Source: a virus (taxonomy: Duplodnaviria; Heunggongvirae; Uroviricota; Caudoviricetes). Taken from it: a stretch of DNA of 32,536 nt. Location: positions 142,633 through 175,168 of IMG/VR virus record IMGVR_UViG_3300032893_000003; one strand, written 5' to 3'. Made by a program: the position numbers and the translations under genes. The notes under the pieces are model-generated. The model saw only the letters and a list, made by a program, of their open reading frames with translations. It was not told where the DNA came from and did no database searches. Shown here piece after piece: positions 1-32,536 of the stretch (positions are counted from its first letter, which is position 1; every line of letters starts with the position of its first letter).

Positions 1-4
1 GTAC

Positions 5-2500
5 ATGGCGATGTCCGCGCGCGGGTTCGCCGACCGAGTTGGAGATGCGGCAGCCATTGGCGCTGTTACAGCTGCAAGCACTGCCGCTCAACTTGGTGCA
101 GGGGCTATTGGCTCCGTTATTGGGGCTGCTCCATTCGCATCTGGCGGCTTTATGGCTGGCGTTGGTGGGCTTATCGGAGGTGTTGCGGGAGGCATGGCTG
201 TAAGCGCCTACGCAGGCGCTGTGACAGATATGATGGCCGAGAACAGAGCTGTCCAGAGTCAACTTGCTGCCGGATCTTTCAGATTTTTTACGAGTGGTGC
301 GACTGGGGATGTTGATCCTTTAACTGGTCGAGGTATGTCAAGGCGGGCGCGCGCAAGCGTTGCTACTTCTATCCAAAATATGGAGATGAACGACCTTCGT
401 TACAGTATGGATGAGTATAAGCAAGTGCTTGAAGGCGGGATGCAGTTTGATTTGTTCTCCGGTACTCATGATGTCGAGGATTTTAAAAATAAATTCAAAG
501 GGCTTGTCGAAACTTTAAAGACCGTTACGACGACGCTTCACACTTCGCTTAAAGAAGGTTTAGAAGTTGTACGTGGATTTCGCGACATGGGTGTTACAGA
601 TCCAAGCGAAGTGAGCCGCCTGGTCTTGTCGTCTGAAGCGCGTGGCAGAGCTAGCGGGCGAACTGGGATGGAAATGCTCGCTATTGGTCAGGCAGGGGCT
701 GAGATCTTCAGAGGCACAGGCATCACAATGGAGCGTGGCTTTGAGCTCAACCAGATGAATGTCACGACCGTTAGAAGTATGCTAAATGCTGGTACACTTA
801 GCCGCGAGATGATTATGCAGGCGGGTGGGGAAAACGCACTTGCTCAGCAAATGACGGCAGGCGCTCTATCGGCTTTCCAAACAGCCCAAGGCAGAGCTGC
901 GATGATGGCGAACTTCAACATGGGTACTGGCGCTATGAATCCTAACCTTCTTCCTAATCTTATGGGCGGCGATATTATGCAACAGATCGCAGGCGCAGCC
1001 CGAATGGGTCCTGCTGCTCTTTTGACGTTTCAAGCCAGACAAGAGGATCTTATCAGCAAAATGTCGCCTCAAGCTATGCAGACATTTGGACTGAGTCTTG
1101 ATGTAGGCATGGGACGTGAGTTGATGAAAGCAGCTCCTGGTCTTGGTGCCGAAGATGCTGTCAGAGTCGCAGCTCAAAGACGCGGGCTTAGCAAACCTCA
1201 AGTCGAGGCGGAAGTAGCTCTCATGACGCAAAACCCTGATACAATGCTTGCAGATCAGCAAGCTGCGATTGACGCCGTAAGAACACAGGCGGCTGGAGAA
1301 GACATTAGGAATCGAGCCAATATTTTTAAGCAAGCAAGCAATTTCTTGCGCCGTACATTCGTGGCAGCGCCCGCACAGGCGGCGACTGGTCTTTCAACCG
1401 CCGTTGGGGAAGCCGTCGAGAATGCGAGCCTGAGGCTTACAGGGGCTGCTCTGGTTGACCAAGGCATTGTAAATAAAGAGTCTGTGGCTGCTACACGCGT
1501 AATAGGTCCGGAGTCTGGCACTGCAGTCGATATTTCTGGGGGCTTAGCACTGCCGTGGGGACAGAGAGCTGAAGCGCGGGCGTTTTTAAATGAAATGTAT
1601 GGTCGCGGCCGTGCCATGACGTTTAAGAACAAGGCTGAGGCTGAGGAATACGCGCGGACTCACGGTAATATTGTCATCGGAACAAATGATTCTGGCGACA
1701 TCATCGGTATGCGCCAATCGCAGCTCGGTGATATGTTAAAGAACGCGCAGAGCTGGCAGTCAAATCAGTCAGAGCGTGATGAGGCAGGCAAAGCTAAGTT
1801 GTCGGACGAGATAGGCGGCAATATCCAAGGGGATATGTCAGCAGCACAAGTCATGGAAAAGATAGGCGGCATTGCTCCACGGGATCTTCAGCTTTCTGAT
1901 GAAGACTTCACGAAGAAGTATAAACACAGTAAGGGCTACTATACCGCGCTAGCCAATAGATACATGGAGACCTATCACGGAGCTGAAACAACCAGAGGAG
2001 CTTTGGCAGAACTAAGCTCCGGCAGTCACATAGGGGCAGTCTCGGCGGCCACGGCGCAGAGCGCTGCTGAAGACGCGCAGAAGGCTGCAAACCAGATTCT
2101 AAACATGGGATTCGTGTCAAAACTGCCAAGTCAAGAAAGGGAATTTTTGTTAGCCAAACCTGGCAACATACCTCTTTTATTTAAAGCCGCGGCTGGCGAT
2201 ACCGCAGCTCGTGGTGAATTGGCTAGGCTTGCTCCTACCGGAATGGCGGCGGCTCTAAGTGCAGCTGCGAAGCCAGACCAGGGAACATCTGAGCTCGTAT
2301 CGCGCATCGAAAAAGACATTAGGGTAGCAGCTTCTTTTGAGCAAACAGCTGGCGCTACGGCTGGTACAAGTCAGGTTGTAGGCGACGTGTCGAAAGACAC
2401 TTCACAAAATCTAGATCGTATGTCACGGGAACTGATTGCCAATTATCAAGTATTGATCGGGCTTCAAAAACAATTAAACGATTTACAGGGGAAAAAATAA
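5..2500 (+). CDS. Tape-measure-like protein, probably 5'-truncated by the window edge
   Basis: 831+ aa, rich in Ala/Gly/Met/Gln and helical-looking, with hydrophobic Gly/Ala stretches near the start (GGFMAGVGGLIGGVAGGMAV). It lies directly upstream of hub and baseplate genes. The frame is open to the window edge (TAC at 2-4). Confidence 0.65.
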   Translation: MAMSARGFADRVGDAAAIGAVTAASTAAQLGAGAIGSVIGAAPFASGGFMAGVGGLIGGVAGGMAVSAYAGAVTDMMAENRAVQSQLAAGSFRFFTSGATGDVDPLTGRGMSRRARASVATSIQNMEMNDLRYSMDEYKQVLEGGMQFDLFSGTHDVEDFKNKFKGLVETLKTVTTTLHTSLKEGLEVVRGFRDMGVTDPSEVSRLVLSSEARGRASGRTGMEMLAIGQAGAEIFRGTGITMERGFELNQMNVTTVRSMLNAGTLSREMIMQAGGENALAQQMTAGALSAFQTAQGRAAMMANFNMGTGAMNPNLLPNLMGGDIMQQIAGAARMGPAALLTFQARQEDLISKMSPQAMQTFGLSLDVGMGRELMKAAPGLGAEDAVRVAAQRRGLSKPQVEAEVALMTQNPDTMLADQQAAIDAVRTQAAGEDIRNRANIFKQASNFLRRTFVAAPAQAATGLSTAVGEAVENASLRLTGAALVDQGIVNKESVAATRVIGPESGTAVDISGGLALPWGQRAEARAFLNEMYGRGRAMTFKNKAEAEEYARTHGNIVIGTNDSGDIIGMRQSQLGDMLKNAQSWQSNQSERDEAGKAKLSDEIGGNIQGDMSAAQVMEKIGGIAPRDLQLSDEDFTKKYKHSKGYYTALANRYMETYHGAETTRGALAELSSGSHIGAVSAATAQSAAEDAQKAANQILNMGFVSKLPSQEREFLLAKPGNIPLLFKAAAGDTAARGELARLAPTGMAAALSAAAKPDQGTSELVSRIEKDIRVAASFEQTAGATAGTSQVVGDVSKDTSQNLDRMSRELIANYQVLIGLQKQLNDLQGKK

Positions 2501-2733
2501 TGGCTTCTAGCATCGAAACAATTGCAGACAACTTAATCGATACCGCTATCGGGGCTGTATGGGTTAATAGGTCTGTGGCCGTTGGGTTTGATATAGACGA
2601 TTTTGTATCCACTACTGTAAAAAACACTGCTATCAGTGTTAAACTGTATAATCTAGCTGGAACAGTCGATACGCAACTCGCGCAAAATAGACGCATTGTC
2701 AGTATCGGCGGGGCTACTGTAGGGGGATTCTAA
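2500..2733 (+). CDS. Small hypothetical virion-associated protein (77 aa)
   Basis: TAATG stop/start overlaps at both ends (2498-2502 and 2731-2735) indicate translational coupling. Confidence 0.7.
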   Translation: MASSIETIADNLIDTAIGAVWVNRSVAVGFDIDDFVSTTVKNTAISVKLYNLAGTVDTQLAQNRRIVSIGGATVGGF

Positions 2734-3761
2734 TGGCTTTACTGGAAGGCACTTCAGGTGTAAATGGCATCTTAACTCCGCAGAGTTCGCTGCCCATCGC
2801 CCAAGCTTTGCCTCCAGACGCTAAAATTGCTGTTAGAAATTTCGCGCCAGAAGGTACGACAAGAAACACGCTCACGTCATTGAGTGTAAATACCGTTCAG
2901 CCAGTCAGTGGTCAGTTAAATGATAATAACTCCCCGCAAGAATTTCAGAACACGGACTTTTCATTCATCGACGGATACCGGAAAGGTAGCGGAAACGGGA
3001 GCGATAGCCTTGAGGACAGTAACGATGATCTAACTTATCCTTTTGTCTTACAGCCAAACGGTAATGATGACGAGCTCGCCTACATGGCGCTTCAGATTCA
3101 GCCATCAGCTACGCAAGATAACTCGGATCAACAAAATCTTCCGCAGACAGCACTCTCTGCTGATAAGCGCTCGATCATTTCAAATTATTCCCGGTTTTTC
3201 TTACAAGGCGTAGTGGAGGCCGAGCAGGAGAAGTATCAAGTCGTTGAAACCTTCACCAGCTATTATGCGTTTTTCTATGGTAAGCGTCCGCCCATCTATC
3301 GGTATACTGGAACGGTCATCAACGATTCGCTTTACCGCTGGAACAATGATTTAAAGTTCATTTATGAAAACTTTTTTCGAGGCACGAAAGCTGCTGAGTA
3401 CAACGCAGAAGTTGTGATCAGTTACGATGGTCGTGTGGTGATCGGGTTTCCTTTAGGTCTAACGATGCAGCAGGAAGCCGTCAACGATAAAGGCATTCCA
3501 TTCGCGATGGATGTCCTTGTCATTAGTCACACTCCTACATCTTTGAGCGATGATGTGAATGTACTTTTAGATCAGGCGGCCGCACAGCGGACAGCTTTAA
3601 AGCAACAGGCTGAGCTAGCACAGGCTTTGTCACAGCAGGCAGGGCCAAGTGTTCAGATTTCAGATTTATCGACGAATGGGATTTTGCCGCCAGCCTCCAT
3701 TCTTCCGGTGAACGTGTCTCCGACGTCATTAGGCGGTGTGAGTCAGTTAGCGGTATCATAA
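2733..3761 (+). CDS. Hypothetical tail/baseplate protein; positional candidate for tube-baseplate initiator
   Basis: Coupled ORF between tape measure and hub. It has a low-complexity N-terminus, a beta-rich core (FFLQGVVEAEQEKYQVVETF...GKRPPIYRYTGTVIN) and a helical tail. The function is inferred from position only. Confidence 0.55.
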   Translation: MALLEGTSGVNGILTPQSSLPIAQALPPDAKIAVRNFAPEGTTRNTLTSLSVNTVQPVSGQLNDNNSPQEFQNTDFSFIDGYRKGSGNGSDSLEDSNDDLTYPFVLQPNGNDDELAYMALQIQPSATQDNSDQQNLPQTALSADKRSIISNYSRFFLQGVVEAEQEKYQVVETFTSYYAFFYGKRPPIYRYTGTVINDSLYRWNNDLKFIYENFFRGTKAAEYNAEVVISYDGRVVIGFPLGLTMQQEAVNDKGIPFAMDVLVISHTPTSLSDDVNVLLDQAAAQRTALKQQAELAQALSQQAGPSVQISDLSTNGILPPASILPVNVSPTSLGGVSQLAVS

Positions 3762-3771
3762 GAGGAGATCT

Positions 3772-5931
3772 ATGAGCGCTGCGGGTAGCAGGCAGAAATG
3801 TCGGTTGTTTCTAGAGGGACAAGAAGTTCCATTTCAAGGAGCTGTCATCACAGCCGCCGAAGGTGCCCCGATCAGCGCGACAATCAGCCTTGTACCTTTA
3901 CAAGGTATAAAGTTCGTCAAACCGCGAACGCAAGTTCATCTCTTTATGCAGGACACGAAGAATTTTCCAGACGATAACTTTTACCTCGTTTTCGAAGGTG
4001 AAGTTCTTGGTCGTGTTTACGGTAAAAAGCAAAACTCAAGAATGTTCTCGATTGTGGCTTTAGACTACTCGTCCTATTGGGATGAGGCTAAGAGCTATGT
4101 GATGAACCCGAACTTTGTACTTGGCAAAGTTGAAGATACGGTAACGTTCAAAGATGCGCCCGTTGACGAAACCATTAAGGCTCTTGGTGGAGTTGCGTTT
4201 CAGACATCGGCTACATCGAATACCGCGACTATCGACATCATGCTCGCAAATGGCAATAAAGACCTGGCGCTTGGTGTGGTGAATGTCATCAAGAAGTTAG
4301 CCACCGTTAACCAATTTTATTCAGCCGCCTTTGAACGGCTACGTATAAATGACCGCATTAATTTATTCTCTAGCTCAAGGCTTCAAGAATTTTTAGGAGA
4401 GCTTAAAATAGACGATTTCTTGCGCGATTTTACGGGTAAGTTTGGTGGCATATCCTCGCTACGTGAAATTTTATATAGCGTCATGAGCCTTGTGTTTCAT
4501 ACGTTCGTGAGTGTTCCGTTTCCAGCAAGGTTACCTTCAAAGACAAATCCTAAAGATAGCGTTATGTCTCAGTTTTTGTTTGTGCCTGATGGCTACACAT
4601 TGCCAGCTCCTTTGTGCAACGTCGTATTTCCTAATCAGCAGCGCGGCTATCAGTTCCAAGAGGATTTTAGGCAGCTCCCTACACGCTACTCGTTTCGTGC
4701 CAGTATGCCCGTCATGACAGCTCAGGGCATTGATTATCCTCAGTATCCAACTCAGTTCTTTCCTACTGCTTTTTCAGATTATATGTTTGGGAAGCGCACG
4801 GCAACTGACACAGAACTAAGTAGTGAGCTCGGTCCCTCTACACTACTGACGGATCCCAAGACGGGAAATACCTATGCCGGCATTTTTTATGATAACGCAA
4901 ATACATCTGCAGTCGGCGTGGCATTTGGCACAACGCTCAGAGAGGCTGACTATCTCAGTAACGAAGAGTCATTAAAAGGCATCTATCTAGACATGGACAC
5001 TTTCATGCCTGGCTATACGGCTCTTATCAAAGGTGCAAGTCCCGATGCGCGCACGGCCTTCATTCAAGCAATCGGGGAGTATCTATTCTTTAAAAAGCGC
5101 TTTTCAGCCAGACAGACGAGTTCAGACCTGGTGTTTCATCCCTATCTCGTTCCTGGGTTTAACGCGCTCTTTTTAGATGATAGTGAAGCTGGCCAAAGCT
5201 TTGTCGCAAAACTCCAAGTTGTGACGCACACACTTAACAACGATGCTTGCTCCACTTCGGTTGAGCTCGCCTACGGCAGAGACTTCGATGAGGTAGATGC
5301 CGTTACAGGCGGCAGCGGAGATCCGCCTGTTCCGCCATGGTTTGATCCTTCCATATTCGGCTTTGAGGATACCGACAATAAGTATTTCGACCAGGAAACA
5401 AGTTATCTCTTGAAAGTCGGAGCTATCGACAAAAACACGGCAGCCGAGCGCGACGATATCGACAGTCCGGTTGTTTTCCCGTTCATCAATAAATTCTACC
5501 AAGCTCTTTTAGGCTGCAATTCAACAACTAACTATAACGACCCGAGCGGCACACCATCGAATAAAACACCGCCGAAGCCCGTTATCGTTTCGACCCGCGG
5601 AGCTACTGAATGGCTACTTGAGCAGTACAATAAGGTCTCTAGTAATCCGGACGCGGTTGATTCCTTGGTGCGAAAGATTACGGCAAGACCCCTTATGACC
5701 ATGTTTAAGGCGTTTAAATTCATACGGGCGGCACCCATTGGGTACAACGGCAATACGCGCTCTTCCATACCGGCTGAGTTTGCAGCCTTTGGTGCGATTA
5801 CGAGCGGCATTGATTTGCCGGCGCGATTCAACGGGACTGGCTATTCTGACCAAAACGCAATAAAATTGAGGCGCAGCATTATATATCCGTATGTGAAGCT
5901 ATTAAAAACGCGGGTGGGATTCCGTGGCTAA
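3772..5931 (+). CDS. Baseplate hub-like protein (gp27/late control D-type fold) with C-terminal extension
   Basis: SD GAGGAG upstream. The N-terminus RLFLEGQEVPF...ATISL...FEGEV...IVALD and the late segment FHPYLVPGFNALFLDD...VTHTL...TSVEL resemble hub proteins. The position also fits. Confidence 0.6.
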   Translation: MSAAGSRQKCRLFLEGQEVPFQGAVITAAEGAPISATISLVPLQGIKFVKPRTQVHLFMQDTKNFPDDNFYLVFEGEVLGRVYGKKQNSRMFSIVALDYSSYWDEAKSYVMNPNFVLGKVEDTVTFKDAPVDETIKALGGVAFQTSATSNTATIDIMLANGNKDLALGVVNVIKKLATVNQFYSAAFERLRINDRINLFSSSRLQEFLGELKIDDFLRDFTGKFGGISSLREILYSVMSLVFHTFVSVPFPARLPSKTNPKDSVMSQFLFVPDGYTLPAPLCNVVFPNQQRGYQFQEDFRQLPTRYSFRASMPVMTAQGIDYPQYPTQFFPTAFSDYMFGKRTATDTELSSELGPSTLLTDPKTGNTYAGIFYDNANTSAVGVAFGTTLREADYLSNEESLKGIYLDMDTFMPGYTALIKGASPDARTAFIQAIGEYLFFKKRFSARQTSSDLVFHPYLVPGFNALFLDDSEAGQSFVAKLQVVTHTLNNDACSTSVELAYGRDFDEVDAVTGGSGDPPVPPWFDPSIFGFEDTDNKYFDQETSYLLKVGAIDKNTAAERDDIDSPVVFPFINKFYQALLGCNSTTNYNDPSGTPSNKTPPKPVIVSTRGATEWLLEQYNKVSSNPDAVDSLVRKITARPLMTMFKAFKFIRAAPIGYNGNTRSSIPAEFAAFGAITSGIDLPARFNGTGYSDQNAIKLRRSIIYPYVKLLKTRVGFRG

Positions 5932-6805
5932 TGACAAAGTATTTACTGATGAAGACATGAAAAGAGAAGAGGAAAGCCTTTACAAGCTTTCAGCTGAAGA
6001 CCTAAAAGTAAAACGCGAGCGTGAGGCTGGACTTCTGCAGGCTTTTAAGAAGAGTCCCAGTAAAACAACATTCATGCCGCTTTACACTTCTTACAAACCT
6101 TTCATCATCAACGCAGCTAAGCGGAATATGTTTGGAAGCCCTATCCCGCCAGCGGCCCATATTATGTATGCGGCACAAAGTTTTCTCGACGCGATCAGAA
6201 CTCACGACCCCGCCAAGGGAGGCTTCAATACCCATGCCTTCAACACAATTTCTGAGAAGGGAAAGAGGCTGAATCTTAAGTATCAAAACATCGGCTACAT
6301 CCCTGAGTCGCGGGCAACTAAGTATCAGGCATTTCAAACAGCTCAGCATCTCTTACGAGAACATCTAGGCCGCGAACCATCGACACTCGAATTGGCTGAC
6401 GAGATGGCTATGCCGCCCAACGAAATAGAGCGGATGCGAAAGGAAATGCGGCAAGATCTTTTAATGGTGGAACACTTACCCAATATAGGTCCGGCCATCG
6501 CCCAATCAGATAAAGCCATGCAATTTGCGCGGGATCTTCAGTATTCGCTAATCCCTAAACACCGCGTCGTGCTTGAGCACGCAATTGGTCTTAATGGCGT
6601 TAAGCCTTTATTGAAACCCTCAGGAGCGCCTGACATAAAAGCTATTGCCAAAACAGCAAAGCTCACTGTTCCTGAGATCAGATCAGCGATAAAGACTATT
6701 AACAGGAAATTTAAAGAGCACCGCGGGACTATTGGCACAACAGAAACGGACGAGGAGTACGTGCCTGAAGAAGCCATTCCAGAGGGCGAGGAAACCTTTG
6801 AATGA
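5924..6805 (+). CDS. Divergent sigma-70-family RNA polymerase sigma factor
   Basis: Region 2-like FLDAIRTHDPAKGGFNTHAFNTI. Region 3-like IPESRATKYQAF...LLREHLGREPSTLELADEMAM. Region 4-like LIPKHRVVLEHAIGLNG...IKAIAKTAKLTVPEIRS. The GTG start overlaps the hub stop. Confidence 0.8.
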   Translation: MANDKVFTDEDMKREEESLYKLSAEDLKVKREREAGLLQAFKKSPSKTTFMPLYTSYKPFIINAAKRNMFGSPIPPAAHIMYAAQSFLDAIRTHDPAKGGFNTHAFNTISEKGKRLNLKYQNIGYIPESRATKYQAFQTAQHLLREHLGREPSTLELADEMAMPPNEIERMRKEMRQDLLMVEHLPNIGPAIAQSDKAMQFARDLQYSLIPKHRVVLEHAIGLNGVKPLLKPSGAPDIKAIAKTAKLTVPEIRSAIKTINRKFKEHRGTIGTTETDEEYVPEEAIPEGEETFE

Positions 6806-8706
6806 GCCTTCTCGATTCAGTTAATCAGCTTTCTGATTACTTAGATAACGCGATCAAATCTGGTAACAAAACCTTCGAGGCTTCGACAACCCGAGCGTCT
6901 GCACAGCCCGACGGTCAGCTTCAGCAGCAACTTCAAACACAGACTTCGCAGACTGCAATGGATGCCATTGCGCAAAATCCTGTTGCCAATACGGCGATCG
7001 ACACAGTCAATACGGCTATCACTTCTGTTTCGCAACAGCTTGTTAAAAATGTCATTACAAAAGTTAATCTCACGCCAATCCAAAACGCCACGAAACAATT
7101 CTTTTCGATGTATGCGACAGTTACATCTTTCGGAACTGAAGTGGCGATGGCGTTTGCTAGAAACACAGGCGGAAAGCTTGTAGCTGCTGTAAAAAATAAA
7201 GACAGTATCTCCCAGCAACTCGAAGCCGAGATTGTAGCCCTTTATAATGCCTGCGCAATTTTACTTGGCGGACAGCCCTTCTTTGACCAGTACCTAAGAA
7301 ACGTAGCTCAAGCCTACACATTGATTTTGCAAGCTGACACTAATCTTAAAACAGTTGTTCAGGCTTTAGAAAGTCCTAATCCTTTTTATCAGGCGACCCG
7401 GTTTAATCTAAGTATCTCTCAGCTCACGCAGGCTGAGAACTTAATCCTTCCTGACCGCGGCGTTGATGTTAGTAGCATTCGAGGAACTAAGAACTTCGTT
7501 TCGTCTGTGGTCAAAAGCCAGAGCAATAAGCAAGTGTATGCCGCAGCCGTCTCTATCCCGGGGATAACAGCTAAGATTGGGAAACTTGTGCTTGATTATG
7601 AACTGCAATCCATCAATGTGAACGCTTATATTAACACGTTTGTGAGAGCCTTATCCGATTATATATCCAATTATACCCAAAGTAATTCGGTCAATCAGGC
7701 CACTATCGACCACATTAACGCCGGAACTTCGCAGATCGATAATCTGCTTGCGCAGATGAATACAATCCTTAGCCAGAACACGGGTTCATCAACCGACGTC
7801 ACTTTCAGAGCAAAGCTCAGCTCTTATGGAACTCTGTGGGGGGCGGAACTCGCCGCGATTATCGCCTGGCTTGAGGCAAATCCAGGGGCAGGATCAGCTC
7901 TTCTTACACAGACTTCCGCGAGCGTTTTAGCCTACAACAAAGCTGTTGCCGGCATTGAATCTATCAATAGCATCCCATTTACAAATGGCGAAGTTATCAT
8001 AAACCAAGGACAAGAGAACGCGCTTCAAGGACTCGTAGTTCCACTAACTAGACTTTTAGTTACAGCTAATACCTTAGTCGCCACAAGCACTTCACGAAAT
8101 GATGTACGAGAACAGTCACTTGTTATTCGTACCTATTTACAAAAAGCTAGACAGGCAGATGCCGCCATCATCGCAGCGGTCCAGCCTTTTTTAAATACGC
8201 AGACAACTTTGACCGGAAAAGTGAATAAACTTGTCCAACAGCTCGTGGGCTTTGCTAGCAAAGCTGGCCTTGATCGCATTGTAGGTCTTCTAACCAACGG
8301 CAAAGTGGCGGACCTATTCTCAGCCACCCCAGATACATCGACCTTCGCGGGCGCGGCTGTGAACGGTATAAACGACATCCTGACTTCTCTCAAAGAGATC
8401 CCAGGTGCCACGACACAGCAGATCTCTCAACTCGAGACTTTGCGCGATCAGGTACTACGAGAACAAAAAGCTCAGGAAGTTTATGCCGGTCGGTCAGCTT
8501 CGCTAACGGAAGGCGATGACATAGCGCAGCAACAGGCCAATGTGGAAAACGACAAGACTTTAGTGCGAACGGCTACTGAAACGGCTAAACAATTAGACAG
8601 CAGTCTTGACTCAGATCCGGCCGAAGAGACGCAAAAGCTTTTAACCCCGCAGTTAACCCCAGGAACTTTGCCAGATTCTAGCGACGCGAAGGCTGGTTTG
8701 ATTTAA
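6802..8706 (+). CDS. Large, predicted all-helical hypothetical virion protein (634 aa)
   Basis: ATGA overlap with the sigma gene. Heptad-like helical composition rich in Q/A/L/T. No family recognised. Confidence 0.7.
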   Translation: MSLLDSVNQLSDYLDNAIKSGNKTFEASTTRASAQPDGQLQQQLQTQTSQTAMDAIAQNPVANTAIDTVNTAITSVSQQLVKNVITKVNLTPIQNATKQFFSMYATVTSFGTEVAMAFARNTGGKLVAAVKNKDSISQQLEAEIVALYNACAILLGGQPFFDQYLRNVAQAYTLILQADTNLKTVVQALESPNPFYQATRFNLSISQLTQAENLILPDRGVDVSSIRGTKNFVSSVVKSQSNKQVYAAAVSIPGITAKIGKLVLDYELQSINVNAYINTFVRALSDYISNYTQSNSVNQATIDHINAGTSQIDNLLAQMNTILSQNTGSSTDVTFRAKLSSYGTLWGAELAAIIAWLEANPGAGSALLTQTSASVLAYNKAVAGIESINSIPFTNGEVIINQGQENALQGLVVPLTRLLVTANTLVATSTSRNDVREQSLVIRTYLQKARQADAAIIAAVQPFLNTQTTLTGKVNKLVQQLVGFASKAGLDRIVGLLTNGKVADLFSATPDTSTFAGAAVNGINDILTSLKEIPGATTQQISQLETLRDQVLREQKAQEVYAGRSASLTEGDDIAQQQANVENDKTLVRTATETAKQLDSSLDSDPAEETQKLLTPQLTPGTLPDSSDAKAGLI

Positions 8707-8718
8707 AATAGAGGAATT

Positions 8719-9135
8719 GTGGACTATAAAATTGTGACTTTCGACCCCAACACGGGCTTAGCTAGTATCGGGATACCAGCCGTCCAGAAGATTCTGACGG
8801 GGCTCGATCTTTTGGTCCAGATCGTCGTGCTGTCATTTTTACGGAATCCTGGAAAGAGCGTCATGTTTCCGGCCGAAGGCTCAGGTCTTAGGAAAGATAT
8901 AGGGCAGTATACCTATACCCTCACTGGCAATGAGATCCAGCTGCTGGCTGTTCAGCGCACCCGATATGTTCAACAAGAAGTGATATCGCGACAAGATCCT
9001 AACCAGGGCACACCATATGAACGCCTTCAAAGTCTGACGTTAAAGAATGTGGCTTTTGACCCTACGACTTCGAATACTATTATGCAGGTCAAACTCATAT
9101 CCGAAGCGGGCGACAGTCGCGATATCCTAGTGTAA
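8719..9135 (+). CDS. gp25-like baseplate wedge / sheath initiator protein
   Basis: 138 aa with GLDLLVQIVVLSFLRNPG...P.EGSGL...ERLQSLTLKNV. It sits directly before the J-like gene. SD GAGGA precedes a GTG start. Confidence 0.7.
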   Translation: MDYKIVTFDPNTGLASIGIPAVQKILTGLDLLVQIVVLSFLRNPGKSVMFPAEGSGLRKDIGQYTYTLTGNEIQLLAVQRTRYVQQEVISRQDPNQGTPYERLQSLTLKNVAFDPTTSNTIMQVKLISEAGDSRDILV

Positions 9136-9147
9136 GATTGGAGTGGC

Positions 9148-11700
9148 ATGGAATTACCAATTATAACATTTATTCAGGCACGACTTCAGGAAGCAAATCC
9201 GGCGTTTGATACGCGGCAAGGGTCAGCGCACTATGACCTTTTTGTGCAGCCTCAAGAGTTCATGCTCCAGCCTTTAAATGATTATATGAGCCAAAGACGA
9301 GTTGGACAAAGTGTAAGACAAATGCTCTTGGATCCGACTCCGGACACCCCGACCACGTTTGCATCAAGCGATGTTGACGATCTTGCAAGCAATTTCTATA
9401 TCACCCGCGATCAGGGAAGTCTGGCTTTCACGACCGCAAGAGTCTATTACATCACTCCCAAGGCTTTATCTTTTCCGGCGCTTACAGCACAATTTACGGC
9501 GGGCTCTTTGAATTTCTTTAACTCTACCGACTTTACCCTTAGCGCTGCAGATATGGCTCTGCAGTCGGATGGTTCTCTTTTCTATGCTGATATTCCCGTT
9601 CAATCTGAGGCCGCGGGCAGCCAGTACAACGTTGATCCAGGATCTATCACTGCCATACTTAATGATCCCGACGCTGTGCGAGTCACGAATCTTTTTAAAG
9701 CAGTCGATGGTTTACCTGCACAAACCAACACCCAGCTTCTCAACCAAATCCCCAACTCTATTGGGGTACGCGACCTTGAAACTGATAAGGGCATTAACGC
9801 CATTCTCAATCAGAACTTTCCGTTCCTTCAGCAAATCGTCCCGATCGGAATGGGGGATCCCGAAATGCAGCGGGATATTCAATATAATATCCATACTGGT
9901 GCCAAGACCGATGTTTACCTGAAAACGCCTAATCTCACGACTGGAACGTTCACGGCTAAGGGTCTTGTCATTGATACGACCCGTGAGATCCCGCGCAACT
10001 TTCATATTGAGATGGCAAGATCACTTTCGGACTCTGAATTTCCAGCCGATACCGGAACGCCGAGCATTGTCTCTGGCTCAGTAGTTGTTAAAGAAGACAT
10101 CATCGAAACGGCTGCGTCTTTACAAAGCGTTTATATTTCTCCCGTCTCGGGCATCGACTTAAGCTCTACACAGTGGCTGAACATAACAATTGATAGCCGC
10201 GCGCCAGTCCAGGTGAAAGTCGCCGGCGCAATTCCGACACAGACAAGACTTTTTGAGATCATCAATGCCATCAACGCAGGTGTAGGACTCGTCGTCGCTA
10301 CGGCCGGTCCAGGCAATACTTTTACGATCACAAGTCCTACGATTGGGGCTGGCTCTCAGATTTCAATTAACGCCACGACATTGCCGATTTTGACCGCCAA
10401 TAACGCAGCTGACGTTCTTTTTGGAATTAGTTTGGGAAGTCTGCCTAAGGTCCTCACTGGGGTTGTAGCAAATACTTACCTTGAGAGTGTCGACTACACG
10501 GTGGATTACGCAACTGGGGCTATTTATCAGACGCCGTTCACTATAGCACAACGTGGACTTCATCAGTCCATTACTTCGGGTCAAACGATGGTTCCTTCAG
10601 TTAGTAACGCTGGAACTGGCGGAAAGATTCAGCTTGTCGGCGTCAATTATCAGTTTCAAGACAATGCTGCAAACGCCTTCGATACAGTTCCTCTTGTCTA
10701 TGTTCGCCCAGGTGATGAGCTGACAATTACAAGCATTAATGGATTTTCATCCGGAACCCAGATCGGAATCTCCATTCCCTCAACATACATTGTCTCTGAT
10801 GTTCTTTCTGGGAATGCTTTGTCACTTGCTGGATTTAATCCAACAGGAACGAGCACGAACGTCACCTACTCTATTGTCAGTACGCAAACAGTTAACATTT
10901 CCTACAAATACAATCCGATAAGCATCGACATCGGCTCACAAGTGCTCTTACCAGACGGGACCCGCGGCATACGACCGGGGCGCTCTGCTTTTACGATCAC
11001 AGATGTGCCTTTCATAAAAATTCTATCTATCCAGCAAGTTGACCCAAATACTCTCGAACCTTTGGGCAGTCCACTAGTTCAACCAAGTGGCTACGGGGCT
11101 GCAGGTTATGGTCAGGGCGGATATGGTCAAGGTGCTAGCGGCGATTACATTTTTTATGTCAATTCCCCGACTGAGCGGTTTTCTGTCTTTGAGGACTCAG
11201 TCATTGTGTTTAATGAAAACGCTTTGGGGCTGAGTTACACGGTGACCTACTACTATAACCCAGAACTTGTTGCGATCCACAATCTCACCCGCAACGATAC
11301 AGAGCGAGTCACTGGAGCAGATATCTTGGTGAAAAGTATGGTCCCTTGTTTTGTCGATATGACGATTGGGATTAGACGAGATCCTACAAACATAAACACA
11401 CCAGCTGATGCAGACTTGGCAACGCTGGTTGAACAACTGGTCAACGCCGTCGTTTCTCCAAATGGATTAAAAGAATCCGCCATTGAAGCACTTCTTATGG
11501 GAGAGGGTGTTGCCTCAGTTCAAACCCCTTTTACAATGCTTGGGACCGTCTATAACACAGACGGCTCGACATCGATTATTCAAAGTACAGATGTTCTTCA
11601 AGTGCCTACCCCCACCCTTCCATCGCAAACTGATAACTTCACAACAGCGCGGATTTCTCATTTCTGGCCTGGCAACATTTCAGTCGTCGAGGTTACATGA
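9148..11700 (+). CDS. Baseplate J-like (gp6-type) wedge protein with inserted domains
   Basis: The N-terminus FIQARLQEANPAFDTRQGSAHYDLFVQP, the segment IPVQSEAAGSQYNVDPGSI...VTNLFKAVDGLPAQTN and the C-terminal PCFVDMTI...SVQTP fit baseplate J architecture. Confidence 0.75.
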   Translation: MELPIITFIQARLQEANPAFDTRQGSAHYDLFVQPQEFMLQPLNDYMSQRRVGQSVRQMLLDPTPDTPTTFASSDVDDLASNFYITRDQGSLAFTTARVYYITPKALSFPALTAQFTAGSLNFFNSTDFTLSAADMALQSDGSLFYADIPVQSEAAGSQYNVDPGSITAILNDPDAVRVTNLFKAVDGLPAQTNTQLLNQIPNSIGVRDLETDKGINAILNQNFPFLQQIVPIGMGDPEMQRDIQYNIHTGAKTDVYLKTPNLTTGTFTAKGLVIDTTREIPRNFHIEMARSLSDSEFPADTGTPSIVSGSVVVKEDIIETAASLQSVYISPVSGIDLSSTQWLNITIDSRAPVQVKVAGAIPTQTRLFEIINAINAGVGLVVATAGPGNTFTITSPTIGAGSQISINATTLPILTANNAADVLFGISLGSLPKVLTGVVANTYLESVDYTVDYATGAIYQTPFTIAQRGLHQSITSGQTMVPSVSNAGTGGKIQLVGVNYQFQDNAANAFDTVPLVYVRPGDELTITSINGFSSGTQIGISIPSTYIVSDVLSGNALSLAGFNPTGTSTNVTYSIVSTQTVNISYKYNPISIDIGSQVLLPDGTRGIRPGRSAFTITDVPFIKILSIQQVDPNTLEPLGSPLVQPSGYGAAGYGQGGYGQGASGDYIFYVNSPTERFSVFEDSVIVFNENALGLSYTVTYYYNPELVAIHNLTRNDTERVTGADILVKSMVPCFVDMTIGIRRDPTNINTPADADLATLVEQLVNAVVSPNGLKESAIEALLMGEGVASVQTPFTMLGTVYNTDGSTSIIQSTDVLQVPTPTLPSQTDNFTTARISHFWPGNISVVEVT

Positions 11701-12128
11701 TGTTAGCTCTGTTCTTGCAAGGCTTTATGAAGACAGCTGACGTGGCCAATATAGTCAATACTGTTGGGCGCGCCGCAAAGCAAACGCAGACGGGTCAGCA
11801 GCTCATTCAAGCCGGACAAGACACGCTAAAGTCAAATCCAATGCTAAAGAAGCTTAGAAATATCAACATACTGGGTGGAGCTACGGCAACTTCGACAGCA
11901 GCAGCGCCCCAGATCATGAAAACAGTTCAACCTGTGTCAAAAATACCTCGTCCAAGCCTTTCAATAAAGGATGCTAATCGTTTAGAATTCAATATGGGAA
12001 GGTTTACCGCAACCGCTGGCCGCCAGGGTCTGAATGCTCAGCTTGGCTTAGGTGGTGGATTGGGTTTAAACGCCTCGCAACGCGGCGGTGAGCGATATGC
12101 AGGCTTTATGTTTAGAAAGGAATTTTAA
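11697..12128 (+). CDS. Small basic hypothetical protein with N-terminal FLQGFMKTA motif
   Basis: ATGA overlap with the J-like gene; Gly-rich beta-like C-terminus. Confidence 0.65.
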   Translation: MMLALFLQGFMKTADVANIVNTVGRAAKQTQTGQQLIQAGQDTLKSNPMLKKLRNINILGGATATSTAAAPQIMKTVQPVSKIPRPSLSIKDANRLEFNMGRFTATAGRQGLNAQLGLGGGLGLNASQRGGERYAGFMFRKEF

Positions 12129-12130
12129 CC

Positions 12131-12577
12131 ATGCCATTTAAAAGTAAGGCTCAACAGCGCTTTATGTTTGCCGCAGAAAAACGCGGCGATCTTCCGGAAG
12201 GGACAGCCGAAGAGTGGGCTCATCACACCCCAAATATAAAGGCTCTGCCTGAGCACGTAAAAAAGAAAAAGAAGAAAAAGAAAACTGAAGATCAACACGC
12301 TAAGGCTGCTGAAGATCAAACTCATCCGGACATTCCTCCTAAAGGGGATACATTCAATTCTCCGTGGACACAAGGGATGCAGATTGAGGGGAATTTCCAA
12401 AAAGCTAGTGCCGAAGGTCCGCCAAAAACGATGAAGCAAATTGCAGGAAGCACGGACAGGGCTTTGCAAAGATATAACGAGCGCATTATGGCTAAAATCC
12501 ACGGCGTTGAAAGGATAAAGCCCAGCGGATTTTTGCGTGGCTTTGGTAACGTCGCAAAGGCGGCAGTTAAAACATGA
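12131..12577 (+). CDS. Small basic protein with MPFKSKAQ-type N-terminal domain, poly-Lys tract and C-terminal FLRGF motif
   Basis: MPFKSKAQQRFMFAAEKRGDLP...EWAHHTP..KALPEHV resembles a short, uncharacterised phage protein family (recalled, not searched). It carries eight consecutive Lys. Confidence 0.7.
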   Translation: MPFKSKAQQRFMFAAEKRGDLPEGTAEEWAHHTPNIKALPEHVKKKKKKKKTEDQHAKAAEDQTHPDIPPKGDTFNSPWTQGMQIEGNFQKASAEGPPKTMKQIAGSTDRALQRYNERIMAKIHGVERIKPSGFLRGFGNVAKAAVKT

Positions 12578-12882
12578 GTTTTGTAAACGGGTTCTTAAAA
12601 ATGTCTAACGGCAATCTGCCGATGGAAGCTGCGGTTGAGTATAATCTTAATCGCGATATGCAGGATATGGTTCCAGGTTCCTCTCTAAGAGGGGACGCTG
12701 AAACTGGTCAATTCCGCGGCGGTAATGGCAGAACTCGTGGAGTATTGAACGAGAACAAAGAATTTGGAAAACAGTATAAACGTAAAGCGCAATCGGCGCG
12801 TGGAGGACATCACTTTGGCGTCACGATTTCTGATGGGTTTTCACAAGACGGCAACCAGCAGCAAATGGTACCACTCACCTAA
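12574..12882 (+). CDS. Small hypothetical protein with N-terminal FVNGFLKMS motif
   Basis: ATGA overlap with the previous gene; shares the motif of its neighbours. Confidence 0.6.
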   Translation: MSFVNGFLKMSNGNLPMEAAVEYNLNRDMQDMVPGSSLRGDAETGQFRGGNGRTRGVLNENKEFGKQYKRKAQSARGGHHFGVTISDGFSQDGNQQQMVPLT

Positions 12883-13042
12883 GCATCTGGATCTTGCGGG
12901 TCTTGGGGCACTTGCTATTCCGACGGTTTATCATGGCTATAAAGCCATTAAAGAAAAAGATAAAGGCGGAGCTGTAGCTGCAGGCGGGGAACTTGCAGGG
13001 CTTGGTCTTTTAGCTCGGGCTGTGCAAAAAGGACATAAGTAA
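12815..13042 (+). CDS. Small hypothetical protein (75 aa), MASRFLMGFHKTA..., with hydrophobic Gly/Ala segments
   Basis: Start re-assigned from 12764 to TTG 12815. SD GGAGGA at 12802-12807 lies 7 nt upstream, and this start places the shared motif at the N-terminus. The stop abuts the next GTG start. Confidence 0.6.
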   Translation: MASRFLMGFHKTATSSKWYHSPKHLDLAGLGALAIPTVYHGYKAIKEKDKGGAVAAGGELAGLGLLARAVQKGHK

Positions 13043-14692
13043 GTGGCAGATTCCCAGTATATTTTTGATTATCTCAACGATGTCTGGGATTTGCTTCCGG
13101 AATCAGATCGCATTATCTTCGGCGAAACGTGGAAAGCCTATGAGCAAACTTATGGCTATGTTTGGATGCAGCAGTTTGAGATTGATCTTGCAAACACCAT
13201 CACAAACTTACCTCTCTACAACATTAAGCGCTGGCTTCAGCACACATTCGATGCGACCACACAGCTCAACTTAACGGCGAGCTATACAAGCCCTCAAGGT
13301 CTTGCGCCAAGTGTTGATTTGCAAGATCGGTATCTAATCAAATTTTCTATTGATGGCGGCACTCCGATTGAGTATGACCTACGCGGTGCTGTTCCGGCGA
13401 CGACTTTTTTATTTGAAATTGTAAATATAATTAACGCTGACTTCGGCGGTAAAATAGCTTCAGCCGTCGATAACAATCAGCTTTTAAAAATTACAAGCCT
13501 GACGAGCGGACCGACAAGCTCCATCGAATTCTTAGCCGTTTCAGATGCAACAAAAGATGCAACTGCAATAGTTCTGGGTCTTGATCCGATGAGCCAGATA
13601 CCGTTTAAGATCCCCCAATTTCCTTACGCCTATCAGCTTGGCGAATCAGATATAGTCCATATTCCCACTTTGCAGGACACAATACATGACGAACTCGTGA
13701 CTGTCCTGCTAACTGAGAATGTCGATTATCAGATCGCGTTCGGTACAGCAGTTATTATGTTCGCAGCCATCCCACCAACGATGATGTGGGCTAAAGATAC
13801 GCTCTGCAATTTGGAGACGCCGTACAATAACTTTGGCTATCTCATGGGGTTCTACGACAAGAACACTCCGGCATATCTAAAAGCTGTCGAAGGATTGTGG
13901 TTTGCGTACTGGACAGGGCCGCGACCCGAGAATATTAAGCGATCTCTCTATCTGCTGTTCGGCTTACCTACAGCGAGCAAAGACGGAACCGTTACCTCCG
14001 TTACTATGACGACTATCGCATTGTCCTATACGGACGGCACTTCGGAATCGTTCCAAATTCCCCCGAATCTTGATGCCATCGTTGTGGCAGGTCAAGCCGT
14101 GGTTAAATTTCAGCCTCTTGTGTCTGGCATCAATGTCTACGATAAAATCAATTATCCTGGCTTCTTAGAGAAAGAGGTCGGACGGCCAGCTGTGCAGCCG
14201 TTTTTAACACAGTTTGCATCGCGCGGTACGGATCCCAACACGGATGAGTCTAAAGCGCTGACGCTGCTCGAGCAAACGACCTATCTCCCTCAGATTAACG
14301 TAAACGCGTTTATAAGCTCGACAATTAATCTTGCTAACGTTCAGACGTTCTTAAAAACCATTCAGCCCAGAAGCCGCACGTATTTGCTGCAGGTTTTGAT
14401 CGGTATCTTCAAAGACCAGCTGTTCCTATCAGAAGAGGGGCTAACTCCACTTACGACGCCATCGTGGCCTAACGGGGAGCCAGCTCTAGGTCTTAATATC
14501 AGTTTCGACGCGACGTCCAATGTGGACTGGAATAACAACACAATGGGCAACCAGGATACATGGGATGAGGCCGAATCCAACCCCTATACATATCTGACAA
14601 TTGATGATTCGATGATTCAGTTTGGGGATTTTGGCGCGATAGACGTGTATCAAGGCGTGCTTTTAATCGACAGCTTTACGATTGAAGGATAA
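13043..14692 (+). CDS. Second baseplate wedge protein (gp7 / P2 gpI-like position)
   Basis: It follows the J-like gene and contains YLKAVEGLWFAYWTGPRPENIKRSLYLLFGLP and FLKTIQPRSRTY segments typical of wedge proteins. TAA is followed directly by GTG. Confidence 0.55.
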   Translation: MADSQYIFDYLNDVWDLLPESDRIIFGETWKAYEQTYGYVWMQQFEIDLANTITNLPLYNIKRWLQHTFDATTQLNLTASYTSPQGLAPSVDLQDRYLIKFSIDGGTPIEYDLRGAVPATTFLFEIVNIINADFGGKIASAVDNNQLLKITSLTSGPTSSIEFLAVSDATKDATAIVLGLDPMSQIPFKIPQFPYAYQLGESDIVHIPTLQDTIHDELVTVLLTENVDYQIAFGTAVIMFAAIPPTMMWAKDTLCNLETPYNNFGYLMGFYDKNTPAYLKAVEGLWFAYWTGPRPENIKRSLYLLFGLPTASKDGTVTSVTMTTIALSYTDGTSESFQIPPNLDAIVVAGQAVVKFQPLVSGINVYDKINYPGFLEKEVGRPAVQPFLTQFASRGTDPNTDESKALTLLEQTTYLPQINVNAFISSTINLANVQTFLKTIQPRSRTYLLQVLIGIFKDQLFLSEEGLTPLTTPSWPNGEPALGLNISFDATSNVDWNNNTMGNQDTWDEAESNPYTYLTIDDSMIQFGDFGAIDVYQGVLLIDSFTIEG

Positions 14693-15515
14693 AATGCAGA
14701 CTATGGCTAAAAATTCTGGCGGCTTTAGAAGCTCTGCCAACTTGATCGAAGGTAAGGTAGAGATTTTTGCTTATAAAAAAGGAGTGCTTTTTGACCATCA
14801 GGTCTTAAAGAATATCCTTCTTTATCAAGGTCTTGCGGAAGTCATTAGAACTCTTTGCACGATTTCTCCCGGGACCACTCCTCGCGTTGTTACGCGTATG
14901 TGTGTCGGCGACCAAGGAACAATCCCTTCAGACCAGACAGTTCCTAAAGTTCCTGTTAAAAATATGTCAGGGCTCTTTCACGAAGTTTACCGTAAGGATG
15001 TGGATAGCACAGTTCCCACGATCTTTTCGCCCACGGGCTTTACCTACACTGGCGACACGACCTTTAATCAGAACACTTTGACTAACCTGTCTTCAACGGC
15101 CGGTATCACAAATGGTATGGTCGTGACAGGCACTGGCATCCCTGCCGGAAGTGTTGTGGTTCAGATCATAAATCCTAACACAGTTCAGATATCAAATCTC
15201 GCGACTTCGTCAAACACAGGCATCAACATCACTTTCGCGGGGACCACAAACCAGTGTCAGTTTAATGCTACCTTCAATGCTGTCGACGTGCCGCTGACCG
15301 CGTTTTCAAATCCATCGAATCCACTTATCAATGAAATTGGACTCGTAATCATCGATCCTACTGCGGCCGGTGGAATTACGAGAAGCCCTGTTGCTGCACC
15401 CAATGCGCCGGATTCAGATGAAGTGGTCATGTCGATCAGGACTTTCAGCAGCGTTCCGTTTCAAGCTGCCAACGATATCTCTATTAACGTTCGCTACACA
15501 TTGTTTACGGAGTAA
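14682..15515 (+). CDS. Tail-collar / fibre-attachment baseplate protein with an inserted beta module
   Basis: EGKVEIF...KNILLYQGL...RMCVGDQG...INEIGL...IRTFSSV pattern of P2 gpH N-terminal-like proteins. The start codon is uncertain (14682, 14694 or 14703). Confidence 0.6.
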   Translation: MKDKMQTMAKNSGGFRSSANLIEGKVEIFAYKKGVLFDHQVLKNILLYQGLAEVIRTLCTISPGTTPRVVTRMCVGDQGTIPSDQTVPKVPVKNMSGLFHEVYRKDVDSTVPTIFSPTGFTYTGDTTFNQNTLTNLSSTAGITNGMVVTGTGIPAGSVVVQIINPNTVQISNLATSSNTGINITFAGTTNQCQFNATFNAVDVPLTAFSNPSNPLINEIGLVIIDPTAAGGITRSPVAAPNAPDSDEVVMSIRTFSSVPFQAANDISINVRYTLFTE

Positions 15516-15518
15516 GCC

Positions 15519-16820
15519 ATGGCAACTAAAACCCCAAATCTAGGTTTAATATTACCGGCAAACGGGGAGTTTTTTAATACATGGGATCAGCCCATGAACT
15601 TCAATCTGACCACGATTGACACTGCCATTGGCAATGTCGAGGCAGAAATTGAAGCTGCCCGCGGCACTCAACCAGATCTAAATACGAGATTATCAGTATC
15701 GCTGAATGCAGACGGTTCTTTAATCGCTTCTCCGGAAGCAGCAGCCGCAAGGGTTTCTTCGATCTATGGCGGGTTTTTACAGAGCGGTCCTGCGTTTGAA
15801 CTCAATGACCGCCTCGAAGCCGGCGATCGAGAAGTTTTCGATGCACGCCAGGCTTTGCCAGGACTCATAGATTCTCTTGCATGGGGACCAGATCAGAATA
15901 AAGATAACTGCGTTTTATCGGCAGCTAATAATTATCTTACCTATACCGGAGCAGTCGTTAGCTTAAATGGTAGTGTGACGCCGATGATAGCCAATATCAA
16001 TGGCTATCGCCAAGCCGTTAGAACGATAAAGACAACTACAATTTCTGGCGGCGTTGGTACTTATTACCTGACACTCACGCGGACAGCGGGAGGGGTTATT
16101 TACCTCACGGTCGCTGGACAAGGGAGCATCAGCACCTATGCCGGCAATGGGCTTCTTGCAAAATTTACTGATACAACCACTAACTTTATCGCCTCTGGTG
16201 TTAAAGTTGGTGATGTACTTAACATCACGGGTCCGGCATTGGATCCGAACATCGATCGCTATGTTGTGCTTGCAACCAATAATGAAGATGCCGTCAATTT
16301 GACTGTTAACGATGTCGCCATCTATGGTCAGTTTAAGGCTGCAAGCGCTAGTCTTGACTACACGTTTACTAACCAAGTCGATGCGACACTGGGCTTCACA
16401 AGCACAGCTCATGCGAAGTCCTTTACTCGAGTTGCCGATAAGATTTATCTCGGACGCTGCGGTTTTGATGGAACGAACGTCACTTCACTTATTATCTATC
16501 AAAGCCTTGGTGTTTACAGTGGTTTTACAAGCATCTCATTACTTAGCGGAAACTTCTCGTCTGTGGTCTCTCATAACCTTGGTTATTTTCCGAGTAAGAT
16601 CCACTTTTACGGAAGCCAGGCCAATGATTTTTCTCAGCCCCTAGAACCCTTGTCCGTTTCTGCTCTGAGCTCTGGATCGCAAACGCTCTTGCGATCGGTG
16701 ATTGCAAAAGCTGATGATCTGACGATCTCGGTGAAGAATGCTACGAACGGCGTATTCTACCAAGATTTTGGCGGAACAAGTCAGACGAGCGGTTATCTTT
16801 ATATCGTAGCAGAGAGGTAA
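15519..16820 (+). CDS. Tail fibre / baseplate-associated structural protein
   Basis: N-terminal MATKTPNLGLILPANGEFFNTWDQPMNFNLTTID is a common fibre anchor motif; the rest is beta-rich. Confidence 0.65.
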   Translation: MATKTPNLGLILPANGEFFNTWDQPMNFNLTTIDTAIGNVEAEIEAARGTQPDLNTRLSVSLNADGSLIASPEAAAARVSSIYGGFLQSGPAFELNDRLEAGDREVFDARQALPGLIDSLAWGPDQNKDNCVLSAANNYLTYTGAVVSLNGSVTPMIANINGYRQAVRTIKTTTISGGVGTYYLTLTRTAGGVIYLTVAGQGSISTYAGNGLLAKFTDTTTNFIASGVKVGDVLNITGPALDPNIDRYVVLATNNEDAVNLTVNDVAIYGQFKAASASLDYTFTNQVDATLGFTSTAHAKSFTRVADKIYLGRCGFDGTNVTSLIIYQSLGVYSGFTSISLLSGNFSSVVSHNLGYFPSKIHFYGSQANDFSQPLEPLSVSALSSGSQTLLRSVIAKADDLTISVKNATNGVFYQDFGGTSQTSGYLYIVAER

Positions 16821-16823
16821 TAA

Positions 16824-19727
16824 GTGACGACTACGAAGTTTGTTAAATCTTCTGCGCCTTATAATCACGATACGTTTAACTCCGTGAGCCAATATTTAGT
16901 TGGAATGAGCGGCGTATTGCAAGGCGGTCTAACGACGACTTCGGGCACAACTGTCACTGTACAGCCGTTATCATGGATTCAAAACGGGCTGATCGTTAAT
17001 GTCGATATCCCGCTTACCGCAACCTTACCTGTATATTTGACACCGCCCTACTATGTTGCTGTGACCTCTTCGTCTCCTATTGAAATGCTCACTGAGATTA
17101 TTACCCCTACATTCGTCAAACGACCGGAAGATATTTCTGCCGGCACCGTTTTAGTGGCCGCCTGGGACGGCACAGAATGGCGACAACTTCCGTACTTAGA
17201 CATCAGCGCGCAGATTGCCGCACGGGCTCAAGATGCTATCAATGAGAACTTTATTGGGATTGGTAGCGGGTTTAGTAGTGCTGTTAACGGAAGCAATATC
17301 GTCGTAGCACCCGGGGCTGCGATAGCGGTTGATGGAACATCCGTCGTAAAAAAAGTTTCGACTTCTTTGCCCATTATAGCCGCCGATCCCGATGGATATG
17401 AGCGCATTGATGAAGTAGTTTTACGAAAGCCTCAGGGCGACCCTTCGCGGATAGCCACCATCAACTATGTAGTTGGTCAGATATGCGATCCGAGCGGAGG
17501 CACTGATCTTTCCCACGCGACATCCATCAGTTCCTCAGTTTCAAGCGCGGCTAAGATACTCAATAACCCGACGACTGATGATCTTTATTTCCTTTACCTT
17601 GAGGGCACTACCCTTAACTTCAGACAATCAAATAACGTTCTAGGCTCAATGTCTGGAGCTACAGTTTTATCCGCGACGGTGGACGCCTTTGATGCTGTTT
17701 TAAATCCTAGCGGGTCAATTGACATCGTTTACACAGACAGCACCGATGTTCATTATCTGCGCATAGATAACACAGGTTCTGTTATCTTTACTGACAGCGT
17801 TATTTATACGAATGTGAATCCTGTCAGCAATGCTAGGCTTGTGACAATCGCATCTGGTAGCACCTATTACATCCACATCGTTTTCCAGCAGTACGTCGGT
17901 CCTACGCAAAATATGTTTAAGTATTTAAGGCTCTCTGCCTTAAATACCGTCGAAACAAATGCTGTCACCCTACTTAATACTGGAGATCAGATAGCAAATC
18001 CGTCTCTGGAAAAGGATGATGACGATTCGATTTTATTTTTAGCTTTTGAAGATACGACAAATGGCGCTGTGTACTTGGTGGAGTACGACGCTGGAACAGC
18101 TACCAACGCCACTCCTCCGACAGTTTTAGTTCCCATGATGTCGCTTCAGTCAGATACATTTAACCTGATAACGCAAGCAGCTTTGGCCTCGACAGGTGCT
18201 AAAAATGCCGTTGTTAAACGCGCAGCTAACAAAGAGACTTACGTTTTCTGGTTACATACCACGGGCGGCGGAAATTATGTCGTAGCCGTCTACAACCGAA
18301 ATTACATAAACACATTCGGACACAAGGCTCTCTATACGACGTTGTACACTCTTGGAGAATCGACCCAAGCCTACGATGTTGCCATCGACGGATTGAGCAC
18401 GGCGCATATCATCATGCTCGACGCAGATGAGGCTGTAGCAGCAAACCTGCAGCTGGATACTTTCACTGCAAGCGCCCCCATCCAGATCGAAGCTTCTGGA
18501 TGTATGGATGTCAGGACGGCATTCACTTCTCTTGGAGCCTTAATCCACGCTTATGCTGACAGCACACCAAGCTCTAATCTCGTTAAGTCTACGAGCGGAC
18601 TTATTACAACATTGCGGGATCGACAGCTCCCCTTTACAGACGTATATCTCGCTCATTATAGAAAAAGCGATGGCCAGATCTCCGTTGCGGGCACAGCTAT
18701 CGAAGAAGACCCGTCAATTCGAAGACTTTATGAGTTCAATCATCTCTACGCTGGCACCGGCAGTGTTACGTGGACAGGATCAGCGACAAATAAGATTGTG
18801 ATCAACGCGCCTATAACAATCAACGGCCTTAATCGAAGTGGAACTTTGACTATCCCCACAAACGGGGCTGGGACTGTTGTCCCTGTGGGCTATGCTGCCT
18901 GTATAGCAGTGCCTGACGATGACGTTACGCAGAACGTAAGTCTGCAGATGATCGCTTTTGGAAGCGGGCTTCTGGATCGATATCATCGCAACCTTGTTCC
19001 TATATTTTGGAATATTTCTAGCGTTCTTTATACGCGATTTGCACCATTTAGACTCGATGCTGCCGGTGAGACGGTTATCATCGGACATACTTTAAATGAT
19101 GATGAGCGTAGCTACTTGGGGATGCCGGTAGACCCGGACCCGAGCAATCACGGCTATACGTCGACTGTCCATATTACCCAAAGTATGAGCCATAACGAGG
19201 CGATCGGAGTATTAGACGCTGCCATTACGGGCGGCGGTGGCGGCGACACCTTTACAACTGGCAACGTGGCTTTGACCAATGGTACTACTACGCAAGCAGT
19301 TACGTTTAGCACAGCCTTTGGAACTACAAACTATCGTGTTGTACCTTCATTTGAAAATGATACTGATCCAAACCCACAGTTTCAGCCTATTACGATTACA
19401 AATAAGCTGACCACGGGCTTTACCGCGACTTGGAACGCCCCGCTAGACTCTGGTAATTACTCCCTTAACTATCTGGCCCTGATCGACAGTAACGATGCTG
19501 GAAGCCAGGCTTTGACGATAGGTACACAGACCCAGACCATTACTTTCGGCACTGCTCGCGGGACACCGCTTTATAAGCCGATCGTGATCATGGAAAATAC
19601 TGTGGATCCAAATCCGCAGTACCAGCCTATTACGATTACGAATAAAACTGTCAACGGCTTTACGGTGAAGTGGAACGCCCCGCTTGATTCTAGCAACTAC
19701 ACTCTCGACTGGATTGTGGCTGATTAG
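16824..19727 (+). CDS. Large tail fibre / receptor-binding protein with a propeller-like middle and two C-terminal 80-aa repeats
   Basis: 967 aa, Thr/Ser/Val-rich. Repeated FDAVLNPSGSIDIVY / YDVAIDGLSTAHII strands suggest propeller blades. A GGGGG linker precedes the tandem domains. Confidence 0.65.
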   Translation: MTTTKFVKSSAPYNHDTFNSVSQYLVGMSGVLQGGLTTTSGTTVTVQPLSWIQNGLIVNVDIPLTATLPVYLTPPYYVAVTSSSPIEMLTEIITPTFVKRPEDISAGTVLVAAWDGTEWRQLPYLDISAQIAARAQDAINENFIGIGSGFSSAVNGSNIVVAPGAAIAVDGTSVVKKVSTSLPIIAADPDGYERIDEVVLRKPQGDPSRIATINYVVGQICDPSGGTDLSHATSISSSVSSAAKILNNPTTDDLYFLYLEGTTLNFRQSNNVLGSMSGATVLSATVDAFDAVLNPSGSIDIVYTDSTDVHYLRIDNTGSVIFTDSVIYTNVNPVSNARLVTIASGSTYYIHIVFQQYVGPTQNMFKYLRLSALNTVETNAVTLLNTGDQIANPSLEKDDDDSILFLAFEDTTNGAVYLVEYDAGTATNATPPTVLVPMMSLQSDTFNLITQAALASTGAKNAVVKRAANKETYVFWLHTTGGGNYVVAVYNRNYINTFGHKALYTTLYTLGESTQAYDVAIDGLSTAHIIMLDADEAVAANLQLDTFTASAPIQIEASGCMDVRTAFTSLGALIHAYADSTPSSNLVKSTSGLITTLRDRQLPFTDVYLAHYRKSDGQISVAGTAIEEDPSIRRLYEFNHLYAGTGSVTWTGSATNKIVINAPITINGLNRSGTLTIPTNGAGTVVPVGYAACIAVPDDDVTQNVSLQMIAFGSGLLDRYHRNLVPIFWNISSVLYTRFAPFRLDAAGETVIIGHTLNDDERSYLGMPVDPDPSNHGYTSTVHITQSMSHNEAIGVLDAAITGGGGGDTFTTGNVALTNGTTTQAVTFSTAFGTTNYRVVPSFENDTDPNPQFQPITITNKLTTGFTATWNAPLDSGNYSLNYLALIDSNDAGSQALTIGTQTQTITFGTARGTPLYKPIVIMENTVDPNPQYQPITITNKTVNGFTVKWNAPLDSSNYTLDWIVAD
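19245..19724 (+). repeat. Tandem coding duplication with 240-nt (80-aa) period
   Basis: gatccaaacccacagtttcagcctattacgattac (19365) versus gatccaaatccgcagtaccagcctattacgattac (19605); both encode DPNPQ.QPITITNK...GFT..WNAPLDS.NY. Confidence 0.9.
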
Positions 19728-19740
19728 TGGGATAGAATCG

Positions 19741-19788
19741 AAATAACCTTGGTTTAAGGACTAAGCCCTGGTCCATAAACGGCTATTT
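19741..19788 (+). other. Long interrupted hairpin in the intergenic leader of the fibre-tip operon
   Basis: Pairings AAATAACC/GGCTATTT (one mismatch), GTTTA/TAAAC and GGAC/GTCC around a short loop. Confidence 0.5.
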
Positions 19789-19806
19789 TAGCGAAGGAGC
19801 ACAAAG

Positions 19807-20463
19807 ATGGGTTCATTTAAGTTAGGTGCGCTTGTTGAGCGCACAACCTCGACAGCTACGGCCGCGGGGACCACAACTCTCCTTAACAATTCAACCACTT
19901 ATCAACGGTTTACTGGAACCACAACTCAGACTGTGCAGCTTCCTGATGCCACAACGCTAGTCGTTGGTATGAAGTATGTCATACAGAATAGATCGACCGG
20001 TACAGTGACAGTCAATGATGGCTCGGGCGGCACTTTAAAAACTATCGCAGCCGGCATTGACGTCGTGTTTCAAGTATACAGTATAGGAACAGTGGCTGGC
20101 ACGTGGGATATCGGCAACCCATCTAGCGGCGGTGGCGGCGGTTCTGGAAACGCTTTTAGCAGCGCAACCTCGATCGATCCGTCTTCTCAGTCGCCATATG
20201 CCATGTCTAGTTCAAGCAATCAAGGCACTGTTTTTGAAGTCAATACTGCAAACGGTGCCATGCAGTTTAATCTACCTGCCTTGTCTGCTAATTTTATTTT
20301 TACGGTAGTGGATACTGCGGGGTCGGCAGATACAAATAACATCACGATCCATCGTAATGGCAGTGAATCCATACAAGGGGTGGCTGCTGATTATGTTATC
20401 AAAGCGCCCTACTCATCGACGACGTTTTTCTGTGATGGGGCAAACTATTTTATCGTAGCTTAG
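19807..20463 (+). CDS. Short two-domain fibre/adaptor protein
   Basis: SD AAGGAG. TVQLPDATTLVVGMKYVIQNRSTGTVTV and FNLPA...FTVVDTAGSADTNNITIHRNGSESIQG...DGANYFIV are two copies of a common phage fibre module, joined by a Gly linker. Confidence 0.7.
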   Translation: MGSFKLGALVERTTSTATAAGTTTLLNNSTTYQRFTGTTTQTVQLPDATTLVVGMKYVIQNRSTGTVTVNDGSGGTLKTIAAGIDVVFQVYSIGTVAGTWDIGNPSSGGGGGSGNAFSSATSIDPSSQSPYAMSSSSNQGTVFEVNTANGAMQFNLPALSANFIFTVVDTAGSADTNNITIHRNGSESIQGVAADYVIKAPYSSTTFFCDGANYFIVA

Positions 20464-20471
20464 AGGACAGA

Positions 20472-21944
20472 ATGGCTAGGCTGGTTAGAGAAACATTTAC
20501 GTACAATACGACATGGACTGCTCCAGCAGGCGTTAAGTATGTCATCGCCCATGGGATACGTAATGGTGCCGCACTCGGCGCTACGGCAACTGCTATTGAT
20601 TCCTTTAACAGAGGCTTTACGTGGGGTAACAATAATAACGGACAATTAGGAGATGGAACGACCACGGCACGTTCCTCACCGGTCGCTGTACTTGGAGGCT
20701 TAAGCTTCGTGCAGTTAATGACCGGCAGTTTTTTAGGCTGCGGTTTAACGACGACTGGTGTGGCCTACGGCTGGGGACAGGGAGGGACCACAGGAGACGG
20801 AACGACCACAGCGCGTTCGTCTCCGGTAGCTATGGTTGGTGGCCTGCTTTTTTCAAGACTCGTAGCGACTCCAAGTCGACAATCAGGATTTGCCTTCACA
20901 ACTACAGGAGTTCTGTATGGCTGGGGAGTCAATAACGTAGGTCAGCTCGGAAACAACGCGACTACCACAGCATCATCACCGACAGCAGTTGCTGGTGGAC
21001 TGACATTTGTTGACGTACAATTCAGCGATGCACAAGTTTCCGTTTTAGGAAAAACGTCGAGTGGGGCAGCCTATGGCTGGGGTCCAAATGCTTTTGGACA
21101 ATTGGGAGATGGAACGACCACAGGCCGCTCATCTCCTACAGCGGTTCTTGGTGGACTGACTTTCACGTCTATCTATTGCATGGAAGCGCATAGCGCTGGA
21201 CTTACTTCTGATGGATCACTTTATATGTGGGGATATAATAGTTTTGGCCAACTGGGGGACGGGACTACTACAGCACGTTCATCTCCAGTAGCCGTAGTCG
21301 GCGGTTTGAAATTTAGCAAAATTGCAATTGCTTCTAATAACGGAGTTAACACCTCAGTAATTGGTCTGACAAAAACGGGTCAAGCCTATGGCTGGGGGTT
21401 TAATTCCTTTGGTGAGTGTGGGTTGGGAAATACCACGGCCCATTCATCCCCTGTAGCTTTATCAGGTGGTCTAACGTTTGTGGATGTAACATCCAATCTC
21501 GGGGCTTCTAACCCTTTCTTCTTTCTTCGTACTGCCGACGGTACTCTCTACACGACGGGCGATAATTCTACAGGTCAGCTAGGAGTTGGTGACACGACTA
21601 ACAGATCATCTCCAACAGCAGTTTTAGGTGGCTTAAAATTTGCTTATGTATATCCCACTTACTCGACATATTCACTAGCAGCAACACCGAACGGCAATCT
21701 GTATGCTTGGGGTGTCAATTCCATAGGTAATTTAGGAGTGGGGGACACGACTCCTCGTTCGTCTCCAGTAGCCGTAGTCGGCGGTTTCTTAACCTATATG
21801 AATATTACAAATGCAGACTTGCGTGTGACTGTGATCCCTGGAACGACCTATAATATAAATCCTCAGCAATTTAATGCACAGTTTGGGCCGTACACACTGG
21901 GGCAGGGACCTCTGGAATCTATAACGCTGGAGTACGTTCTTTAA
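20472..21944 (+). CDS. RCC1/BLIP-II-like repeat protein 1 (8 repeats), putative receptor-binding tip
   Basis: Eight WGxNxxGQLGDGTTTxRSSPVAVxGGLxF units; SD GAGGA. Confidence 0.9.
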   Translation: MARLVRETFTYNTTWTAPAGVKYVIAHGIRNGAALGATATAIDSFNRGFTWGNNNNGQLGDGTTTARSSPVAVLGGLSFVQLMTGSFLGCGLTTTGVAYGWGQGGTTGDGTTTARSSPVAMVGGLLFSRLVATPSRQSGFAFTTTGVLYGWGVNNVGQLGNNATTTASSPTAVAGGLTFVDVQFSDAQVSVLGKTSSGAAYGWGPNAFGQLGDGTTTGRSSPTAVLGGLTFTSIYCMEAHSAGLTSDGSLYMWGYNSFGQLGDGTTTARSSPVAVVGGLKFSKIAIASNNGVNTSVIGLTKTGQAYGWGFNSFGECGLGNTTAHSSPVALSGGLTFVDVTSNLGASNPFFFLRTADGTLYTTGDNSTGQLGVGDTTNRSSPTAVLGGLKFAYVYPTYSTYSLAATPNGNLYAWGVNSIGNLGVGDTTPRSSPVAVVGGFLTYMNITNADLRVTVIPGTTYNINPQQFNAQFGPYTLGQGPLESITLEYVL

Positions 21945-23446
21945 TGGGTAAAGTGGTAAGGGAATACTTTTACGGAAATTCAACATGGACCGCACCTGGC
22001 GGTGTGAAGTACATTATCGTTTACAGTTTTAAAAATTCACAACAAGTTCTGGGCGGTACAACAACAACCCTCCTTAATAGCTACGGAAGCGCTTACTGCT
22101 GGGGTTCAAACGCGAACGGAGTTCTTGGCAATAACTCAGCCACTTCAGCTTTTTCTAGCCCTGTAGCCGTAGTCGGTGGTTTAACGTTTGCCTCGCTTTA
22201 CACAGCCACTTCATTCAACTTCGGTATTACTCCTAAAGGAGTAGCGTACGGTTGGGGGGCTAATGGCAACGGAGAACTTGGCGACGGAAGCACAACCAGC
22301 AGATCGTCGCCAGTAACGGTAGCTGGTGGTCTTTTATTTCAAAAGATTACGGCTAATAATGCTGCCAGCAGTTTCGGCCTTACGCCGTCGGGTGCTGTGT
22401 ATGCCTGGGGAATCAATGGTAGTGGGCAGTTAGGTGACGGGACAAGCACGCAGCGCTCGTCTCCTGTGGCCGTTCTCGGTGGATTAGCGTTTGCTGATAT
22501 AGTCACCGGAGTTACAGGCGGCACCACTTGTTTCACGGTCGGTCTAACTACGAGCGGGGCAGCCTATGCTTGGGGTACAAATGCCAAGGGCCAGATGGGT
22601 GATGGAACAACGACAACGCGTACATCTCCAACGGCAGTGCTTGGTGGATTGACGTTTAGCAAAATTTTTCTTCTTAACGATACTGCGGCCAACGGCGGAA
22701 CTGTCTTTGCACTGACGTCTTCCGGAACAGCTTATGCTTGGGGAAGTAATGGCGCAGGCATTCTTGGGGTCGGAGATACAACTCCCCGCTCGTCTCCAGT
22801 TGCAGTACTTGGAGGACTTTCTTTTGTAAATATTTTCAGCGTTATTGCCAATGGCGGGGCATCGGCTTACTTTCTGACTAGCTCTGGTGCGCTGTATGCC
22901 ACAGGATCCAACAGTGCTGGGCAGCTTGGAGATGGAACAACAACGGCACGTTCATCGCCGGTCGCGGTTATAGGCGGACTTTCCTTTATAGACGTCATGG
23001 GTGGCGTGAGTGAGACCACAACCTACGGTCTGACCACTAGTGGGTCACTATATGCCTGGGGATATAATGCAAACGGACAGCTTGGCGTGAATGACACCAC
23101 TTCCAGGTCCTCTCCAGTCGCTGTTGTCGGCGGTCTGACGTTTTCGCGTTTAGCTACGAGCTCGGCAAACAATATGTATGCCATGACCCCTGGTGGAGTT
23201 GTTTACGCCTGGGGCCAAAATTCTTCGGGAAGTCTGGGGGTCAATGACACAACTCCTCGCTCATCACCTGTAGCAGTCGTAGGCGGAGTTACGGCAGCAG
23301 CTGCTATAACTCAAACGGTAAAAAGAATTTCTGTTGTTCCCGGGACGTCTTATACGGTAGGGATTAAGCAGCTAAACGCCCAACTCGGAGCAGAAGCTCT
23401 GGGAGCAGGTCCATTTGATTACATTATTGTAGAGCACGAAATATGA
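21944..23446 (+). CDS. RCC1/BLIP-II-like repeat protein 2 (8 repeats)
   Basis: Same architecture as protein 1; TAATG coupling. Confidence 0.9.
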   Translation: MGKVVREYFYGNSTWTAPGGVKYIIVYSFKNSQQVLGGTTTTLLNSYGSAYCWGSNANGVLGNNSATSAFSSPVAVVGGLTFASLYTATSFNFGITPKGVAYGWGANGNGELGDGSTTSRSSPVTVAGGLLFQKITANNAASSFGLTPSGAVYAWGINGSGQLGDGTSTQRSSPVAVLGGLAFADIVTGVTGGTTCFTVGLTTSGAAYAWGTNAKGQMGDGTTTTRTSPTAVLGGLTFSKIFLLNDTAANGGTVFALTSSGTAYAWGSNGAGILGVGDTTPRSSPVAVLGGLSFVNIFSVIANGGASAYFLTSSGALYATGSNSAGQLGDGTTTARSSPVAVIGGLSFIDVMGGVSETTTYGLTTSGSLYAWGYNANGQLGVNDTTSRSSPVAVVGGLTFSRLATSSANNMYAMTPGGVVYAWGQNSSGSLGVNDTTPRSSPVAVVGGVTAAAAITQTVKRISVVPGTSYTVGIKQLNAQLGAEALGAGPFDYIIVEHEI

Positions 23447-24936
23447 AGAAAATTAGACAAACCTTTTACTATAACGGAACTTTTACAGCACCTACAGGTG
23501 TTAAATATGTCACCGTCTATGGTGTTAAGTATCCGCCTGCGCCGATATCCGGACTAGCCGGATTTTTTATCGATAGCTTTGGAGCCCTTCACAGCTATGG
23601 GTCAAATACAGTCGGGCAGCTCGGTGACGGAACTTCTGTTAGCAAATCATCTCCAGTTGCTGTTGTAGGGGGTCTAAGTTTCGCGTCTCTTCACTACACT
23701 CTAAGCACGACCTACGGGATTACAACCTCTGGCGATCTTTACTCTTGGGGCAATAATTCTAGTGGACAGCTCGGTGACGGAACAACGACTAATCGTTCGT
23801 CTCCTGTAGCCGTTGTTGGCGGTCTGAAATTTCAAAAAGTTATCTGTGGCTCGAGTGCCCTCTGTGCTTGGGGATTAACACCTGCTGGCACCCTCTATGC
23901 GTGGGGTGATAATACCAACGGTGAGCTTGGCGATAATACGGTCGTTGCAAAATCTTCTCCTATCGCCGTATCTGGTGGGCTTACTTTTACTGATATAACT
24001 TTCGTATCTTCGACTGGCATTATAGGTATTACAAATACAGGCGCGGCTTATGCTTGGGGCGTAAACACGAATGGCAACATCGGTGATGGCACTACGACTA
24101 ACCGCTCATCCCCGACGGCAGTTTTAGGCGGTCTGGTTTTTACAAAAATCGTGTGTACCGGAAGTATTAGCGCAGCTTCTGTTATGGGTCTTACAAGTTC
24201 GGGCGCTGCTTATGGTTGGGGCTATAACGCTGATGGAAGACTTGGTGTGGGGGATACAACTCCTCGCTCATCACCTGTAGCCGTGCTCGGTGGCCTTAGC
24301 TTTACGGACATCTACGCCGGTGGATTTAATGCAAGCACTGGTGGCAATTTCTACCTGCAAACGACAGACGGCACGATATACAGTATTGGAAATAATCTAA
24401 GCGGTGAACTTGGTGTGGGTGACAACAATGCGCGTTCATCTCCCGTCGCTGTTGTCGGTGGTTTAACTTTTAAGCAGCTTTATACTGGCACCTCTGGTGG
24501 TCGTATAGGTCTTACGACAACAGGAGCCGCCTATGGTTGGGGCGACAATACCGCGGGTAATCTGGGTGTAGGCGACAACAACGCGCGCTCATCGCCAGTC
24601 GCCGTAGTGGGGGGTTTGAGCTTTACGAGACTTACCACTATGTTTGTCGGAGCATTTCAAAATTCAGGAGCCTATACGGCTAATGGGCAGCTGTACACAT
24701 GGGGCAGCAACACGAGTGGCCAGTTAGGTGACGGAACGACTAACAATAGGTCATCTCCTGTGGCCGTTCTTGGGGTCTTTTTGCCAAACGTCGGTGAAAC
24801 CATCGTTTCCAAATTAATAACTGTTACGCCAGGGAATACTTACGCCGTTAACATACAGCAGTATAATGGACAATTTGGACTCGAAACGCTGGGTCCTGGG
24901 CCTTACGATTACATAGTTGTTGAATATTCAAACTAA
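23443..24936 (+). CDS. RCC1/BLIP-II-like repeat protein 3 (8 repeats)
   Basis: Same architecture as proteins 1 and 2; ATGA coupling. Confidence 0.9.
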   Translation: MKKIRQTFYYNGTFTAPTGVKYVTVYGVKYPPAPISGLAGFFIDSFGALHSYGSNTVGQLGDGTSVSKSSPVAVVGGLSFASLHYTLSTTYGITTSGDLYSWGNNSSGQLGDGTTTNRSSPVAVVGGLKFQKVICGSSALCAWGLTPAGTLYAWGDNTNGELGDNTVVAKSSPIAVSGGLTFTDITFVSSTGIIGITNTGAAYAWGVNTNGNIGDGTTTNRSSPTAVLGGLVFTKIVCTGSISAASVMGLTSSGAAYGWGYNADGRLGVGDTTPRSSPVAVLGGLSFTDIYAGGFNASTGGNFYLQTTDGTIYSIGNNLSGELGVGDNNARSSPVAVVGGLTFKQLYTGTSGGRIGLTTTGAAYGWGDNTAGNLGVGDNNARSSPVAVVGGLSFTRLTTMFVGAFQNSGAYTANGQLYTWGSNTSGQLGDGTTNNRSSPVAVLGVFLPNVGETIVSKLITVTPGNTYAVNIQQYNGQFGLETLGPGPYDYIVVEYSN

Positions 24937-24942
24937 AGTTTA

Positions 24943-24948
24943 TAGTAT
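24943..24948 (+). promoter_or_regulatory. Candidate -10 element (TAGTAT) 6 nt before the GT9 start codon; possible leaderless promoter
   Basis: There is no SD in the 18-nt gap, and the hexamer-to-ATG spacing matches a +1 at the ATG. Confidence 0.35.
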
Positions 24949-24954
24949 AGCCGC

Positions 24955-25989
24955 ATGGAGACTCAAAATAAATTCGTGCCTTATACAAGGCAACAGCCCG
25001 TCGTTTTAGATCCTAGTTTTTTCCCCGCTCTACGCACCGTAGATGCTGTCATGCGAGGGGTAAATAAAAATGTCTTAATAAATTGTTGGGGCGGCATCGG
25101 GGATCAAGTTTGTTCCGAACCAACTATAAGGCATGCGATCCACAATTTTAAAGATTGTAAGATCACAATCGCTACAACCCTGCCAGAACTATTTCAGCAT
25201 TTGCCCTATCACGACCTTTACGACTTAAAAAAAGAACGTCCGATTCATGATGATTACTGGGTGTGCGAACCTATCCCGAACCAAAGTCCGCAAAATCTTG
25301 CAGCCCAGTTTATAAGTCATATGGTGATGAACTGCGTGGATTTTCCAGCTGTGTCTGCCTTTAGAATGCAGCTTCCGATCAAAGACAGAGAAATTGTTTT
25401 AAAGCCTAAAACGCCGACCAATGAAGTGGTTTTGGATATAGTAAAAGAGGCGGCTAAACACGTTGTAGTTCACCCAGGACGACACTGGGTTTCTAAGACA
25501 TTTCCAGCTGCGTGGTACAATCGTGGACTTGCAAGCATCATCAAGGAAGGCTTTATTCCCGTTCTTATTGGTAAAGAAGACGGACCCACTCAGGGCACTG
25601 TTAATGTCGATGTGTCTGGCTGCATAGATCTCCGCGAGAAGACAACTCTGAATGACACAATTTGGCTCCTTCAAAATACAGGCGTTCTTATTTGCAATGA
25701 TTCTTCGCCACTTCATATGGCTGCAAGCGGAAAAGCCTGGATCGGGTTTTTTGCTTCCGTAAAGCATCCTGATTTTATAACCCATTGGAGAAATGGGCAG
25801 TGGTCATGGAGGATGCAGAACCTGAGTGTGGACGGCATTTACAATCACTTTAACTTTTGCCCCAACACTGAAACAGATCTTCTACTAGATAACGTTGAAG
25901 AAAGCCTTGTTTTGCGATGCTTACCAGAGCCAGAGATTATAGGTCCGTGGTGTAAGGAGAAGATGGATGACTATTTCAGAAGCATTTAA
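24955..25989 (+). CDS. Glycosyltransferase family 9 (heptosyltransferase-like, GT-B fold)
   Basis: GGIGDQV...PTIRH, VVVHPGRHWVSKTFP, IDLREKTTLNDTIWLL and LICNDSSPLHMAAS are GT9 hallmark motifs. Confidence 0.85.
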   Translation: METQNKFVPYTRQQPVVLDPSFFPALRTVDAVMRGVNKNVLINCWGGIGDQVCSEPTIRHAIHNFKDCKITIATTLPELFQHLPYHDLYDLKKERPIHDDYWVCEPIPNQSPQNLAAQFISHMVMNCVDFPAVSAFRMQLPIKDREIVLKPKTPTNEVVLDIVKEAAKHVVVHPGRHWVSKTFPAAWYNRGLASIIKEGFIPVLIGKEDGPTQGTVNVDVSGCIDLREKTTLNDTIWLLQNTGVLICNDSSPLHMAASGKAWIGFFASVKHPDFITHWRNGQWSWRMQNLSVDGIYNHFNFCPNTETDLLLDNVEESLVLRCLPEPEIIGPWCKEKMDDYFRSI

Positions 25990-26572
25990 CGCAACCACCT
26001 GGGCCCCTAAACTTGCCCGAAGAAAAAACACTTTTGAGGCAATGATCAATCATGTGTGGAATAAAGCGGGTGGAGGAGACCCAGTTTTTATTGTAGAGAC
26101 GGGAAGTGCTTGGGATATGGGAAATTGGGACGGGCAGGGGCAGTCCACTTTGATATGGGATTGGCTCATCGAAGAGGGCAAAGCTCATGGAAAAAATATT
26201 AGAGCTTACTCCGTTGATATCAATGAAGAGAGCGTTACAACAGCGCGTTTCCAAGTTAAAAACGTCGACGTTGTTCTTAGCGATTCTGTCAAATTTTTAA
26301 ATGGACTTACCCCATGGGTGTTAAACAACGCAGCGCTCGTATACTTAGATTCTTATGACTGGTCTCAAGAAAGAAACATAGAGTCAGCATTTCATCACAT
26401 GGCAGAGCTTGCAGCCGTTTGGAGAGATTTGAGGCCTGGCTGTATGGTAGCTGTCGACGATCGCCATGGTGACTATAAGGGAAAGCACTGGCTTGTCGAG
26501 GCTTTCATGGGGCACTATCTAAAAACCGCTCCCGCCTTTAAAAGCCATCAGATAGGCTGGATTAAGGCCTAG
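25967..26572 (+). CDS. Class I SAM-dependent methyltransferase (Methyltransf_24-like)
   Basis: FIVETGS (motif I), YSVDIN, SDSVKFL, LVYLDSYD, GCMVAVDD and GK motifs; SD AAGGAG; 23-nt overlap with the GT9 gene. Confidence 0.8.
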   Translation: MTISEAFNATTWAPKLARRKNTFEAMINHVWNKAGGGDPVFIVETGSAWDMGNWDGQGQSTLIWDWLIEEGKAHGKNIRAYSVDINEESVTTARFQVKNVDVVLSDSVKFLNGLTPWVLNNAALVYLDSYDWSQERNIESAFHHMAELAAVWRDLRPGCMVAVDDRHGDYKGKHWLVEAFMGHYLKTAPAFKSHQIGWIKA

Positions 26573-26625
26573 ACTTTCTAAGCCCCTTTATTTGTAGTAC
26601 AGTATTTGGAAAAGGGAGGGTGTTT

Positions 26626-27099
26626 ATGAAATACCTAACAGGTCTGTTCGTGGTTCTATTTAGCGTGCTTTGTTTTGCACAGGCAACGGATACGCCTGTT
26701 GCACCCGCCGATTTTCTTGTTCAAGTTATCCAGTTCATACAGCAATCGGGCGGCATGACCTGGTTTGCAAAAGTAGCTGGCATAATTATGCTTGTTGTCG
26801 GCTCGATGAAAGTGACCGTACTTAATCAGTGGATTTGGTCTAAGCTTGGCAGCCTGCAGGTTTGGCTAGCTCCAGCACTCGGTCTGATTGGTGGCTACTT
26901 GACTTCGCTCACGACCGGTACGCCCGTAAACTTCGCAAGTCTAATGGCTTTCCTCGCGGCTGGTGTAGGTGCTACTTATCTTCACGAGATTCTTGATCTC
27001 GTTAAGGCAATTCCCGGGCTCGGCGCAATTTATGTCTCGATCATAAACGCCATCGAAAACCTGCCTGGCATCGGAAGCGGCGGTCAAAGCTCCCAGTAG
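26626..27099 (+). CDS. Multi-pass membrane protein, holin-like
   Basis: Signal-peptide-like N-terminus plus about three hydrophobic segments. SD GGGAGG (26614-26619) favours ATG 26626 over GTG 26620. It lies upstream of spanin-like genes. Confidence 0.55.
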   Translation: MKYLTGLFVVLFSVLCFAQATDTPVAPADFLVQVIQFIQQSGGMTWFAKVAGIIMLVVGSMKVTVLNQWIWSKLGSLQVWLAPALGLIGGYLTSLTTGTPVNFASLMAFLAAGVGATYLHEILDLVKAIPGLGAIYVSIINAIENLPGIGSGGQSSQ

Positions 27100-27209
27100 A
27101 CGGCTCCATATTCCTAGGGACAGTTGAAGACATCGTAAAAAACGTTGTCTTCAACTTCGCCTTAGAGGAAGCATGGCAGGCAATAGTCGGAGCCGTTTCG
27201 TTTTTAGGC

Positions 27210-27518
27210 TTGCCCGTTATAGGACCCATCGCAGAATGGCTGTTTTTCCAAGCGGGAAAATTTATTTATGCCCGTCTTGTTGCCTGGATTAACTTTGAAG
27301 TTGTAAGATTTCAGACAGATGTACAAAGACAGGAATATGATAATGCGGTGGCGGCTTTGCAGGCTGCTTTCAATAAATCAAACGGAGATCCCAATGCAGT
27401 TCAAAAAGCTTCTGATGCGTTCGATAGTGCACTTGCCACACTTGTTCGTTTCAACGTTTCTGCTTCTGTTCCTGGCTCTAGTTCTAAATGGGTGCACAAA
27501 CGTTACTATCAAAGATGA
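27210..27518 (+). CDS. Putative inner-membrane spanin-like protein; true start probably upstream, near 27096-27108
   Basis: The frame is open from 27006 with no ATG/GTG/TTG before 27210. Hydrophobic N-half, helical C-half; a lipoprotein gene overlaps its 3' end. Confidence 0.45.
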   Translation: MPVIGPIAEWLFFQAGKFIYARLVAWINFEVVRFQTDVQRQEYDNAVAALQAAFNKSNGDPNAVQKASDAFDSALATLVRFNVSASVPGSSSKWVHKRYYQR

Positions 27519-27804
27519 GACGTTTTGTGGAGACAAGGGCGCTTTAGGCGCTACTTGTGTCCACACGCTCGTTAGCGATACGCAAAGTGTGCCGAAGCTC
27601 GATTGGGACGCTATGAGATATGGGATGATCTGCGAATCCTCTCAGACGTTTGCGGACTTAAAATCAGACATCGAGCAGCTCTGCCAAACAAGCCATGCAT
27701 GCACCTACGACGTTCAACAAAAAATGAACGCCTTTTTTAGCAAAATGGATTCCATTAACGTGAATCCTGTTAAACCCACGGGTTTGTTTTTACCGCGGCA
27801 TTAA
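27415..27804 (+). CDS. Lipoprotein, putative outer-membrane spanin (Rz1-like)
   Basis: Signal MRSIVHLPHLFVSTFLLLFLALVLNG-C with the lipobox Cys at 27493. It begins inside the upstream gene in another frame and has five further Cys. Confidence 0.7.
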   Translation: MRSIVHLPHLFVSTFLLLFLALVLNGCTNVTIKDETFCGDKGALGATCVHTLVSDTQSVPKLDWDAMRYGMICESSQTFADLKSDIEQLCQTSHACTYDVQQKMNAFFSKMDSINVNPVKPTGLFLPRH

Positions 27805-28409
27805 TTGTGGTGGGATAAGAAATCACCGATTTGTTTGGCGTAGGACAGCAAAATATCGTCGCTCCGCTTACCCGGATCGGTCAGCCAGGCTACGCACAGA
27901 ATTCCTATCCAATTTCTGCGGATATCGCGAACGGCTGTTGCTAAAACTTTTTGGTTGCCTGTCTCAACAAACAGGCTTTCAAGAAAATTGTCGTCGGCAA
28001 AGGTGTCAGCTAAGAGAATGACGGAAGGCTTATCTTGTAGGGCCTTAAGACTCATGACCATCTGAGTCGAAGGAATCATCTCGCCGGCCGCGGGGTTAGA
28101 AACCCCCACTTTTGTCACGAAGTGGGTCAGAAAGGTTTTCATTATGCTACCGCCTGCAAGGTAGTAGTCCCCGTTGTAGAACTGGTAAAGACAGACCCGA
28201 TCAGCCTGGTACGGCACACGCAGTTCGGAGAGAAGCTCGCGAAGCCGGACGTTTTGATTGATCCCGCGTTCAAAGCGTTTTATAGCCCTGTCTTGCCACC
28301 ATCTTTTGATATGTCCGAGACTAGCCGTTATAATAGCTATAGCCAGAAAGATGATGATTTCTGACAAATTATTAAAAAGCTCTTGTAAAAATGGAGCAAA
28401 GGGTTCCAT
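27801..28409 (-). CDS. Single-TM + GAF-like protein resembling the T4 holin T family
   Basis: TM segment IIIFLAIAIITASLGHI, then ADRVCLYQFYNG...GGSIMK...THF...GVS and ...WIGILCVAW; SD AAGGA on the minus strand. Confidence 0.6.
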   Translation of the reverse strand: MEPFAPFLQELFNNLSEIIIFLAIAIITASLGHIKRWWQDRAIKRFERGINQNVRLRELLSELRVPYQADRVCLYQFYNGDYYLAGGSIMKTFLTHFVTKVGVSNPAAGEMIPSTQMVMSLKALQDKPSVILLADTFADDNFLESLFVETGNQKVLATAVRDIRRNWIGILCVAWLTDPGKRSDDILLSYAKQIGDFLSHHN

Positions 28410-28432
28410 CTAAATCCTTTTTGAAGGGTTTC

Positions 28433-28445
28433 TAGTATGATAACA
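28433..28445. promoter_or_regulatory. Candidate overlapping divergent -10 elements
   Basis: Plus strand: TAGTAT (28433-28438) or TATGAT (28436-28441). Minus strand: extended -10 TGTTATCAT (28445-28437). They lie in the 56-nt gap between divergent genes. Confidence 0.4.
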
Positions 28446-28465
28446 TTTCGGTAAAGGAGTTCTCA

Positions 28466-28882
28466 ATGGCTGCGACTATTTATTATTTTGGACGCTTCCC
28501 CACGACCATCGTGATGCAGTCCTCGACCCAGTTTAACGGAACGGCTCAAACTGGGACTCCGGTTATGAGTCCAGGTGCTTATACTTTTCCTGTACAAGCT
28601 GGTGGTGGTCTCTACGCCTTTCACGATTTACCTATAGAAGTGGAGCAAATCTCCTTCTCCGGAGGTAGCACATGCACAGTCACAAAGGTTGTAGAGGATT
28701 CTAATGGCAGCACTTTGCAGTCAACGACTTTGGCAACGCTGAATAGCAGCAATCCAATTTACAATACGAAGACATTTTTAACCCCTAATGAGTACCTCAC
28801 TTTTTCTAGCTCGGGGGGCGCAAATCCAGTGGTCGCGATTACGGCACACCTTGCAAGTTACGCGGCTGACGGAGGGAGCTAA
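28466..28882 (+). CDS. Hypothetical beta-rich structural protein
   Basis: SD AAAGGAG; Thr/Ser/Gly-rich; TAATG-coupled to the next gene. Confidence 0.7.
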   Translation: MAATIYYFGRFPTTIVMQSSTQFNGTAQTGTPVMSPGAYTFPVQAGGGLYAFHDLPIEVEQISFSGGSTCTVTKVVEDSNGSTLQSTTLATLNSSNPIYNTKTFLTPNEYLTFSSSGGANPVVAITAHLASYAADGGS

Positions 28883-29325
28883 TGGCAACGTATGCCACAG
28901 TCTCTCCTACAGGAGTTGCTACTGCGATCTTGCAAGCTAATAGCAAGAAAGCGTTAAACAATAGCGGATCTTCGCTGCCACAGTTTTCTGTGTGTTCATG
29001 GACTAATACCAGCACACTAGAGCCAGCAAGTGCGCTTAATATGCAGCCAGATAAATTCGCTGGCATCGCAGTTGCCGCTATTCCAAATGGCCAATATGGT
29101 CTAGTCCAAAGAAATGGGAAATTACCTGGGGCCATCACGAGTTTAAATGCTGTCGCAGGACAGCCAGTGTTTCTTGATGAAACAGCTGGTCAGATGACCC
29201 TTGATACATCAGGTTTTCAGGAGACTTCGACTATTTTAAAGCTTGGATACGCTGAGCCGCCCGACGGCCAGACAGGTCTAGCGACGGACTTATTTATTGA
29301 AATCGAATACATTTCCGAAGATTAA
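28882..29325 (+). CDS. Capsid-decoration / cement-like (DUF2190-type) protein
   Basis: GIAVAAIPNGQYGLVQRNG...AGQPVFLDETAGQMT...LGYA pattern. Confidence 0.55.
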   Translation: MATYATVSPTGVATAILQANSKKALNNSGSSLPQFSVCSWTNTSTLEPASALNMQPDKFAGIAVAAIPNGQYGLVQRNGKLPGAITSLNAVAGQPVFLDETAGQMTLDTSGFQETSTILKLGYAEPPDGQTGLATDLFIEIEYISED

Positions 29326-29338
29326 AAGGAGATATAAA

Positions 29339-29617
29339 GTGGGTAAGATGAAGCTGAGGAAAAAATCCCGGCTTGTAAAAACGTCCCAAAAGAGGGAAAA
29401 TGTAGAACTGGATTACATGCCTGGACAAGGGGACGATACGATCTGCTTGTACCAGACCAGTCCTGACTTCCTAGAAAACCTCGAGCGTTCTGAGGACTTG
29501 CGGGAAGGCCTTATAAGACTCAAGCAGAAATTTTTATGGGAGATCCAAGAATGGACAAAACGGTTTGGAATAAAAACCGAAGTTAGAGTTTTTTACACTT
29601 TAAACCCAGAGGAGTGA
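29339..29617 (+). CDS. Small basic hypothetical protein
   Basis: SD AGGAG (29328-29332) supports GTG 29339 rather than the track start at 29297. Confidence 0.6.
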   Translation: MGKMKLRKKSRLVKTSQKRENVELDYMPGQGDDTICLYQTSPDFLENLERSEDLREGLIRLKQKFLWEIQEWTKRFGIKTEVRVFYTLNPEE

Positions 29618-29621
29618 GGAA

Positions 29622-31292
29622 ATGGCTGCATACGATATCATAACGTGGAGCTCAAATAACCGCGAGAAGCGGATTCCATCCCAGTCAAATACATTCAATT
29701 TCTTGAGCGTGACAATCGGCGCAGATGCGCTTCCGATTACAGAAGTTAGTTCTTCCGCTTTTGGGTTTGGAAATAAACTTCTGTCAAACGTGACCGATCC
29801 TTTAAGCGCTCAAGACGCTGCTACCAAAAACTACGTTGATAACGCGAGTTCTTCTGGTGCTAATACAGCTTTGAGTAACCTTGCAAGTACAGCCGTTAAC
29901 GTCTCGATTTCTCCTGGTACAGATGGCTCTATCAATCTCGGTTCAGCAACAAAACGCTGGCTTCACATATTTGCTGAAAACGTCGAAGATGCTTCTTCCG
30001 TTATTTCAACTGATTTTACAAATCGTCAATTAGTAGACAGCTCTGGTAACGTATCAGTCGACTGGACAGCTCAACTCTTAAAAACAAGTGGCACCACAAA
30101 ACTTGACTGGTCCGGCACAGACGTATCTGTTAACTCTCGAAAGATCACGAATCTCAATACCCCGACCACGGGTTCAGACGCAGCTACAAAAGCTTACGTC
30201 GATGCTGTCGCAACAGGTCTTGTAGTAAAGGCTTCTGTTCAAGCAGCCACGACTACCGCCCTTGCAGCTAACACCTATAACAACGGATCTTCTGGAGTTG
30301 GAGCCACGCTGACGGCAAACTCTAACGGTGCCCTCGCTGCGATCGATGGTTACACTGCTAGTGTCAATGACCGTCTATTGATTAAAAATGAAGCCACTGG
30401 GGCAAATAACGGCGTTTACACTGTCACTCAAGTAGGCGATGGTTCAAACCCCTACATTCTGACTCGTGCGACCGATGCCGACACTTGCCAACCCGCTTCT
30501 AATCCGAAAGTTACTTCTGGGCTACACTGCTTTATCGAGCACGGCACGGCAAATGGCAGCCAGGGCTGGGTTTTAACAACTCCTGACCCGATCACTCTTG
30601 GTACTACCGCTCTTACGTTCTCGCAGTTCTCGGCACCTGCTCAATTGACTGCCGGCAGCGGTATCACGATCATGAGCAACCAAATCAACGTTGATGTTGA
30701 TAATGCCACAATCATCATCTCATCAAACCAAGTTCAGGTACAAAAAGACGGGACGACACTGTCTTCTTCTGCATCCGGCTTGAAGGTTGCGGATAACGGG
30801 ATTACGGCTACTCAACTTAATACCTCAGTTGCTGGAAACGGTTTGACTGGCGGCGGTGGAACAGCACTCTCAGTTGTCAGCGCCGACACCTCGATCAGCG
30901 TTAGCGGCTCTGGCGTAGCTGTGAACTTCGCTGAGTCGCGCACAAACGATAACGCTGGCTCCATTACAGCCACCCAGATCGTCTACATCAAATCAAACGG
31001 TCATGTAGACTTGGCAAGTGCTACGACACAAGACAACACTGCATCTTTGGGTGTTGTAAAAGATGCTTCGATTGCAACTACGGCTTCCGGAAACATCTAC
31101 GAGCGTCCGGGCGCATGGATTGGTGGGTTTTCTTCTTTAACTGTTGGCGCACCCGTGTACTTGAGCACAACCTCAGGAGCTACGACACAGTCATTAACTG
31201 GCTTTTCTGCTGGTAACTTTGTTTGGCAATTAGGAACTGCTTTAAGCGCTACGACAATTGAGTGGAACCCCATATTTTTGATTGAGTACTAA
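29622..31292 (+). CDS. Fibre protein with DAATKxYVD repeats and a C-terminal cement-like domain
   Basis: Two PxxxxDAATKxYVD motifs; a KASVQAATT...DRLLIKNE...NGVY...LTRATDAD module; Gly/Ser shaft repeats; C-terminal VGAPVYLSTTSG. Confidence 0.7.
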   Translation: MAAYDIITWSSNNREKRIPSQSNTFNFLSVTIGADALPITEVSSSAFGFGNKLLSNVTDPLSAQDAATKNYVDNASSSGANTALSNLASTAVNVSISPGTDGSINLGSATKRWLHIFAENVEDASSVISTDFTNRQLVDSSGNVSVDWTAQLLKTSGTTKLDWSGTDVSVNSRKITNLNTPTTGSDAATKAYVDAVATGLVVKASVQAATTTALAANTYNNGSSGVGATLTANSNGALAAIDGYTASVNDRLLIKNEATGANNGVYTVTQVGDGSNPYILTRATDADTCQPASNPKVTSGLHCFIEHGTANGSQGWVLTTPDPITLGTTALTFSQFSAPAQLTAGSGITIMSNQINVDVDNATIIISSNQVQVQKDGTTLSSSASGLKVADNGITATQLNTSVAGNGLTGGGGTALSVVSADTSISVSGSGVAVNFAESRTNDNAGSITATQIVYIKSNGHVDLASATTQDNTASLGVVKDASIATTASGNIYERPGAWIGGFSSLTVGAPVYLSTTSGATTQSLTGFSAGNFVWQLGTALSATTIEWNPIFLIEY

Positions 31293-31322
31293 ATCTGTCT
31301 GTAGATTTATGGGGGAGGCTAG

Positions 31323-31637
31323 GTGTCCTATAACTTAGTTCAATGGGACAATACTAACAATCGGGTGAAGCGATCTTCGCTTCCCTCTCCTGATTTCAGG
31401 GCAGGCAGACAATCTGTAGGGAGCGGAGCGACTTCAGTGTCCGTGACCTTTAGTTCGGCAATAGCTAACACCAATTACCCCCCGATTTGTACTTGGCAGA
31501 ATACGACAGATACCCATCCGCAATTTCAACCGCTTGTGATAACAGCCTTTTCGACGACTGGGTTTACCGTGTCCTGGAACGTGGCGACAGATACTGCAAA
31601 TTACAGTATAAACTGGCAAGTTATGGTTAATAACTAA
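31323..31637 (+). CDS. Stand-alone copy of the 80-aa fibre C-terminal domain
   Basis: VTFSSAIANTNY...HPQFQPLVITAFSTTGFTVSWN...NYSINW aligns by eye to both repeats in 16824-19727; SD GGGGAGG. Confidence 0.75.
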   Translation: MSYNLVQWDNTNNRVKRSSLPSPDFRAGRQSVGSGATSVSVTFSSAIANTNYPPICTWQNTTDTHPQFQPLVITAFSTTGFTVSWNVATDTANYSINWQVMVNN

Positions 31638-31658
31638 GGCGTGATAGAATAGGAGAAT

Positions 31659-32279
31659 ATGGCATACATTCAGGGGCAAGCATCAAGTAGAACAGTTTAT
31701 CTATCCTTACTGGATGTGCCGGCCACGACTGTCCAGTACACCGACGTCACTGTTCAATATAAAAAAGCAGGATCTCAGGTTCTCGCAACGAAAGTACTTG
31801 TTGCATCTGATTGGTTAAATATCGGAAATGGTATTTATAGCATCAACTTCTCTCCCACAGACATGGACACTGTAGGGGATTTTACGTTCTTTCTTACAAG
31901 CTCACTTTTTGATAACTTTCTCTATGACGAATTTACGATCGAGCCTGCGACAACCCCTATCCAAGCGCCACTTCCTAGCCAATGTATTGTGAGCGGCACT
32001 ATCGTGAACCAAAGCGGTCTTCCTCCACGGCCAGTGAAGGTCGTCGCAAGACCCGCAGCCTTCCCCGCGCAATCAGGACAAAACATAATGTCAGCGGACG
32101 CCGTCTTTACGTACGTCGATGCCTACGGAAATTTCTCTTTAGCCCTTGTCAGGAATTCTGTTGTGATTGTCGAAGTCGAGCGCGCAGGGATCCGTGCACA
32201 GATCAACGTACCGGACTCTCCCACAGCAAACCTTATCGATCTGCTTCCGCCGCTTCCAAATGTCTATCCCATCACATAG
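31659..32279 (+). CDS. Two-domain beta-sandwich structural protein (Ig / carboxypeptidase-regulatory-like)
   Basis: IGNGIYSINFSPTDMDTVGDF and CIVSGTIVNQSG...VDAYGNFSLALVRNSVVIVEVERAG; SD AGGAG. Confidence 0.6.
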   Translation: MAYIQGQASSRTVYLSLLDVPATTVQYTDVTVQYKKAGSQVLATKVLVASDWLNIGNGIYSINFSPTDMDTVGDFTFFLTSSLFDNFLYDEFTIEPATTPIQAPLPSQCIVSGTIVNQSGLPPRPVKVVARPAAFPAQSGQNIMSADAVFTYVDAYGNFSLALVRNSVVIVEVERAGIRAQINVPDSPTANLIDLLPPLPNVYPIT

Positions 32280-32281
32280 TT

Positions 32282-32319
32282 AAAAAAAGCCCGCAGAACA
32301 TTCTAGCGCATCCTGCGGG
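32282..32319 (-). terminator. Intrinsic terminator for minus-strand transcription
   Basis: The minus-strand RNA is CCCGCAG-GAUG-loop-UGUU-CUGCGGG-C-U7, and the stem extends through G-U wobbles only on this strand. Confidence 0.7.
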
Positions 32320-32359
32320 AAACTGGCGCAAAGGTTGTCAGAACAATGCGCCGGTTTTT
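32320..32359 (+). terminator. Candidate intrinsic terminator for the plus-strand operon
   Basis: AAACTGGCGCA (32320-32330) pairs with TGCGCCGGTTT (32347-32357), with an inner TTGT/ACAA pairing, ending in T5. Confidence 0.55.
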
Positions 32360-32366
32360 ACGACCT

Positions 32367-32536
32367 TTAAGAAGCTTTCCGGCTTGGTCGAGCCGAAGCT
32401 ACAAATTCATTCCCTTGTGAAAAGAGATCTGAGCTTGTTGTCTCAGTTTTTGTTTCCGTAGTTGCTTCCCCTGTGGGCGTTGCTTCATCTTCGACCTTCG
32501 AAGCACGAGTGATCGCGCTTGCGCCAACGATGGCAA
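32367..32536 (-). CDS. 3' end of a minus-strand gene, truncated by the window
   Basis: The frame is open from the window end (AIVGASAITRASKVEDEATPTGEATTETKTETTSSDLFSQGNEFVASARPSRKAS) to TAA at 32369-32367, followed by the minus-strand terminator. It is not in the ORF track. Confidence 0.55.
   Translation of the reverse strand, partial: AIVGASAITRASKVEDEATPTGEATTETKTETTSSDLFSQGNEFVASARPSRKAS

Follow-up and report, generated by a model that had tools for sequence, protein, structure and literature searches.

We propose that positions 20472-24936 of the window, the whole 32,536-nucleotide stretch of viral DNA analysed here, probably encode three paralogous tail or baseplate fibre tips, in which an RCC1 propeller is inserted in a TNF-like sandwich, and that these tips are mounted on an adaptor and bind receptors. 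The bacteria that a phage can infect are set by its receptor-binding tips, and structures have been solved for few kinds of tip, the glycine-rich/TNF-like one among them. The source phage is uncultured and has a genome of 175 kb, in which a baseplate wedge gene lies upstream of the tip block. Four coupled + strand genes encode proteins of 218, 490, 500 and 497 aa; these genes, their parts and the two genes that follow are:

19807..20463, + strand: putative adaptor gene, 218 aa
20472..21944, + strand: candidate tip paralogue 1, 490 aa, composed of a frame N-end, an eight-repeat RCC1 propeller and a frame C-end
20472..20561, + strand: frame N-end of paralogue 1, aa 1-30, with predicted strands at 4-9, 13-16 and 23-30
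20562..21806, + strand: propeller insert of paralogue 1, aa 31-445, with eight RCC1 repeats and 31 predicted strands
21807..21941, + strand: frame C-end of paralogue 1, aa 446-490, with five predicted strands
21944..23446, + strand: candidate tip paralogue 2, 500 aa, with eight RCC1 repeats
21944-22033 (aa 1-30) and 23309-23443 (aa 456-500), + strand: frame ends of paralogue 2
23443..24936, + strand: candidate tip paralogue 3, 497 aa, with eight RCC1 repeats
23443-23529 (aa 1-29) and 24799-24933 (aa 453-497), + strand: frame ends of paralogue 3
24955..25989, + strand: GT9 (heptosyltransferase-like) glycosyltransferase, Pfam Glyco_transf_9
25967..26572, + strand: 201-aa protein, overlapping the GT9 stop and matching phrog_24975 (E 1.9e-23)

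The four genes lie exactly where a sequence-only reading of this DNA had placed them, and the junctions among the three tip genes overlap: paralogues 1 and 2 share TAATG, and paralogues 2 and 3 share ATGA. The adaptor gene stops at TAG and is followed by GAGGA, with the ATG of paralogue 1 coming 8 nt later, and an 18-nt gap separates paralogue 3 from the next gene. Pairwise identity among the three paralogues is ~51-53%. All three share ends outside the RCC1 repeats, with the consensus ..R(E/Q)xF.xN.T(W/F)TAP.GVKY at the N-terminus and (I/V)(T/S)V.PG..Y...Q.N.Q.G...LG.GP...I..E(Y/H) at the C-terminus. Within the phage genome these ends are confined to the three ORFs. Because they recur in at least 41 metagenomic relatives, they are more than a chance likeness, and the common ends noticed in the earlier reading are real.

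To place these ends, we compared them with the Gly_rich_2 domain of Pam3 gp24-type fibres using hhalign. The joined ends matched with Prob 95.5, E 1.5e-8 and a score of 49.3; 100 column-shuffled controls scored 9.9 on average and 16.9 at most, and reversed controls were also far lower. Taken alone, the N-end matched domain columns 1-30 (E 6.4e-8) and the C-end matched columns 58-79 (E 1.6e-4), co-linear with the N-end match, and glycine loop L1 of the domain coincides exactly with the propeller insertion junction. Against 19 confirmed Gly_rich_2 proteins the joined ends reached Prob 98.3 and E 1.6e-14, a comparison in which the C-end part alone is independent because those proteins had been picked by their N-end matches. 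When the N-end profile was searched against 1.84 billion proteins, the matches outside the family were mostly glycine-rich (Gly_rich_2) proteins; the 142 new top matches included 70 glycine-rich proteins and 24 of the RCC1 family. All of the sampled glycine-rich matches (9/9) passed Pfam PF21722, the N-end profile retrieved such proteins at its positions 4-7, and in glycine-rich proteins the C-end model matched 30-45 residues past the N-end match.

The tips differ from these proteins in what lies between the ends. Glycine makes up 13-20% of the 120 residues after the N-end in the family, versus 30% or more in most true glycine-rich matches, and the GGGGxGG glycine-rich loops (about 30-40% Gly) are absent, with RCC1 repeats in their place. 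In the final hydrophobic strand the likeness of IxxEY to the GIIIVQY motif is visible, and the alternative hhalign match there is weak (E 0.12). The predicted similarity of the ends to glycine-rich-domain profiles stood in hhalign but failed in Pfam: at E up to 10, no family, including PF21722, matched the isolated ends, and the whole tip proteins matched RCC1 families only. The C-end profile found chance antibody matches only among PDB sequences, and a word-based search with the C-end region returned the sister-phage orthologue only. PF21722 was detected neither in the phage's own genome nor in phages BUCT-ZZ01, S-SRM01 and 121Q.

Two relatives show what else the frame can hold. A natural protein of 88 aa consists of the N-end, a short loop and the C-end, and aligned over its full length with the joined ends (E 8.8e-13), and relative P0247 carries a different insert of ~150 aa within the frame. 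The hhalign match, the unbiased N-end search and the 88-aa protein together support the view that the ends are a Gly_rich_2 frame whose glycine interior has been replaced by a propeller. The two ends would also fold together as one sandwich domain, as the earlier reading had suggested, because they are homologous to a solved TNF-like sandwich and because a minimal frame of 88 aa occurs naturally. In the AF2 model of paralogue 1, the frame strands were confident at both ends (N-end pLDDT 79-87). An Atlas look-up of the 88-aa protein gave scores of 0.89, which we treat as a lead only.

We next characterized the insert. Each paralogue has eight RCC1 repeats with SSP anchors 48-56 aa apart. Pfam RCC1 matched the three paralogues at E 5.6e-48 to 1.8e-57 (162-192 bits, above curated cut-offs), and WD40_RLD matched them at 200-225 bits (RCC1-like families PF00415 and PF25390). 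The best structural matches of the paralogue 1 model (pLDDT 86, pTM 0.80) were UVR8 and the HERC2 RLD, with Z 34 to UVR8 and HERC2 RLD3. In structural alignment, seven-bladed chains covered just ~335 of the ~415 propeller residues, and for viral Atlas clusters 405 residues aligned to the propeller at 2.5 A. Eight repeats, rather than the seven blades of RCC1, UVR8 and HERC2, were found in each paralogue and in 25/29 family members, and insert sizes across the family were 7, 8 or 9 repeats. Paralogue 3 is 74% identical to its sister-phage orthologue, and changes between the two showed no clustering in the inter-blade loops (identity 0.76 versus 0.75).

The 218-aa protein encoded upstream consists of two beta domains with a Gly/Ser linker between them, and its last ~90 aa are gp9/gp10-like. 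Pfam T4_gp9_10_N (PF07880) matched aa 128-208 (E 4.5e-7; 30.6 bits, cut-off 25), and phrog_967, annotated as “baseplate wedge tail fiber connector,” matched the protein at E 1.4e-7. The C-domain also matched upstream genes in loci L006, L007 and L009 (E 1e-16 to 1e-26). The model of the protein is of low confidence (pLDDT 57) and resembles T4 gp9, T4 gp10 and CBA120 TSP4-N; Foldseek aligned ~80 columns with 1qex, 2fl8, 5iv5 and 7rfo (rmsd 2.1-2.6 A, E 2e-3 to 4e-2). Among loci with unfused tips, the upstream neighbour gene ends in this C-domain in 16/17. In relative P0044, the frame is fused directly to an adaptor N-domain that is 52-56% identical to the one in L006/L009 (E 1e-48). This gene order and this fusion protein back the adaptor role first suggested for 19807-20463, and the tips may thus be mounted on the 218-aa protein. 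The predicted 1:1 complex of tip and adaptor scored 0.00, under the mark, which counts neither way for binding. With hhalign, the domain preceding the frame in fused forms of ~800 aa did not significantly match the adaptor C-domain (E 0.24). Two further candidates were unproven and set aside: an internal duplication in the adaptor (E 0.023 between its halves), and two adaptor-tip pairs in tandem in L006, where a 204-aa protein was compared with the adaptor C-domain (E 0.024).

To determine which genes accompany the tips, we examined their neighborhoods in other phages. A GT9 gene lies directly downstream of the tips in all 18 evaluable loci (18/18), so that the order adaptor, tip, GT9 is conserved. 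The window GT9 matched Pfam Glyco_transf_9 (E 6.6e-8; 32.6 bits, cut-off 22), its orthologues beside tip genes in L005-L009 are 35-59% identical (E below 1e-54), and its translation contains the segment NDSSPLHMAAS, which we take to be the GT9 nucleotide-sugar motif. With phmmer against PDB sequences, its best match was only WaaF (E 0.89). The 201-aa protein is 49-59% identical to genes after GT9 in L005 and L007 and may be part of the cassette, and methyltransferase genes often follow the cassette in other phages. There the tips are preceded by wedge genes or by the gene for the lambda-type tip protein J, the ~800-aa forms bear an N-terminal domain of their own (~300 aa), and in L006 a canonical glycine-rich tip gene lies within the same gene block. 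Phages with the cassette include contractile-type ones, both large and small, and a lambda-like siphophage. Pfam found no sheath match in the window phage genome; related small phages with the family carry sheath-initiator genes. Unfused tips come singly or in threes, never in pairs, and most relatives are single-copy. Triplets were found in three lineages (the window phage with its sister phage, L018 and L021), and in the tree each lineage gained its triplet on its own. Identity to the sister phage is just 50-54% for the interiors at positions 1 and 2, versus 67-80% for the flanking genes.

In the arrangement that we propose, each tip would be a reduced TNF-like beta-sandwich, to which the first ~30 residues contribute three strands and the last ~45 contribute five, homologous to the Gly_rich_2 frame of Pam3 gp24-like fibres. 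The full eight-repeat RCC1 propeller would sit at the central glycine loop L1, with the other glycine loops trimmed to turns. We infer that the tips are present in the virion and bind receptors, the propeller facing away from the particle and binding the host surface, most likely a glycan. Having no attachment domain of their own, the tips would dock on the upstream 218-aa protein, whose gp9/gp10-like C-domain might serve as the socket by analogy with gp10-like domains in branched receptor-binding complexes. Three different propellers could provide up to three binding specificities per particle, and the GT9 enzyme of the same cassette might act by glycosylating the tip or by altering the host receptor.

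We considered whether the paralogues might instead be the A, B and C chains of an obligate heterotrimeric head, so that each fibre shows one of each propeller. C1q is a TNF-like three-fold assembly with three chains from tandem genes. Copy numbers of one or three in three separate triplet lineages are suggestive of such a head, and the translational coupling of the genes is consistent with it, as is the trimeric state of the homologous Pam3 fibre (PMC9608196). Yet the single copy in most relatives indicates that a homomeric or monomeric form works, and only three expansions were available for comparison. Between sister phages there was independent replacement of the interiors at positions 1 and 2. 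The TNF-like domains of Pam3 touch only loosely, trimerisation there being driven by an N-terminal helix that is missing here, and the related glycine-rich adhesin S16 gp38 is described as capping a trimeric fibre (PMC9608196). We therefore regard an obligate heterotrimer as unlikely. A fuller version, in which a C1q-style heterotrimeric head glycosylated by GT9 would stand on a trimeric gp9/gp10-like socket and bear three different eight-bladed propellers per fibre, and the step from one to three copies would have been taken independently in at least three lineages since the socket has three seats, seems to us decidedly unlikely.

We also considered that the proteins may act outside the virion, as lectin-like partners or substrates of GT9 that work at the host envelope while the phage infects, for instance to modify a receptor. 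The near-obligate link to GT9 and the methyltransferase genes that often follow would fit such a role. Arguing against it, the tips lie inside baseplate or fibre modules directly behind wedge or tip-J genes, their frame has a homologue in a fibre domain of known structure, fibre-type N-terminal domains are fused to some forms, and the upstream gene contains a gp9/gp10-like domain; we consider this role very improbable. Finally, the likeness of the ends could reflect convergence or chance in a short strand motif (WTAPxGV, VxPGxxY) rather than descent or a common fold. The segments are indeed short, the N-end profile also draws repeat proteins with no relation to these (for instance at the repeats of P0137 and P0157), and the Pfam model itself gives the ends no score. 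However, the match involves two distinct segments, correctly ordered and positioned, each significant alone, and it scores far above shuffled and reversed controls, with the C-end match 30-45 residues past the N-end match in glycine-rich proteins; the 88-aa protein and P0247 are intermediates between the forms, and L006 pairs the family with a canonical glycine-rich tip. This explanation is scarcely credible.

If the propeller-in-sandwich tips are as we propose, the same small sandwich can bear a wholly different binding module: a propeller, another insert, or nothing, as in the 88-aa protein. With inserts this varied, the sandwich looks like a general display scaffold. Many phage genes annotated as “RCC1” or “chromosome condensation” are then more likely to encode fibre tips. 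The analysis also defines a portable cassette of three parts (socket domain, tip and GT9 enzyme), and it raises the questions of why there are one or three copies, never two, and what role a heptosyltransferase-like enzyme plays at the usual position of a fibre chaperone.

The closest known system is gp24 of cyanophage Pam3 (PDB 7YPX/7YFW; PF21722), together with related adhesins such as S16 gp38 and with the ALK region that combines TNF-like and glycine-rich parts. The solved structure of Pam3 gp24 is that of a trimeric fibre in which loops of the TNF-like sandwich extend into the glycine domain (PMC9608196). The tips share with it FTxxGxWTxPxGVxxVxV, VxVxPGxxYxVxxG, xFG and a candidate final hydrophobic strand ending in Y/W; like it, they would be distal fibre parts whose genes close the baseplate module, with the variable binding part growing from sandwich loops. 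In contrast to Pam3 gp24, the tips have no glycine-rich lattice, L1 has become an RCC1 propeller of ~415 aa, and 8 strands are predicted instead of 10. They also have no N-terminal helical attachment domain, attachment apparently being through the separate adaptor, and the usual chaperone position holds the GT9 enzyme rather than a Tfa-type chaperone.

Other phage RCC1-like propellers (PHROGs 4219, 7220 and 16766) have RCC1 repeats of the same kind and are likewise found as multiple paralogues in large phages; only the family described here has the frame, a norm of eight repeats and the adaptor and GT9 partners. In jumbo coliphages such as phAPEC6, RCC1 “DNA condensation” genes have been discussed as possible DNA-organising factors (PMC7247149). 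With tblastn against cultured phages, we found interior RCC1 matches only (<35% identity) and never the ends, and our literature search found no description of a propeller-in-frame architecture or of a fibre-linked phage heptosyltransferase. The autotransporter heptosyltransferases AAH and TibC are GT9-type enzymes encoded beside an adhesin; their likeness to the window GT9 is a functional analogy without specific sequence similarity, and modification of the tips is hypothetical. Gp10-like domains are docking platforms in CBA120 and G7C. The branched complexes there (CBA120 TSP4/TSP2 and G7C gp66), like the T4 gp9 socket, share with the present locus a gp9/gp10-like domain followed by several receptor-binding proteins. 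In CBA120 and G7C these are tailspikes with their own N-terminal docking domains, whereas here they would be propeller-in-sandwich tips of ~500 aa with a putative binding function.

The window forms the final 32.5 kb of the 175,168-bp virus record, and ORF calling returned four genes at exactly the coordinates proposed by the sequence-only reading, all on the + strand:

19807-20463, + strand, adaptor ORF, 218 aa
20472-21944, + strand, tip paralogue 1, 490 aa
21944-23446, + strand, tip paralogue 2, 500 aa
23443-24936, + strand, tip paralogue 3, 497 aa

The ATG of the first tip lies 8 nt past the adaptor stop and is preceded by GAGGA, while tips 1 and 2 overlap by TAATG and tips 2 and 3 by ATGA. 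Pairwise identity among the three tips is 51-53%, and each carries eight RCC1 repeats, with SSP anchors every 48-56 aa; Pfam scores for RCC1 and RLD are high in all three. As that reading also held, all three share non-RCC1 ends of ~30 N-terminal and ~45 C-terminal residues (together, the frame), and across the 175-kb record both end motifs are confined to these three ORFs. Pfam did not recognize the ends.

The GenBank sequence of Pam3 gp24 matches PF21722 (Gly_rich_2) at residues 92-274. Pam3 gp24 is a trimer whose parts are a helix at the N-terminus, a TNF-like sandwich built from two sheets of five strands each, and loops L1-L6, which extend from the sandwich and form a glycine-rich lattice; it is structurally similar to S16 gp38 and ALK (PMC9608196). 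We joined the N- and C-ends of 41 family members collected for this purpose into one profile and compared it with 13 Pam3-type domains by local hhalign, which bore out the proposed similarity to glycine-rich fiber domains (Prob 95.5, E 1.5e-8, score 49.3). As controls, 100 column shuffles gave a mean score of 9.9 (sd 1.8, maximum 16.9) and the reversed profile scored 11.8. The alignment covers the N-end strands, a gap and then the VxVxPGxxYxVxxG strands, and the gap coincides exactly both with loop L1 of the glycine domain and with the insertion point of the propeller, in agreement with the idea that a propeller stands in place of the glycine-rich interior. Each end also aligned alone at its expected co-linear position (N-end, score 38.5, E 6e-8; C-end, score 25.6, E 1.6e-4), and the last strand of the frame matched Pam3-type domains weakly (E 0.12). 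For an unbiased test, we searched a 33-position N-end-only profile against 1.84 billion proteins and obtained 281 matches at E up to 0.001. Among the top 150 matches, 142 proteins were new: 70 were glycine-rich, 24 had the RCC1 frame and the remainder were mostly repeat proteins caught through a short motif. All nine of the glycine-rich matches sampled passed PF21722, with the N-end match at the start of the domain, and in the glycine-rich matches the C-end model aligned 30-45 residues past the N-end. The joined ends aligned with 19 such proteins at Prob 98.3 and E 1.6e-14 (hhalign), now reaching the xFG segment, though only the C-end part of this alignment is independent as the 19 proteins were picked by the N-end.

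In the AF2 model of paralogue 1 (pLDDT 86, pTM 0.80), three strands at the N-end and five at the C-end are predicted with confidence, and a further 31 fall between the two ends. Both ends would lie in one sandwich because the homologous strands belong to one sandwich in the solved structure. That the two ends make one domain is further suggested by P0241, a natural protein of 88 aa that amounts to a minimal frame, consisting of the N-end, a 16-aa loop and the C-end; in the profile of the joined ends, its alignment covers columns 3-66 of 69 (Prob 97.8, E 8.8e-13). One relative, P0247 (233 aa), has these ends on either side of an insert of ~150 aa, which is not glycine-rich and not of the RCC1 type. 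Judging from these two sequence forms, the frame therefore looks like a scaffold in which the insert at L1 can vary.

The top structural matches of the paralogue 1 model were seven-bladed RCC1-like domains, namely UVR8 (Z 34.3, 337 residues aligned) and HERC2 RLD3 (spanning model residues 80-443), which leave over about one repeat of the tip propeller. Two viral ESM Atlas clusters aligned over 379-405 residues at 2.5 A. On the model, the tip propeller is likely an eight-bladed ring. Insert length is near-constant in the family (420-445 aa), and eight repeats were found in 25 of the 29 members counted; P0017 and P0096 have nine, and P0054 and a ~440-460-aa group have seven. Other arrangements of the frame were also seen, with 3 RCC1 repeats in P0236 (237 aa), about 5 in P0263 (351 aa) and at least 11 in P0237 (849 aa). 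With three repeats alone, P0236 cannot form a closed propeller by itself.

Searching 5.8 billion proteins, we retrieved numerous metagenomic proteins of ~500 aa that share the ends of the window tips, as well as fused forms of ~800 aa, where the same N-end strand comes after a conserved N-terminal domain of ~300 aa. The family was absent from the cultured phages of the searched collection, where tblastn matched the propeller interior only, at <35% identity. With purpose-built models, we surveyed 23 loci. A sister phage contig (L005; 175,812 bp) has the same gene order as the window: a 969-aa protein, a 220-aa adaptor, three tips and GT9, a heptosyltransferase-like glycosyltransferase gene. Smaller phages have their tips after baseplate wedge genes, with E217 gp41-like, sheath-initiator and Wedge1 genes present, and one siphophage has two fused ~800-aa forms after a lambda-J-like tip protein.

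The window itself lies in a structural region that is poorly annotated; a gp6-like wedge gene occupies 9148-11700. The 218-aa adaptor passed Pfam T4_gp9_10_N, matched the PHROG annotated as "baseplate wedge tail fiber connector" and, in a weak model, matched T4 gp9, T4 gp10 and the N-terminal part of CBA120 TSP4 over ~80 residues. Of the 17 loci whose tips are unfused (~500 aa, without an attachment domain of their own), 16 have the ~90-aa C-domain of the adaptor at the end of the directly upstream gene, whatever the N-terminal part of that gene (BLAST E 1e-16 to 1e-26 against the upstream genes of L006, L007 and L009). In the relative P0044, an L006/L009-type adaptor N-domain (52-56% identity, E 1e-48) is joined directly to the frame, without a socket domain; such a fusion speaks for adaptor and tip being parts of one fiber. 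Elsewhere in these regions, L006 encodes a canonical glycine-rich tip protein (286 aa, 4428-5288) two genes upstream of its propeller tip and in the same baseplate-distal block, as do L015 and L023, which are near-copies. The 967-aa protein at 16824-19727 of the window matched no family; at its C-terminal end, a GGGGG linker leads into two tandem repeats of ~85 aa. It shares 67% identity with its counterpart in the sister phage and is probably another fiber or baseplate protein. Within the structural operon, an ORF of 293 aa (5924-6805) gave matches to Sigma-70 region 3 (E 5.8e-6) and to one of the sigma factor families in PHROG. Pfam Phage_sheath_1 had no match in the whole 175-kb record, leaving a contractile tail without support from that model.

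Between the window and the sister phage, identity is 67-80% for the flanking genes and 74% for paralogue 3 and its orthologue, whereas paralogues 1 and 2 (20472-23446) share only 52-55% identity with their positional counterparts (L005 6514-9488). The interiors of these two are as distant from their counterparts as paralogues are, though the N-end of paralogue 1 is still 77% identical, so the propellers at positions 1 and 2 have been exchanged or have diverged quickly between the sister phages. Across the 23 loci, unfused tips occurred in one copy (about nine lineages) or three, never two, and fused forms in two copies. Three-copy loci comprise the window (20472-24936) and its sister, L018 (6001-10492) and L021 (3376-7326). 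In a tree, the L021 triplet and an L018 pair were lineage-specific and the six window and sister proteins stood apart from the rest; according to this tree, each lineage went from one copy to three on its own, and the triplets thus have three separate origins. The one-or-three pattern, behind which lie only three events, fits a three-seat assembly.

GT9 (window 24955-25989) was found within 1.2 kb downstream of the tips in 18 of 18 evaluable loci (window; L005-L009 and L012-L028 surveyed). The GT9s beside tips are orthologous (35-59% identity), and the siphophage locus has two tips and two GT9 genes. GT9 sits where fiber chaperones are usually encoded. Overlapping its stop, at 25967-26572, is a gene for a ~200-aa protein (phrog_24975) that is 49-59% identical in two other phages (L005 12020-12661 and L007 8543-9121); other loci have FkbM-type methyltransferase genes (Methyltransf_21) in its place. 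At 106542-106622 of the whole record there is another, weak GT9-like match.

We propose that, on the virion, the gp9/gp10-like adaptor carries the tips, with the TNF-like frame of each docking near the adaptor C-domain and the propeller directed outward, where it would bind the host surface. Three propellers could broaden or combine specificities, and GT9 may either glycosylate the tips or alter the receptor. RCC1 genes in phages are known and unexplained (PMC7247149). Neither a propeller within a Gly_rich_2-type frame nor an adaptor-tip-GT9 cassette turned up in our literature searches. The window tips have their frame in common with Gly_rich_2 and Pam3 gp24; unlike these, they are without the defining glycine lattice and fail the Pfam score. 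The propeller tip would work like a glycine-rich tip and is not itself one.
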